A stretch of 64,000 nucleotides of DNA from Oopsacas minuta (taxonomy: Eukaryota > Animalia > Porifera). The stretch's first letter is position 1. Each line of letters opens with the position of its first letter. Made by a program: the position numbers and the translations under genes. Location of the stretch: contig JAKMXF010000266.1 of NCBI GenBank assembly GCA_024704765.1, positions 496,001 to 560,000 of the forward strand, written 5' to 3'. The notes beneath the pieces were generated by a model. It worked only from the letters and a program-made list of their open reading frames with translations. It was not told the DNA's origin and made no database searches. This document shows, piece by piece, positions 1 to 64,000 of the stretch.

Positions 1-980
1 ATGAGAAGCACATTTTCTAAGTTCATTCTTTAGAAATGCTTGTTAATCGTGAATCGTATTAGAACTGGTATATATGTGTCTGGAATGCAAATATTACAGC
101 ATATCCGTGTCCAAACATTCCAGTTAAACCAAAGGAATTCTGCTCAAATTGGTATCTCACATTTTTTGTGAATTTCTATTGAATCTCGTTCATATTTAAT
201 AATTTCATTTGGATAAATCGACAAATCAATCTTTGCTATAATTCATTTAGTGATTTTGTGCTATATATTGTTACAGATTGGTTTACGAGGTAATGAATTA
301 TCAAATATCAAATTCTATGTTTTGTAGCTAAGTTTGATACTTAAATCTAGCTGAACTTTGTTCAGAGATACACTTACTGAAGATATCTTGTGATCATATT
401 CGAGTAGAATTTCGGTTTTCTGATCAACGCGGTAATTTATTATCCCAATTCAATAGAATTATACAATTTTACATTCATAGAGCTCGATAAAATGCTGAAA
501 TATCAATAAGTGAGGGAGTTCGGTCCTGCGAATCTCCTGATAACCCCCATTCCGCATTTCATACTTTGAAATGTAAATGTCCTTGAACGCGAGAGATATT
601 TGATTCAATATGTATAGCTACTTTCTCCAAAAACTGTTTTTCAATGATATTTGAGTAATCAAATATGCCCTAAGGACAGGCTAAGGTTGTTGAATGAATA
701 TAAAAATTGGTAAGAATTTTTCTTCTCAGAAACCCAAAAACCCAAAAATTTCAATTCAACAAAACGATAAATTGAATATTCAAGAAGATATATCGTACAA
801 TTCCCCGCTTATAGAGGTAATTTCAATAGTGTGAGGCATAATTTCCTCTATAGTATCCCCATTCCCCACCTTATAGAGATCCCACTTATAGATGTTGCAC
901 TATAAAACTTATTTTCTAAGGTGAAAGCACGAATAGAACATTCTTTATATAATTGTCCGTCCTCTGTATAGGATCCTTCA

Positions 981-3900
981 ATGCAATCCAAACGAATCTC
1001 CATAACTTTCGGTCAGAACCCAGAGCCTGTTGGTATCAGCATAAAGCGTCTGGACCTTTCAGAAGGTTCAGGGATATACGTCATAGGAATACAACCAAAT
1101 TCTCCAGCAGCTAGAGACGGTCGGCTAAAGGTATTTGACGAATTATTAACAGTTAATGACACTCCCGTCCGACAATTTCCATACGATCAACTGAGATCAA
1201 TTTTCACTCATAGAGGAATTACCCTGAAACTCACAGTATACCGTAATTGCTCAGCAGCTATACTACACGCTATCGGCTATCCTATACCAAACGATAATAC
1301 AGGAGAGAACTTTAATACATACCACAGTCCATCAAATTCAGACCCATCAATAGAATACGTAGAATTACACAGTGATATGAGAGATTTCGGATTCTTCGTT
1401 GCCCCGGGCTGTGGAGAGTATCCTGTCATTAATCATATATCTCCAGCTAGTCAGAGTGAATTAGATAACCGATTGAGGATAGGTGATGAACTAATTCAGG
1501 TCAACGAGCACCATGTAAGGAACGTAGCCTCACAGGTTGTTATGGAGCTAATACAGAAGAATACAGATATTAAACTCAAAGTAAGACACATGGTAGACCC
1601 GCTTAAAACTCCTACAGAAATGCACCCACAAGTAAATCATACTCGTGACGTAGATATTATATCAGTAACTATAATGAGGGATACTAGAGGTTCTCTTGGC
1701 ATATCAATACAAGGAGTGACGTCAGATAATGACGTATCATCTCCTGAAGATGGTATATACATAGCCAAAATTTCTACAGACGGACCAGCTGATATGAATG
1801 GGATAATTAAAGAAGGGGACAGGATTATTGAGGTTAATGGGAACAATCTAAAGGGTGTCGATCTTAAAAGAGCTCTAAGACTAGTGAAAATGAGTGGTAA
1901 CCCTGTGAATCTCGTGCTAGAGCGAGGAAGAGATGGTAAACAGGTGGAATTGGCATATGATCAAGATTCTAGTACGGAGAATTATACACAAGAGAATACA
2001 TTTACTATTCCTAGTGTTGTATCAGATGTTGAAGTTTCCCAACGAGAAGAATCAAATAAATCAAACAGTATTCACTCTGGTGTGAGCTCGATACACGGAT
2101 TCTATCCTTCCCGGCTATCAGAAGCTTCTCTACAGTTCTCTCATGATCCACAAGGGATACTAGATAAGGAAGAGAAAACGAGATTAGTCAAGGAATGGCA
2201 ACCCCGCGTCGGACCTGAGAAAATCGTAAAGATAGCACAACTCACCAAATACAGTGCTGACGGAGAGATAGGTCTGGAGATAGAACCAAAACCTGTTTAT
2301 CAGAAGAACGAGCTTACCGGCATGAAGACTGTAATCTCAGCTATCAGTAGCGGACCTGCTAAAGATGACGGTGTATTACTCCAGGGAGATGAGATACTAG
2401 AAATCAATGGTGTACGTGTTACAGATGTACATTATGATGACGTCATTGCTCTCCTCAAGGCTACACCTCAACAGATTAGACTAGTCGTAGCTGGTCCTCA
2501 TGAACGAGGAGAGGTCCCCACACATTATCTAATGTCAAGTCTATCCTCTTCAGAGGGGGAATCTCCGTCTAACACGCTAGAAATGCCACAACGTAAGAAA
2601 TCATACAAATCAAACAAGTTTCGTGACGCAGCGAATAGCTCGACTTATCCTCGACAACAAATCTCAAGACTACATGAAATAATACAAACAGATCTAGATG
2701 AGACTGATGACCTACTTTTACTGAAAGAAATACACGAGCAGAACCGTAAGGAACAACTGGAAGAATTAGAACAAATGAAAATAGAAAAAGAAAAGTTAGA
2801 GAGGGAAGTATTCTCTAAATCAGAGCTAGACAATGAAGCTAAATTAAACTTACGTGCTTGTTTAGATAGAGTACAGCTTCATTATGAGAAAGAAACTACA
2901 CTACCCAGACCCTCTAAATACTCAAAGATGTTCTCATACAAACATCCTAATCTTAATTCCTTTGGACAAACTTCTACTTCATACGTAGCTTCAGGTATTG
3001 CTACTACTCCACGCGCACCTAAAGCACCGAATAATCCCAAATTCTTTATGTTAGATGACATGGAAAATACTACTAAACCTCTTCCTATAACGTACAACCA
3101 AGATTCCCTTAAAACTGACAAGTCTAAAGTAGCTGAGCTCGGTCTGGAGCCCAATGAAGCTAATCTCCTTAATCTAGTATGTGTACCATTTAACAAACAT
3201 GAATCTAACAAGAAAAACCAACCATTGGCTCTGATACCATTTCCCATAATGTCACACAGTGCTACTACTAGTGATGACGAGTCAATACAATCTCCTACGA
3301 AACTTTCATTCCCTGAGACTCCAATATTACCATCTATTGAGCAAGAGGCTGAACATGTGTTCAACTCCCGGATAGAAAATGAACGACAGGAGATAACTGT
3401 GACTAAAGGTGAGACGTTAGGGATAGGAATTGATCGTCAGAGGGTTCCTGAGACAAAGGGGAAGAAGTATAAAATAGTTATACATGATATTGTAGCAGGA
3501 TCAGCTCCAGCCAAAGATGGTCGTTTGAAAATAGGAGATGAGTTACTATCCATAAACTCATTCAATGTGGAAGGGAAATCGAAACAAGAAGTTGCTCTAC
3601 ATATAACTAATCTGCCAAAAGGCCCTGTCGTCCTTACCGTACTCCATCAGCAACAGGACACACTCACCAAGGAGAACAAGCATGAGTTTTTGAAAAAAGG
3701 CCAGACTCCCTTACGTACATTCAAGCTTATATCACCTGAAAAAACTAATCTGAATAAAATAGAAAAAGCTTTCTCTCTAAGCACAATATCTGACGGCAGT
3801 AAAATTGATTTCCTTGGTTCACGTATAACTCACTCAAGCTCAAACAGCAATAACTCCCTCAATGATCATATCGATCCTTATCCACTCAAGATGTTATCTA

Positions 3901-6692
3901 ATATCCATGGTGTAGATAAACTACATAAAATATGGGATGATTTCAATATTGACTCCTTGGAATTAGAAGATGGGAATAGACTTTTCAAATCTAAATCCCT
4001 AGATTTAGAAACACGTGACGAAAGTAGCTCAAACTCTCTTGATGAGCTCCACACTACTTTCCTAGACCAAGATATATCTGTATTCCCTCAACCAAGTGAA
4101 GAACTGAATAATAATAATACCTTACAAATGAAATCTAATCATAATTCAACTCATGGACAGGCAACTGAACAAATTTCCTACTCTTACGAGAATTCCCCAC
4201 CTATTTTACCACAACAACATCCACAACAACATCAACAACAATATTATCAATCAGCTGGTAATGGGAAGAGACAATCAGTTCCAAGAGGCGTAGTGCGAGA
4301 AGTCCATCTCTCTCGGAAAAGAGATGCCAACCTCGGTATAAGTATTGTGGAGAAATTCATCCCTGGTGTACTAGAACAGTCTAAAGGTATTTTCATCAAA
4401 TTAATAACAGATCCCATTGTTTTGTCAGGACAACTTGAACAGGATGATCAAGTCCTGGAAGTGAATGGGATTGATATGAACGGGTTTCTCCACGACCAGG
4501 CTGTAAATCTTATCAAAAAGGCAAGTGAGCCTGTTATTTTAAAGCTCCTACATTCACCTGAATTCGTCAAGAGAATATCTTTAGCGAAAATAGCAAGTGA
4601 ACATTCAGAATTAGGCGGGGAAATTATACATTCCTATTTCGTCACCGGTAACAAGGGATCAGGTATTGTAGTAGAGACAGCTAGACAGATAAACGAGAGA
4701 GTTGGACGGACTTACTTCAAAGTATCTGAGGTTATAAAACGCTCAAGTGCAGAAGAAAGTAAGAACATAATGAAAGATGACGTCATAATAAATATTAACG
4801 GGCTGAATGCAGTTGGTATAAATCACCAACAACTAGTTAAACTACTGAACACACCACACTGTGACGTATCCATCATATTATGTCGTACAACAAACAAATC
4901 GCCACGTGAATTAAACAATGATAGACATCCTCCTTCAAGAGCTAGACTATACCTAAAAAGCTGTCTGATCGATAAAGTACATGAAGTTGAAATTTGTGTT
5001 GAAGCACAAGAGAGTGCACATCAAAGGCCTATTATTGTTATTACAGGTGTTAAATCAAAACATCCGTCATTCCTAGAGGAGATACACCCAGGAGATGAAT
5101 TGGTAGCTATCAACAAGAAGAATCTTAACGGCTGGAAGGTTGAGAATGTACAGAGATGGTTGTATGAGCTACAACTCACCTCTCAATACGAGATATCATT
5201 CTATTCACGTGCTCCTCACAGCACAAGCACTAGTACGGGTTCAGCACACTCTTACGAGTTAGAACAAACACGACCACCCTCATACACACATCAGTTATCA
5301 GCACAATTCACCTGTGTATTCTATAAGGAAGCTAGACAGGATGTAGGACTTTTATTTGTAGATGGAGAAGTTGATGGAGTATACATAGAAGAAGTGGATC
5401 CTAATGGATTAGCTGCTACAGACCAAAGAGTACGACCTGGATGTAGAGTAGTAGCTATTAATGATAGAAATCTTATGAACGATGAAGCGTCGTTTGTTGA
5501 AATGGTTCTTAACGGAGTAATAGGTCAGATATCTCTAACTCTAGAGAGTTCATTCGTGCATAGAGTACCTCATCAACATGCACACGGTTACTTCACATAC
5601 TCTTCAGAGAGTAGTCAGGATATGTCTACTACACATTCACCACAACCTCACAGAAGTATGCCTGAACACAATATACCTCCTCAGTATCAAAATATGCAGC
5701 CTCAATATCACAATATTCCCCCTCAGATGCACAATCTGTCCCCACAGGTAAATCTGCCTCCTCCAGTTCATGATATGTCTGATTATTTCCCCAAACGTGG
5801 TACACGCATAGTTCAACTATTCCGGGAAGGAGAAAAGGGGTTCGGATTGACCCTCAGAGGCGGGGCTAACACCAGTCACGGTGACCTCCCTCTCTTCGTC
5901 GGTAAAGTGTACCAACATCAGGCTGCACACCGTTCAGGACAAGTACACGAACGTGACGTCATATTAGCAATCAATGACATACCAACATTAGGCATGACGT
6001 GTATAGAAGCTGTAGCCGTGTTGAAAGCTTATAAAGTTATTACACTAACTCTATCGGATGAGAAGGATCCTATAGCAGATATACTATTACCACAACAGAG
6101 GAATAGTGGTATGTATAACGACCTGATGTCATCTAAGGAGTCTCTCAAATCTCGTGATGCATACATTTCTAACAACAATTCTAATCCAGAACGTAAATAC
6201 GCTTACAATCCGTATTCTCCTGGTCACACACCGCCAATGCGTTACAATACTAATGTCTTAGTGCCTACATACCCAGCTAATATGTACACAGACTGGAATT
6301 CTCATTATATATCTCCTCACGTGATGCAACCTAATGAGAAAATTAACGAACCTCCTCCTTATGAAGTATCACAGAACTATATACTCAAACAGGAGGCGAA
6401 TTTGCTTATGGTACATTTGCAAAACGTCATGCAGCGGGGCTTTGGCTTCAGTATAAGCGGGGGTGTCGATAATTTATCCGGCCCACAGCCCATACTTATA
6501 AAATCAATGACAGACGACGGTGCTGCGAAACTTGACGGTAATTTCGCAGTAGGTGATGAAATATGCGCTGTGAATGGACACTCCCTGATAAATGTTACAC
6601 ATCACCATGCTGTCAATATACTCAAACAATGCCAAGAACAATTGAAGCCAGAACAGGAAGTACAATTATTGATAAGAAAACGACAAGTATAA
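981..6692 (+). CDS. Multi-PDZ scaffold protein (MPDZ/PATJ/InaD-like), 1903 aa, about 11 PDZ domains, single exon
   Basis: Repeated PDZ signatures (e.g. SLGISIQG...GPADMNGIIKEGDRIIEVNG; GFGLTLRGG...HGDLPLFV; GFGFSISGG...GDEICAVNG). The last two PDZs resemble MPDZ C-terminal PDZs. An acceptor-like TGTATAG lies in frame just upstream of the ATG, so an upstream exon is possible. Orthology not established. Confidence 0.9.
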   Translation: MQSKRISITFGQNPEPVGISIKRLDLSEGSGIYVIGIQPNSPAARDGRLKVFDELLTVNDTPVRQFPYDQLRSIFTHRGITLKLTVYRNCSAAILHAIGYPIPNDNTGENFNTYHSPSNSDPSIEYVELHSDMRDFGFFVAPGCGEYPVINHISPASQSELDNRLRIGDELIQVNEHHVRNVASQVVMELIQKNTDIKLKVRHMVDPLKTPTEMHPQVNHTRDVDIISVTIMRDTRGSLGISIQGVTSDNDVSSPEDGIYIAKISTDGPADMNGIIKEGDRIIEVNGNNLKGVDLKRALRLVKMSGNPVNLVLERGRDGKQVELAYDQDSSTENYTQENTFTIPSVVSDVEVSQREESNKSNSIHSGVSSIHGFYPSRLSEASLQFSHDPQGILDKEEKTRLVKEWQPRVGPEKIVKIAQLTKYSADGEIGLEIEPKPVYQKNELTGMKTVISAISSGPAKDDGVLLQGDEILEINGVRVTDVHYDDVIALLKATPQQIRLVVAGPHERGEVPTHYLMSSLSSSEGESPSNTLEMPQRKKSYKSNKFRDAANSSTYPRQQISRLHEIIQTDLDETDDLLLLKEIHEQNRKEQLEELEQMKIEKEKLEREVFSKSELDNEAKLNLRACLDRVQLHYEKETTLPRPSKYSKMFSYKHPNLNSFGQTSTSYVASGIATTPRAPKAPNNPKFFMLDDMENTTKPLPITYNQDSLKTDKSKVAELGLEPNEANLLNLVCVPFNKHESNKKNQPLALIPFPIMSHSATTSDDESIQSPTKLSFPETPILPSIEQEAEHVFNSRIENERQEITVTKGETLGIGIDRQRVPETKGKKYKIVIHDIVAGSAPAKDGRLKIGDELLSINSFNVEGKSKQEVALHITNLPKGPVVLTVLHQQQDTLTKENKHEFLKKGQTPLRTFKLISPEKTNLNKIEKAFSLSTISDGSKIDFLGSRITHSSSNSNNSLNDHIDPYPLKMLSNIHGVDKLHKIWDDFNIDSLELEDGNRLFKSKSLDLETRDESSSNSLDELHTTFLDQDISVFPQPSEELNNNNTLQMKSNHNSTHGQATEQISYSYENSPPILPQQHPQQHQQQYYQSAGNGKRQSVPRGVVREVHLSRKRDANLGISIVEKFIPGVLEQSKGIFIKLITDPIVLSGQLEQDDQVLEVNGIDMNGFLHDQAVNLIKKASEPVILKLLHSPEFVKRISLAKIASEHSELGGEIIHSYFVTGNKGSGIVVETARQINERVGRTYFKVSEVIKRSSAEESKNIMKDDVIININGLNAVGINHQQLVKLLNTPHCDVSIILCRTTNKSPRELNNDRHPPSRARLYLKSCLIDKVHEVEICVEAQESAHQRPIIVITGVKSKHPSFLEEIHPGDELVAINKKNLNGWKVENVQRWLYELQLTSQYEISFYSRAPHSTSTSTGSAHSYELEQTRPPSYTHQLSAQFTCVFYKEARQDVGLLFVDGEVDGVYIEEVDPNGLAATDQRVRPGCRVVAINDRNLMNDEASFVEMVLNGVIGQISLTLESSFVHRVPHQHAHGYFTYSSESSQDMSTTHSPQPHRSMPEHNIPPQYQNMQPQYHNIPPQMHNLSPQVNLPPPVHDMSDYFPKRGTRIVQLFREGEKGFGLTLRGGANTSHGDLPLFVGKVYQHQAAHRSGQVHERDVILAINDIPTLGMTCIEAVAVLKAYKVITLTLSDEKDPIADILLPQQRNSGMYNDLMSSKESLKSRDAYISNNNSNPERKYAYNPYSPGHTPPMRYNTNVLVPTYPANMYTDWNSHYISPHVMQPNEKINEPPPYEVSQNYILKQEANLLMVHLQNVMQRGFGFSISGGVDNLSGPQPILIKSMTDDGAAKLDGNFAVGDEICAVNGHSLINVTHHHAVNILKQCQEQLKPEQEVQLLIRKRQV

Positions 6693-7814
6693 CTCTTTAA
6701 TGTATTGCTTTGTATGTTTTTTAATCGTGTATCTTTCTATTTCAATACAGCCCCTTAAATAGTATGTCTAGCTTATCAATATCAACCCAGCAGAGCTAAA
6801 GATAGTTTGATTGTTTCTATTCACAATTCAACGAGAATTATATCATTTTAATACGCATTGTTAATGTTAGAATTGATTTAATACAGTAGAACTTCGTTTG
6901 ACGCGTTTTGACGCAAGTTTTCTCGATTCTTTGCTAGTAACTCTCTAGTACTTGAGATTTTTAATTTTAGCGTCCCTGGTTATGCGTCAGGCGCTAGAAA
7001 ATCACTCCCAAGACTTGCGAAGAAAGATTTATCGCCACCCTCTAGAGTCTAGAAGGATATTTTGATTAAATATATGAATATGCCTCATTTCACTACACAA
7101 CAAATAATTCCCAACATCATTTATCGTATCTTCAAAATTGGGTTCTTATTCAGAGCAATGCAACATATATTATCGCGATATGTACTATGAATAAGTTTAC
7201 ATATAAGACTGATTTGAGAATATGAAACCTTGCGTAACCGGTTACATCAATATAGCTGTTGAAAGCTTCTATGAGAATAACTGATTTCTCTGCTGTAGCT
7301 TCTAGGAACTAACCTGCCGCGTGAAATGGGAATACCCGTTTTCACAACATGACATTAACTCTTCCTCAAGACTGGGGAGAATTAATTAAGGACCCACGAC
7401 TATGAGGGCCACGTTTTTGATAAGGGCTGAATTACAGTGAGCTCACATACATACTGCATAATTGTTGCATTCATTCATTAGCTCTCTAAACACACACCTT
7501 CAGGTCATAGGGCACTGGACAACACAGCAAGAATGTTACTACTATTCTCTCAATGAAGACTCCAAAAACACATTTTCGATGAGTTATTTGAGTATGATGA
7601 AATTAGATAAAACACCAAAATATCCACTGTAGGAAGCAAATTTCCAAATTTCTGGTTGCCCACGTGATGCCTATACATAATGCTATGATAATATCAAATA
7701 CTAACATGTTTATGTTTAATCAACTTCACAGATACTACACATACATTAAACTAAATAATAATATATAGAATTTGTTAAGATACTCAAATAATGACTGTTC
7801 TTCTCTTTGAATAG

Positions 7815-8003
7815 TTAAGACTTTGAGCCGTAGACTTTACGTCCAACGAATCCTAGAATAATACAAGTAGTAATGAATCCAATAACGAGGATAATAACCA
7901 ATGCTATTCCATCTAATGCCCCGAATGTATAAGCATGTACTGGTGCGAATAAACTGCACAGAAGCAGTGTGAAGAAACAAACTAGCTCTGTTGATGTAGA
8001 CAT
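7815..8003 (-). CDS. SMIM30: Small integral membrane protein 30-like microprotein (62 aa, signal peptide + TM)
   Basis: MSTSTELVCFFTLLLCSLFAPVHA|YTFGALDGIALVIILVIGFITTCIILGFVGRK matches the SMIM30 pattern (signal peptide, D-x-IAL, C-x-x-LG-x-x-x-RK). Second Met of the 7815..8021 ORF used as start. Confidence 0.75.
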   Translation of the reverse strand: MSTSTELVCFFTLLLCSLFAPVHAYTFGALDGIALVIILVIGFITTCIILGFVGRKVYGSKS

Positions 8004-8764
8004 ATTCCTTATCTCTTTCAATTCTCAATTTACAATCTTTCCCGATGAAATAAGATATATATAAATCTAATGTAATTTGATTGAGTAATATTAACCAAGG
8101 TAGTTTATGATATAGGACTAATGGTGAATGAAACCATGTGTGCAACTTGAGAAGTCTTATGGCAGAAATTACTGCATTGTGATTACACCATGCTGGTAAG
8201 GTTATATATCTGAATTTGTATAGACGCGGGATTAATTCTAAAATTAGCACATAAAGTAGAGGTGTATGCAATATTACTTAAGATGATGAGGCTATTTATA
8301 AATTTATTTCTTTAACATATTTGATGCCATTTATGGATAAATACATTAACTTTAATCTTATAAACAACATATTTGGCTAGGTGGTATGGTATAGGGACGT
8401 TATAAGAACATTCATTACTACCAAGGCGGTTCTTATAACCGACCACTGTATTCCCTTTCACCTTGTATACAGTCGGATCACTGTACTAAACCACTACTAG
8501 CTTTTCTAGCTTTTCCAGTTTTTCCAGGACACATTCATTTATTTTGTGTTTTCAAGAGTACTATCGATAACGTGCATCTATGTTCCGAGTTTTATGTAAT
8601 AACATTTTTTCCGCTTTTCTGAGGAAATAGCGGACATTATTAAACGCGTAGCATATATGTATACATTTATATATCTGCTTTACGTGATTATCACATAACT
8701 GGTTGGGAGAGGGTATATTCATAGGAATGCGTTATAAATTGTAGCATGCACTATAAAGATATAA

Positions 8765-11700
8765 TTACAAATTAAAGGATTCTTGAGAATCTTTATTCTC
8801 ACTCTCCTTATCATCTCCATTGACAAGTTGTTCAATAACGTTATCTTGTAATTCATCAGAGTTTTGTTTCATTAAAGATAATGTATTAGCTCTATGTGTA
8901 AAACTATCATCTTCTGATTCATCTGAATCTTGTTCAATAGATGGACTCGTTATATCTGATCCTCTCTTCAGTGTACCACCCTTTGAATAACTATTAGATG
9001 AGTATGCAGAGCTGCATAACTTTGTACGTGACTGTATAGCACTAGATTGGAATCTCCATACCATTAATCTGGATGCAATCTCGTTCTGTTCAACTGATAC
9101 AACTACCTCTACATCTCCTGATATATGTACAGTGGGTAGAGGTTGTATAGAACGTATCTTACTTCTGCTACAGTGTTGGTAAGCTATAAGAGGACTCTCT
9201 TCTATTACAAGATCACTCACACGAGGAGGTTCCTAAAGTAGGAATCGTATAGACATTGCATAAACCAATTATTTTAGTAGCTATATTGCTAACCGAGTCA
9301 AATAGAATTTAAAATGTTGTAATTTTTGTTCGTTATCAAATTGCAAACCCTAAAAATAGTAGTATTTTCGCATTATTCGGCCTTTTAAACGGTACGTAAC
9401 CCCGGTAGTATAAAGAGTGGTAAAGTACTTTCAATTTTTATAGCAATTAGAATTATACGACGTATAATGGAATTTGCTTCGGGGTTTGGTTCTCAAACAG
9501 TTGCTAATAGGCAAATATATATTGCTAGTATTAAGCTAGTGCTAATAAGCGAACTCTACTGTACATGTATTATTTGTAATTAATATACACCTCATCTTGT
9601 GATTGATATGAATTAACCAATGGAGCTTTCAAAGCATTTCCCACTATAGATTTTCTGCTGCTGAACTGAATGTTCCCAGATCCGCTGTTAGACCGGAACT
9701 TCTCAACCTCTGGTACCAGAGACCGTATCATCACAACATCTAACAGCAATAGAGTCCCTGTCTTAGTCCCCACCCATATAAGGTTACCCTGTGGAGCTAT
9801 TGCAGTCAATTCACTGACCTCCTTTCTGTTGATGTCTGGAAGAATTCTAAAGGTAAGATTTGGTCATGATTACATACTTAGATATCTCATATATTATTAT
9901 TTTTATACAAAAATTACATATATGTAAATCATGTTTATCTTAATAATAATATTATGATTATTACTCATTAGATATTCCTCTGGCTAGAGATTGTACAACT
10001 TTTAGGGAGAGGACGAGAATCTCCTTTTTCTCTAACTTGGTCAAATCATAAATATTGTTATCATAATGTCAACCTACTGTAAATCGAATCTTAGCAATAA
10101 TCTCCCAGTTTCCCAATCCCAAATCCAAATATATGAGCATCTTCTTGCTATTGTCCATATCCATGCGCCGCTAATCACCATGTCTGTTACTGTCTCATTA
10201 GCTACGAATCTGTTACTATTTCTAGTCGAGAAATAGGGTGCTAGTATTTCCTGCTCGCGATGATGAGCTATACCTTTAAATTTTGGTTGTTCTTTCAATG
10301 TTAGAGGGTTTATCACTAGCATTTTATGTCCACAAGCTGCCCATATTAATCCACGTGGAGTTTGGATAATTCCTCTGCATGGCTTATTCTCTTGTAGCAA
10401 TACAGCTTTCTCTCCTAAATTCATATTTGTATAAATGTAACTGTAAATTGGAATACTATCGAAACTGGAATTTGTTTGTGCAATAATTTATGTATGTACA
10501 TATAGCTCTGAATTGTACAGGACATTTGGCCTGTATTTTTGTCTATGAATTGAATCAAATAATCCGATTTTAGCATTACAATAATATACAGCTTGATTCT
10601 AGTTCTCGAGTGTTCGAATGGATCAGATCTACTACTACAGACTACTGTATACATCCAGGGGGAAAATATTGGATATTTCTGGCTCTTTAGCTCATAAGAA
10701 AGGGAAAAAATCGTATTATTTCCTTATAAAATTGGATATCTAGAGAAAATTTTGAGAATCCAGTGATTTCGAGAGTTGGTAAGTATGTATATAGTAATTG
10801 TAATTGGTCATTATGACAACATCCATACATTATTCTACAATATTGACTTATTTAGGGGAATCTCATTAATACGAATTTCCGGATAAGACAAACAAATTTG
10901 ACCGTCAGTTGGTGTTCGTATAAATGAGGTTCCACATAATATCTACCTTCTAATGGATTATGTATAACATCTCCATTCTTCATACCCATAAATACCATGA
11001 TATTACCGTTAGCTAGTCCTACTAACACTCTATACTTTAGCATTTCTAGTCCCTCCTGATCTGGCTTAAGTTCTTTTACACTCTCCCAATTCTTGTCTAT
11101 TGGCATGAGTGAGAGAACTGCATCCTAAAGCACGAATAGTAGGAAAGGTAATTCATTTAGCAGCTGTATGCGACCATCAGAAGGGTAGTGTAGTTTAGGG
11201 TCCTTCCCTTCCCATTTTGTCGAAATGAGAATTTCTAGCATAATTGAATTAAAGGCAAAAGGTGTGAATTATGATTAATCATATCATAACTCTGAATTTC
11301 TAACTTTGAAGGTTCTGCAAATATCAAAATTGGACTCTACGCACCCTATTACCCTGACAACATCTAGCATGCTTTTTGAATTTTACGTAAAATTTGTGAA
11401 AATATGATAAATCAATTTCCTTCCCCAGGTGCAGATCTCCAACTCAAAATGTACATATATATGTACCAATTTTAATGTTAATCGGATTGCTAAATTTGCA
11501 AGGCCGACAGATGGAGGGATATACGTACGTATGTAAGTCACACATCGTCCATGTCATTAAGGCATCTCCCGATGGGAGCTGCGCTAATTAGTCTTACTAA
11601 TACTATTGGCTATTCACCTAATGACCTTGTATTTACCTGTAGTTGCCCACAGTAATAGTTATTCATATCAGGAAGATCATACACATATAGAGCTCCTTTA

Positions 11701-14700
11701 TTCATATTCTCTATTCCTATCCATAATTGATTCGTTGATTCTACTATCTTCATTACAGTTACATTACCAACTGCTTGGAGCTGTTCTGAGTTATGTCTCC
11801 TCTTGTCTGGTTTTGTGAGAGCTCGTATCATACACCTACAGTGAATTTGGGAAAGATGGAAATTTCAAATTTCTTAAATTATTATCCACACTGGTTTTAA
11901 CGAGTGTTGCATCTTACGTTACATGTATTAATGTTTGAAATACAGTCAACCCGTCATATCTAAGCTCAAGGGACCGCGATAATCACTTCAATATAAGCGA
12001 CGAAATTTATGTTACTCTAACGATTTGGGACCATCTTTGTATAATTGTCAGACTCGATTCAAGCTAGTATTTCGAATTATCCGTGTTCGATATAATGGGA
12101 GTTGACTGTAACTTACTTTCCATTTCTTGGGTTAATATGACCAACCAGCAGTCCTCTTGTCCCAGAGGACCAATATAGCTCTGGTTTACGTGTACACACT
12201 ATGCACTGTACATTTATATCAGAGGAGAGAGGAGACCAACCAATCTCTCCAGCACATAGAGTTAGTTTAGAAGCTATCATTGGTAAGTCTAGGATAATTC
12301 TGTTCTTTATGTTCAAGCAATTATCTAGGAAATTAGATTACTGTCAATACTGGTAGGGAGTGGTAGCTAATTATGAACAAACAACAAATCCGGTACTTAT
12401 TCACGTGAACCAGTTCGGATTAGTGAATACTATCACTTTATTACCCTTCAAATGTCACCATGACGTCATGCCGTACGTATTGTAAAATGACTTAAACACA
12501 CTTCCATCAGTCATTTACCGCTTAAAGAATATTGTAGAAAAGGTATGCATATGCCAGTCAGATGTGTATACATCAAAGTGTCGAATACTTTACATATAGT
12601 ATCTTATTATTTCACCGTAAGATTGTACATTTCGGATATGAGAAGCTCACAAATACAATAAACATTTTGACATATTTGTGTCTTTTCCACATATTCTTAC
12701 CTAACAGTGGTTGCATACAGAGACGATGACACGCAGACACTTCTGCTTGTTTTAACTCAAACGTATCAGTAGCAGAGCTATATCCCATCTGTACTGATCT
12801 CCCATCTAATAGATTAGTAGCACTAGTCCTTCTCTTGAAGTTTTCATCATAATTATCATACTCATTCATTTTGTATAGCAAATCAGCTTCTATATTCAGA
12901 TATAACTTAGAGTGTAAAGCTAATCTCATTACTTCCTGTAAGGAGTGTACTCCTTCGAATGGTCTCCAGCCTGTTGATAGCTCGTATAGGAGGAATCCAA
13001 ATTGTAGTAATGGTATCTAATATATACATTATATGACAATGTGAATATTTTCTCGAATCGTTGCAACAAATTAACACAGGATACAGATGGACTAAATTAT
13101 CTCGGAACATGTTATGCTGAATAATATCAAACTACCGTATTCCGGAATTGTTCGTGTATATTTACAATTTTTAGGTTCATGGCTTACAGTAATGCATATC
13201 TTTCCAGATCTACTGTAGGCTAACATTTCTCATAATTACGAATGTGTTGTATTTTTGTGAAAAATACGATCGTATTTCCCGAGAATCCGCTATTTTGTTA
13301 TTGTATATTTTGTCATAATTGTTCTAATTAACTCACTGAAGGTTCTTGTTCAAGTAGTAGATCTTGTTCTATTCTCGTGTTCACCATTGCCTATATATAT
13401 ATATATCTCATAAGTACATACGAGAAATTACCTCGAATAGAGTGTAAACCCTCCAATGATGATATATATGTATCACCTGTGTTTTTGAGTAGTGTGATAT
13501 TCCTGAGTCAGACAGCTTTATCAGCATGGGGTCTTTACAGTGTACTAGGACTGTATCAGAGGTTAATTGGATGTGACATATGTTCTGAACTTCTAGGAAA
13601 AATAATCCTCGAACTACCTAGACACAAATATACTTATTATCAGGATTTTTTTATCAAATATAATCGAAAAACCTAGAATTAAACATACAGAAAATTATTT
13701 TCAAAAATACTACAGACAACCCTCGTTACATCTAAGTTTATAGTATTTTGCATTGTTCTTATATAACGACTAGTTATGCCAGTTACTTGAGTTTCAGTTT
13801 CCACTGTATGCATGAATGTTTGTGGGCTTTCTAGCTACAATGGATCGTGGAACCTCGTTAATACGAATCGAAATTTAGAAATAGAGTATGTTCTACTGTA
13901 TTTCTAAGAGATAATTATTCGACGTTATGTAAAGGATTGACCAATTAACAATACTTACCTGCATAGCTACAGTGTGAGATACTATAGTATCCAATCCTCT
14001 GTTGTTAGAAGTTAGCAGTGTTTTGAGAGAACCATAAGCAGATCTGGCTAGGAGGCATGCAGGTGGATGGAAACTCACTCCAATGAACTTCACAACCTTC
14101 AATATTCAATTAATAAATATATTCACGTATGTAGGCTAGTTTTACTGAATTTAACATACACTCTCGTTAGAAATTTTTAATATACTGTGAGCTTCTCTCA
14201 TTAATTGTTTGTATGGAGACTCAAGTAGTATCTACAAATAATCCAGTAAATTCGGAATACAAGTATTTTGTTCAAAAGTTCAAATCACCAGCTGTTTCAA
14301 TCCTCCAGAAGATTTTTCTATTTCATGTCTGCTCTCAATTGAACAGAAACATCTATGAAAATAACAACTCTCTAATGCCTGTTTTTCCATAAAGACATCT
14401 TCTTGATCCGCACTTCCTTCAAAGAATATGTAATTGCTATCTAGAAATTGTTTATTTGAAACTCTGTTATCACTAATATCTTTTAGCATGTTATTATTAT
14501 TATTATAATGTTGGTCAGGTTGATCTTTTCAAAATATATGCTACAAAACTTACTCTGTGTAAGATTGAGATTAGAAGACATGTCTTTAATAAGTAAGTCT
14601 GGTGCAGCTTCTCTCAGGTCTAACTGAGAGTTAGCAGCAGCAGGACTCAAGCTATGCAGTAGGATATCAGACAATAGTTTTAGTTTGAATGTAGACGGAT

Positions 14701-17700
14701 GTGAGGGACAAGTTTCCTGCATTGGTAGAAGTGTAGAAAGATTATCTACTAATGCGTATACTTCTACCCATGGAATTCCTTTCTCTGTAGTGAAGCATAA
14801 ACCAGGGAAATGCATCTGGATGGTCTAAGAAATTATTTTGATTAAACGTATATTGAAAAACGATTCTCAACAGATTTCCTATACAGCTACAAACAAACCT
14901 GCATGATTGTGTCATGTGCTATTCTGAGTAATCTAGCTTCAACATTATCATTATCAGCATACAAAGATAGTTGGACACCTTGTGAGTTTGTTAAGATACC
15001 AGGTTCCAATGAAGTTTCATCCAAATTACATATCTGTTATATAACATATAATACTGACGTTTGTATACTCTACTTAATCAGAATATCACATAATAGGAAA
15101 TTTCTAGCAAAATGCCAGTGATAAAACCTATAACAAATGACTTTTACAATTCTAACGCTAACGAATGTAATTATTCAGGTACATGATAATTTTTGTTTCC
15201 CGAAGGTGTACGTCTTATCCGAGTTCTACTATATATTGTAAATTATGATGTAAATTAACCTTGAGGTTCCATCCCTGATCTGAGCTGATTACTAGCCCTG
15301 TTGCCCAGTAGTATACCTCTGAGGTAAGATACTCTTTCAGTTCATATCTGACTCCATCGTGAAATATTGTTCCATTAGGTAGACACTTTACTAGATAGCT
15401 CTTTGATATATCATCCATATTCGTTCTAAAATATATGTACGTATCTATACATTGTAGCCTGCACAAACAGGCAGTTCTGGAGGTTCACTTGTATGGGAAT
15501 ATGAATTCGCTATATTTATTCACTCCATTTCAAAAGGTGTCCCGTTTCCACAGGCCCTGTTTGTGGAGATTACACTGTATTTATGATGGTTGAAATGAAC
15601 GTATATTTATGAGTAAAAATAATTATTAATATTATTCATAGCATTTTGAGTAGAGTTCTACATTAACTACACAAGATGTCATCATTACCATTCGCAGAAT
15701 TGGGAGTTATGGGTAGGAAACTTATACAGCTAAAAAGAATCTCATTTCACTACTCAAAAACATTTAACGCTAGTCATGGTATTAGGAAATATCTAGATGG
15801 AGATTTGGTAGCATTTGCTAGCAAGTTTCCTTCAGTAGCAATCTACCTACGTCAAGATGATGGGGAGCCTAGAATAGAGGCAGAGTATCTTTGCGGTACA
15901 AAAAAGACGGTTCCTTTAAAGAAATATACTCCTGAGAAAATAAAGAATGAATTATGGAAGCTACGTTCCGAGTCAGGCATAAACGTGGGTCAAATTGTGA
16001 GATATTGGCACACAACTCGACCGTCTATTCAAGGCAACTGGCACCCATTCATGTTTCCATTCCCAGACAATTCTCAATACTGTATACGAGACCGTGAAGA
16101 TAAGATTAACAATCTGGAGTAATTTAGTATTAGCTATTTAGAATTATTAAATAATATCACTTACCTAAAATCTCTGGGAAGAGAAGAATGGGTAGATTCG
16201 TGTCCACAATATTCTGTTTGTAAGGGAATAGTTTCAAATTGCTCTAGTTTGCTTAGTTCTATCCCTCCAGGTAGAGAAATAGGAAGCAAGTTGGCAAGTA
16301 ACTAAAGATATGAAAATTGTTAATTATAGTCGATTCCTGTTATTTTCAAACTTAAGGGATCACAAAATTTCAGTATAATCACGCAGGCACCAGCTACACT
16401 CGAATAGTGAGTCTTCTACATCTAACTCTAAGTAATGAAGTCTCACTATAACGATAATTAAACTTACCCTCATAAGTAGAATATTCCAGAATCCCAGTGG
16501 TAAGAATCTCATCTTATAAATCCTTTTGCACTTATTGCCTGCTAGGAATGTATCAGCTCCCACCTGTCCATCTTCTGCTCTCTGTACACAGCCTGGGAGA
16601 GTAGTGTCTAACCCAGCTGGCATTATTACGTAGTTTCTTGATAGACGGGTACAAATGTTGTTAGCAGTTAGGAATTTCTAAAAATAAATTATCCTTAGTT
16701 TCTGAAGTGGCTATTATCGCCCCGACCTCTCAGTGGTAATAGCTTCACCCTTACTTTTAACGGTGGGGAATATTTCTTATTCAATTCTCACTTTTCCATG
16801 GAATACCCAGAGACTAAGTTTATATCTATCCAATTAAACGAATCGACGAACTATCATATGGACAGATAAATATTAGTTATACTGTAGTATACTTACAAGA
16901 AACTCTTCTAATACATAGGGTACTTCTTCTTCTTGTACTTCTGTGTCCAATTCATCTTGTAATTGTACTGAATTTGATGATCGTCTTATATACCTCCTGC
17001 TATCCATGATTGCTATATACAGATTATAATAAAATATTTGTGCTTAAGTTTTATCATGCTTTGTTCTTATATTGGTGATTTTTTTGTAATATTTTTGCAC
17101 ATATAATACTGGGCCAAGGCTGTAAAACCTCGATGGCTACAATGATTAATTTCCCGCTAACTATTAAGCATATACAAATACAGTTGTTAACATACAAATA
17201 TTAGTTGGAGCGAATATCATTGCGAGATTGTCTAGTGGTAGAATTCCAGAAGGAAAATTGTTGAAACAATTCCCTCTTCCCATCTGTGAGTGTAGCAATA
17301 TATCTGATAACACATCAGCTAGTAGTTGTAGATTGAAGGATATGTAGCATTGATTCTCTCTTGTCACGTGTTTGAAGAGGAGACCTTCCTATAATTAGAA
17401 ATTACTTAATACCTAACTCCAGCATTTTCTAACTAGGAAAGATCTAATAGTATCAAAAGAGTGGGGGCCAAGACTTGCTATGCAGGGGTCGTTCATACTT
17501 TACTTAACGCTAATTCCCCGAAATTTGCCAAATATTCTGCTCGCATCCTCAACATGTATTCTTAACGTGCTTACATTCACCATATTTTATCGTAATACAT
17601 TAATATGACGACATAATATACTACAAAATACGAATTCGGACATTTCCTCATGGACATATAGATTGATATACCGTGGGAGGTTCCACTGGATTAATTAATT

Positions 17701-20700
17701 AACAGACAAACTTATCGCCAGAATTTGTGAATTTATCATTCATGCATCGTGATGTTATAGATAAGCAACCTCCAAGAAGTGGATAACCTGTCCAATTTGG
17801 GCACCAGGATATATATCTGGGGTCACATAACTCAAACACTCAGTCATCCTTTATATTCAATTTTCACGATTAATGCTTTTATGCAATATTTTGATTACAT
17901 AAGTTCTGCATTATTTTCAAAAAAGATAACAGGCAAAGTATAAATATAACCAGAATAATACCTGCATGCATATACGTATTAGAGAACATATAAATTGCTA
18001 GTCTAGTTGGCCAGATACTCAATGATTCACTAATTAAACTCTTGTGTTCGTCTGCAAGACGAGTAACAATAATACTTGTCTACTATTTTATAGCAGTTAA
18101 CTTTTCAATCAATTATCAAATGGAACACAATCTCCTATGCACTCCAGCAGAGATGGTAGCACATGAACCTTTAGAGAGGACAGCATGTGACTTCTCTAAC
18201 AAGAATACTGTGTTTAGAGTAGAAACACGTAAATACTCACAGCAATACGCTCAGATATACAATGCACGGATGAAAGGGATTAGGGAGAGATTGGAACAAA
18301 CTGCAGAGAAGAAATGGGGTATCAAACCTCTAGTTGAGATAGCAAGTATTATTGAAGGAGAAAGGTATATTACGTAGACTTAATACCTGTATTTATTCGC
18401 TATACAATCAACTCCCCGTTATATCGAAGCCCAAGAAACCGACATAACTTCGGTATAACCGATGATATTTATGTTAATTTTGATAGTTTGGGATTATATT
18501 TATACATTTCAGAATTCGATATATCCATGTTCAATGTAACGGGAGTTGACTGAAGGGATAATTTGCCAAGAAATATATTCCCCAACATTATCACTATAGC
18601 CAATAGAAATACAGTCTTGCAACCTGTTTAGCTTCTACTAACGTATTCCTACTGTATGTATTATTGGTAGAAACCCGATCTTCGTAAGTAATTAAATGTT
18701 CGATAATTCGATTTGCAGTTATTAATAAGGGATTTTGTGGTTTGTAAAATCCCTTCAAACAGGTGCTGTATAGTGGGTAACATCTTCAAAGACATGAGAC
18801 TTAAACCAAGCGTATTAAGAGAGTTGTCAGAAGATCATCACCTTATCCCCCTTCCTCCTCGTAAGAAGTATACTGAGCAAGAGGACTATCTAATCCTAGA
18901 GGATCATTCTCTACGTCTGACTCTTATAACCGATCAAACAGATACAGATACACTTGTTACAGGCGTTCCTGTGGTTATAGTTGGTTGTCAAGAAAACAGA
19001 GGTCGCTTCAAAGTGGAAGAACTGGCATATGCCTCTATCCTAGGTCCTGAGCTATCCATTCCAATACCAGATGATAAATACTTGTTGTTAGTATCAGGCT
19101 TAAACGTGGGAGGAGCGAATACCGACATGTTAAGCCTAGAGCTTCTAATTGACCACCTAACAGGGTGTGGGGGTGGAATACAAGACAGTGAAATAATGTC
19201 TAAAGTTTGTCATGTAATAATCGCCGGTAATCTAATCGCTGATAAATACGTGAGGATAGGTAAGGATAGGAATCAGACTGTGTCCACATTAGAAAGTGTT
19301 AGTACAGCTGATAGTTATCTCTCTCGTATGGTGACATCACTACAAGTTACGTTAATGCCAGGCACGAATGAGCCTGGTAACATCACTCTACCTCAGCAGC
19401 CTCTGTATGAACCAATGTTTCCTAAGTCTATTAGTTATTCTACACTTAATATGGTTACTAATCCTAACTCTATGTCTATTGATGGTAGAACTCTACTAGG
19501 TGAGTAATACTTAGGTATTTAATAGATTATGACATTCTATACAAGGTCATAGCAAGCAGATTTCAATTAGTCAGGTGACCTAAACCAAATATGTATACGG
19601 AGTCACCTAACTTAGTCAGGTTGGGAAATGCTATTTCTATTAACAGTCGAAACGTTGGTCTTGTTAAAATCTGACCACACCAGACAGTCTCCTACGATAA
19701 TGCTTTCTAAGGTTCATACCATGTCCAGCAGTACTAAAAAAGTTCATTTAAATTGTTACAAAGTACCATCGCCGAGGTTAAACAAAATGAGAAGCCTAAA
19801 CGCTTTTAGAGGGATTTCCGATGGAGTTTCCAGTGATATGATATCCACCCAATCTGAGTAACTGTTAAAAGTGTTTCTCTGCTTTGCTACAATCGATCGT
19901 AATCGTAACAAGGCAATAGTGATCGGCAAAATTATGAACTTGTAGGTGTAAATTATATATTAACTTCGCTTAAAATTGATAAAAAAACTGTCCCTAGACT
20001 CTAGAAGTACTGAACTCGCGCCTACGCTCACATTTCTTCTGACCCATTTATTGATTGCTGCAAATCTATAAATTTTTGTTTTACTGCCACAGTTTCCGCG
20101 CTCCTCAACAATATAACCCTGATTAGTTGTGTGTTCATCGTTTCATAGCCCCGATCGTATTTTGTAGACATGTTAATAAATGTAATATGCTTAGGCACAT
20201 CTGGACAGAACATTGATAACATATACAAATTTTGTACAACAGAAGACCGTATGGCTATTCTTGAGAGTACCCTCAAATGGGGTCACATGGCTCCTACAGC
20301 CCCAGAAACACTCAGCTGCTACCCATACGATCATTCACACCTCGAACCGTTTATAATACAACAACTTCCGAATATATATTTCGCAGGGAATCAGCCTGAA
20401 TTCAAATTTAAGTATTACGAGCCTGAAGGGGAAAGTACACTACTTATACTGGTGCCTGATTTTAGCATAGTCAATACGTGTGTACTTGTCAATTTGAAGA
20501 ATCTAGAATGTCATAGCATGAGTTTTGCTACACAGCTTAATTCTAACGGGGATGACAACAACAATCCTATTCCTATGGAGATGTAGTGTTGTAGTGGCAA
20601 CTGTAGTTGGAAGTATTAAATAATAATTAAGCTATTCTTCTTACGTTATTATATGCTATATTTCATTCTTAGAATTTCAGTAAAAGTTGCCAATTTTTGA

Positions 20701-23700
20701 ATTAAAAGTAGAAGTGCTATACAGGGAAGCTGAATTTGTTTTCGGATTATTTGGCGGGATATCTTGGCTGGCGCCGCCAATTAGACCAGTTGGGAGTGGT
20801 GTCCGGACACCCAAGGTGGCAGTGGCACTGGATATGATGGGATTTGAAAAGATTTGATTGATTTGATTTGATTTGAATGAAATATACATCAAATCCACAA
20901 CACTGCATGCCTACAACGTGGTTTAGAATATTTTCTTAAGTTGAATGAAAAGTGATGAACCAGATCGTGCGACCTCTTGTATATTATTATTCTACATAAA
21001 ATTAGAATTAAATTCAATGGCTTGTAATATACAAGAACCCGACGAGGTAGTCTATGTATCAGATATGGAGGATCTTATACATAACACTTTTGATAAAATA
21101 ATATCAAAAGTAAACTTAAGAAGAGAAAAACTAATATCACAATTCAGAGATATACAAACACAGAAAAATGCTATTTTCCAATCAATTGATCAGCTCAAAT
21201 CAGCCAGATCCATTCTACAAGAGAAATTACGGATTAATCCCCTTTCAGCAATACAACAACGAACTACTGCAGATATCGATGGAGCACTAGCTAACCTACA
21301 ATTAGAAGCTAGTATAGAGCACATATTTGTGTGTAATGAGAAGAATTTAGATAATGCTCTAACAAGGCTAGGCGGTTTTGAACTACAACCCAATCAATAT
21401 ATCGCGAAAAGTATCCCAAAGTTTGCATTCGGAGCTGATTCAAAGTCATCCTTACGAAAACCTGTAAGACTTTCTGTTGACGAGTCGTTAGACTTAATCG
21501 CGGTTACTGACAGCATTTCCAAACAAATATATCTATTCTCCCTAGAAGGTAAATATCTCAATTCTTTCGGGAAAGATTATTTTGCGCATCCTTGTGCCAT
21601 TAAAATAATTAATCACAACGAAATACTAGTCACTGATTATCAGAAAGAGGATATGTCATTAATTCAATACGAACGCGGTAAAAAAGAAAAGTTTAAGTTA
21701 AAACTAAAACTAAACGAGAGGAGATGCATTACTTCATTAGATTACGATAAGAACAATAATCAGATATACGCTACAGAATCCATTACACATTCTCTATTGA
21801 TCTTCAATAAAGAATTCAAAATCATTACAGACCTGAATAATCTATTCCTTTTCCCACAAAATGTAGTTATTACCGACACAGAAATATACATACAAGATCA
21901 CAATAATCCTTGTTTTCATATTTTATCAAAATATACACTTGAATTTAGTCGGTCACTTATTTCACGTGGATTACACCTAAGTACTGAATCACCATTAAGT
22001 TTTACTATCGACCAAAAAGGCTGTATTATTATAGGAGATAAATCCGGTGTAATACAAGTGTATGCACCGTCTGGACAGCTGATTCATACCTTCGCTAAGA
22101 AAGGAACAGAACTCGGGGAGGTATATTCACCTACTGGAATATTCGTTAGAAGTAACTATGACGTAATTGTTATATCTAACAGCCCTAATTATCCTATTCA
22201 AGTGTTTTAAAACTGAGTAAAATGTTTATAATTTAAGACCGATATCAGCGTAACCTCTATTATCCGAATGCTGTTTACCAGTCCCAACGAGTTCGGGTAA
22301 GTGAGGTTGTACTTTATTATTTGTATATTTAAATGTGATTTATATTCTGTATTAAGATATTCACGTAAACATATATATACCAGTCATAGTGAAGAAATTG
22401 AGGTGTGGATATTTTAGTGGGACATTGGGATTATTCCGGCACGTAGTATATTCATACTAGCTCGGATATTTCTGCATTCAGGGGGACGTTTTTGCAAGGA
22501 CATGACACTGATTATTGTCGGAAATAGGAGCAGCTGAAAATATTTACTCTATTTGACTAAAAAACGACAATTTAATTAACGCTAATTACGAATCGAAATT
22601 TCCCAAAAATATACACACACTATGCGGCACATTATGCAATGCACGTATTTCTTACTTTTGACATTTATTTTTCTTAAAGAAATCTGCGTTTATAAAATAC
22701 TCACTATTACAGTCAAGGATTTATGGTATTAAACTAGAGAAAATAAAGATTCAGACATACGGATATCGTAGAAATTTACACATAACGAGCTCCGAAAATA
22801 TAATTTATGTATAAACTTTGAGTGAATAAAAATCCTTGCTATTTCCTATTTATACTCGTCGAATTATACAACTATACCTCGTGAAAGAATGTGATCATAT
22901 CTGATACAGCTTCCTTGCTCAAATCATGTCCAATCTCACTCCTTAAGAAACCTGTTCCTCTCAGAGAATGATATATATCATCTGAACATACCAGCGGCTG
23001 AGTGAAGAACTTCTCAAAAGGTTGAATACTACAGCTCTTCTTCTTTATCCTGGTTCTAACGTTCTCCTAATTTGAATACATCCGCTTATACATATAGCAA
23101 TATAGTGTATACAAATTTAGAATTTTATTTAGAAAATACACTTGTACAGGCTACTTACCCTGACTTCTCTGATTCTCTTCTCAAACTCCAAATAGAGCAG
23201 AGGAACACTCTTAGCATAAGCTGCTTGTTCTAATCGAATGCATATATCTTGTGTCAGACGGGCAGTTAGCTTTGGCATACCTTCTCCTACAAAATATCCT
23301 TGAATTTAATCGTATCCAATATTTGTAATTGGTTAAGGACGCTACATGGAGATTTATAATGGGAGTTAGGAACTGTCATAAAATTATTCCTTGTAACGAA
23401 TACGAGTTACCCGTAGTAATATTGAATCAGAAATTGTAATATGCATAGCGTTATGATCGATTTTGACTTTGTCAACTCGCCGATTTTAGAAAGCAACAAT
23501 TACCAAAATCGACAACACATTAACAATATAAGGATACACCATATACTTGTACTTACCAGTTAATGAACTCACAAATTGTACATCTATAACACTTGGTACC
23601 AGATTAACTCCATCTGGATTGACCTTACCCAGTTTACTGGATGGAGACGAGTATACTGAATTTGTCATATCATTTATTAACACTAGATTCATGTCTTTGA

Positions 23701-26700
23701 TGTACTGGCTTATAGAATTTATTATAACTACTTTTTTCGTATCTCTTTCATCCTTCAGTATCTCGTCTAAGTGTGTGAACACTAATACACACGTTAATGA
23801 TCTGTCCTTTTTCCAGGATACAGCTTGTATAGACATTAACAAAACTCTAAGTGGTTCTCTTAGGCTATTTTGAAATTTAATATCTTTCAGGAGTTCTACC
23901 ATATTACACACTATGACGTGGAGACTTGAACTTGGACGGAACATATTGTACAGTGGTTGAAATATCTAAAGATATTCAAACTAATAAAAAGATGATAAAC
24001 TGGAGCCCACTTTGGGGCTTCGAGAACGACTAACCGACTAGTGCACAAAGCCCCCTCTGATTGGAATCTCGCATGGGCCCCCAACCCAGCATGCCCCTGG
24101 GACCTCTATACTAATTTTAACACATTCTGTTGGCCCCTGTTATCGTCCGTAGTAGATCAAGGGAGCCTATGGACCACAGGTTGGGAACCGCTAACATTGT
24201 AGTCAAAGGAAATTCTAATTTATCTCTGACAAATCTCTAAAGCAACTTGCAAAAAATAGTAATTTTACAAAGACAATTGCAATTGTCCTGACCATAAATT
24301 GCCTAATAATCGTTGTCATAGCACTACTGAGAGGCTGATGCACCCTATTGTATATGGTAACGTACTGAATCTCCTGAAAAATCCCAAATATCAAAAAGGG
24401 AATCAAGACGTTTCCAGAATTGTAAAGTTTTCGATCTGGTCTTCCATTCATATATCTTCAATCCTTGTGTCATTCTTTCAGACTTTTGTTGTATTGGTTT
24501 TTCTAATAACTTGTGTATTAGGCTAGTTTTCCCTGACTTACTCAGTCCAATCACAACTATTCTATGTCTGTTCCAAATATTGTTTGAATCGGATAGGTTC
24601 AATTGTGTTAGATATCTATAAGGTATAGAATACGTAAGTGTTTTACTTTTAAAAATTAAAATATAATACTCGCAATTATTGTGAAGAATTAGATACGGTT
24701 GAATCGGGTGTTTTGCCTTTATACGAGCATGACAATACCGGCTCCAACGCGTCGCCCCTATAATCCCTACAACCTATCACTAATAGACCATTAGCGGAAC
24801 ACCACTATATAAATACATTAAGCAGATTATACTGTACTAACGTTCTTATGTTAGTTAGACCGAGATCAGCAATATATCTGGGTGGCGAGATAAGCGGAAG
24901 ATTATCAACATTCAGGAATTTGAGTGTGTTGTTCAGATGTCCATTGAATACTTTAATCTACAGAATATATAGATTAATTCCTGAATAAATTGACACCAGA
25001 AATATTAAGAAATTTTACTGAAATATTTGTATTATGGTACTCACAGGATTATTTGATATGTCCAGATACTCCAGTAGCTTTAGACAGTCCAGTAATGTTA
25101 CTTGTATCTCTTTTAGATTGTTATTCTGTAATTGTAACATCCAAATTTGACATTTACTTTTCTTAAAGAAATCTTCGCCAAATAACCCGAACAAATCTTG
25201 AGAATTACTCGGTGAGATAGCTGATTTGGCGACTTTTAATTCTTTCGTGTTTTGAGTTTCGAAATTTTCTTCCTCAAAACCATAATTTTCCAAATCAATC
25301 GTCAAAATATTGTTATCATTCGCTAGTAAAATTTGTATTTTTGAGCCAAGTATCCAAAAGCCGGGTAGAAATGATAACCGATTATGCGAAATATCTAAGT
25401 ATATTAGATCAGGGGTAGTGTAAATTTCTCTTGGAATGAAGTGTAACTTGTTATTTCGCAGTTTGACTACTGAGAGCTTATGGTAATTGAAGAGATCTAG
25501 CTTTGGGAATAAAATAATTTGGCAAATTTTCGTTATATATTTCCAATATTGGTGAAATAGTTTCTACCTGTTTTGAATGAGAACCATGATGGGTGAAGGC
25601 AACGTAATTTCTTATTACTCCAATCTAATGAAAAAGTAATTGAAAATCGCAGTATATGTGTATTTACAATGCTGGAATTATAGTACAAATGCGGATTAGG
25701 AGAAGCAAGATTGAAGTAGGAATTTTCCCAGAATTTACATGTTGCACAGCGTGTTTCCACGTGTGTTTGTACTTAGTCGTTGTTGGAGTTAGATTTTTGC
25801 AAGGATATCACTAAATATCCCCTATATGTATGTCTTCCTACTTCACAGATTCTAATTTCAAATTTGAGTCAATTCCTACTTGAAGAGTAGGTGATTTTCT
25901 ACAGAAACTAGTTTTGTGATTTGGGTTCAATTCCAAAATTAGAATTTTGTGCCAAGTCCTATCTCGTACAAAATCGACATACACAATGGTATCTACTATA
26001 GGTACCATCCATCAATAGTTTATTACCTATCATTAGTCGTGGAATATACTGTGCTCTACAACCTTCTGTTTTCAACGGTTGCTCCATGTCTTGTGGTTCC
26101 CAGGTGCTGCTATACCTATTGTTAGTTGTATTAGCGTACATTGGCTGCATTGAATATTCATCTGGATTGATAGCTAATTTATTCGTAACCTAAAGTAAGG
26201 TATTATAAATTGGATAGTAAAATATCCCATAATTGAAGCTTAATAGTCATACGTGGTAAGTGTTACTGATTATCTTATCCAGCTTAACTCACCATACAGT
26301 ACTGAATAGCTGGAAATTTGTTAAACAAGCTCATTCCTGCTTGCTTAGCGAATTGTCCTACCACTAACTTTGTTGGATGGAAATCATTGTCGTATAGAGT
26401 ACTTGTAAGCTCGAAGCTGTTGTTACTGAAAGACCATCTGTAGACCTAATGAACATCCATGTAAAATTCTAGAATACGATCCTTTGGCTCGTCGCTTCGC
26501 GATGAACTCGGCGCATTGCGAAACGAGGTATCCATTAACTCTAAATTGACGGCCCCTTTGAGTATTATAATATAGCTATATTTAGAACAATGTAACCTCA
26601 ATTTTGAAATTTTACTTTATGTACCTAAAAGTAAACAAATATTCACAATATGTTGTTTACAATACCATATTCGGACTCAGCATACTGAATACCCCAGGAT

Positions 26701-28222
26701 AGTCGTTGAAAGTATGATTCTACCTTAATTTTGAAATTTGTTTACTTTATATTCATAAAAATAACAATAAATTTACATATGATTAATCCAAAAGTGTGAT
26801 AATCGGATTCAGCATGTTCGATATATTTAGTGAAGTTTTATTGAATTATATTTACTTCTTCGATAAACACAATAAATGCATAGTTATGCAACAACTTCAA
26901 AATTACATACCGTAAATTCTTTCCTTGACAACAGACAAACAAACAGACAACAAATGAGATCTAATAATATAGATTCTACAAGGGACATCCGACATCAGCG
27001 CGGGATATATTGACAACTCGTAAATATTATTTAAGCACCTTTCATCCAAAATTGCCAAATCGTATTATTTTTTAGCATTGGGTTTAGGGATACAATACGT
27101 ATAATACAATATAATAATCATTCCATATACCATACTTACCATATCTAAGTATTTTGCTTTCTCCGTCCCTTTCAGCTAAAAAGTAAAACAATCATCTTAT
27201 ATGCAGCAAGCCAGTACATAATAGCATATTGTTCCTCTGAGATTACCCCATTGTAAATTGTACTTCCAAGTCAACAACAATACACTTACCTTGTTTAATT
27301 TTTGTATAGAAACCAGGCTAGCTATATTAGTTAATATTATATTCTGATATCTGGTTACTATCTCAGCACTTCCAACTTCATAATAAGACAGAGATACTTC
27401 TTGTTTTATACATAGCTCCTACAGGATTATTATTAACATATAAATATGGTAGCTTTATTACGAAAACCGTATTTCTTACGTCTATTGTTTCTGTATCTAA
27501 TATCCTTGCTTCAGGATTTTCTAAGTGTGTTCCTATAAGTGTAATGTGTGCATCTTTGTTGATACGTTTACACTCAACTAGCCATGGTTGTATGTTTTTA
27601 CAGGGTTCCTTGGTAATGAGGTGAAATATATAATTGAAATATACAACATAATAGAATAATTGGTAAATTTATACCCACTCTAATGTTGAGGTCGAATAGA
27701 ATGATGATTATATCTGGTAGTGTTTCAGTGTGTTCCTCTACCAACCCCCTTCCTTCTATCTGCGAAATTGAACATATAATTTATTACCATTCTAAAAACA
27801 TGCTTTTTTTGCAAAATTCACTCTCCTTTGAACACGATAGAGTTCCCACCCGAGATAAACCCAATAATGAAGAAATAATTTTGGCTCCAAGTTGTTGATA
27901 ACTTAACAAGAACTCCAATACAAAACGGTCAAATGTAGAAAAGTCAGTGCTGCATTTCCGTATTTATTATGACTAAGGGAGGATCATTTGATAAATATTC
28001 CCTAATCAGCTGACTGGGTTCGTGATATGACCCTACTCACAGAGAACTTACGAAATTGACATGTATACTCTCTGAGAGGAGGTTGACTTGATGAGGAGTG
28101 ACTCTCGTGATTTCTTGTATTGCTCGTCTCTATAATGCAATTATGTGTAGTAATTAGTAATGCGTGATAAATACAATAATAATATCCGTATAACATATCT
28201 CTTCAAATTACCTAATAATCAT
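8765..28222 (-). CDS. LRRK-like ROCO protein, multi-exon: degenerate N-terminal G-like domain - LRR - ROC - COR - pseudokinase - WD40
   Basis: Most hand-spliced GT-AG exons join in frame. LRR exon ~25030-25497 (LRNNKLHFIP, LDISHNRL); ROC exon 24366-24615 (GLSKSGKT, WDFSG); 23557-23965 (FTHLD, VSSLTG|EG); 23159-23286; COR 22878-23066 joined to 17196-17388 (FFHE|EGLLF); COR motif RIYKMRFLPLGFWNILLMR ~16480-16530; HFPGL and APDLL ~14580-14820; kinase exons ~12700-14400; WD40-type exons 8765-12320. The start at 28222 and a few small exons are uncertain. Confidence 0.88.
11941..12110. mobile_element. pogo/Tc1-type MITE (TACAGTCAAC...GTTGACTGTA)
   Basis: Imperfect TIRs with TA flanks; a related copy lies at 18403-18553. 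Confidence 0.7.
15676..16122 (+). CDS. MRPL43: Mitochondrial ribosomal protein L43, intronless, nested antisense in a 739-nt intron of the LRRK-like gene
   Basis: L51/S25/CI-B8 fold pattern (S-x-GIRKYL...FASKFPSV...PRIEAEY) and C-terminal TTRPSIQGNWHPF; ATTAAA about 25 nt after the stop. Confidence 0.9.
   Translation: MSSLPFAELGVMGRKLIQLKRISFHYSKTFNASHGIRKYLDGDLVAFASKFPSVAIYLRQDDGEPRIEAEYLCGTKKTVPLKKYTPEKIKNELWKLRSESGINVGQIVRYWHTTRPSIQGNWHPFMFPFPDNSQYCIRDREDKINNLE
18120..20586 (+). CDS. POLD2: DNA polymerase delta subunit 2; exons 18120-18364, 18763-19499, 20195-20586 (457 aa)
   Basis: Motifs YSQQYAQIYNAR, CCIVGNIFKDMRLKPSVL, MPGTNEPGNITLPQQP, G|TSGQNIDNI, WGHMAPTAPETLSCYPY, PNIYFAGNQ; all junctions GT-AG and in phase. 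Confidence 0.95.
18403..18553. mobile_element. MITE of the same family as 11941-12110, in POLD2 intron 1
   Basis: TACAATCAACTCCCCGTTATATCG...AACGGGAGTTGACTG termini. Confidence 0.6.
21017..22210 (+). CDS. Coiled-coil + NHL-repeat beta-propeller protein (TRIM-NHL-like C-terminal half, no RING/B-box seen), intronless
   Basis: N-terminal coiled coil followed by NHL repeats (KPVRLSVDE..LIAVTD; FAHPCAI; PLSFTIDQKGCIIIGD; YSPTGIFV). ATG at 21017 preferred over 20945. Confidence 0.8.
   Translation: MACNIQEPDEVVYVSDMEDLIHNTFDKIISKVNLRREKLISQFRDIQTQKNAIFQSIDQLKSARSILQEKLRINPLSAIQQRTTADIDGALANLQLEASIEHIFVCNEKNLDNALTRLGGFELQPNQYIAKSIPKFAFGADSKSSLRKPVRLSVDESLDLIAVTDSISKQIYLFSLEGKYLNSFGKDYFAHPCAIKIINHNEILVTDYQKEDMSLIQYERGKKEKFKLKLKLNERRCITSLDYDKNNNQIYATESITHSLLIFNKEFKIITDLNNLFLFPQNVVITDTEIYIQDHNNPCFHILSKYTLEFSRSLISRGLHLSTESPLSFTIDQKGCIIIGDKSGVIQVYAPSGQLIHTFAKKGTELGEVYSPTGIFVRSNYDVIVISNSPNYPIQVF
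26476..26973 (-). mobile_element. Non-autonomous Helitron/Helentron-like element in an LRRK-like intron
   Basis: 5' A|TCTATATTATTAGATCTC...GTCTGTTTG; 3' GC-rich hairpin (GCGAAGCGACGAGCCAAAGGATCGT); ~380 nt shared with 38170-38553. Confidence 0.6.
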
Positions 28223-28468
28223 TCAAAATAGGTGAAATAAATGCCAATTAACGAAATTCGAGATGATGTTCGTTCTGTAATCCGTACAGTTAACTGAATC
28301 ATTTTGTATTATATTTACGAGCTGAATACTCGCTGGAAATGAATTAAGCGAACTTGATGTGTATTTAAAGTAAGCTAACTATCTTATATGTCTACCTTTA
28401 TTACAATATTTTCTTTACTATATTGTGATTAGATTTTTGCTATCAAATTACATAACCTCACCAACACC

Positions 28469-28693
28469 ATGCCACTCTCAACCTACGTATATTACACTTC
28501 ATGGGGCCTCTTCACGACCGTGTGGGGACATGTGATAGCAGGACATCCTGTTATGTACAAACCCTGGCGACACCTGGTCTCCACTGGTATCGGATTAGGG
28601 GCAGGTCACCTCATGCACCACTACGAAACTACAGTGCATAAACGCTATCTAACGATGATAGAGGAAGACGATGATGAAGATCTGTTCAGATGA
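28469..28693 (+). CDS. Complex I accessory subunit B14.5b/NDUFC2-like, short form (74 aa)
   Basis: Two hydrophobic segments flanking PVMYKPWRHLVSTGIG, resembling the P-x-x-x-x-PW-x-H-x-x-x-x-G-x-G core I recall from plant/fungal B14.5b homologs. Confidence 0.6.
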   Translation: MPLSTYVYYTSWGLFTTVWGHVIAGHPVMYKPWRHLVSTGIGLGAGHLMHHYETTVHKRYLTMIEEDDDEDLFR

Positions 28694-29131
28694 CCTGTCA
28701 GCTGATATGAACTTATTGTTCATTAATTATTGATAAGGTCGAGTATAATTAAATTTCTAATACCTGTAATTGTGTATTGAAATGTTGTCATGGCATGGGA
28801 ATGGGAATCATTGCATGTTAGCTAAATGGGGATCTAATTGAAATCCTATAAGAAATGAGAATGCTATGGAACAAATAGTGTTTGACCCCCAAGACTTAAG
28901 GTGCCATTGAATGTACAAAAGATTCACTCAATTATGATTTATAATATCCAAAATATAGCTATAACTAAATTTAACTAAAAGAATCCTAGGAATGTATTAG
29001 ACTCCCAATTTAATTCTATCAATTTTGAAGCATATTTCTGGCGAATTAATAACGTATCATCATTTTATGAATGATTTCGAAATACTATAATGTAGATATT
29101 ATCACACTAAAGTTACTGTTTATTCAGCGAA

Positions 29132-29734
29132 ATGCTAACTAGAACATTTCACCGAATTTCAAGAAACAGTTCGCTTTCATTACGAAAAATGTCGACTCTT
29201 TTTAAAGACCCAATCGAGACGATAGTAAAAACACCACCTGAAGTGACATCACTCAATTATATACTCATATCAGGACGTGTATCAAGGGCCCCAGAATGGT
29301 ATGAAGAAGATGGGAAAACTCTCTTAGCTTTAGGAGTACGAACAACTTATTCTCGCATGAAAAAGGAAATAATTACAGAGAATGGGATCGTTAAATGGTG
29401 TCAGTACTTCATCATGGGTCAGCTACATCGATGTGTTTGTGGTTATAAACTTTTCGGAGAGAAGCAATTAGATTTGAAGTATATTTCTAATACAATCAAT
29501 AAAGGCGATAAAGTTATAGTGAAAGGCTCGTTAAGATATAAAAAAATGATTGACCGGGTCTGTAATGACAAAATCATTGGTGTTGATATTCTTGTTTCGA
29601 GTCTTATAGTAATTGAGCGTGGAGATGGTGATTTTGGTGATGGAATTCTTCACACTGAGGCTGGTAGTAAAATCAATATCGGAAAACTGAATAAAGGAAT
29701 TTTAACATCTGAGATCTTCGAGTATAAAGGCTAA
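29132..29734 (+). CDS. Mitochondrial single-stranded DNA-binding protein-like (OB fold), divergent
   Basis: Arg/Ser/Leu-rich presequence-like N-terminus; LNYILISGRV, QLHRCV and INKGDKVIVKGSLRY match SSB OB-fold motifs. Confidence 0.65.
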   Translation: MLTRTFHRISRNSSLSLRKMSTLFKDPIETIVKTPPEVTSLNYILISGRVSRAPEWYEEDGKTLLALGVRTTYSRMKKEIITENGIVKWCQYFIMGQLHRCVCGYKLFGEKQLDLKYISNTINKGDKVIVKGSLRYKKMIDRVCNDKIIGVDILVSSLIVIERGDGDFGDGILHTEAGSKINIGKLNKGILTSEIFEYKG

Positions 29735-29971
29735 CCTTAAATATTTACTTATTTAAACTAGTTTATTCTTAAAGTTATAATCTATGTAACGTACAGTGAA
29801 ATTTGAGATGAGAGTTGTTTTTCCTGATCCTTGCGATCCCAAAATTAAAATGTTGTAAGGCCTAAAGAGAGAATTTGTTTACGAACACTAGTCATTTGGA
29901 TAGAAACACCAATTTTCATATATTATCAGTGCTCAAACTGCAATAATTCACCACAATTGAATCCATGATAT

Positions 29972-30091
29972 CAGTGGTTCTCAACCTGTGGTTCATGGAC
30001 CCCTTGGTTGTCCACGAATGACTGCAGGGAGTCTACAGAATGTGTTAAAATTGATATAGGGGTCCACGGGTGAAAAGGTTGAGAACCGGCG
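29972..30091. mobile_element. hAT-type MITE (CAGTGGTTCTCAACC termini)
   Basis: TIR pair CAGTGGTTCTCAACC / GGTTGAGAACCGGCG; related single ends near 24180-24192 and 57460-57485; no clean 8-bp TSD. Confidence 0.6.
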
Positions 30092-30458
30092 CATAAACAT
30101 TCATAGAAAATACTTACATTTCAACACTATATAGAAATATATTATAATAATTATCAAATTTTCTCTTATAAACTTTGTCGTTGTATAACTTCGAATCCAA
30201 AAGGAAAGTCCCGATTGATTTTTCCTATTGTCTTATATATCATGCCTATATTAAATTGTCTGTATTAGCGGAGAACCTGCTAGTATGCAATATGCAACGT
30301 GATACTATTACAGTCAATATAGTAATTTTCATAAGCCATAGAATATTACTTGTAAATTGGGCTTTACTCTTAGACTTCGAATTCACCTTTGCTTAATATG
30401 TATTTATGTAATAAATAAATATTCAATAAATTAGAATCCTTAAATATTTTATATTTTT

Positions 30459-31068
30459 GTGTCTAATCAACTCTTTTGAAAGTTGTAATTTTTGGAGATG
30501 GTGGAGTTGGTAAATCTTCATTAATGACTCAATATATAGAGAATAAATTCGAGACAGGTTACTATTACACAGTTGGAGTTGAGTTTTGAATAAAGATATA
30601 TTTTATCTTGGAAACTCATACACATTGCAGATATGGGATACAGCTGGTCAGGAGAGATTTAAGAGTCTAAGAACACCATTCTACAGAGGAGCTGATTGCT
30701 GTATTCTGACTTTCGCAGTCAACGACAAGCAATCCTTTGCAAATATTGATTTCTGGAAAAAAGAATTTTTATACTATGCGGATATAAGAGATACCAATAA
30801 TTTCCCTTTTATAGTAATCGGGAATAAGATAGATTTAGGACAGGAAAGAACAGTGAGTGAAGAAGAAGCGAGTATTTGGTGTGGCAATCAATCTATTCCT
30901 TATTACCAGACATCAGCTAAAACATCAGAGAATGTTAATATAGCATTTTTTCATGCATTAGAGATTTTCGCAGGTTCTGCGCCAGGTCAGAAAATTGAGA
31001 AATATCAATCAGTGAATTTATCTACCTAAACAGACTCAGGGAAAAATGAAAGAGATTGCACTTGTTAG
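30459..31068 (+). pseudogene. Disabled Rab9 paralog
   Basis: Start is GTG rather than ATG (30459); 1-nt deletions at ~30465 and ~30584 relative to the 33957 copy; in-frame TAA at 31027-31029 followed by TDSGKNERDCTC-stop (vestigial CxC motif). Confidence 0.8.
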
Positions 31069-32003
31069 AATCCATAAAATAATGAATGGTGTAGGTATTC
31101 CGCATGTACGTATAGTCGTATATGTATATATGTATACAGTCGAAAATTATAGCTTTATAAGACTTTAATATATTTATTGTATCTCTTTTACTATATTATT
31201 AAAAGTTATATAAGAATTTCTGGTATTGGTTATCCTAATACTTATAGAATTATGAGTGAGTTTATAGTTTTGTAGATATTATATCATAGATGTTGCTGAT
31301 GATCTTCAGGGAGTTCATCAAATTAAAATAATTACAATGTACAATGTATATCCGTAGTCACCAGAAGATATCTGCACGATCTTATTGTCTTGGCAAACTA
31401 GAAAGTACTTATCCACATTTGTCTACCGACTCTTTAGCCCATTTTGGACGAATTTGGACGATTATGGGTATTAATAATAAACAGCAAATTGATGACCTAG
31501 AACTATAGCTCATCAAAAGGTTTAGGTTAATTTTTGATGAGATTGAATCTAACCTTAATCTATGTATGATATGTTTGTATTCATGTCGAGTATTTTGTAG
31601 ATTTCAAATCGATGTTGTCGGAGTGTGATAGAATTTAATTTATTGCCTATCTACTTTTGAAACATTCTTTTATTATGTCACTGTCTAGACCAGAGGTATG
31701 AAAACATTTGCATCATATATCAAACATTTTAACTAGTAGTCACGTAAACAACTTGAATTTGAAATATGTGAAAGATCAACAAACCAATCCTCTAGTGTTT
31801 ATTCTAATCCCCCTCCATTTCACACCCTAGAACCGGGTTTCCAATCTTTTGTTGATCCCTCGCCCCTTCCCATAGAGGAGTCTATTGCGATGCAAAACTA
31901 TTTATTTCTTTTGCTAACAATATTAGTTTAATTGATTAAATATTTCAACATACTTACAAGAATAATAATAATAATCTTACTTCTCCTGTTACAAAAAGGA
32001 GGA

Positions 32004-32843
32004 TTAAATATAGACAAAACCCCACAATAAATGGGTAGAAATCGCTAAATAAAAATGTAGTAAAATTACTCCCATGAGTAGCAAGAAGTTGATGTTTGTT
32101 GCAACAGCGGAATTGAAAACGTAACGACAGAGAATTCCGTTATCGAGGTCAAGCGATGGTCTCCAGATGAAAGTAGAATCGCCCCAGTCGAGATTCTCGG
32201 GACAAGTTATTGGATCGCCGTTTGGGTCAACATCTGAGCTAATTATGGTACCAGGAGTAGAACATCCAGTAGGTAGTAGTCCCCATTTTACAGTTGCATC
32301 ATCAAACTTCATAGCATATTCCACCTCGAATCATCGAATCCATCCATTGTCCACCCGACTGGAATATCTGTCTGTCTGCTCTCACAACCGATAAGCTGTT
32401 GTGTCTCGTTCTGTTTGCATACTGGGATCAGCTGTTCTGACTGATTGCGTACAGTTTGGGCACCAAAACATTCCTTCCAGTTGGTAGGTCCATAGTGGTA
32501 GGTGCTGCAAACCCAATCTTTATTCGTGACCACGTAGTCCACTATCCCCCACACATCGGTTGTCATACTCGAGACCTGAGGTGTCATCAGCCCAATCCCG
32601 GCCATGGATAGCGAAAACTATTTTGGATCCCTTCACAACCTGAAAAGTGATATTGACCGCATTATGAGGTATTATCGGGACTGGATCCGCGATAATAAGC
32701 TCGCCATTCACATACAAACTGAACTCATTATCACAATATGCGGTACCAGTTATGGTTTTCATCTGCTGTTGTGCTGTCACAGAAAGGAACATACTTGCAA
32801 AGAAGGATATTCCTACCACAATCAAATACACAGAAGAGAGCAT
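32004..32843 (-). pseudogene. Secreted protein with C-terminal hydrophobic anchor, broken by two frameshifts (~32531 and ~32321)
   Basis: Three consecutive ORFs in different frames read as one protein: signal peptide, CDNEFSLYVNG...GLEYDNRCVGDSGLR / VVTNKDWVC...GWTMDGFDDSRW / EYAMKF...LDWGDSTFIWRPSLDLDNGILCRYV, then a hydrophobic tail. Assembly error cannot be excluded. Confidence 0.65.
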
Positions 32844-33956
32844 TATGGATTGAGATGATTGAGCATATATAACTATGTCCAACTATTTATAACAGCGTAA
32901 TACCAATTGGGGTTAACTTGCAATGGTAGTTACTGTTAGTAGAAAAGAATTAAGATAGCAGTTATTGCACGGCAGGAATTTATACTACTAACTCAGTCGA
33001 CGCTATTTGGCTTTGAATTTAAATGTCTGTGAAAAAACCCTAATGTATAAATCCAAATACCGACGTCGCTTTTGAAGTAAAAATTTGGAGGAAATTTCTC
33101 AGCCTTCTCCAATTGATGATAGATATAATCGACAGTTTTACAAATTAAACATTAGTTTTTATGTTGATTTATGAAATCAACATAACATATACGTATATGA
33201 GTTTTAGTCTTATTATACCTACCCACATATGCTTTCCATCTCCATAACTTCTCAACGTAATGTCAGATCAGGCTGAAATCTAAATTTAGATTCATTTCCT
33301 CGGTGTAGCTTTCCGCCATTTTAATGACTTTTCAAAACCACATCACAGTGACTATGCACAATTGGTCTATTTTCTGTAATTTTTCAAATATGGGCCAAGT
33401 GAGCCGTGTTTAGTTATCTATAAAATACCCAAAACGAGATATCGACCTCAAATTTGTAGTATGGCTATTCCACCGTTGTAGCTTTATGTCACGTATTAAT
33501 GTTAATGATTTATTGAATCTTTTTTACTATATTCATGTTATATGAATTTCTGGGTATTGATTATCTTAATACGTACTTATAATCTAATTCGAATTATCTT
33601 GTTTAATGAACTACTCATTTCTTCTCAATTTAATATGAAGACTCCAGAGGGGATGTGAGCAGTTGTAAAGTTATCAGGTCTCGATATGACACCAGTACGG
33701 AATGAGAATATCAACTCTATATATAAAATTTCCTGTATTAGCAGAGAACCTGTAATATGCAATATGCAACGTGATACTATTACAGTCACAATAAGTAATT
33801 TTGAATAAACTTGGATAATATACTTGCAAATTGGGCTTTACTCATATGAGTTAAACTCGTGCCATAATTGAGCAATATATGTCTATTTCTACTTAATTAT
33901 TGTATAATTTAGAAATCTATTCGAAGTAATTATTATTAGATACTTTGCACTGAATT

Positions 33957-34556
33957 ATGTCTAAATCAACTCTTTTGAAAGTTGTACTTCTAGGAGATGG
34001 TGGAGTTGGTAAATCTGCATTAATGACTCGATATGTTAAGAATAATTTCGATCAGAAATCTTTCCACACAATTGGAGTTGAGTTTTTGAATAAAGATATA
34101 TTTTATCTTGGAAACTCATACACATTGCAGATATGGGATACAGCTGGTCAGGAGAGATTTAAGAGTCTAAGAACACCATTCTACAGAGGAGCTGATTGCT
34201 GTATTCTGACTTTCGCAGTCAACGACAAGCAATCCTTTGCAAATATTGATTTCTGGAAAAAAGAATTTTTATACTATGCGGATATAAGAGATACCAATAA
34301 TTTCCCTTTTATAGTAATCGGGAATAAGATAGATTTAGGACAGGAAAGAACAGTGAGTGAAGAAGAAGCGAGTATTTGGTGTGGCAATCAATCTATTCCT
34401 TATTACCAGACATCAGCTAAAACATCAGAGAATGTTAATATAGCATTTTTTCATGCATTAGAGATTTTCGCAGGTTCTGCGCCAGGTCAGAAAATTGAGA
34501 AATATCAATCAGTGAATTTATCTAACAGTAAAGGTGAAAGTTTTTGCTCTTGCTAG
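33957..34556 (+). CDS. RAB9: Ras-related protein Rab9, intronless
   Basis: GDGGVGKS, FHTIGVEFLNK, WDTAGQERFKSLRTPFYRGADCC, GNKID, TSAK and C-terminal CSC; LRTPFYRG is characteristic of Rab9. Confidence 0.93.
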   Translation: MSKSTLLKVVLLGDGGVGKSALMTRYVKNNFDQKSFHTIGVEFLNKDIFYLGNSYTLQIWDTAGQERFKSLRTPFYRGADCCILTFAVNDKQSFANIDFWKKEFLYYADIRDTNNFPFIVIGNKIDLGQERTVSEEEASIWCGNQSIPYYQTSAKTSENVNIAFFHALEIFAGSAPGQKIEKYQSVNLSNSKGESFCSC

Positions 34557-35368
34557 AATCTCTCACTCAAAATAATGAATGGATATGTATTTGCATGTAA
34601 GTATAACATTGTGGAGCTAGTATATATATAATTGCTTTGATACATTAATATTATATACTTTATTCGTGTTAAAATTCACTCTGTATTGATTATCTAAACT
34701 TGTATTTATCATTTAATTGCTATGTTAAAGAATTGATTACTTCACTGCATTATATATGTAGATGCGACGGAGACAGTTATAGAGTTGTCAGACCTAAATG
34801 CAACGTCACTTGGTCATGGTCAGTTATAGGCAATTGAATTTCATCTCCACCTCTTCAGTCATACCTGAACTCAATTACTGATTATTGGGTCAGCATGTGA
34901 GGAGATCTTTCTTGAGTAGATCTTGAAATATATCGGAAATTGCAGTTATACCATTAATAACCAATTTATTGGTGCCTGAGTTCTCAGGATGGTTGAAGCT
35001 CAACTCAGCAAACCTTTAAGTCACGAATTAAATCCCCAAGTGCTATTTTAACATCTCTATGGTGTGGCCATTAATAATCTGAGAAACCGAATGCAAGACT
35101 TTCAAACATCTAATCAGGGAACCTGACAATACAGTGACAAATTTCCTGACTAATGCAGACACCCGATTTAATGAGCGATTAGGAAGTCAGAAACTTCACT
35201 GGTAATAGATATACCACTAACAGATAGCTTAATGCTTAGCATTGTACGTCTCCGTTTGAGAGAGAATCCATCCGTAACTATGAACATTTAAATCACAAAA
35301 CAATATGAAGATTAATCGCATATTTAACAACACCAATAAGTGATATGTAGTAACACACTTTATATATT

Positions 35369-36067
35369 CTAAATAAGATCTACTCTACCCTTCTCTATCA
35401 CGCTCTTCACTTCAGAATATCTCAGAATATGAATAGAATTCTTATCGAAATTAACAGCCTCATCGTCTATCATAACTCCCCCCACATCCTCATTAGCTCG
35501 TATAAATACGAATTCATCTAAATTGGGTGTAACTTTAGCCTTGTCTTTATCAAGGTTTCTTACCATAGGAGGCATATGTCTAAGAGCTACATTCTCGAAT
35601 AACCTGTCCATATTCTCAATGTATTCCCGTATGAATATTCGCTCTTCCCCTGATAAGTTATCTATATCTTCTACTGTATTGTAATCTGCGTATTTCTCTA
35701 TTTTCTCTAGTCTTTTTCTGAGGTAAGCACTGAGAACATATCTTACACGTTCTAGCTCCAATTGATGTAAACTACGAACTATTTCTGGAACTTCTGAGCC
35801 TCTTAAACTATCCTCCATCGCCTTTACTACCTCTAGCATACATTCCACATAATCTCCCTTATAAGATAATACGTCAGGAGCGAATAATTCGTTACGCCAA
35901 GCTTTAACTAATCCCTGGTACATACCATAGGCTGTAAGAGTGTCATCAGCTGTTTGTATGGGTTCTTCATCTAAGTCAAGTTCCTTTAGTTTGCTTTCAG
36001 CGCTCGGAGGAGATTGAGAGAGGGATTTTCCTGTTTGTTCATCTCTCAGTATAAAAGGCCCAGCCAT
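35369..36067 (-). CDS. GINS4: GINS complex subunit 4 (Sld5), intronless
   Basis: AWRNELFAPDVL, QLELERVRYVLSAYLRKRLEKIEKY, PNLDEFVF, HILRY motifs. Confidence 0.93.
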   Translation of the reverse strand: MAGPFILRDEQTGKSLSQSPPSAESKLKELDLDEEPIQTADDTLTAYGMYQGLVKAWRNELFAPDVLSYKGDYVECMLEVVKAMEDSLRGSEVPEIVRSLHQLELERVRYVLSAYLRKRLEKIEKYADYNTVEDIDNLSGEERIFIREYIENMDRLFENVALRHMPPMVRNLDKDKAKVTPNLDEFVFIRANEDVGGVMIDDEAVNFDKNSIHILRYSEVKSVIEKGRVDLI

Positions 36068-37036
36068 TGCTAGCTTGTATTATTCAATCTGGCAGAGGTT
36101 AATATGTTAATTGTCCGTACGTATAGTTTAATATTATGTCGTATAGTATAGTAATAAACACCAAATTTAACCGATGCGACATTTTTTGAGATTCTCCTAC
36201 AGCAACGAATGCCCATAGCTGATAGAAAGATTAAATCTTGATAAATACTAGTTACAAAATTCTTTCGGTAGAGAATTCGATGTGTGATAATAGGAATTTT
36301 TACTTCTTTATCCATAGTACATTCATGTTTTCCTTTTCATGTCCAAATATTTAACAAAGTATTGAAGGTGTCATATAGTATTTTTCATCTAATTATTAGT
36401 CGCCTGGGAAAATTATTATGTAGTAATCTCAGTGTATTTTTGACTTGTTGAGCCATATCATTAATGGATTAGAGTCAGGCTGGCCCCGTGTTTCTCAAGG
36501 CATTATTATGCAATATACAGGTATACATGAATGGAATCTATGTGCCAATGGGGGGACTTCTATTGAGGGAAAAATACAATATGGATAATCTATTGATAAG
36601 TACACATATATCTTTCGTTTATAAGTTTATAACCAGTGTTCTGTTTAAATACTTTTATCACGGACAGCCTGCTTTTATCAATAAGTGTAAATACTGCATC
36701 TATCAATGTCCAATATTTTACTTACTAGAAAGTATTCCGAAAATTTGATGCCCCACAAAAGCTCAAAATAACCTCAACTCAGCCGATCTGAGAGAACAAT
36801 TGCTAGATGAATCGATTGTCAAATGATAATTCAAATCGTCATCAATAGGATTTATTCATAGGATGTACAGTGTAATAACAATAGAGTCAGTAATCACTGA
36901 TTGTATGTTATAATTCAAAGCAAAGCATCAATGAAATCTGAATTTAAAGAATATTAAATACAGAAAAATAACCGTTTCAGTCGTTGTTGATGTAAGGGTG
37001 AGTTCAGAAAAGGGAAAGGTTGTTTGAAAAAGAGAT

Positions 37037-39588
37037 TTATCCTTCGTTAGGTGGTGGAGTATACCATCCCTCTTTATGAGAACTGACGATGAATTTAAAA
37101 TCATCTTGAGCTGAGTGCATAGAAAGGAGTGAAGCATCGCTTTCGAATGAAATTCTAGCTCCTCCTTTACTCATGGTAGCTGATACCTGTAGGATAACAG
37201 ACTCGAGGGAGTAAGCACTAGACCAGCCTTGAGGAGTTAATAATTCCATACATATGGCGCCGCTTGGGAATACAAACCCCCCATGGAGTACTGGACTCAT
37301 TATACGTACAAATGGTGGCTCATACGGATATGAAGCTGTGAATGTAACGTGTATTCGTATGGAGTTCCCTTTATTCTTTTCTGCTAAAGTGATAAGATCT
37401 TTATGTAAAGCACTATCCGTATCTATTTTGAATAGTTCTATCTCCCAACTGTACAGATTATCCTCTTCAACACTAACATTGTATATTTTATCCTTATAAG
37501 CCTGAGATTTGTAAATATCCCTCAATTCTTTCAAAAGACGGTCTGAGGCCATAGCAGATGCTAGGTAAGTAGAATCTTTGTTTTCCTCTTCTGTCGTTGT
37601 TGATTTATACGATTGAATACGCATTTTTTCTAAAAAGTCGCGATTTTCTGCGGACATCCCAGTATCAACACCAGAACCATCTGTCTCACTCCAATCAGCT
37701 TGATTTGGTACGTCATCTTCTGGCAAGAAATCTGCTACATCATCATATTTAGAATAATCTTCAAACTCATCATCATTATAATACGCATCGTCATCATCAT
37801 TAGCATTATCATTATCTTCTCCAACTATATCACTACTGTTTAAATCTGCTTGATAACTGGGCTTGTATAAATCACAAAACTCTTCTACCTTAAAATAATA
37901 CAATTAGAATTAATACATCTTTAAACAGACAAACAGACTATTATGAACTACTATTATGAACCAAGTCAGTGGTCCCTAAAAAATTCTTCCCATATGATAA
38001 TTATTAAACGAGCCTTTGGCTCGTCGCTTCGCGATGAACTCGGCGCATTGCGCCTCGGGCTATTCAACAGACAAACAACAATTGAGATTTAATAATATTG
38101 ATGTTGTTTACAATATTCAGACTCAGCATACTCGAGTATGCCAGTATAGTCGTTGAAAGTACGATTCTACCTCCATTTGAAATTTGTTTACTTTATGTAC
38201 CTAAAAGTAAGCAAATATTCACAATATGTTGTTTACAATACCATATTCGGACTCAGCATACTGAATACCCCAGGATAGTCGTTGAAAGTATGATTCTACC
38301 TTAATTTTGAAATTTGTTTACTTTATATTCATAAAAATAACAATAAATTTACATATGATTAATCCAAAAGTGTGAAAATCGGATTCCGCATATTCGATAT
38401 ATTTAGTGAAGTTTTATTGAATTATATTTACTTCCTTGATAAACACGATAAATGCATAGTTATGCAACAACTTCAAAATTACATACCGTAAATTCTTTCC
38501 TTGACAACAGACAAACAAACAGACAACAAATGAGATCTAATAATATAGATTCTTTTCGCTTAATATGAAGTCTATTTATTTATATTATGAACAAGATTTT
38601 TGGTCCAGTGGGGGGTCACAATAAGCGATCAAGACTGTATGGGTAAAACACTATAATCTGTAATATTCATGGTCAGAGAATCAGATCCTTCAGATTCTAG
38701 ATTCTATGATCCGCATTACTGGTTTGGATCTTAGTCCATAGATATAGATCTGATCTCGTATTAAGATTTGATAATTCTGGAAATTCATTTTAAAATTCAG
38801 TAACAAACCATTCCTGTAACTTCTTGTGGCAATTCGATATTATACGCTGTACACAGTTTCTTGACTAGATAAGCACTTTTGGAGACTAGAGGACATTGTG
38901 TATCATTATCATTATCATTCAAATTCAGTTCTATGCCTAAACCTTGAACTTCACTCTGGTCGACCGTCCATAGAGGCTTAACTTTAGGATAACCTTGTAG
39001 GAAGTTTACCTATATCAAAACAAATATAATTCGCCTATCAGATAGATAGATAGATAGATAATTGCTAGTAGGGAGTAAACTGGATGTGCATTAGTTAGAA
39101 CTTGTATTATAGACTATCATAGAGTAAATCAAATAAGCTGCGAGATTCATCGAATTTCATATACACGTGAAAAGTTGATATCGAGATATCATGAGTATTG
39201 AACTTTATTGATACATACACATCGTGTATAATGAAACTATACATAGACACAATTGGGAAAGCTGTGACACTTACACTAAGTTCTATACAGACTATTAAAT
39301 TTCGGTTAACCCAACCGAATACTAATGATAATATCCGGTTGAGTAGAATATTAAGCTATTCGGTTGTAACCTTGGATAAAACGCACAAATTCAATCTATT
39401 CAGTTTTTTCAATTGCTATTCACAAATACCTGAAATCTAACTCTGGTGTTGTCTGGTAAAATAAATTGTAAACAAGCTTCTTCAGAGTGAAATCTTAGAA
39501 CGAAGAGTTTGTGAGATTTAGGAAACTTGTCTCTTAGAAAGCTGAATTCCAGGTCCAACAAGTTGTTACTAGGAACTTTGCAAGCCAT
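37037..39588 (-). CDS. UBE2Q: Ubiquitin-conjugating enzyme E2 Q family; exons 39430-39588, 38809-39009, 37037-37888
   Basis: RWD-like N-terminus (LEFSFLRDKFPKSH; YPKVKPLW), acidic linker, UBC domain ASDRLLKEL...YPYEPPFVR...GAICMELLTPQGWSSAY with catalytic Cys; all junctions phase 0 GT-AG. Confidence 0.9.
38008..38549 (-). mobile_element. Second copy of the Helitron-like element, with internal ~125-nt tandem units, in a UBE2Q intron
   Basis: Same 5' A|TC end; perfect hairpin ACGAGCC-AAA-GGCTCGT at the 3' end; tandem units start at 38101 and 38226. Confidence 0.6.
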
Positions 39589-40448
39589 TTCTTGCAGGCT
39601 GACAAATATATAACAATGAATTAATATTCAATAAGATAATAACTTTAAAATACTACAGAAACTAAGTAAACTCGTGACTGATATTGACTCAAGTACGTAG
39701 TTTTTAATCGATCAATCAAGTTTCGTATAAAATAGGATCTTGACAGTTCGCTACATTACGTTATACATACAAACAAAGCAAGCTTTGGTTGCGAATAACC
39801 GTGTTCGCCGAAGGGTAACTAGCTATTCAATATAAATATTAGCTAATAACATTATCCTCTATTGCCAGTAGTTTCGTGTTGATTATTTTATCTAATCCTG
39901 GGTCTGGTGCATTTATGCTTTTCTCCTAAAATCGCGAATAGTGGAGTGGAATGGAAATCACCCATGCAAAACTAAATAGCTATCCAAATACGCAGTTTAT
40001 ACTAGTCTAATTGTTACTCTATAGTTACAGATATGACAGATGTCTGTACAAGTTATAACGCTGAACTATTCTATCAATACTGCACATTAATTATTTCCAA
40101 ATTGTTCAATGGACGAATTTACATAAGTTTCATATAATTTAATAAGATGGCCTTAAATCTATAAATCCTATTAAAATATAACTGAGTAAGGTACCTAAGC
40201 CTCCCAGTATAGTATTTGCTGACATTAACATTCACTCGTACACGCCTATGTTTACATTACACGACACCTAACTTGTTTATTTTTTAAATATATACTCGTG
40301 TTGCGAAGTGTCCATGTAATGAATTGTCCAATTAGCGAATGGTCCATGTAGCATAGTGTCAGTGTAAAATGTCAGGGCATTATCGTAAAAGTTTGCTGAA
40401 TAATAGTACTTAGGAAATAATTGGGATTATTGTACAGATATTCAATAA

Positions 40449-40537
40449 TACAGTAAAACCTCCAAAAGTGAACACCTCTAAGAAGTGAACATTCTGGCTG
40501 GTCTCCAGAGTGTGCACTTACTGAAGGTTTCACTGTA
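40449..40537. mobile_element. Short pogo-type MITE (TACAGTAAAACCT...AGGTTTCACTGTA)
   Basis: 13-bp TIR with one mismatch and TA flanks; a related copy lies at 60343-60460. Confidence 0.7.
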
Positions 40538-41046
40538 GAAACTTTAAAAGTATTGCAATTCTCTAATGACACTAACCTGTTCAGTAATTACTAATTAGTA
40601 CTGGCGTATACACACTTACATTGAACAAAAAATCGATCAAGATAAATTTTGAATTTTGTGCCCAGTTTCAAATGTCTTTATATAACGTAAATCTCGGAAT
40701 AATCGCTATAGATATTGTCTTCACGGAAAATTATACCCAGGGGCTAGCGTGGTTGCTTCGTTGCTTTCATTTATTAATCTGATGTAATTACCTCAACCAC
40801 GCCCCAACTATCTGCAGTAGAATCATTCAATACACACATATTACGTAACACATCATATAATTAAGAAATACATGATGTAGACCAAATCTTAATTAATTAT
40901 CTAGAGGATCGTTAGATGCAATAATGAATATAAGAATACTAATAGCATACGTAGCGTAGATCGCTTTGACGGCAGTGAGGGTTAGCTGGTCAAGTAATTG
41001 GTTCTTTGGCTTGCAATATTTCTTCTGGGATTCAAATATTTTCTTT

Positions 41047-41418
41047 TTATTGCATTTTCTTGCTTATAGAATCAGATTGAATTTGTGTAGTAGATAGCAT
41101 TGAATCTCCAATAGCTCTAGAAGCATATTCAGATAGTTTTTCAAAACACACAGCTCCACCTCCTTCCTTAAAACTTATACTGACCTTACCTTCTCCCACC
41201 CAGAGAGCTGATATATAGCTAGCTCCAAATATTGGTTGATGAAATCGTATATTTTCCACTTTACGCAAGGATATATCTATTCTATCACCATTCACGAATT
41301 CAAAAGTTAGATTTGACAAGCCTAGAATTAATACAGCTTGAGATTTAATTGTACTAGAGCCAATTACTTCTAACAATACGCCAGATTGTGTTAACACAGA
41401 TTTAGTCTGTTTAGCCAT
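41047..41418 (-). CDS. WBP2-like PH-GRAM domain protein, short (123 aa)
   Basis: HQPIFGASYI...SFKEGGGAVCF resembles the WBP2 GRAM signature QPVFGANYI...F-x-x-GGAIEF; no PPxY tail in the ORF. Confidence 0.65.
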   Translation of the reverse strand: MAKQTKSVLTQSGVLLEVIGSSTIKSQAVLILGLSNLTFEFVNGDRIDISLRKVENIRFHQPIFGASYISALWVGEGKVSISFKEGGGAVCFEKLSEYASRAIGDSMLSTTQIQSDSISKKMQ

Positions 41419-42060
41419 TCAGAGATGAACTCAAATATTACTATAAATTCAAAATTGTTATAATATAATCAGCTTTGAAGTTCCTTGAAGAGTTCCTTGA
41501 AGAGAACTAGGAAATAATAGCAACTATTCGCCAATAAACACATCCTCAGAACATGAATGGCAGTGCTCAGATATCAGACAATTGTAGATAAATATATATG
41601 TACATCAGCCGATGTATTCGTTTTATGTCCAGAGGCAAGCTGACTAAGGACCGAATTGCCAAAAAAATACTGGATAAATCAGTAAAACATTATCCAATGC
41701 TATGGCATTACGATATATACCAACTGTTGATTATAATCATTTTTTGAGAATTATAAACACGTACGTGCTAACCAGAATTGAATTTATCGTAGGTTGCTGG
41801 TGATTATTTCATAAATTAATTCAGAATAATACCCAAGCATTGGATGACTGTTCAATCAAATATAATAATTACAGATAATTGATCAATAGAATATGAGATT
41901 TGACATTAATTAACCCAACTGTTACACGAGTAATGTAGTTAGGATTCAATGGTCAATTTAATAATATTTCGGGTACATTGTTTTGAAAACAGACTATAGT
42001 TCCATATAACAAGCATCAGTATAATCTTTTGATTTGTAAAGATTCTGTTTTGGCATTTTA

Positions 42061-43299
42061 ATGTCCGATTCTGTGGATATAAATCAAACGCATAGCAGCG
42101 TATGCAATAATGTAAACTCAGTACAGAGTGAACGCGAATCAGTTGAAAGTGTATTAAGTTGCTTCAGTGAAATGGAGGATGTTGATTTTGAAGAGGTTTA
42201 TAACCGATTGAGGTTAGATATACACGAAACGCTGGATGAAATCGTAGAGGAAAAGATGCAAGCGTTACATAAACGTATACAAGAGTTAGAACAAGAAAAT
42301 CAAGTTCTTCTAGAATGCAAAAACACAAATGAACAAACTGTCCAGTCGTTATCAATTAGTAACAGCAAGTTAAAGTTCGAGGTATTAACGTTACAAGAAG
42401 TTCTGAGCAAACAGGTAAATGGAGAAAGCGATAATAACCACATTTCAGCAAATAATACTCGTACAGCTCGAGACATCAAACAATTGAAGATCAGGAGTAA
42501 AAGTACAAATTGGAACAATGACGAGAACAACCCGATAGAAAATGACAATTGCTTTACACAAGATAATACCAAAATTGGAAACAAAACAAAGATTTTACTG
42601 GAAAGAAGCAAAATACTAAAACAAAATAGAACCAATTCATTTTCTGGCTTCTCTACATCAGAAACATCATCATTAGCAGACATGCCAGGTATTGTCAACA
42701 AGCATAAAATACTAGGTCGAACAGGGACAATACGAGGCTTCCAGAATACAGTAAAGAAGAAAGTAAGTTCATACAAACTGATCAATGATTCCTCTTTTCT
42801 ATCCTCACAAGTGCAGAGAATTGTAGAATCTGAATTAGAAAATGAGGAAGATAATTTCCCAGGGAAGCTAGTCGTGTATACAACCAGTTCTATCTTGGTT
42901 CGGGAAATATTTGATAATTGTAAGTTAGTGTTAGAAATTCTTACAAAGCATAAAGTTCAATTCGAGGAGAGAGACTTATTCATAAATCCAGGCTATGAAT
43001 GCGAATTGAAAGAACGTTTTCAAGACGGACAATGCAGTCTCCCTATCTTGTTTCTACGGGGTTATGTACTAGGAGACTGCAATAAAATGGTGCAATTGGA
43101 TGAAGAAGGAGAATTAATAGAACTACTCAAGGAATTTAAAAATGAATCTATAACAGAATGTCTACAGTGTAGAGGTAAGAGATTCACACAGTGCCTCTGG
43201 TGTCAGGGCAGTAAGAAAGGATTATTGAGTCTTAAGTGTAGTGTTTGTAACAAGAATGGTCTTCAACCTTGTTTTGAATGCAACAAACAAGAGAAGTAA
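42061..43299 (+). CDS. Glutaredoxin domain-containing cysteine-rich protein (GRXCR-like) with N-terminal coiled coil, intronless
   Basis: GKLVVYTTS...CKLVLEIL...FEERDLF...ELKER...LPILF..GYVLG followed by four CxxC motifs (CLQC, CLWC, CSVC, CFEC). Confidence 0.85.
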   Translation: MSDSVDINQTHSSVCNNVNSVQSERESVESVLSCFSEMEDVDFEEVYNRLRLDIHETLDEIVEEKMQALHKRIQELEQENQVLLECKNTNEQTVQSLSISNSKLKFEVLTLQEVLSKQVNGESDNNHISANNTRTARDIKQLKIRSKSTNWNNDENNPIENDNCFTQDNTKIGNKTKILLERSKILKQNRTNSFSGFSTSETSSLADMPGIVNKHKILGRTGTIRGFQNTVKKKVSSYKLINDSSFLSSQVQRIVESELENEEDNFPGKLVVYTTSSILVREIFDNCKLVLEILTKHKVQFEERDLFINPGYECELKERFQDGQCSLPILFLRGYVLGDCNKMVQLDEEGELIELLKEFKNESITECLQCRGKRFTQCLWCQGSKKGLLSLKCSVCNKNGLQPCFECNKQEK

Positions 43300-43587
43300 A
43301 ACATTAATATTATATTATTGAAAATTGAAAAGAAGCTAGACATTATATGTGTTGTTGTCAAAAATACAGCTGGAGAAATGTGTTATACCCTGAGTATATT
43401 AGAAGCCAATTTATCGGTGCCTCTGGAACTAAGTTATAGAAATTTTACAAAGTGATCGATAATTGTATGAAATGTTAGAAAATTCGTATTAACCGTGTTC
43501 GTATAAATGATAGTCCATTCTAGTAACAAATATAATGCTATCAAAATGAATCAATTTTGCGGAGTATGAAAATATATACTGATTACG

Positions 43588-46500
43588 TCATACAACTAAC
43601 AATGAACCTGTACAACATGGACATGGCATATGTATACCATGATAATCCTGTATATTAGGTTCAAACACATCAATCCTATCTAAAAGCGTCATAATCTCTT
43701 GCTTTGTATCTTCTGCAGATAATCTAGTCAGAGAGGTATCTATATGCTGTACAGGGTATTTCTCAAGAACCTCTGATATTTCTGTCTCAGGGCTTTGGTA
43801 GTTTTCATCGTGTATTGGTTTACTAAGAGATAAATGCTGTACCAACTGTCTGAGTCTAGATATATCTTCTTGCATGCTACGTTTTTCGACCTGAAGTTGA
43901 TCTAACAAAACCTGTTTCTGTGAATACTGTATTTGTAGAGCTCTCCTCTGAGATTGGTATAGAGATACATACTCTCCTATAGTATCAGTCTCTCCTTCTA
44001 GTAGTGTAAGTAACCTCTCTTTGTGCTGTAGTCTATCATCTAGATCTGCTTTCTGTCGCATAACTTGTACAAACCTTACCTGCAAGCTATCAAATGCTGT
44101 CTGTAGGGCTTGAGTAGCAGGGATTGGAGGGGAGTATGCTCTCTGTTCAAGCAGGATAGGTTTGTCTTCTCCACTTATTTGTATGTCTGTTTCACTTAGA
44201 GATCGAGTTAAGTTGTGTTTCAATACTCTAGGAGGATTTAATTGGGTTTGTATAGAATCTTGCTGTAATTCTCCTAGTTTATTATCAAGTTGATCTCTCT
44301 CTGTTAAGAGACGATTTATATCTTGTTGTAAATCGTACTTTTCAACCTCTATTCTCTCTAAATGTGTTCCTAACTCCTTAGTTTCCTGTGCTAGTTCGCT
44401 GCTACGTAGTCTCTCCTGTCTGAGAGCCTCAGTCATAGATCTCTGATCAGCTAACTGTTCCTGAGAATCAAACAGGTCTTGTTCTGTTTTGCTAAGAGTT
44501 ACTCGTGTGTTCTCTAAGATCTCAGTCAGTCGTACTCGCTCTCTCTCCAGAGAGACTAGTTTATCGTGTACCTAGTGAAGACAATGCAATAACATTGGTA
44601 ATATACACCGGTTCATGCTAGTCTTAGAATAAGTGATCTCTATCTGAACTTATACATGTGTCAGTTAATCTCGAAAGAGAACAAATTGACATCCTTAGAC
44701 TTGAATAAATTTCAAAGTAATCAATTATTCTATAAATTTCTCAACTTTTGTTATGGACCTAAAGTGCAGCTTTGTATGGTGAATAGTTCGCAAAATAGCG
44801 AAATCCGCGTATTAGCAAGGAAAATTCTTACAAAATACGATTTGCTATAGGCGGTTTCCACTGTAACTCATACTGTTTGATTCGAAACGAATTTTGGATC
44901 AGTGGAAGGTTTCACGTCGTTTTGTGGTCACTCGAATATGATCGGGAATATTGTATCCCTAGTAACACAGGAATGTAGCAACATTCCATTCTCAAATTTT
45001 ATCCTAACACTTCAAGTGACCCCTTGGCCGCTAGGTAAGCTGAGTATAGTTATGCAAATATCATCCCTCTAAATGATCTTTAAACACGATTTTACTAGTG
45101 TTAGCTCCGCAGTCCATCTATTTTCTTCAAATTTCTTACAGAGTACCCTACCAACATTCCAGGGTTCTAAGGATTATATGTATTAATTCTTCATTGAAAT
45201 ACGTATTACACAACTTAAGTTTCATCTTGCCTCCCTTCAGGGGTCAAGATCCTCTCTGATCACAATGGAACAATTAAATGCATTATTCAATTATACCAAC
45301 AGGAAGAACCAGCTGCTTCATGATATACGTATGTCATCAAATCTTGAAAGAAAACTAGAATATTTATTAACTATTCAACTCAAATACTTAGAAACTTGCT
45401 TCCTATATGCAATTTATAGGAGGAAATAGTGAAATATTAACTTAACAATATATCTACCTTTTCCATGCTATTATCTCTCCTCTCCTCTCCAACTATCCGT
45501 CCTGCTTCTAAACTAGCTCTCACAGCTTGTAACTCCTGTTCCTTCTCTCTCACTCTCTTCCTGTGTTCCTCTCCTTCTCTTACTCTTCTCTCTGTCTCTG
45601 CTTGCAGCAGTCTACACTGCTCCTGCAGCTGTGAATACTGCTGTCTTGCATGTTCTGTATTCTGATCCATTCTCTCTTTTAGATTATGTATGTTAACCTC
45701 TGACCTAAATATTAATATTATGTCGTAAGTATGAGGTTTGTAATGCATGTTTAATCTTGCTCGAGCCACGCAACAAGTATTCAACAATAAGTATATTAAT
45801 CTGTTGATAATGAATATTAAAATAACAATACAATGGAAATATTTTGCACTTTTTCGAAATGATATTTAGTAGAATATATTTGAGAAAAGATAATAGGTTA
45901 CCATGATACACACTATATATGTCTGTAATCTGAACAGTACTGTTTCAATTGCAAAATAATTAGATATTTTGAACATTTTCCAAAAGTTATAAAATTTGGG
46001 ATCTGTTCGGGTTAGCGAGGTTCGGATGAGTGAGGGTCTACTCACTCTACTGTATGCTACTTACATACATTAACGTATTCTCAATACCTCCTTTGTATCT
46101 GGAATTTAATCATATTTAGTAATTATAATGGGAAATATTCAATTCTAGAAATATAATATCTAGAATATGAGTGATTGAATATATTTGAATAAATTCATTA
46201 AAAGACAAATATTTGCTGTTATAGTCACGTCGTAACGACATTGCAGAATTCCTTCCAGAGTTACTCCTCCTCACTAACTGCATAACAAATGCTGTAAATG
46301 AGCTTACCAGATAATAGCCATTCCCATAATGCCTTCTCATATAGTAAAATATTTTAGAAAATCAGCGTGCATTAATTAGCTTAGTCGTAATTACGGAATT
46401 AGTTATCACAGTAAATTATATTGTATACGAATAATAAATATTCTAAGGATAATTCAAGTAGAATTATGGGACAATGACTGACTAATGTACATAATACATC

Positions 46501-49500
46501 CTCTGACAAACTCAGTTCGTATTAAGTACATCTACATAATTAATTTATAGAGAACATAAAATTACAATAAAGAGGGTGAAGGAAGTTTGAGTTTATTTGT
46601 TAGACATGTAAGTATGAGCTACTGCTGTAAGAGTAGAACTAATAAGGTGAGTGTCATTAGATTTGATTTGGAAGTGTTGAGTAAGACTTGGGTTTTTCCG
46701 ATTAGTGAAGGCTATGTCTAGCATAGAGTCAGTTGGTGTCCACTCCCGTATATCTTTTATGCAAATATCCGGAGTAAGACGAGACAAATCGCTTGATTTT
46801 ACTAATACGACTGATTCAGAGCTTATAACCAGATAGGCATCTTTCTTATGACCCGTAGTCCCACTAGTGCTTACACTGAATATAATAGCTCCGCTTAGAA
46901 AGTTGGATTGGATAGTCTCTGTACACAGCTTCATGATATTCTCAACAGATTCGTGTTTGAGCTCTTCGAGTGTTTTCGCTATCTTAGTTTCTGCTAACTT
47001 GGTAACTGGTACTCCTCTGTGTATGAAGTCTCTCGGACTACTGTTGTAGCTTGTAGCAGTGTTCTGTATAGAATTGAGTGTGTGTAGACATGCGGCTACA
47101 ACACAAGCAGTATCTTCATTCTGAGGTATAGACCCTTGTACAGCAGGTAGCCATCTTTCTGCGAATAGAGTTTGTTCAGTCTTGGAGTTAAGGTATACTT
47201 GAAACATTTCTTTATTGAACTTAGCATCAGATGGTGGGCTTATTATCAAAATGTGACAGGCGGTTACCTTCTGTTCAGCAAGGCTAAGGCTTTTTGATAG
47301 TCTATTATAATAATTTGCAAAAGTTTTACTCTTCTTTGGATTAAGTAAATGTTTACTAGCCAACTTTTTGGGTTTGACACTTATCCTGGGACCGACTAGC
47401 AAATGGGACTGTACGAATTCGTATCTATTATCGAAGAATTTTGAGTAGCGATTAATCATATCTTGTACAGGGATGTTTATATTGATAACATCTTTGAAGA
47501 ATCCGTTTTGAACTGAAGCGAATTGTATGTAGAATAGAACGTAGTTGTCTTTGATAGAAAGATAGTCGTTCTGAGATTGAATAGCGATTGGTAGCGAATA
47601 TTCTGAGTGATCCTCTATATCCGCTAATCCATCGATTTCCAAAGCATCGTCACTCGTTTGGAATTGGTTATATGAACTTTTATTTGATTTTATTGACACT
47701 TTTTTAACTGAGTTCGATTCTGATTTTGTAAAGTCTCTTGTTAATATTGACATTTCTATTGAGATAGTGAGAATGGCGATAATATCTGAAGTTATATATT
47801 ATATTGCTTATAGAATTATTCATATTTCCACTCATTTATATGTGATTTTGAGAATTTGCATATATCTGTTAGAAAAATAGGGGTTTCGGTGTTATTTGCA
47901 CAGCTGAATTGCGGGGTAATATGCTCCCAAAATATTTAATATATTAAATAATGCAAACAACATAGATGTAGGTTGTAGGTGCATTAGTAACATGAATGTA
48001 ATTATAATTTGGTGAAGATAAGTAAATAACTAAGATCATAGATCGTAGCTGGGGGGTAACTAGTGATCCTGGAGAGAGGAAGAAGGGGTGATTATTTGCC
48101 TCTATTGTGGGATTATGATAGAATTTGAATGGGGAAGCGTCAAACGACGGGAAGCAATTGTCTCTAGTCTATCTCATTGCTATTTTAAATCATAATGAAT
48201 ATTTCATCAAAATTGTGCTCATCAATAGCTGATAAAGAAATTTCATCAATATTATACAAATCAGAATACTACTTGCCAACCTTCCAAGGATTATCCAGGG
48301 ATTTGATCTATGATTCAGAGGGAAGATCGCTATTCCAGGGAAAAAGTTATAAGGTTGATAAGTATGAGTGCGTATGGCTAAAGTGAACCTAGATGATTCA
48401 AACATCAAGGACGTACACACAACGAGATAAGAAAAACAATGATTGTACTGGCGAACAATTTTAGCTTTTCAAATGGTGTGTAATTCTATAAGCACATTTA
48501 TCATCATTTTAAGATGAGAATTTGTATACAGTTCTATGTCAGGAAAATGCTCCAGGGGCCGATTATTGTGCCAAGATCAATTTCTAGCCTTACTCTTCAC
48601 GATATTAGTTAATTTGACTAAGTTAAATCATCAAATTACCTTATGCAGTATCTACGTCGTAGTAGACTGAAGAAATGTGACTAGCGAATCACGTAACAGC
48701 CATTACACACCAATCAAACAATGCCATACTGCTACAATATTATACCTCACATATAAATAGATAGAATTTAATATAAATTGACAACAAATATTTCAAACAA
48801 CAACCATCACAAAAGATGACTTCAGTTTATCCAAAAAGCAACGTAAAATCGAAACACATAAAAAAACAGGCAGCAAAACCAAAAGGGAAATATAACAAAT
48901 TCGACTCCAGTAGTGATGATTTTGAACTTATAGGTCTCGAGGATATAGAAGATGCAGAATATTCGCTACCAATCGCTATTCAATCTCAGAACGACTATCT
49001 TTCTATCAAAGACAACTACGTTCTATTCTACATACAATTCGCTTCAGTTCAAAACGGATTCTTCAAAGATGTTATCAATATAAACATCCCTGTACAAGAT
49101 ATGATTAATCGCTACTCAAAATTCTTCGATAATAGATACGAATTCGAGCAATCCCATTTGCTAGTCGGTCCCAGGATAGGTGTCAACCAACATAAACTGA
49201 CCAGTGGATACTCGTTAAGTCATAAGAAAGATAAAAGAAGAGGCCATCTCAAGGATAGACTATCAAAAAGCCTTAGCCTTGCTGAACAGAAGGTAACCGC
49301 CTGCCACATTTTGATAATAAGCCCACCATCTGATGCTAAGTTCAATAAAGAAATGTTTCAAGTATACCTTAACTCCAAGACTGAACAAACTCTATTCGCA
49401 GAAAGATGGTTACCTGCTGTACAAGGGTCTATACCTCAGAATGAAGATACTGCTTGTGTTGTAGCCGCATGTCTACACACACTCAATTCTATACAGAACA

Positions 49501-52500
49501 CTGCTACAAGCTACAACAGTAGTCCGAGAGACTTCATACATAGAGGAGTACCAGTTACCAAGTTAGCAGAAACTAAGATAGCGAAAACACTCGAAGAGCT
49601 CAAACACGAATCTGTTGAGAATATCATGAAGCTGTGTACAGAGACTATCCAATCCAACTTTCTAAGCGGAGCTATTATATTCAGTGTAAGCACTAGTGGG
49701 AATACGGGTCATAAGAAAGATGCCTATCTGGTTATAAGCTCTGAATCAGTCGTATTAGTAAAATCAAGCGATTTGTCTCGTCTTACTCCGGATATTTGCA
49801 TAAAAGATATACGGAAGTGGACACCAACTGACTCTATGCTAGACATAGCCTTCACTAATCGGAAAAACCCAAGTCTTACTCAACACTTCCAAATCAAATC
49901 TAATGACACTCACCTTATTAGTTCTACTCTTACAGCAGTAGCTCATACTTACATGTCTAACAAATAAACCCAAACTTCCTTTGGACAGTTTTTTAAGACA
50001 TTTTGTACAATTGTGTGTATGCTAATCATGTACATTTAGTGTAAAGATTGATGTTATGTAGTTTGATTAAACCTTTCTAAACAATAAAATTAGAAATTTC
50101 TAACCATCAATCTAGGTTACAATATACAATCTTCAGCAAACCCATTATTGACTTCATGAATAGCGGGAGGGCAGCTAGCAATCTAGATTGCTGATTAGAA
50201 ACTACCTTCGAATTATAGCTCTATGTCGTATTGGAGAGTAAATGTAAATACTCATATAAGCCGTAAATAGTAGATAATATTAACAGTCGTAGCTTGATTA
50301 TACACGACAAGCCTACATACACTAACTACTTTGCTGCTTATTATTGTTCAGGGTTGTGATTAATAATAATTTCAATCAATATTAAAATGATAGATGGTTA
50401 TGAGAGAATATCTTAAAAAGATAACAATCATATTTATGGATTAAAGAAAATAGGAAACACAGATTGAATTTTTGTATTTCAATAAATAGTATCTTTGAAA
50501 ATCCGATTGAGTGAACTTGTAGATTATTGATTGAATTGGATTGAATTTGGATTATTTGGGAACCATTCAAAGAGTCTATCAATAACTTTAATCAATAGAA
50601 AAGGGATAAATACTAATAATTAACGGATAATATATATATCACAGAGAATTGCTCAATCAAGGTATTGTTATGCTAACGTCAGGTAAAATACTGTGAATCA
50701 GGGTCTATGTAGTTTGTTTTTGCTTTCTTATTGATTGGAATTTTCCTTCGTATTAGTTGATTATGCCTGCTAATTGTGGTTCTGTTTTCTTGCTATTTTA
50801 CTGTGGAAAGAGCTTTATTTCGCATTTCGTAGTTGTTGATTTGTTGTTTCAAAGGTATAATTGGGTGAGATCATCCACCAGTAACCTGATGTCCTGGTTT
50901 CGAATCCCAATCAGGCCTTACGTTTTTCGACCGTATTTACCTGAAATCTGTCTAAGATGGATAGAATACCTGCTTTAAGCAATTCCCTGTGATTAAATCA
51001 CTCAGCTATATATACAATACTCCGAGTTATTAAATGGTCGATATATAATCGATGATTTTATCGATTATCATTTGGATTGGCAACTCTCCATTTTCCGGAA
51101 TACCAAATACACATTCGTATACTTGTTTAGTCAAAACATAATCATGCTATACATATACAGAGCCCCGAAAAAATTCGCGAGAAATATTAAATAGTAATAA
51201 ATTAGAGTTTAGAGTACCATAATTCAATGAATAAGCACCGGAGAGTAACTCAAGAAAAATACAGTATTAATATCGGATAAATTAATGAACATATATTACC
51301 TGTCCTTTTCTTGTATTGATTTCTCTAAATTTACAGTCATCTTATCGAGTTGAGATCTCAGCATATTATTCTCTTCATTAACAGCCAAAACCTTGTCTTC
51401 TGCGGCTTTTCTCGCCTTCTCATTCTTTCCCTCGACAGGATAAGATCTATCTACTAGAATAGCATCTTCTAACTGTCTGGAGAGAGTTAAGCACTCTGCT
51501 TGACTGCTAGTTAAGTTGTGATTAGCTGATTCCAATCTTAGAGGTAAATATAACAATAAAACGATAAATGCCTTTGACATTAGGTAACTTATAACTCCAG
51601 GGGAAATAAAATATGTTGAAATAACGGATGCCCTTAATACCTTATTTAATGTTACCCAATCTCGAAAAAACCACAGCAATTTCAAATGGTTCATTTATCA
51701 AATAATCCATTATATTATGTATATTATTAACCATCCGAAGTTTAAGGAAGCATAATCTTACAAATTTGGTATCTCGATAGAGTTTTATCTTCTCACAGGG
51801 GTTAGAGATATCGGTTATTAACTGAATAAACTCTAAACTGTAAACTGTAAATACTAATTTTATGATAACATACAACAATCCATAAAACGGTTGTACAATT
51901 TTTAAGCAGGAAATTGGATAATTCCTTCGTATAGTCAGCTGCGTTCAATATATCACTAAAATAAGCAAACTAAAAACCTTACCAAAAAAGCTAATAACAT
52001 AAACTGATAAGATGTTAATACTTCATAAACATGGGTATAGTTGCAGAAAAGAAATAATACTAGTATGTTCCAGGTTATCATTTCTAACCGCGTTGGTAAA
52101 GGTGCTCAGGTGATTTTATCAAAAAATGCAAACAGTATGTATAATCACCCAAATATCCTTTTCTGTGCAATTACTGAGTAAAATCTCTATTACATATGAG
52201 ACTAATAGTAAAATATTTTGAAATTTAGAAGATCAAGAATTTTAGCGAAAACTGAAAACCCCAACTATTACGTTTGGGAATAAAATAGTTTTTGGCTTGT
52301 CAAGAAATATTAAACAATAGGATAAATAAATAAATAAACCTTCGGGGGTATATAGTAAATTCCCGTTATAACGAAGTGATTCTTACCCCCTATAACTTGA
52401 AAGTAATGGCTTTTACTCAGAATTCAGCTTAAACGAAATGAAACCGGTAATTACTAGAGTTTACTGTAGTATATTATTTATTTATGCTAGTGACACAAAC

Positions 52501-53682
52501 CTGGCTTGAAATTCTAACTTCTCCTGTTGACTCAGTTCGAATTGTGTTCTTAGTTGTATAATATCTTGTTCCTGTTTATTCTTAGTATCAAAGAGTTCTC
52601 TCTCAGAATTTATCAGCCTATTGGTGTCAACATCTGAAGATGCTTTCTTTTCTGTATAGAGTACATACAAATATAGATATGGAATTATATGAAATATAGA
52701 TTTTGTTCATGTGGCGCTTCTTATCGTAATATGACCATAGAATCACATGCTCACATGTACACGATATCACTAGAGAATTACGTCATCTAGATGTTAGTTA
52801 CCTAATGCTTCTCTCAGCTGGCTGTCTGACAATTGTTTATTAATTTTTAATTGAAGTAATTCACGCTCTAATTGATTAGTTTTAGTCTGCTCGCTTCTCA
52901 ATAGAGTCTGTAGCTCCATCTTATCCTCCGCAAGCACTGTAAGTGCGTTCTGTTGTGCTTGTGAGTTGGTAGAGGTAGGAGAAGGCCTCAAAGGAGGAGA
53001 TGATGAGACAGGGAGTACTGTTGAGTACTGTGCATGAGTCCTATAGAAATGAGTATTTACTTGGTACACCAAAAAAGTATTAAAAGTGAATAATTCTGGC
53101 AATTTCTAACCAGAACCTAAGCATAAATTAGTCAATGAATTAATTACTGAAAATTCATTGAACTCATGATTTACGTCAATAATTTGGTTGCGAGGACATT
53201 TATCAATCTATATTACTGGTTAGAAACCCTTTAGTACATAATTGATGTCGAAATATACGTCACCAACGAAATTGAGACTTCGACTAGTTGAAATCTAGCG
53301 AGTCCTCAAATTCGTCGGTAACATATACACTGTTCATTTCACCCATGTAAATCTATTGTTTAGGATAATACGAATAGCCAACACGAATAAGGATTCATTG
53401 TAACACTAACATATTTCTAGTGAAGTCAGTTGTAGTAGGAGAAATATTTCTGTTAGGTTCTACAGACATGTGTTGCAAGCTGCGTGATATACTTGACAAT
53501 TGTTGGGTAGATTTAGATCTGATATCAGAATATTTATGTGTATGTGTAACCTCAGGTAAAACATGGTGAGATTGAGTTACTCTCTGCTGAGGCAGACCCT
53601 CTTCTTTTTTCTCACGTTTATATTCCTTTAATTTCTTTTTCGCAAAGCTATGATAATTGCTGGGGGGATTTAATGATTTCAT
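43588..53682 (-). CDS. GOLGA2: Golgin subfamily A member 2 (GM130); exons ~53411-53682, 52802-53040, 52501-52651, 51300-51536, 45458-45704, 43588-44571
   Basis: N-terminal AKKKLKEY, long coiled coil, GETDTIGEYVSLYQSQR, C-terminal CPCCTGSLLVV; junction phases match. Start codon uncertain. Confidence 0.88.
46593..47753 (-). CDS. Talin-head-like FERM (F1-F2-F3) protein, copy A, no rod domain, intronless
   Basis: RLSKSLSLAEQKV resembles talin F1 WLDHGRTLREQGV; QGSIPQNEDTAC resembles F2 NGSHPVSFDKAC; SGAIIFSV...LVISSESV...IKDIREW...LDIAF...LISSTL resembles the F3 PTB-like lobe. Confidence 0.7.
   Translation of the reverse strand: MSILTRDFTKSESNSVKKVSIKSNKSSYNQFQTSDDALEIDGLADIEDHSEYSLPIAIQSQNDYLSIKDNYVLFYIQFASVQNGFFKDVININIPVQDMINRYSKFFDNRYEFVQSHLLVGPRISVKPKKLASKHLLNPKKSKTFANYYNRLSKSLSLAEQKVTACHILIISPPSDAKFNKEMFQVYLNSKTEQTLFAERWLPAVQGSIPQNEDTACVVAACLHTLNSIQNTATSYNSSPRDFIHRGVPVTKLAETKIAKTLEELKHESVENIMKLCTETIQSNFLSGAIIFSVSTSGTTGHKKDAYLVISSESVVLVKSSDLSRLTPDICIKDIREWTPTDSMLDIAFTNRKNPSLTQHFQIKSNDTHLISSTLTAVAHTYMSNK
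48816..49967 (+). CDS. Talin-head-like FERM protein, copy B, divergently oriented paralog of copy A
   Basis: Near-identical to copy A from YSLPIAIQ onward, except a ~30-aa basic patch and a few substitutions. Confidence 0.7.
   Translation: MTSVYPKSNVKSKHIKKQAAKPKGKYNKFDSSSDDFELIGLEDIEDAEYSLPIAIQSQNDYLSIKDNYVLFYIQFASVQNGFFKDVININIPVQDMINRYSKFFDNRYEFEQSHLLVGPRIGVNQHKLTSGYSLSHKKDKRRGHLKDRLSKSLSLAEQKVTACHILIISPPSDAKFNKEMFQVYLNSKTEQTLFAERWLPAVQGSIPQNEDTACVVAACLHTLNSIQNTATSYNSSPRDFIHRGVPVTKLAETKIAKTLEELKHESVENIMKLCTETIQSNFLSGAIIFSVSTSGNTGHKKDAYLVISSESVVLVKSSDLSRLTPDICIKDIRKWTPTDSMLDIAFTNRKNPSLTQHFQIKSNDTHLISSTLTAVAHTYMSNK
50848..50918 (+). other. Degenerate tRNA-like / SINE-head sequence
   Basis: B-box-like GGTTTCGAATCCC preceded by an anticodon-arm-like CATCCACCAGTAACCTGATG; acceptor stem and A box poorly preserved. 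Confidence 0.3.
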
Positions 53683-54958
53683 TCTAGCTAATAATAGATC
53701 TATGAAACAAAAGAGGTTACCTCAATTCATGTATAATTAGTTTTTACGATAGCATATTTCTAAGTATTCTGTGTCTATAACACATAATATATACGTAAGA
53801 CACACATAAGCAAGAAACGATGTTTGAACTTAGTTCTTACTGCTAACGTGCTAATCATACAACAAATTGAGGAAAAGGTGGGTAATACCAGATTAAAGTA
53901 AGAGAACAGGTGTCTCGTCGTCATAAATATATAAATTACTAATAAATAATTGTTAATATGGTGTATACAAGCTTTGGTAGACAACAAGGTGTTGTCACAA
54001 AATTGTATATACCACAACCACATTCCTGAGTAGTCAGGGAGAGGGATGGTTATTCGTTCCATTGAGGTATGTAACTATGTATATTGTGAGAAGAGTTATT
54101 AAAAATGAATTTAATAGAAGAAAATTTGCCAAAAACTACATTATACTGAACCAAGCTAAGCCAATGAAGATACACCTCAAAGTTTGTATATGTGGATCTA
54201 AGTCTTATATAATTACAAACTACTTTGGCCACTGTTAGTTGGAAACATACAGCTCCACCGCCCGTATCTGATTTGGCTATCGCAACAATATTGTCATTAT
54301 TTCACCATTTACTCAATGCAATTCAGCTACAGAGTGTATAATCTAGCTAATAGTACAATAGAGATTACATTTTCTTATCGTATACCATATTCTCATATCA
54401 AATTTAACTTTAGTCATTTTAATATTTTTATGAATGAACCGATTTTCCCGCTGATACGCCACAAAATAATGAGATAATGATAATGAACCGCCCGCATGCA
54501 TGCATGTTTATGGATCTCATATGGAGCTGAAACAAGTTCCTCATTAACATGGCCTTATACAGCGATTATCGATATCACCGATGATACATTTCAATAGACC
54601 TCGTTCAGAAACTTTGTCTGGTTATATATCTCATCAGTAAAATCTAGCCATTATCAGTAGATATTGAATAGGGATTTTATGTACCGGTAATAACTGTATG
54701 TATAAAACAATTCTTTAAACAATCAAATCTAACCCAATCAACCTCCATAATAAATTATTCAAAAAAGATGTAGGATGGTAACAATATTGTAATAGTTTAA
54801 CTGAATATATGAACTGTTGGATTAGATATAAGTTCTATTAATAGTGGAAAGTTAAGTAAGGATAAATGGATGTATTCTTGATCAATACTTACATTTATGA
54901 TAAATTATTCAATTAGAATAGTAGTACAGTACACGTATGAGTTCTGATGCAATTCTTA

Positions 54959-57900
54959 TCAGTTAACAGCCAGTGTTGATGGTGGTTTGTTCCTAACGTT
55001 AGGACTGAGTGTAGTAGAAGTTGGTTTCTTTAAACTATTGCTTCTCTTTCTAAGTTGTGTTTTGTACATTGCATCATAGAAGGCTGTAGATTCAGGGTTA
55101 TTTCTGTTTATTTCATCTTTTAGGCGTTCGAAGCGTTCCAATTCATACTCATCTGTTGCCTTTGATTGTTTAGTAGGCTGCTCTGTGGATACTGTATCTG
55201 ATTCAACTAAAGGAGTGTATAGTTTGCTAAGAAATTCTGATAAATAAATTACCAGAGCCTTCGTTTCAAGTAGATCGAGATAGCTTGTATTCTCGTATTA
55301 TTAACGAATTATATTGTAGATTTATAGACTAATTGTAAGTCAAAACTGAACTGATCAGAATAACATATTTGCGTTTTGGAATGACCATAAATTGATGATA
55401 ATAGATTGAGGTTATTATGGATAATGCATATTAGCTGCTTGAATCATTCAAGGCAGTCCAAATATAATTTATAGTTCTTATGAGGTAAATATTCAAATTA
55501 GTTAAGGTTTGTCTTTGGGGAAATCGATCGAGCTTCAAATAGATTAACCATTTAAAAATCACCACGGGACTAAGTAGATCAGTTACATTTGAGTTAAAAC
55601 TATTTCATTGAAAATGGCAAAGAATTATGAATGTTCGAAATCTTATAATAATGATCTCAAAATGTAGATTAATTGAAAAACCGCGTTTAAATGTAAGCTT
55701 GATATATCGCATGACGTACATTTCAGTTCTAACAATATGTAATGAAATTCATTGAAATGATCGAGATTTGAAATTTCAGTAATTCATTGACTTAGAGATT
55801 ATTAGTTAAAAGCACTTCTGTTAGAAATGCTGTCTGATACACGATTTCTCAATATAGTCCAGCTCTTAGATGTCATAATGGTACCAACGATGTGTGACTT
55901 CTATACGTTCGTCTGCTCCGCAAATTGGTACTTAGGTGTGTACTCTGTATGGAGTAATTTTCAGAGTAGAACTTTACAAATACACAAATTCATCATATTT
56001 CACACCTTAGACCATGGACGGTTTCAATTCAGAATTAATTCCTTCAATTCCCATTCCGCAGTCAAATTTTCGGACTTAATTCTCATTCTCAGCCCTTTAA
56101 TTACAGGAATTATGGACTTAAGTCCCATTCCCATTCTGAATGGGAATGGGACTTGAAACATAAATCCCAATTCCATTCATGAATTGAACCCATTACTGCC
56201 TTAGATATAGATTTAAATGATATTACGATGTATTGACTCCAATGACTAATTAAGCAAATTATCCCCCGCCACTCCAAATCTGTTGACTATGACATTTTTG
56301 TATTACGAAACACTATGATGTGCTATTAGATACGGGAGCCGTACATGTCCATAATATTTGCTTACATCACAACTGTATATAAAGTAATTAAAGTAAACCT
56401 CAGTCAATACACCTGTGTTATATAATATAAGCTATTACGTATTTCATAACTCACAAATTGTCTTCTCATTATTAATGGAAATACATATAAAGTTAATGTA
56501 AGGAATAAATCATACATAGGGATACTTGCCAACCTGAGTGAAGAAAAGCGCGAAGGAAGGTACTGATTTAGCGGGATATTGCGGGATGTAGCAGATTGTA
56601 TTAGACTGTACTGCAAAAAAGCAGGACAATAAAGGTTTTTGGCGAGACAGTTGGCAAGTATGCATCGGGATATCGTCATATGTTTTTATACGATAATCGT
56701 ATTTAACTAGAATAGAGATTTCAAGTAGACTAAAATCTCAATGAATATCAAAACAAATTCTTATATCCCATACTACAGCAGGGGTTTCCAATCTTTTCAC
56801 CCGTGGACCCCCTACCATAGGATGCAATACAAATTTTGAGAACCTGTGGACCCTTGTTGTCGTTAATGTATCACTGGGATCAATTTTGGAAACAGCGTAA
56901 TAGAAATCCCTTAACTCAGCTTTTTAATGGGTAAGAACAGCCCTGTTGGTGAATTTTGTTGGATATTTTTCATCAAGGATTCTGACCCAACACATAGTAC
57001 TATTAAAGTAGATAATATTAAGCTACATACCCATAGTATTATTTTGTAGAGGAAAAATCTGCAGGTACCAAGTTTCAAACTCATTCAACATTTTCTGTCT
57101 GGATTGATCTACCATAACCTGACAATGTTCAGTTTGAGGTCTCACTACTTGTATCTGATTCATGAGCTCTTTATACTTCCCTTTAAGTTCAGTTAATCTA
57201 TGAATATTTTCAAATTCTTCCTGCTCCAATACTGTTTCCCTTCTTTCGTGTAGTTTATTTGTTTCTAGGAAATGTTTATGACTATCAATCTCCTTTTTAA
57301 TATCATTTAATGCTAGAGTTTGTTCGTGTAGAATTTTCCTCTTCTCATGCAATATAGATTTGTTCTCTACCAGAACTTTATTGATGCCTCTACCTCGTTC
57401 TTTCTTAAATTCTTCAAATGCCTAACAAAAATTGAGAGAATAATACAAATTCCACTTACCAGCGGTTCCCAACCTGAGGTCCACCAGATGTCGAGTCCAG
57501 TTAATCAGACCACGTTACTCTGAACAAAGCTTTCGGATTAAGTGGAGATGACTATACCGTATTTGCTATAGTAGCACCAGCTATCAGATTTGGTATATAC
57601 TATTAATTATCCGGTCTGAACTAACTAAGGTTATGACTTCACAACCATGGAATTCAGTTGGTTATTAATCACATGCAAGCGAAGTATGAATTTAGCTCGC
57701 ATGGTAGGCAATTTTCTGGGATAGACGATAATTCGAGTAAATACGATATGTATTGATTGAATATAGTAAAACTCAGTTAATAGTAGAGTTCCTGCTATAT
57801 TTACATAGAAATGTAGTATGTTAATTAATTTTGGTTCAGAAATGTCGTAAGGATTAACCTGAAGTACAAGATGTTATCCTGGGTAAGTATTACCCGTACC

Positions 57901-60900
57901 GAGTTCTGCTACATAATCAACCGCATAGCTGTTACCATTCAAATTATACGTATAGAATTTAATTTTCTTAAAATGGTGGAAATATCGCATAGAAACGTCT
58001 AAAGAGGGGTAATCTAAAGAAGGGCAAATTCGACTATCGACAATATCATTAACTAATATCAATGTTATCCTTACTTCCTGTTTGCTGGGAGGAGCATCAT
58101 TATTTTCCCTAAGTGAACCGAGAGAAGAACATGAAGTGTCCTGGTCACGCCCTCCCTCATGTACTCCAGGTCCCTGCTGGTTAGAAGGGACTGATTTTTT
58201 CTTGGTTGCAGCAGTGATTGGGTTGCTATGAGCTCCCTGTAAATGGGAGGGAACTACCCCTATACCAAATCCTTGACTGTCTATATCTCCCACCTGTGTG
58301 TCACGTTCCTTCCCCTTCTCCTCGGGTACCGGCTGAGGGGCGGGGCGAGAAAGATTCTGAGTAGTGCGACCTCCTCTGGAGCCAGAACGATCTGACTTTT
58401 CTTTGCGACCTAAATTACATATCTGTTGTTGATAACCTCCATTGAGTCATAAAGGGACTATCTGGTGAACGATCCCAATTAACAGAATCCATTGTATTAT
58501 TATAACAGTATAACCTGTATGAGTAGAATGTACATGAGCAGTATTTACAGCAGATGAGGTAGATGCTGCTGCTATCTCTACAGAAGGAGCTGTGTTAACT
58601 GTTGTAGGAGTTCTCGAGTTAGATGTAGAGGTAGATCTTACTAGTGTCCTGAAATGAGATAGTAGTTCTTTCACTTGTCTCAGGTTCTGAATGTCTAACT
58701 CTGGAATACTTCCTATAATCGTACAAAGTAAATACATGTAGATATACCTCCAGTAATAAACATACAATCAAATAGAAAACTATTAAATTCCAAAATGAAT
58801 AATTGAGAACTTCAGAATACAGTGGAAATTATTGAAACGGTTATTAACAAGCCGTTACTTGTAATTACGACCGTTGCTGTGGGAATGGAATTTCAATTCC
58901 CATTCCCATTCCCACAGGAAATGCTATGGGAATTCCTATTCTCACTGCAACCCTGGATATTATACATGTATTATTAGCCCCTAATGTATTCTTACATTAT
59001 ACGTTGATAATTTCTGTAGATTTCACTTAACAACTAAATTTCTAACCTCGTGTGTTACTTTAAAATTTTGTAATAATCAATTCAGATCAAGAATGGTAAT
59101 AAAATTAGAATAGAATATATAAAGTAAATTTCGTTTGAGGATTTGAGAGAGATAATTATCAATTGGATGCCTAATACATTGATTTACTATTAGCTAATAA
59201 ACACAAGCTCTAGAACTCACCCTCAATATACTTCTGTATCTGTCCCTGCATTAACTTAATCTGTACCTCACTCATAGGTTCATAACTAACATCTCTTCTA
59301 CCACTAAGAGCATCCTGTAGCTTTAGCTCCTGTCTTAGATGCTTGATCTCCTTCTCATACTCTTCTAACATAATATAAGGATCTTGCTGTATTGCCTGCT
59401 GGGGAGTAGAACGTACACACATCATCCTCTGAGAGAATCTTAGAGTGGATAAAGTCTCATCTATATGTTCCTCTTCTGTCCATATATTAGCTATCAGTAT
59501 TGTTTGACATGATCCTCCAATGCTATAAGGGATTATTATACGTAATAATGTGTAAGTTACTACAGTTTTCATGGTAATTAGTGAAATTAGGTAAAAAGAG
59601 TTCAAATCCATTATAGCTTACCTATCCTTGAGGAAGTGAGTGAGTTTGCTCTGTCTATAAGGCACATGATCACGTTTAGTATCTGCTAGAGCAACCACAA
59701 CCTGCTCCAGGAATGTAAGAGACTTATTAATGTACAGAGCTTCTTTCTGTACATTACCTCCTGATCCTGTCTTCTTTAATCTCTCAGATCCTGCTAGGTC
59801 TACTATGTTAAGCTTAGACTGGAAGTAACGAGAAGTAGAGTGAGTACGAGATCTGCTCTCAATGTACAGAGTGAAGATACAATGAGACCTATAAAACAAT
59901 TGATTTATTCATATTTTCATATAATTGTAGACCCTCGCTAATCCGAACAGCCCCGTACAAATGAAATAATTATAATTCGGATTAGTGAATAGCATTGCAT
60001 TAATAAAATACTATAGCACATATTATGAATGTTGTAGAAACAATGAAAAGGCTGTAAATATTTGTAATAATATACATGTACAGCAGAACTCGGATAAGAC
60101 GTGACCCTTGGAGAAACATAATTAGTACGTATGTACTATCCGAGTATACGTCTTAACTGAGGTAAACTGTAATATTTTAATCCGCAGTAGAATATTAGAA
60201 TTGTGTAATGATTTATAGCTGCAGAACGAAGTTGTTTCCTCTATTCGATGAGAAAACTCACAAATTTTCAATCATAAATGACAAATACCTTTCTCCAATA
60301 AAGAAACGAACAAAGCATCCAAACAAATACTTAAAATATGTTCAGTAAAACCTCGAAAAGATGTTTTCCATTGCTACACAAAATGTAATAAAAGTGAACA
60401 CTTCTTATATGTGAACATTTGGCTTGTCCCAGATGTTCACTTCTTGGAGGCTTTACTGTATTTATACATCCCTAATTAAAGTGTGCCTGTTGATTGCAAC
60501 TACCAAAGGAATTGACCGAAAACATACATTTCAACTGATTCCACTATAATATGCAAACCTTGAAGACACTCTATTCAACATATGTTCCCCAATACAACGA
60601 TTAGTCTCTCCCTCAAACAGAAAGTTAAGAGCCTCTTCCTCATTTCTAGATTGTCTAACACTCAATCCTTTAACCCCAACAACACCACACTCCTCTGTCA
60701 CTACAAGTTTATCACTCACACTATCATTTAATCCTCCTAACAAATCGTATAACGATTCATTGTATATCTCTAGATATGAAGCTTTAATACTAACATCCTG
60801 TTCATATCTCTCATCTATCTCCTGATATAGATTGTGTATTAATCGTGGTAATATCCCGCGATGTCTGTAGCTCTGTCCGGGACCTGATATGGAGTAGGTC

Positions 60901-61728
60901 TTACCAGCTCCTGTCTGTCCGAAGGCTAGCACAGTACCGCTGTATCCGTCTAGTGCACGGGATACCAAATCTTCTGCACATGACTCGAATACCTAGATTG
61001 TGTAGAATAATAATTATTACATGACATTTTAGAGTAATACATAATTCATAATATATAAACTAGTTATTAATACATTATTGACGCCCTCCTAAGGTCTGTA
61101 GCCAGATGCCAAAAAGCGAAACCCTGGCAGTGTTTCACCAGACATTTAGGCAAGGGGGACTAATTACCCCCTCACCCCCTGCTCTACCCCTTGGATTTAT
61201 TCAGGGATTTATGGTATATAATAGAATGCAATGATGAGTGATATGCAATACAGTGTAACATTCACAAACGGGGTGCCAGGGTTGCCGAAAATGCTACCCC
61301 GTTCTTAGAGGTTCATTTAATGGGATTAGAAATTCGCTTTATATATTTTTCACTCCGTTTCCAGAGATCTCCCGTTTGAGGTAAAACTATGTAATGAAAG
61401 CTAATAAGTTAATATTCATATAAATATACCTCTTAAACATAAACAGATTTAAAATCAAATTAATATCGGAGTTTCTATAAAGTTGTGTTCACGAGATAAA
61501 TAATAAACATTTCACAACCTCTTCCTGCGAAACATTATGCAGTAGTCCGTCTACAGTGAATGAGAAGTCCAGCTGTTGATTATCTATATGTCCCCGTGTA
61601 GGATGTGGAGGTAGATGTACTTTAATTGTATTAGTAGATGTGTCTAACTCCAGGAGATCATCAGCAAACTGACAGGTTGGCTTAGTACGGATATAAACTT
61701 GTACTCTGTCTGTCTTCCTAGCTAGCAT
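54959..61728 (-). CDS. KIF9: Kinesin-like protein KIF9; exons 61519-61728, 60559-60992, 59622-59888, 59221-59522, 58515-58712, 58075-58409, 57031-57421, 54959-55236
   Basis: P-loop GQTGAGKT, SSR|SHCIF, IVDLAGSER, HVPYRQSKLT, KIF9-type AFEEFKKERG and C-terminal PESTAFYDA; all junctions GT-AG and in phase. Confidence 0.93.
56120..56154. repeat. Perfect 17-bp-arm palindrome (AAGTCCCATTCCCATTC-T-GAATGGGAATGGGACTT)
   Basis: Arms checked base by base; related GGGAAT/ATTCCC hairpins near 58878-58915 and 28795. Confidence 0.85.
56522..56661. mobile_element. MITE with perfect 12-bp TIR (ATACTTGCCAAC/GTTGGCAAGTAT)
   Basis: Exact inverted termini around a GC-richer 116-nt core. Confidence 0.6.
60079..60171. 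mobile_element. Short pogo-type MITE in a KIF9 intron
   Basis: TACAGCAGAACTCGGATAAGACGT...ACGTCTTAACTGAGGTAAACTGTA imperfect TIRs. Confidence 0.55.
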
Positions 61729-61854
61729 TCTGTGCTTATTAAAAGTAATTTATATGACAGATAATTATAATAAATACTTATTTATAACAGGTGCAAGTGA
61801 GATTGTAAACAAATATGTAAATAAATGGACAGCTCTAATAAATGTATACTAATA

Positions 61855-62102
61855 TACACTCCCTGGCCAAAAGTATTGGAACACCCTGCCACAATTGACA
61901 CCTGGCACCAAAGGCATGTTACCTTAGTTGTATACTAATAGGCTAAAGGTGATTTTTTAAAATATATAACTTAAATATATCATAAGCAACGAATGATAAC
62001 ACGAAATTGTCTACTTTCTGCAATTGCATAGAATCTTTCAACATATTAATGCCTTGTGCCACAAGTGGTAAAGTGTTCCAATACTTTTGGCCAGGCAATG
62101 TA
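61855..62102. mobile_element. Tc1-like non-autonomous element
   Basis: ~30-bp TIRs (TA|CACTCCCTGGCCAAAAGTATTGGAACAC and GTGTTCCAATACTTTTGGCCAGGCAATG|TA) with TA flanks; no transposase. Confidence 0.8.
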
Positions 62103-62420
62103 TATTTTTGCTGTAAGAATGTGGATACAGTGGGTATCGCCCACAAGAACACCGGTTAAAAGAACATATGTTAATACTCCCAAGGGTGTTCTTATAAGCG
62201 ATAACCACTGTATATATTTCCAATTTGTACACTATACTATATGTAGTATAGCCGGTATTTCTCTACAAAAATAACTAATAAACTAGATTGTTTAGATCAT
62301 TTTTGCCATTGTCAACCTCCTATTTTCTCAAATAAATTAGGCTAAAACTTCACTAAAGTAGCAGAAGTTATAATTATATGCATTCAATCAATTTCACTCT
62401 CAGTACGTATTCAATAAGCG

Positions 62421-63497
62421 TCATGTGAAGAAATCCACAACATCTTCCATTTCTCTATTTTTGGCCTCTTTATAAGCCCACCTCTCTTCCATTAGTCTGA
62501 CAGAATCTTTCCAATTTTCATGAAAAACTCGCTGCCCACAAGCAAGGCATTTCTTCCCTCCTTCAAACGGAGGAGTTTTCAAATATTGATCAATACACGA
62601 ATAATGGTAGAGATGAGAACAACATAAAACTCTAACGGGGTATAAAGGATCAGTAGATTCGTTTGAAAATATAGGATTAATTGGAAGAGACTCTAAATTA
62701 CAAATATGACAAATATCTGACACACTTTTCCTAAAACATTTATCAATTAAACATTCTGCTACAAGTTTCAGAGACGGACTCGGTTTAAACAGGACTCCTT
62801 TATCTGATTTCTTGGCTAACGGAGGGTTAACACAGGCTCTAGCTATCTCTGTAGCTTCTGCATTGAATATTTTACATAAATGAATTGGAATATTTGAGTT
62901 TCTTATCTGAACTCCAACTGCTTCAATAGGATAAGAATCAGGAATACTCAATTTAATTTCCAAAATATAATTTCCTCTTTTCAAAGAAATTATTAAACAA
63001 CCAGCCTTCAGGCGTTGTTTCAGTGTATCTGTTTTTGGATCAATCAAATATGATTTTACATAACTAAGCTCATCAGCACAAGCTGACAGAGGATTTTCTT
63101 GAAGGAATGTTCGAATAAAATAGCATATTTTATGAACATGTGCTTGACCTGTTAAATTATTAGCTTCTACATCGCATTTAGCTGCAAGGCCTTTGAGTAG
63201 AACAGGACTGATAGTTTTACTCTTTAGTTCTATCAAAACTGGATTCAATGGGTAACCCTGTGTAGGGAATTGAAATAGAATAGTTATCTGTTTACATTCA
63301 GTGCAGTATACGCGTACTTGGACCATTTCACGGTTACACGTGATAATAGTGTAACCATCTTTTACAAGGAGACGTTGATAAAGTTTATCTAACTCTTGAC
63401 GGATGAACTTTTCTGTGTTTTGATCTGAAGTATTTGTCTCGTCAATAGATTCTTCGTTATAATTATGTGAAGTATTAGGAGCTAACCTATCGGCCAT
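62421..63497 (-). CDS. RWD-like domains + C-terminal RING finger protein (putative E3 ligase), intronless
   Basis: Two RWD-like YP motifs (FPTQGYP, IPDSYP); RING-like CHIC...CCSHLYHYSC...CLAC; C-terminal ERWAYKEAKNREMEDVVDFF. Start taken at MADRL. Confidence 0.7.
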   Translation of the reverse strand: MADRLAPNTSHNYNEESIDETNTSDQNTEKFIRQELDKLYQRLLVKDGYTIITCNREMVQVRVYCTECKQITILFQFPTQGYPLNPVLIELKSKTISPVLLKGLAAKCDVEANNLTGQAHVHKICYFIRTFLQENPLSACADELSYVKSYLIDPKTDTLKQRLKAGCLIISLKRGNYILEIKLSIPDSYPIEAVGVQIRNSNIPIHLCKIFNAEATEIARACVNPPLAKKSDKGVLFKPSPSLKLVAECLIDKCFRKSVSDICHICNLESLPINPIFSNESTDPLYPVRVLCCSHLYHYSCIDQYLKTPPFEGGKKCLACGQRVFHENWKDSVRLMEERWAYKEAKNREMEDVVDFFT

Positions 63498-64000
63498 TCT
63501 AGACAACTGAAAAATGAGTTGAACGAAATTATTAGTTTCATACATGTATAGGAAATCACGGGATTTAAAATATAGTAAGTAATGCATTAGGATCGCTTAT
63601 TGTACCAAATCTTTTCATATTACAGAGATTTCAGATTAAGTAATACAAATGCTATGGGAGTGATGTTATTGCGGCATCAGGCTTGGTTCATGATAAGCGA
63701 CCCTGACTGTAGCAGAAACAAATGAATGTATAGATGTAACCAAATTAGCGTTCCACATTCCACCAAATTCACCATATTGAAACCTCGACACAGTATTCTG
63801 TCTCGTACCTTAACTGGTCGCAGAGGATCAATTGCCCTAACTCCATCCATATACTATGGCCTTACAAAAACTTGTTTAAATATTATGTACATATATACCA
63901 GTATGCAAATAAGTATATTTAAACATTAAACACGAATAAAAATCTACTACAAATGACGAGAAATTATAAACTAGACTTAAGCAGCTGTTTGGTGTATTTC

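Follow-up and report, generated by a model that had tools for sequence, protein, structure and literature searches.

The minus strand of the window, the whole 64,000-nucleotide stretch of Oopsacas minuta DNA that was analysed, carries an LRRK-type ROCO gene in which LRR repeats, a ROC GTPase domain, a COR-position region, a kinase-like domain and a probable WD40 propeller follow one another. Judged by its residues, this kinase-like domain belongs to the true pseudokinases, the machinery for phosphotransfer having been lost. The preferred reading, to which a probability of about 0.8 is given, is that of an expressed and selected LRRK-type ROCO pseudokinase that would serve as an ATP-free bridge in a scaffold set by the ROC domain.

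The placement in the LRRK family follows from the order and the affinities of the domains (Table 1). N-terminal of Roc, the frame 25018-25563 matches the Pfam families LRR_8 (E=1.5e-10) and LRR_4 (E=5.6e-7), and the COR position is followed by a TKL-type kinase domain nearest to the LRRK kinases, recognisable in exons K4 and K6. None of the eight conserved COR-position exons, searched exon by exon, matched a Pfam family, and when the exon of highest conservation was turned into a profile of four species, no ROCO structure was retrieved from the PDB. Nested antisense genes sit inside the introns of this region. At the other end of the gene, the propeller exons of the window match Beta-prop_LRRK2 (PF23748) weakly, with E-values of 0.0065-0.031 that fall under the Pfam cut-off, while in L004, a marine homologue at greater distance, the homologous contiguous open reading frame clears the cut-off of 26.9 with 51.1 bits. 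The N-terminal region carries a second GTPase-like stretch (LIGTHLE); ARM and ANK repeats were not found there by the tests run on the sequence. A HMMER search with K6 returned only five short ORF fragments, among which were neither a full-length LRRK nor annotated proteins of the genome, and a word search with the ROC profile yielded orthologues only and located no paralogues. No published description of this LRRK-type ROCO pseudokinase was found in the literature.

Table 1. Exons and exon groups of the LRRK-type ROCO gene, in the order of transcription (positions in the window)
Feature	Position	Strand	Remarks
LRR exon, 5' of ROC	25036..25557	-	Pfam LRR_8 E=1.5e-10; 75-78% identity in relatives
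ROC exon a	24366..24615	-	P-loop GLSKSGKT 24525-24548; DFSG 24372-24383
ROC exon b	23557..23965	-	THLD 23765-23776
COR-position exons, whole region	14896..23293	-	conserved by tblastn; between ROC and kinase
COR-position exons, set a	~23150-23293, 22875-23066, 17191-17388, 16885-17034	-	
COR-position exons, set b	~16462-16677, 16164-16301, 15251-15469, 14896-15033	-	
Pre-kinase exon	14554..14824	-	end of COR-like region and linker, ...APDLLIKDMSSNLNLTQ; phase-1 donor
K1 (N-lobe)	14289..14440	-	FEGSADQEDV 14394-14423; CYFHR 14352-14366; RNA joints on both sides
K2 (alpha-C region)	14160..14231	-	...LMREAHSILKISNES; acidic residue kept; RNA joints 14231>14289, 14096>14160
K3 (beta4-5, hinge, alpha-D/E)	13959..14096	-	YGSLKTLL; relatives 61-78% identical
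K4 (catalytic loop and DSG)	13477..13617	-	ICHIQLTSDT 13552-13581; DSG 13501-13509
K5 (activation-segment remnant)	13337..13390	-	18 codons; TRxEQDLLLxxEPS; RNA joints 13016>13337, 13390>13477
K6 (alpha-F to alpha-I)	12701..13016	-	QFGFLLYELSTGWRPFEG, KRRTS; relatives 68-77% identical
First post-kinase exon	12117..12324	-	start of propeller region; RNA joint 12701>12324; 84-89% identity; pN 0.055-0.11
C-terminal exons, whole region	8768..11864	-	probable WD40/LRRK2-type propeller and acidic tail; conserved in relatives
C-terminal exons, list	~11622-11864, 10939-11124, 10077-10427, 9588-9860, 8768-9232	-	

The first-pass annotation had described the ROC GTPase as intact, and its motifs do stand: GxxxxGKT (G1), DxxG (G3) and THLD (G4) are present and show no variation in the four species examined. 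ROC exon a scores 39.2 bits against the Pfam Roc family (PF08477, cut-off 27; E=9.6e-10, frame 24348-24773), with G1 and G3 inside the aligned part, and its top match in the PDB is the LRRK2 ROC (E=1.3e-4). No similarity of exon b, the THLD-bearing second half, to solved ROC domains was detectable by sequence search of the PDB. Relatives have an intron in exon b that the window does not. From these motifs the ROC domain is predicted to bind GTP.

The kinase-like domain is encoded by six GT-AG exons (K1-K6) between positions 12701 and 14440. All of the strings on which its first description relied (ICHIQLTSDT, DSG and FEGSADQEDV, together with the GxxxxGKT, DxxG and THLD motifs of the ROC domain, which read GLSKSGKT, DFSG and THLD) are present on the minus strand where they had been placed; of the strings cited for the fold, REAHSILKISNES forms the end of K2, VVKFIGV the start of K3, YGSLKTLL lies within K3 and FGFLLYELSTGWRPF within K6. 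The reading of the domain after splicing was likewise correct. Spliced contigs of one public run (X4, for which no library type is recorded; none of the four runs X1-X4 is registered as RNA) join exactly the predicted exons through 13016>13337, 13390>13477, 13617>13959, 14096>14160 and 14231>14289, and extend to the neighbouring exons through 14440>14554 and 12701>12324, every joint being of the GT..AG type. The pre-kinase exon reached by the first of these outer joints is 61-75% conserved in five other genomes. Runs X1-X4 contain no letters differing from the window, and sequencing error behind the dead motifs is thereby ruled out. Alternative exons restoring HRD, DFG or VAVK, which would have spoken against a pseudokinase, were looked for and none was found: HRD, DFG, VAxK and GxGxxG occur in none of the six frames of 12600-14900, so no hidden exon restores activity, a possibility that the observed joints also rule out.

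The dead motifs originally noted are confirmed: the domain has no Gly-rich loop and no beta-3 Lys, and the catalytic Asp is missing together with the Lys and Asn of the catalytic loop. In the catalytic loop, ICHIQLTSDT, the HRD Asp is replaced by Gln, the Lys by Thr and the Asn by Thr. Alignment by phmmer sets this loop opposite IIFCDLKSDNILV of LRRK1 and ISHRDLKPDNILI of Rad53, and DSG opposite DYG/DFG; residue by residue, H-I/T-Q-L-T-S-D-T corresponds to FCDLKSDN of LRRK1 and HRDLKPDN of Rad53, and it is unchanged in six genomes. In place of GxGxxG the window has the acidic, Gly-poor FEGSADQEDV, and this segment differs among orthologues (FEGSADQEDV, FEGSIEQ-NV, FEGKEEPPQV, DDGTVDLEED). The reported lack of a VAVK lysine holds, with the refinement that CYFxR stands at the expected beta-3 position, its Arg being invariant in six genomes, although the exact residue alignment is uncertain there. 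The window retains the DFG Asp (as DSG), which five of the six genomes have; L001 has Glu at this position and the distant L004 has His, and the residue therefore does not appear to be selected as a metal ligand. Outside these positions, K5, which is conserved with its AG/GT sites in all five relatives, has no APE motif, and the alpha-F Asp is gone from K6 (IPLLQFG).

The claim that a kinase fold is retained is supported by sequence for the C-lobe, where K4 and K6 are recognisable. K4 matches the Pfam family PK_Tyr_Ser-Thr (E=8e-4), and its four-species profile finds LRRK1 as the best PDB match (E=8e-5), the next kinase having an E-value of 0.07. K6 can be aligned with the MLKL and MLK1 C-lobes, and among solved structures its profile matches that of the MLKL pseudokinase best (E=0.0019); modelled alone by AlphaFold2 from a four-sequence alignment, it reached a pLDDT of 49, which is low confidence. 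No such support was obtained for the N-lobe exons K1 and K2, which gave no kinase match in Pfam and PDB sequence searches, or for K3, whose profile had a single PDB match, PYGSLRDYL of JAK2, that was not significant (E=2.2). A WD40 match of K3 was discarded as an artefact of summing over repeats, each contributing 1-3 bits.

Five other assemblies (L001, L002, L003, L009 and L010) contain the same exon order, AG/GT sites and dead motifs, with introns that vary greatly in length, and across the six genomes every kinase-exon frame is open, with GT-AG sites retained. The records compared include ERZ25069837, ERZ25072740, ERZ25072730, ERZ25766962, ERZ20067936 and TARA scaffolds. Nei-Gojobori comparisons gave pS values of 0.49-0.80, at which synonymous sites are near saturation, and pN values of 0.08-0.24; in the least saturated pairs dN/dS is 0.077-0.115. 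The most conserved kinase exon is K4 (79-87% identity in relatives), which includes the strings QNICH[IT]QLTSDTVL and IKLS[DE][SA]GIS, invariant in the six genomes, while K1, in the N-lobe, evolves fastest (pN up to 0.48). By domain, pN is 0.06-0.17 for K4, 0.11-0.26 for ROC and 0.055-0.15 for WD40. The kinase-like domain, chiefly its C-lobe and former catalytic loop, is constrained by purifying selection to much the same degree as ROC. The more distant L004, which like L005 is a TARA contig, is also dead, by other substitutions. Kinase homology, lost motifs and purifying selection are found together in a gene that is expressed and spliced.

In the proposed mechanism, the pseudokinase domain would no longer bind or use ATP and may be kept for structural reasons, bridging ROC-COR and the C-terminal propeller rigidly and offering a docking surface between them. 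The state of this scaffold would be set by the guanine nucleotide on ROC, the domain in which P-loop, DxxG and THLD do not vary. A role of the protein as a GTP-switched scaffold, as initially suggested, is plausible.

Lack of the canonical residues does not keep some proteins from binding nucleotide or from catalysis. The first alternative, which is improbable, is a nucleotide-binding pseudokinase in which ATP or ADP acts as an allosteric ligand controlling the conformation, as in STRAD-alpha or JAK JH2. A retained ligand pocket would be in keeping with how highly conserved the former catalytic loop and the strand flanking DSG are, and two residues, the alpha-C Glu and an invariant basic one near beta-3, have been preserved; however, the Gly-rich loop is acidic, poor in Gly and variable among species, K1 is the fastest-evolving part of the domain, and the metal-binding Asn and DFG Asp are lost or variable. 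Less probable still is an unconventional active kinase with relocated or substituted catalytic residues, comparable to WNK, an active kinase with a displaced lysine. Here, for example, the Arg of CYFxR might stand in for the beta-3 Lys, with the base supplied by another acidic residue, and the invariance of this Arg, of the LTSDT Asp and of the alpha-C Glu, as well as the DFG Asp in five of six genomes, are consistent with it. Against it, five catalytic elements (Gly-rich loop, beta-3 Lys, HRD Asp, loop Lys and Asn) have gone together, the DFG Asp is Glu or His in two of the sequences, and the APE motif and alpha-F Asp are lost; moreover, the LTSDT Asp is also found in active LRRK1 (KSDN), and is therefore characteristic of the family instead of being a relocated base. 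Finally, a decaying pseudogene, or dead motifs produced by assembly or exon prediction with the real transcript elsewhere, is very improbable and largely refuted: single exons do score weakly against kinase models and the HMMER search returned no annotated protein for the gene, but this reading is rejected because dN/dS is about 0.1 with synonymous sites saturated, frames are open with GT-AG sites conserved in six genomes, and the gene is expressed, the X4 contigs splicing these exact exons, four runs showing no differing letters and the introns holding no motif-bearing ORF.

With the LRRK-type ROCO pseudokinase as the preferred reading, a dead kinase that is expressed and conserved in at least six genomes implies that the LRRK architecture can be retained to serve some function that is not phosphorylation. 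LRRK2 is a major drug target in Parkinson's disease, and the kinase-independent share of its biology is debated; kinase-dead and inhibitor-bound LRRK2 differ in behaviour, for example on microtubules. The sponge gene would represent a naturally occurring LRRK-type protein in which catalysis was lost long ago while its ROC domain, propeller and C-lobe are still strongly constrained, an evolutionary experiment suggesting that this architecture is worth keeping without phosphotransfer. Its conservation marks candidate surfaces for a non-catalytic role; besides the former catalytic loop, these are the region from alpha-F to alpha-I and the first blades of the propeller. The gene would also give the ROCO family a class of pseudokinases, reviews listing kinase-bearing and kinase-less groups only. 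A broader proposal, speculative and rather unlikely as a whole, is that the full LRRK architecture has long been kept purely non-catalytically in glass sponges, as well as in at least one further marine lineage (L004, L005), and that the former catalytic loop, where conservation within the kinase-like domain is highest, has been re-used as a binding surface. If this were true, the selectable core of the LRRK machine would be GTP-controlled scaffolding, for example on membranes or microtubules of syncytial tissue, and not Rab phosphorylation; if LRRK-like paralogues in the genome were also dead, this would be an animal lineage without any active LRRK.

Among known systems, LRRK1 and LRRK2 (metazoan LRRK clades 1-4; group-2 Roco) have the module order of the sponge gene, in which a long region occupies the COR position and the C-terminal beta-propeller is probably of the LRRK2 type. 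Its ROC exon is nearest to the LRRK2 ROC, with GxxxxGKT, DFxG and THLD shared, while its catalytic-loop exon is nearest to LRRK1, with which it has in common the strand KLSDxGIS and, within the catalytic loop, SD. Unlike LRRK1 and LRRK2, the sponge gene lacks the catalytic kinase residues in six genomes, its N-lobe is unrecognisable by sequence, and its N-terminal region has the LIGTHLE stretch with no ARM or ANK found. The addition of sponges extends the account of the family: a phylogeny of LRRK names vertebrates, echinoderms, spiralians, arthropods, nematodes, cnidarians and amoebae, sponges being absent from its text (PMC10643122), and a review of Roco proteins names cnidarians and bilaterians among animals and leaves sponges unmentioned. 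The dead kinases of the MLKL, KSR and IRAK type, which belong to the TKL group, are likewise conserved kinase folds without catalytic residues that act as switches or scaffolds, although their domain context differs and the likeness is that of a generic TKL C-lobe, not of orthology. MFHAS1/MASL1 and other group-1 Roco proteins (LRR-Roc-COR) function without kinase activity, presumably as GTP-regulated scaffolds (PMC6337361); whereas these have neither a kinase domain nor a propeller, the sponge gene keeps a kinase-like domain and the WD40 region, both of them strongly conserved.

The minus-strand LRRK-like ROCO gene of the window most probably encodes an expressed, selected and catalytically dead LRRK-type pseudokinase (probability about 0.8). 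The window is AT-rich and eukaryotic in composition (GC ~0.35), and the gene is long and multi-exonic. Its exons were modelled by three-frame translation and splice signals (see table), and from the pre-kinase exon, through the six kinase-like exons K1-K6, to the exon after K6 the introns are GT-AG throughout with compatible phases. Four public sequencing runs (X1-X4), dated 2023, carry Nextera and TruSeq adapters and fit the libraries of the Oopsacas genome paper (PMC10280926); none is recorded as RNA. Spliced contigs from X4 contain the joints 13016>13337, 13390>13477, 13617>13959, 14096>14160, 14231>14289 and 14440>14554, and a further contig joins 12701 to 12324. With CT..AC ends on the plus strand, equal to GT..AG on the gene strand, these joints reproduce the exon model exactly, including the small, uncertain K5, and so bear out the first-pass annotation, which had read its degenerate motifs after splicing. 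Over 12600-14900 the depth of exon bins was mostly 2.5-8x that of intron bins, and the four runs showed neither letters or indels differing from the window nor any reported joints beyond the modelled ones, such as alternative exons restoring HRD, DFG or VAVK would produce. Since rare isoforms can drop out of contigs, a minor alternative isoform of the kinase region may accompany the modelled transcript.

Coordinates of features in the window
Feature	Position	Strand	Basis or remark
Exon after K6	12117-12324	-	translation + splice signals
K6	12701-13016	-	translation + splice signals
K5	13337-13390	-	translation + splice signals
K4	13477-13617	-	translation + splice signals
DSG (DFG/DYG position)	13501-13509	-	
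ICHIQLTSDT (catalytic loop)	13552-13581	-	
K3	13959-14096	-	translation + splice signals
K2	14160-14231	-	translation + splice signals
K1	14289-14440	-	translation + splice signals
FEGSADQEDV (Gly-poor loop)	14394-14423	-	
Pre-kinase exon	14554-14824	-	translation + splice signals
L51/S25/CI-B8 ORF	15676-16122	+	PF05047, 28.7 bits
Large intron between COR-position exons	~17400-22900		
No intron after THLDEILK	23750-23760		ROC exon b
THLD	23765-23776	-	
Roc domain, in frame	24348-24773		Pfam, 39.2 bits
DFSG (DxxG)	24372-24383	-	
GLSKSGKT (GxxxxGKT)	24525-24548	-	
LRR repeats	25018-25563		Pfam
Conserved exons upstream of LRR	26022-28129	-	
Rab-like small GTPase gene	30467-31023	+	

Database searches were run exon by exon, the spliced protein not serving as a query. 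The predicted architecture is LRRK-like on the strength of the LRR, Roc, K4 and K6 matches, with LRR, Roc and kinase all represented in the window. The Roc exon has LRRK2 ROC structures as its best solved matches (E=1.3e-4), and the three GTPase motifs that had been described as intact are all present; G[LSM]xx[SA]GKT, DIWDFSG and FTHLD do not vary among the four species compared over this region. For the THLD-bearing second half of the ROC, comparison with solved chains detected no similarity. Eight conserved exons lie in the COR position, between ROC and kinase, and searched singly they gave no Pfam or PDB match. The best solved match of a four-species K4 profile is LRRK1 (E=8e-5; next kinase 0.07), while that of K6 is the C-lobe of the MLKL pseudokinase (E=0.0019); structure prediction for K6 alone was of low confidence. 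PF23748 matches to the window propeller exons are sub-threshold. ROC exon b runs uninterrupted past THLDEILK in the window, and an intron of ~70-630 nt follows this point in 4/4 related loci examined (L003 1041-1121, L006 12570-12640, L007 13774-14406), which is a lineage-specific loss or gain. Upstream of the LRR lie more conserved exons, one reading ...HITLIGTHLENPEA, a second THLD-like stretch. The conserved Rab-like gene (GDGGVGKSS ... WDTAGQERF) has 80% identity to an L006 ORF called Ras/Roc/Arf by Pfam.

The degenerate strings reported for the catalytic loop, the DFG position and the Gly-rich loop are all present as claimed. Against solved structures (phmmer), K4 places ICHIQLTSDTVLV opposite IIFCDLKSDNILV of LRRK1 and ISHRDLKPDNILI of Rad53, and LSDSGIS opposite LSDYGIS / ITDFGLA; by this alignment the catalytic Asp is replaced by Gln, the catalytic-loop Lys and the metal-binding Asn by Thr, and the DFG Phe/Tyr by Ser. 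Six-frame translation of 12600-14900 contains neither GxGxxG nor VAxK, as had been stated, and no HRD-like or DFG-like motif. The domain thus lacks the catalytic base, the gamma-phosphate Lys, the metal-binding Asn, the Gly-rich loop, the beta-3 Lys and APE; its DFG Asp is not conserved among homologues, and the alpha-F Asp is absent in the glass-sponge set. An allosteric pseudokinase that still binds nucleotide is an unlikely reading of a domain with this set of losses, and an active kinase of unconventional type is more improbable still.

Searched exhaustively with HMMER against 1.84 billion representatives, K6 gave five matches, every one a short ORF fragment, and a profile word search gave two more. 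The contigs of database matches are L001 (assembly ERZ25069837), L002 (ERZ25072740), L003 (ERZ20067936), L009 (ERZ25072730) and L010 (ERZ25766962); L006 and L007 extend L001 and L002 upstream. L008, a second long contig of ERZ25072740 with identical exons, matches L007 in protein at the compared LRR-end, ROC, K1, K4 and K6 exons; it represents either a haplotig or a second, very closely related genome and was left out of the species count. The five loci are syntenic with the window. In each, tblastn per exon recovers the pre-kinase exon followed by K1-K6 in unchanged order, with AG and GT flanking each kinase-region exon at the same codon positions, and upstream of these exons lie both an antisense POLD2-type gene (ENA gene calls) and a small L51_S25_CI-B8 gene, the latter called by ENA Pfam in L002, L003, L009 and L010 and recognised by sequence conservation in L001. 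In the window, the intron-less 148-aa ORF of this mitochondrial-ribosomal family is nested antisense in an intron of the LRRK-like gene, and the large intron harbours antisense POLD2-type (DNA_pol_E_B) and NHL-repeat genes; in L002/L007 ENA also calls NHL upstream of the POLD2-type gene. Intron lengths vary widely, those between K4 and K5 being 86, 1619, 52, 66, 351 and 237 nt in six genomes. The L001 intron is swollen to 1619 nt (52-351 nt elsewhere) by a DDE_3 transposase-like ORF within it (8505-9161, minus strand; 218 aa, weak Pfam).

QNICH[IT]QLTSDTVL, IKLS[DE][SA]GIS, CYFxR, EQDLLLxxEPS and QFGxLLYExSTGxRPFEG are invariant in the six-genome alignment. Summed over K1-K6 (Nei-Gojobori), pS is 0.49-0.80 and pN 0.08-0.24, with dN/dS of 0.115, 0.088 and 0.077 for the three least saturated pairs. 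By region, pN is 0.06-0.17 in the catalytic-loop exon K4, 0.19-0.48 in the N-lobe exon K1, 0.11-0.26 in the ROC exons and 0.055-0.15 in the WD40 exons. Selection thus acts on the dead kinase-like domain with about the strength seen for the GTPase; constraint is focused on the C-lobe and former catalytic loop and relaxed on the ATP-binding N-lobe, a pattern of purifying selection that rules out a pseudogene. A pseudogene or mis-modelled gene is accordingly hardly credible, against such dN/dS values (0.077-0.115) on the one hand and X4 joints identical to the model, with four runs free of differing letters, on the other.

A more distant LRRK-like homologue, from a marine eukaryote, occurs on the TARA metagenome scaffolds L004 (1-2212; GC 0.52) and L005, both with GC about 0.51. 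It is compact, with fused exons, has 46-53% identity in K6 and carries a clear LRRK2-type propeller in L004 (PF23748, 51 bits). The L004 catalytic loop reads VTYHAINSDN (Asp to Ala, Lys to Asn, Asn kept), HCG replaces DFG, FGGVAPPPSE occupies the Gly-rich loop position, and the alpha-F Asp is retained (DYMLLG). Its kinase-like domain is thus also dead, through substitutions different from those of the window gene. Catalysis was lost either before the split of the glass-sponge and L004 lineages or twice.

The Roco review distinguishes proteins with LRR-RocCOR only, those with a kinase, and DAPK1, and the word "pseudokinase" never occurs in it (PMC6337361). The LRRK phylogeny draws clades LRRK1-4 from cnidarians, bilaterians and amoebae, sponges being unmentioned (PMC10643122). 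Full-text searches on ROCO/LRRK with pseudokinase, sponge or Amphimedon found no description of such a protein, an absence that is not proof. For the catalytically dead LRRK-type pseudokinase proposed here, the known structures of LRRK1 and LRRK2 offer a model: the kinase N-lobe touches COR-B and the C-lobe packs against the WD40 domain. By analogy, the kinase-like domain may have been kept to bridge ROC-COR and the propeller structurally or to offer a docking surface between them, a proposal that fits the pattern of constraint, highest in the C-lobe and first propeller exon and lowest in the ATP-binding N-lobe. The remaining switch would then be the guanine-nucleotide state of the ROC, and the GTP-switched scaffold suggested by the first-pass annotation is a plausible candidate mechanism.

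Follow-up and report, generated by a model that had tools for sequence, protein, structure and literature searches.

A putative second, Roc-like G domain at the N-terminus of an LRRK-like ROCO protein in the sponge Oopsacas minuta

The LRRK-like transcript and its relatives

The window analyzed here, a 64,000-nucleotide stretch of a contig from the sponge Oopsacas minuta, carries on its minus strand an LRRK-like gene whose exons we number E1 to E13 in the direction of transcription. Leucine-rich repeats (LRRs) are encoded by E9–E11 (24842–25624), which match Pfam LRR_8 above the cut-off (E = 3.5e-10, 39.9 bits). A central ROC domain, with the P-loop GLSKSGKT and the motifs DFSG and THLD, is encoded by E12 and E13 (23556–24615), and E12 matches Pfam Roc at E = 9.6e-10 (39.2 bits, likewise above the cut-off). 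The LRR-then-Roc order by which ROCO proteins are recognized is thus found, with both domains above their Pfam cut-offs, on consecutive exons of one transcript; weak Beta-prop_LRRK2 matches (E = 0.0075–0.019) lie downstream. Ahead of the LRRs, E6 (27140–27175), E7 (26293–26445), and E8 (26027–26189) together span 26027–27175 and encode a linker of ~117 residues in which no domain is recognized. Pfam offers no useful match for E6–E8, and the linker is conserved in relatives (dN/dS 0.03–0.28). Next upstream come E5 (27290–27418), E4 (27480–27608), and E3 (27679–27759), the three exons from which the original prediction had read a second, degenerate small-GTPase-like domain; they translate as it described, are flanked by AG and GT, and have junctions that are exact in RNA.

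The RNA evidence comes from public sequencing. Four runs of one sample contain this stretch, three of them behaving as DNA (X1–X3) and one as RNA (X4). In X4, depth is ~400–500 on exons and 5–75 on sampled introns, and segments skipped with CT..AC ends on the plus strand (GT..AG on the minus strand) occur only in its contigs; the splice joints are absent from X1–X3 over the same stretch. X4 contigs were examined for joints up to window position 29399. Joints 27607 to 27678 and 27417 to 27479 remove the two introns originally proposed (27609–27678 and 27419–27479), joint 27759 to 28052 connects E3 to a further exon, E2, and the 27290/27175 join between E5 and E6 is seen as loose ends carrying the letters of the neighboring exon. 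Further joints, at 27140/26445, 26293/26189, 26027/25624, and 25568/25496, and then on to the ROC exons at 25045/24957, 24842/24615, and 24366/23965, run continuously through the LRR into the ROC, and contig depth is alike from E2 through the LRR and ROC exons (405–500). E2–E5 share one transcript with the LRR and ROC exons. All introns are GT-AG, and from a putative split start codon, described below, the frame stays open for 707 codons, up to where E13 ends; none of the in-frame introns could be read through, as every one carries stops. With one transcript, an open frame, and equal depth, the possibility that these exons form a gene of their own, on which the original prediction would have fallen, does not apply, and the small-GTPase-like domain stands, as proposed, at the N-terminus of the LRRK-like transcript, ahead of LRR and ROC.

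The ROC exon was used in an exhaustive search of representatives, and the genomic contigs of relatives were then fetched. Apart from one spurious HEAT-repeat protein (P0006), the matches were short ORF fragments from those genomic contigs; this search found no annotated full-length protein. The fetched contigs yielded eight syntenic loci in six assemblies, with the shared gene order Sld5, Rab9, SSB-like gene, small gene, ROCO exons, NHL, and POLD2. E1–E6 are all present and in unchanged order in six of the loci (L001–L004, L007, and L008); L005 and L006 end early upstream. In the six loci the AG/GT boundaries of E1–E5 fall at identical codon positions and in identical phases. Summed over these five exons, dN/dS is 0.09–0.14 at dS 0.9–2.0, and dN is the same for these exons as for the exons of the central ROC and the LRRs. 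Within the genomic data searched, the layout was found only in the O. minuta genome and the six related assemblies.

Upstream exons and a probable intron with two nested genes

The frame of E2–E5 lacks an ATG between a stop near 28133 and position 27142, a run of 150 open codons in DNA of 33% G+C, so coding must begin further upstream. The exon to which the RNA leads, E2 (28052–28129), ends at the donor used in the 28052/27759 joint, and its acceptor is an in-frame TAG at 28132–28130. An unspliced X4 contig (28100–28453) starts exactly 30 bases (k-1) inside an exon beginning at 28129, which supports this acceptor. E2 falls inside the range assigned to the domain in the original prediction (27290–28222). 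Two other candidates in the region were set aside: an ATG at 28196 lies in another frame and reaches a stop in E3, and an ORF at 27918–27784, whose P-loop-like GLSRVGTL had the look of a degenerate P-loop, is intronic and is skipped by the joint between 27759 and 28052.

Scanning the minus-strand frames further upstream turned up a perfect Walker A motif in a 67-base piece with conserved boundaries, E1 (29795–29861), outside that range. In the window it has a pyrimidine-rich AG acceptor and an ACT/GTACGT donor in phase 0; across the loci an AG/G acceptor and an ACN/GTA(C/T)GT donor are conserved. The original prediction had reported no P-loop upstream, and here it has to be corrected, as E1 encodes an invariant GSQGSGKTT whose link to E2 is based on conservation. 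The predicted intron between them (intron 1, 28130–29794, 1,665 bases) contains two genes on the plus strand, one at 28469–28693 (74 amino acids, very highly expressed by X4 depth) and one at 29132–29734 (200 amino acids, with a weak Pfam SSB match, E = 1e-4). That these two genes fill the intron would account for the P-loop having been overlooked. Both genes recur between E1 and E2 in every related locus, and comparison of the interval with these relatives reveals no other conserved exon inside intron 1.

E1 opens with a single G, and an exon further upstream, exon 0, ends ...GAAAT/GTAAGT at 30118. The donor, GA(A/G)AT/GTAAGT, is kept in the window and in L001, L003, L004, L007, and L008, and the intron behind it varies from ~95 to ~590 bases. 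We infer from this conserved donor, and from the absence of an in-frame ATG elsewhere, that the last two bases of exon 0 (AT, 30118–30119) would form a split start codon, AT/G, together with E1. The P-loop exon in turn appears to be joined directly to the rest of the domain at an E1/E2 junction, and the spacing suits such a join: K15 to T34 spans 19 residues, like K16 to T35 in Ras.

The alternative is that E1 lies outside the mRNA, in which case the protein would start elsewhere with a truncated, G-like half-domain, or E2–E5 would be a 5' leader. The E1/E2 join is not seen in the RNA contigs, which were examined up to 29399, short of E1; two genes sit in the supposed intron, and an in-frame ATG is lacking between ~28133 and 27142, all of which would fit this alternative. 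Yet E1, at 67 bases and bounded by conserved AG and GT, can only be an internal exon of the minus strand, and its phase suits E2 in all six loci; E2–E5, moreover, evolve as protein (dN/dS about 0.1) and have no start codon themselves. An acceptor at 28129 agrees with the X4 contig boundary, and no further conserved exon is found between E1 and E2. We therefore regard an E1 outside the mRNA as very unlikely. A first coding exon that hides behind two nested genes and begins with a split ATG would also be a lesson for annotation, since gene finders, much as the original prediction did, will tend to truncate such a protein.

Anatomy and family placement of the N-terminal domain

With E1 joined to E2, the five exons would encode 162 residues along which the elements of a G domain follow one another. 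E1 (residues 1–23) holds the hydrophobic strand beta1 (Y3–L8), the P-loop (G1, G9-S-Q-G-S-G-K15-T16), which has the Walker A form GxxxxGK[ST], and the start of alpha1, a helix that straddles the E1/E2 junction; YNILIL and the GSQGSGKT after it are invariant in the six aligned loci. E2 (residues 24–49) supplies the end of alpha1, switch I with its invariant Thr31 and Thr34, the latter a plausible G2 threonine, and a short beta2–beta3 hairpin. E3 (residues 50–76, with 18 invariant columns and RNA joints on both sides) carries the G3-like IEG(R/K), a short switch II, and beta4 (IIIILFDLN, I66–D72). The G3 place, N48-F49/I50-E51-G52-(R/K)53, is invariant and resembles the DFAGR of Roc with the Asp replaced and one extra residue; an Asp three residues ahead of the Gly, as in DxxG, is absent from all loci. 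E4 (residues 77–119, with 29 of 43 columns invariant) contains alpha3 with P84-W-L, beta5, and a G4 of the form GTHL(E/V). At T103-H-L-E106 the last residue is Glu in five loci and Val in L001 and L002, so that every locus has a Roc-type THL and none has the Asp of [NT]KxD. E5 (residues 120–162, with 26 invariant columns) adds alpha4, beta6 (Y131-Y-E), G5 (G135-(S/T)-A137), and alpha5 to about L160; a G5 is present in YYEVG(S/T)A, which is invariant at Y, Y, E, V, G, and A and aligns to YYETSAK of a Rab9 profile. The pattern from beta4 through alpha3 and beta5 to G5, and the Roc-type GTHLE, are thus in place as the original prediction had them, and are conserved in the six related loci.

Comparisons with profiles, Pfam, and structure databases were made for each exon singly. 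E1 has weak Pfam matches, below the cut-offs (E = 5e-4 to 0.05), to many P-loop NTPase families including G-alpha, Arf, and Roc (E = 0.02 for the last). Against PDB chains its profile finds GTPases, LRRK2 Roc constructs among them, with DLIC also among the P-loop matches, and an ungapped slide against the Rab9 profile puts it at the P-loop (0 of 1,000 shuffles). For E4, the best of two profile matches among 177,635 distinct PDB sequences is the LRRK2 Roc (3d6t, residues 96–121), a statistically weak likeness (E = 1.6) that holds for this exon alone; it covers the homologous alpha3–beta5–G4 stretch, with identical spacing from PWL to GTHL. Language-model features of E4 in the Atlas lie nearest to named Ras, Arf, Rab, and Roc clusters, at scores (0.84–0.88) that stay below 0.9 and count as a lead only. 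On the Rab9 profile the top two ungapped offsets of E4 are the expected ones, as is the second-best offset of E5, which aligns to columns 144–175 (the YYETSAK/alpha5 region) at about 1 bit. A Rab-like identity was considered and rejected, the Rab9 HMM and the ungapped slide being significant for E1 only.

Other searches were silent. Pfam gives no match for E2–E5 of the window or for any of the E4 and E5 orthologues; the E2, E3, and E5 profiles have only spurious matches in PDB; the Atlas feature search with E5 yields no usable match; and neither word searches with E4 and the E1 ORF nor a scan of JGI metagenomes with the E4 profile returned anything. When E3 and E4 were compared by hhalign with the gene's own ROC exon, only the THL motif aligned and no significant relation was found, so a recent internal duplication is unsupported.

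That most single exons lack a significant family match could be taken to mean that the resemblance to a G domain is due to chance, or that the exons come from a separate upstream gene. As a control, however, E13, which encodes the second half of the accepted central ROC, has no Pfam hit either, and the silence of E3–E5 taken singly is therefore uninformative. The single transcript of equal depth, with its frame open into the LRR and ROC exons, is at odds with a separate gene, and the order and spacing of G1, G2, beta4, PWL, G4, and G5 fit a G domain of 162 residues. Chance or a foreign gene has thus been largely refuted already, and we consider it exceedingly improbable. Judged from its sequence, the domain very likely takes a Ras-like G fold.

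A comparison with the LRRK2 Roc (3d6t) brings out both kinship and departure. The two share a P-loop of the G-x-x-GSGKTTL type, a beta4 ending in DL, a PWL helix, an L-x-GTHL at the same distance from PWL to the G, and a basic residue after the G3 glycine (DFAGR in LRRK2, IEG(R/K) in the sponge); in LRRK2 this residue, R1398, is reportedly the gamma-phosphate sensor. In the sponge domain, by contrast, the G3 Asp has become Asn/Phe with one residue more, the G4 Asp has become Glu or Val, and the beta2–beta3 hairpin and switch II are shorter. What follows also differs, COR in LRRK2 and a ~117-residue linker and then the LRR in the sponge.

Probable nucleotide binding and the place among ROCO proteins

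In G domains the G3 Asp coordinates Mg2+ through water and the G4 Asp reads the guanine base. The original prediction had called the N-terminal domain degenerate and disabled. The degeneracy is borne out in part, by the loss of both aspartates; a disabled half-domain relic is not supported, as E1 and E2 complete the domain and G1 is intact and under the strongest constraint. Among the loci, E1 has a dN/dS of 0–0.05 and a protein identity of 95%–100%, with 0–1 amino-acid changes alongside synonymous differences at 5–9 of about 16 sites. In the 5' half of the gene it is the exon under the tightest constraint, and 20 of its 22 residues are invariant; its P-loop is more uniform than the central ROC's, where the variable positions change from locus to locus.

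These observations bear on whether the domain is a nucleotide-free pseudoGTPase retained merely as a structural or docking module, in line with the original prediction. Nucleotide binding may indeed be weak or absent, given a G3 and a G4 without aspartates. The replacement of the G3 Asp (N48/F49 before IEG), the change of the G4 Asp to Glu in most loci and to Val in L001 and L002, and the short switch II all agree with a pseudoGTPase. Nucleotide-free pseudoGTPases usually let G1 decay, however, and here the P-loop exon is the one that is held most tightly, its synonymous sites having changed while its residues stayed, and its P-loop is better conserved than that of the accepted central ROC. 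Thr34, too, is invariant at G2 spacing. The pG domains of p190RhoGAP, CENP-M, and the dynein light intermediate chain are Ras-like pseudoGTPases with degenerate G3 and G4 that work in larger assemblies; the sponge domain, unlike these, has a perfect G1 on which constraint is strongest, as would be expected if phosphate binding is retained. A purely structural pseudoGTPase thus seems unlikely to us.

Stronger still would be the claim that the domain is an ordinary GTPase switch with full activity, odd only in the look of its motifs. An intact G1, a conserved Thr at the presumed G2, the Gly52 followed by Arg or Lys as in the DFAGR of LRRK2, and a G5 with (S/T)-A are what one would expect of such a switch, but the G3 and G4 aspartates are both missing in every locus, and G4 has Val in one lineage. 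We give this claim little credence.

The reading that we favor, and hold to be reasonably probable, is that the gene opens with a complete 162-residue Roc-flavored G domain of the Ras superfamily, encoded by E1–E5, which has kept its P-loop, has lost the Asp of both G3 and G4, and can probably hold a nucleotide. The case for binding is that constraint in the 5' half peaks at the phosphate-binding loop, and the domain would still hold its nucleotide by the phosphates. With the aspartates of G3 and G4 gone, and even Val at the G4 position in one lineage, one would expect hydrolysis to be slow or absent and base specificity to be relaxed. The domain could then be a slow or non-hydrolyzing switch with loosened base preference, followed in the protein by the ~117-residue linker, the LRR, and the ROC, and within its own chain it may regulate the LRR-ROC module or pair with it. 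Going by sequence motifs, the domain probably binds nucleotide.

Chains with two G domains are known elsewhere. Miro1/2 and EngA/Der have two Ras-like or TRAFAC G domains per polypeptide, the second being atypical in Miro; these share the two-G-domain chain with the sponge protein and belong to unrelated families with other partner domains. Within the ROCO family, whose layout is described in two reviews (PMC6337361, PMC6320773), three groups are distinguished; LRR, ANK, and ARM are among their N-terminal modules, and a second G domain is not. LRRK1 and LRRK2, which like the sponge protein have an LRR ahead of Roc (Pfam LRR_8 and Roc above cut-off in the latter), carry at the N-terminus ANK, or ARM plus ANK (PMC6337361), where the sponge protein has its G domain. 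No protein has Roc or COR alone, and Roc directly precedes COR in ROCO proteins (PMC6320773). After the N-terminal domain come the E6–E8 linker and then the LRR instead of COR, so the domain resembles Roc in sequence without being a Roc-COR unit.

In the literature on second, N-terminal, or tandem Roc domains we found only the two Rocs of dimers, and the original suggestion that an N-terminal G domain ahead of LRR-ROC is undescribed agrees with the ROCO literature, in which we found no account of such a layout. An LRRK-like ROCO protein with a second, N-terminal Roc-like G domain would therefore appear to be a layout new to the described family. A single Roc-COR unit is the defining feature of ROCO proteins, and debate continues over how the LRRK2 GTPase is regulated within its chain.

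The ARM/ANK repeats of LRRK1/2 dock free Rab GTPases. It is conceivable, if rather doubtful, that the N-terminal Roc-like domain is a built-in partner, either pairing in cis with the central ROC or replacing the docking of free Rab on the LRRK2 N-terminus. Pairing in cis would amount to a nucleotide-dependent pseudo-heterodimer, like those G proteins that are activated by dimerization. If this is true, the protein would be a self-contained two-GTPase switch, a natural fusion of a small GTPase with the LRRK N-terminal region. The sponge protein is a conserved natural variant whose Rab-binding ARM/ANK region appears to be replaced by a second, Roc-like G domain with an intact P-loop, and it provides a compact domain of 162 residues on which pairing with Roc can be tested.

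Neighbouring and nested genes

A Rab9 gene lies on the forward strand at window positions 30478–31029, head to head with the minus-strand, LRRK-like ROCO gene, and the starts of the two are separated by less than ~400 bases. This head-to-head layout is kept in all relatives. The Rab9 frame in the window is interrupted at a run of four T (30584–30587), where the relatives have five, and the window is also unlike the relatives in the Rab9 start region. The frame break probably reflects a homopolymer error in the assembly and not a pseudogene.

Two further genes are nested on the forward strand, antisense to the ROCO gene, within its intron 1, between the P-loop exon E1 and exon E2. One, an ORF of 74 residues (28469–28693), belongs to no Pfam family and has a very high RNA depth of ~16,700; the other, an ORF of 200 residues (29132–29734), has a weak match to SSB. 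Both are located between E1 and E2 in all related loci that extend that far upstream.

Repeats and rearrangements in the introns

The intron between E6 and E7 contains a very high-copy repeat (26400–27000), with a summed contig depth of 10^4–10^5 in 4/4 public runs and many rearranged joints. Intron 0, upstream of E1, carries a palindromic MITE-like element, GGTTCTCAACC...GGTTGAGAACC (29960–30100), and a similar element occupies 24041–24202, in the intron separating the two ROC exons. Intron 0 of the relatives, where the comparison was made, lacks any such element.

Among the related loci, L002, a haplotype or paralogue, has an E2–E3 intron of 1488 bases (L002:4766–6253), versus 962 in L001, and this intron is filled by a tandem repeat with a unit of ~72 bases. 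At its contig start, L005 bears an inverted second copy of E2–E5 (L005:81–685 versus L005:1669–2290); an artefact of assembly or a palindromic duplication is the probable cause.

Conservation and divergence of the coding sequence

The linker of ~117 residues that joins the G domain to the LRRs (E6–E8; 26027–27175, minus strand) is conserved, with dN/dS of 0.03–0.28, and matches no family. For the second half of the central ROC domain (23558–23965, minus strand), no relative was found at E<0.001 among 1.84 billion representative proteins, fragments from the related assemblies excepted. The ROCO gene has diverged very strongly from the other members of the LRRK/ROCO group.

Follow-up and report, generated by a model that had tools for sequence, protein, structure and literature searches.

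Integrins are switched on by two FERM proteins, talin and kindlin, the second of which has been proposed to stem from a duplicated talin head. Stand-alone proteins consisting only of a FERM module are not a new architecture, FRMD8 being an example; FRMD8 serves iRhoms, SNX17 serves NPxY cargo and IDOL serves the LDLR. FERM proteins of the FRMD8, KRIT1, SNX or IDOL type are not known to carry a talin-type F1 insert. The talin head (F0-F1-F2-F3 of talin-1/2; PDB 3g9w, 1mk7, 6vgu, 6u4k) has a described insert in F1, and its F0 domain contributes to integrin activation (PMC2845276), and talin with the F3 substitution W359A no longer binds the membrane-distal NPxY site of beta tails (PMC4516797). 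TLNRD1 is described as a stand-alone homologue of talin rod R7R8 with a function of its own (PMC8287531). Glass sponges have a syncytial organization without a basement membrane, and several core signalling genes are missing from them (PMC10280926), which makes the regulation of their adhesion receptors a question of interest. Oopsacas possesses five alpha and three beta integrins, and the genome paper reporting them, which also lists an RNA-seq library, makes no mention of talin, kindlin, fermitin or FERM in its text or in the supplements searched (PMC10280926).

The window, that is, the whole analysed stretch of 64,000 nucleotides from contig JAKMXF010000266.1 (positions 496,001 to 560,000) of the glass sponge Oopsacas minuta, holds two complete intronless ORFs in head-to-head orientation, whose proteins are 89% identical. 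The pair of intronless ORFs of about 385 aa pointed out by the sequence-only reading is thus present, with lengths of 386 aa and 383 aa. The features of the locus, in window positions, are as follows:

43588-45748, minus strand: GOLGA2 (GM130)-like flanking gene (NCBI gene range, 424 aa annotated)
46593-47753, minus strand: gene copy A2, duplicate of A1 in inverted orientation, ORF of 386 aa, a separate gene in the NCBI annotation
47754-48815: spacer between the divergent A1 and A2 start codons, 1062 bp, GC 0.33
48816-49967, plus strand: gene copy A1, type A paralog, ORF of 383 aa, putative stand-alone talin-head-like FERM, a separate gene in GCA_024704765.1
46579-47305 and 49255-49981: inverted-repeat arms, pair 1, 727 nt, 99% identity
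47324-47605 and 48955-49236: inverted-repeat arms, pair 2, 90% identity

The homology between A1 and A2 begins about 75 nt into the coding sequence (BLASTN), and at its other end the arms of the first pair stop 14 nt beyond the stop codons. Only these two inverted-repeat pairs were reported, both within the coding sequences, and the two sides of the spacer have no repeat in common; the 1062-bp spacer presumably contains both promoters. The flanking gene matches Pfam GOLGA2L5 (E 5.9e-23, on 43588-44436) and would be the host gene should the coiled-coil exons at 51296-53682 on the minus strand be part of it, and otherwise a plain neighbour. The GOLGA2-like neighbourhood recurs in two other species, in which the family gene lies antisense to GOLGA2.

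The predicted organization of the proteins was resolved mainly from two AlphaFold2 models, and A1 (with two equivalents in A2) can be divided as follows:

48816-48989, plus strand: N-terminal tail of A1, residues 1-58, disordered, rich in Lys at first and acidic after that (pLDDT 24-32 in the first model)
48999-49331, plus strand: F1 lobe, residues 62-172, beta-grasp of the ubiquitin type into which a loop is inserted
49176-49304, plus strand: insert loop of F1, disordered and basic, residues 121-163 (residues 119-160 have a net charge of +8)
47265-47390, minus strand: A2 equivalent of the F1 insert loop
49332-49661, plus strand: F2 lobe, residues 173-282, helical
49662-49964, plus strand: F3 lobe, residues 283-383, sandwich of the PH/PTB type followed by a C-terminal helix
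49818-49820, plus strand: codon (TGG) of the invariant Trp335 of A1, aligned with talin W359
46740-46742, minus strand: Trp338 of A2, equivalent of Trp335, aligned with talin W359

The earlier AlphaFold2 model, built on 15 sequences with the disordered tail kept, reached a pLDDT of 44.8, and its Foldseek matches were all FERM at a TM of about 0.23. The second (ma0910ed1b5f2), built on a trimmed alignment of 20 sequences, gave a pLDDT of 75.9 and a pTM of 0.78. In a Foldseek comparison with the PDB, which the sequence-only reading had proposed, all 50 matches listed were FERM and the best was talin2 (E 8.8e-12). The matches listed in the VIA structure search were likewise all FERM, as were all 10 clusters listed in the ESM Atlas shape search, and a wider structure search matched the whole model to FERM and single lobes to UBL and PH/PTB domains. 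The fold of the family, with a ubiquitin-like F1, an F2 helical bundle of the acyl-CoA-binding type and a PH/PTB-like F3 in this order, is thus FERM. Pfam and NCBIfam scans assigned neither window protein to a family at E<=1, and Pfam hits in other members were sub-threshold only, with an IRS-type PTB domain in five of 20 (best E 0.013) and FERM_M in the fragment P0015 (E 0.1).

Ahead of F1, members have 15-80 residues of low complexity and varying length with a pLDDT of 24-32, in which Y-N-x-F and S-x-[DE]-D-[FL]-x-L recur as short motifs conserved across the family, and the ubiquitin-like F0 domain is absent. The low-complexity basic and acidic N-terminus proposed from the letters therefore holds, at about 58 residues in the window. 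The F1 insert loop spans about 43 residues after the third F1 strand, falls below a pLDDT of 50 at model residues 72-92 and carries a net charge of +3 to +10 in every member. Its position is near that of the talin insert: in the VIA alignments model residues 62-63 face positions 130-131 of talin, or position 171 in an entry that skips the insert. The F2 lobe is helical, runs without interruption for about 110 residues and holds the most conserved motif of the family, ERWLPAVQG-x-P; its R-D-F-I motif is aligned to talin K263-D-F-L within an HMM alignment spanning talin 224-310. In all members the protein ends two residues past the F3 helix, followed directly by the stop codon, and a C-terminal helical-bundle rod with vinculin and actin sites is absent; the second model thereby bears out the proposed F1-F2-F3 order with an end right after F3.

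The closest match to this family, in structure as well as in sequence, is talin F2-F3, which was the top structural match in two independent searches. Among PDB sequences, profile A3 matched talin in 22 of 22 cases, in colinear order along talin residues 224-370 and with a best E of 6.4e-4, the F3-only profile matched talin F3 in 23 of 23 (best E 0.0034) and the profile of the distant clade alone matched talin in 14 of 14, with E-values that are marginal (6e-4 to 0.03), apply to the PDB only and would be insignificant in a billion-sequence database. The glass-sponge-only profile A1 and the F1-only profile A5 had no match among PDB sequences, and an exhaustive search with the glass-sponge-only profile did not find talin. 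A match to DUSP21 in a single-sequence PDB search (E 0.019) was judged spurious. Identity to talin is 13-16%. All 20 sequences have Trp at the position of Trp335, which HMM alignments set against talin W359, the numbering having been verified through L325. The family is therefore real and talin-head-like, and on sequence and model evidence would represent a very diverged stand-alone talin-head homologue without F0 and rod, previously unnamed and undescribed. This agrees with the likeness to the talin head first noticed in the translations, talin being top by structure in both searches and the sole PDB family found by sequence profiles. The claim of an unnamed architecture stands in part: no Pfam or NCBIfam family covers the proteins, but FERM-only proteins are already known, as FRMD8 illustrates. 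Current databases label the family proteins hypothetical or leave them nameless.

Like talin, the family has a basic F1 insert and a tryptophan equivalent to W359. Unlike talin, it starts with a charged, disordered tail instead of F0 and lacks the linker and rod, so that coupling to actin and vinculin as well as rod-mediated autoinhibition would be missing. TLNRD1 could be regarded as its conceptual mirror, derived from the rod where this family resembles the head, with no sequence relationship between the two.

The family is tiny, with four matches among 1.84 billion representatives, and its intronless members of about 330-400 aa are confined to few lineages, comprising two old paralog types (A and B) in at least six glass-sponge assemblies together with one distant animal clade (assemblies ERZ20067936, ERZ25072730 and ERZ25766962). 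In the distant clade, the family gene has a DDX56 gene as its neighbour, whose best named matches are cnidarian, at 56%, with no named sponge among the 120 matches listed. Fourteen full-length homologues from at least seven assemblies share the ATG and stop positions of the window ORFs. The dN/dS ratio is below 1, at 0.2-0.4 in the folded lobes, and the family is under purifying selection with its function retained. Vazella transcripts hold complete ORFs of the family. In run X4, which has no record as RNA and whose contig depth is no measure of expression, contigs pile up on the two ORFs only, with a depth of 1e4-1e5 against 17 in the spacer, and end about 30-110 nt from the ORF ends. A1 and A2 are likely transcribed, and transcription of the family appears to be strong.

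Taking these results together, we lean, with no great assurance, towards the view that A1 and A2 are transcribed functional paralogs of a diverged talin-head homologue, which would act at the membrane as a modulator of receptor tails. The protein would lie at the inner membrane face, with its Lys-rich tail and the basic loop of F1 as anchors, and the groove between F3 beta5 and alpha1 would clamp a short motif on the cytoplasmic side of a transmembrane receptor's tail. The leading candidate is a motif of the NPxY type in one of the three integrin beta subunits of Oopsacas. Integrin binding, like the modulator or competitor role put forward by the sequence-only reading, is inferred. Since there is no rod, receptor and actin could not be coupled, hence the proposed role of modulator, either activating the receptor as the talin head does or competing with full-length talin or kindlin for its tail. 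Such a protein would be a natural minimal talin head, with neither F0 nor rod, in which features for receptor binding could be separated from those for activation.

It is possible, though not probable, that the family is instead a FERM adaptor for the tails of non-integrin cargo or receptors, which it would stabilize, sort or recycle through the F3 groove, and that its likeness to talin reflects no more than an F2-F3 scaffold inherited in common or reached by convergence. PTB-type F3 grooves take many tails, and the PDB matches include an APP-talin chimera and a PIPKI-gamma complex. The language-model features of the ESM Atlas ranked clusters of the FRMD8, KRIT1 and SNX17 type first, at 0.90, and by structure the FERMs of IDOL, myosin-VII/X and KRIT1 trail talin by only 1.3-3 Z units, a lead (about 1.3-2 units) partly due to the existence of F2-F3-only chains for talin. 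Absence of F0 and poor conservation of talin residues point the same way: in an alignment whose accuracy is limited at 15% identity, R358 stands opposite a position that varies among K, E, S, R and G, L325 falls in an insert or gap, the F3 ladder K316-K324 is only partly basic in the family and H-K-K in the window proteins, and of the F2 membrane-orientation patch (K256, K272, K274, R277) the residues K272/K274/R277 are replaced by S/L/T in the family consensus, with an invariant Lys matching K278 only. On the other side, sequence profiles against the PDB matched talin and never FRMD8, KRIT1, SNX17, IDOL or myosin, the tryptophan equivalent to W359 is invariant, and hhalign against the neighbouring myosin FERM, with the single-sequence template making this a weak comparison, gave no match. 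FRMD8/iTAP, KRIT1, SNX17/27/31 and IDOL furthermore score below talin in structure and show no sequence-level match, and the RING, PX or ankyrin partner domains found among such adaptors are lacking in the family.

A bolder form of the favoured talin-head reading, which we consider unlikely, would make the family an ancient independent rod-less offshoot of the talin head, arisen either as a second "kindlin-like" invention or as a PH-less relative of the duplicate that founded kindlin; it would be a dedicated co-regulator of integrins or other membrane receptors in the syncytial glass sponges, with the unconverted F1 loop and N-terminal tail giving every paralog a membrane or partner specificity of its own and gene conversion keeping F2 identical. 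If so, a second independent rod-less talin-head-like family would imply that truncation from head to regulator happened more than once, and in early-branching animals. Direct kinship with kindlin, whether as a kindlin stripped of F0 and the PH insert or as a PH-less survivor of the talin-head duplicate proposed to have given rise to kindlins, seems quite improbable. Kindlins (the fermitin family) possess F0 and carry a PH domain within F2, neither of which occurs here, and show no sequence-profile match to the family. The proposal that the ORFs are exons of a longer gene such as GOLGA2, or decaying retrocopies that are still open, is scarcely credible and largely refuted: like retrocopies, the two genes lack introns, and the pair sits between coiled-coil exons possibly of one GOLGA2-like gene, with A2 on its strand, but start and stop codons are kept across assemblies, the gene lies antisense to GOLGA2 at the same position in other species, dN/dS is low, the A/B split is older than the species, the Vazella ORFs are labelled complete, NCBI annotates separate genes and the X4 contigs end close to the ORF ends. 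The sequence-only reading had named another fold or FERM class, or exons of a longer gene, as outcomes that would speak against it; the analysis returned a FERM fold, talin-only profile matches and conserved gene ends.

The duplication history of the family could be read from segment-wise divergence. Segment trees place the A/B duplication before at least six glass-sponge taxa. The type B paralog P0007 lies about 149 kb from A1 on the same contig, unlinked to the pair, and the distance between A and B, measured in two of six species, is about 150 kb. Between A and B, dS is 0.20 over residues 158-277 against 1.2-1.6 elsewhere, and the segment trees agree with a conversion tract:

49347-49646, plus strand: predicted conversion tract common with the type B paralog P0007, residues 178-277, 94% nucleotide identity

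F2 is homogenised between A and B in every one of six species, while F1 and F3 keep the old divergence. An assembly artefact behind the F2 identity was rejected because the pattern occurs in six separate assemblies and the identity in Oopsacas is 94%, not 100%. Between A1 and A2, dS is 0.70 in the N-terminal tail and 0.66 in the F1 loop but at most 0.05 in the flanks of the loop, and to judge from these values the two copies have been homogenised by gene conversion except in two escaping islands, the tail and the loop. The Oopsacas pair may thus go back to an old inverted duplication of a type A gene (dS about 0.7) that was followed by conversion. The family would provide a clean natural case of domain-specific concerted evolution, in which only two disordered basic segments escape in the Oopsacas pair. 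An origin of the family from the MyTH4-FERM myosin gene that adjoins the type B paralog found no support, at an hhalign probability of 0.1% (weak, with a single-sequence template).

The two intronless genes of the window belong to a family of stand-alone FERM proteins which our analysis shows to be undescribed, lineage-restricted, under selective maintenance and specifically talin-like in lobes F2 and F3. The sequence-only reading had described a pair of ORFs of about 385 aa, and an ORF scan recovered both complete in AT-rich, eukaryotic DNA of Oopsacas minuta (Hexactinellida; GCA_024704765.1, JAKMXF010000266.1):

46593-47753, minus strand: A2, complete ORF of 386 aa (ORF scan)
48816-49967, plus strand: A1, complete ORF of 383 aa (ORF scan)
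49818-49820, plus strand: codon of Trp335 in A1 (alignment to talin W359)

A1 and A2 share 89% protein identity, their start codons lie 1062 bp apart, and they form a head-to-head inverted repeat with one pair of arms at 46579-47305 and 49255-49981 (99% identity) and a second at 47324-47605 and 48955-49236 (90%). They are real, independent genes rather than exons of a longer gene, since start and stop positions are conserved throughout the family, dN/dS between the two glass-sponge paralog types, A (to which both belong) and B, is 0.2-0.4 in the folded lobes, and each has its own gene annotation in the assembly. Trees indicate that the A/B split is older than the sampled species.

An initial AF2 model built on 15 sequences scored poorly (pLDDT 44.8), and the best 50 Foldseek matches to it were all FERM domains. 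A rerun with the disordered tail trimmed off and a distant clade of homologs added reached pLDDT 75.9 and pTM 0.78. As proposed from the sequence, the model presents the FERM lobes in order, with a predicted ubiquitin-like F1 (residues ~62-172, broken by a disordered loop), a predicted helical F2 (~173-282) and a predicted PH/PTB-like F3 with a C-terminal helix (~283-381); the last residue is 383, in agreement with the proposal that the protein ends right after F3. Foldseek searching of the better model against the PDB listed 50 matches, all FERM, with talin2 as the best (E 8.8e-12), and an ESM Atlas shape search gave FERM clusters in 10/10 listed matches. A Foldseek-free search of 48,161 representative chains returned the same order of FERM classes as the other structural comparison, talin F2-F3 first, and sequence and structural registers concur (model 133-329 with talin 209-400, model W281 with talin W359). 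Among PDB sequences, to which the marginal talin E-values apply, all 22 matches at E<=10 to the 20-sequence family profile A3 were talin (best E 6.4e-4, colinear with talin 224-370), as were 23/23 for a profile of F3 only (best E 0.0034) and 14/14 for the distant clade alone (best E 0.027). Among 1.84 billion proteins, a profile of glass-sponge members alone detected no talin, and the sole match of a single-sequence search against PDB sequences was spurious. The talin-head likeness noticed earlier is thus borne out by structure searches that put talin first and by PDB profiles that match talin only, at marginal E-values, and another fold or FERM class was favoured by neither.

The talin numbering of the alignment was verified via L325 in chain 1mk7_B. 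The only invariant F3 tryptophan aligns with talin W359 (W335 in A1, W338 in A2), and the distant clade additionally retains the W351 equivalent; in integrin beta tails, the membrane-distal NPxY site is no longer bound by talin carrying the W359A substitution (PMC4516797). Within F2, talin K263-D-F-L is matched in the alignment by an R-D-F-I motif, and a loop at about the position of the talin F1 insert is basic in all members (net charge +3 to +10); the basic F1 insert and F0 domain of talin have been described (PMC2845276). Unlike the talin head, the family lacks F0, because what comes before F1 is just a disordered tail, 15-80 residues long, and unlike talin it lacks the rod. Talin R358, L325 and most of the lysine ladder in F3, and K272, K274 and R277 in F2, are not conserved, and these losses are soft negatives given how uncertain an alignment at 15% identity is. 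The disordered tails of both paralog types (e.g. 48816-48989, plus strand), otherwise variable, conserve two short linear motifs, Y-N-x-F and S-x-[DE]-D-[FL]-x-L, the latter acidic, and type B loops conserve an R-T-R-S-L-S stretch, which we take to resemble a basophilic kinase site.

We lean slightly towards a talin-like FERM protein that docks on the membrane and engages the tail of a receptor, with most of the uncertainty attached to which partner it has. Docking would occur via the basic F1 loop and the tail, a receptor tail could be bound in the F3 groove around W335, and the absence of the rod would allow the receptor to be modulated without a link to actin. Integrin beta tails would be the leading candidate partner; Oopsacas has three integrin beta subunits (PMC10280926). 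The main rival, in which the FERM protein serves as adaptor for a different receptor tail, appears possible but rather unlikely; by ESM Atlas language-model features, the FERM clusters indicated (0.90) were of the FRMD8, KRIT1 and SNX17 type, a result at lead level only. A kindlin-related origin merits consideration because kindlins have themselves been proposed as talin-head duplicates (PMC4325847), and it is improbable; non-talin FERM classes were absent from the A3, F3-only and distant-clade match lists among PDB sequences.

The family is very small. Searching 5.8 billion proteins with a word index yielded 14 members (348-402 aa, 47-59% identity; Pfam domain in 0/14), namely the Oopsacas type B paralog P0007, labelled 'hypothetical protein', two Vazella pourtalesii transcripts labelled complete ORFs and, beyond these two sponges, entries from ENA assemblies. 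Type A (A1, A2, P0002-P0006, P0008) has a short N-terminal tail and type B (P0007, P0009-P0014) a longer 'MATSP' tail. When 1.84 billion representatives were searched exhaustively with a HMMER profile, only four proteins came back, among them P0016 and P0017 of the distant clade (~20% identity, 328-338 aa), which a second search enlarged by P0024 and P0025. Distant-clade genes are single ORFs too, with DDX56, axonemal dynein light chain and CEP295NL as common neighbours, and their host is an animal whose DDX56 is at best 56% identical to cnidarian DDX56. At three loci (L001, L002 and L009; assemblies ERZ20067936, ERZ25072730 and ERZ25766962, with at least five related assemblies in the host animal lineage) DDX56 and two uncharacterised genes are followed by the FERM-like gene, and axonemal dynein light chain and CEP295NL lie downstream of it in L002 and L009.

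The earlier remark that the architecture was not recognised as a named family stands in that Pfam and NCBIfam scans of A1 and A2 returned nothing at E<=1, but FERM-only proteins already exist, and therefore the architecture is not categorically new. The novelty is a rod-less, F0-less talin-like family missed by the present Pfam and NCBIfam scans, with striking lobe-specific concerted evolution. No prior description of such a rod-less talin-like family was found in the literature searched, and talin, kindlin and FERM go unmentioned in the Oopsacas genome paper and the supplements searched.

A/B identity over alignment columns 210-300 (residues ~185-275, within F2) is 83-100% in 6/6 species that have the two types, against ~20-50% outside this segment and only 57-80% for the same segment between species. 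The F1+F3 tree makes the types reciprocally monophyletic (100/100) with species order alike in both, whereas the F2-core tree groups by species, with A/B separation in no bootstrap tree. The Oopsacas A/B tract shows 94% DNA identity over residues 178-277, and A/B dS is 0.20 over residues 158-277 and 1.2-1.6 elsewhere. A1 and A2 show the reverse pattern, with dS of 0.00-0.05 over residues 47-118 and 158-383 and 0.66-0.70 over residues 1-46 (N-terminal tail) and 119-157 (F1 loop), where dN/dS is 0.57-0.67; their homology runs from ~75 nt into the CDS to 14 nt past the stop. This divergence of tail and loop indicates an old duplication, in which conversion holds the folded parts identical while the two disordered charged segments stay diverged. 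Vazella P0002 (type A) and P0011 (type B) are Trinity isoforms i2 and i1 of EukProt TRINITY_DN265_c0_g1, likely merged into one gene because of the shared, identical F2 tract, a pitfall when expression or isoforms of these genes are analysed.

Type A genes have as neighbours a GRXCR-like gene and a GOLGA2 (GM130)-like gene, the latter with its last exon next to them and, in two other assemblies, antisense to them; the neighbours in the window are:

42061-43299, plus strand: intronless GRXCR1/2-like gene, 412 aa (Glutaredoxin domain, E 3.4e-6)
43588-45748, minus strand: GOLGA2L5-domain gene, 424 aa (NCBI annotation)

The GRXCR1/2 C-terminal domain of the 412-aa ORF is sub-threshold (23.4 bits, where the cut-off is 26), and in two further glass-sponge assemblies GOLGA2 likewise has this GRXCR1/2-like gene next to it; vertebrate GRXCR relatives act in stereocilia. 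Minus-strand coiled-coil exons resume beyond the pair at 51296-53682, annotated by NCBI as a separate 300-aa gene, with the GOLGA2-like gene ending at 45748; the 424-aa and 300-aa genes may together form a single GM130-like gene that the annotation has divided. A basic K-K-K-L-K-E-Y stretch, presumably reminiscent of the GM130 N-terminus, occurs in the ORF at 53395-53682. Nesting of the FERM pair within a GOLGA2 intron is only plausible, because NCBI annotates the exons on either side as separate genes. Type A is single in ERZ25072740, a tandem pair ~16 kb apart in ERZ25071281 and an inverted pair in Oopsacas, and the A-to-B distance is ~149 kb in Oopsacas and ~163 kb in ERZ25071281. Type B genes lie between RNase P p29 and peptidase S28 genes, beside a MyTH4-FERM myosin gene two genes upstream, which is one uninterrupted 2131-aa ORF in ERZ25071281 (locus L007, 2030-8425, plus strand); the Oopsacas position (locus L003) holds a 756-aa Myosin_head gene (637-2959, plus strand) and a separate 491-aa gene (7244-8719, plus strand). 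No sequence link between the FERM domain of this myosin and the family was detectable.

The A1/A2 locus is present in four public runs, all from one study. Three look like DNA, since their depth is flat and their adapters are Nextera. In the fourth, X4, the adapters are TruSeq, and 782 contig pieces fall nearly all on the two ORFs, where summed depth is 1e4-1e5, compared with 17 over the spacer and 0-49 over flanking sequence. The libraries of the Oopsacas genome paper comprise RNA-seq, DNA-seq and Nextera mate-pair, so that RNA-seq is the most likely identity of X4, although its record does not label it as RNA. A1 and A2 are likely transcribed and probably both abundantly so, taking X4 to be RNA and with contigs that do not quantify expression. 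In two X4 records, ~14-16 GC-rich letters without a match directly precede position 48806, which lies 10 nt ahead of the A1 ATG; these letters could be noise, or leader or non-templated sequence on a 5' UTR of very short length. DNA contigs of runs X1 and X2 depart from the window sequence at 49007 and run on as the type B paralog (H-N-D-Y-L-F-T), and one X1/X2 contig omits 271 nt between 49039 and 49311; these junctions look like assembly-graph cross-links between conversion-homogenised paralogs rather than real variants.
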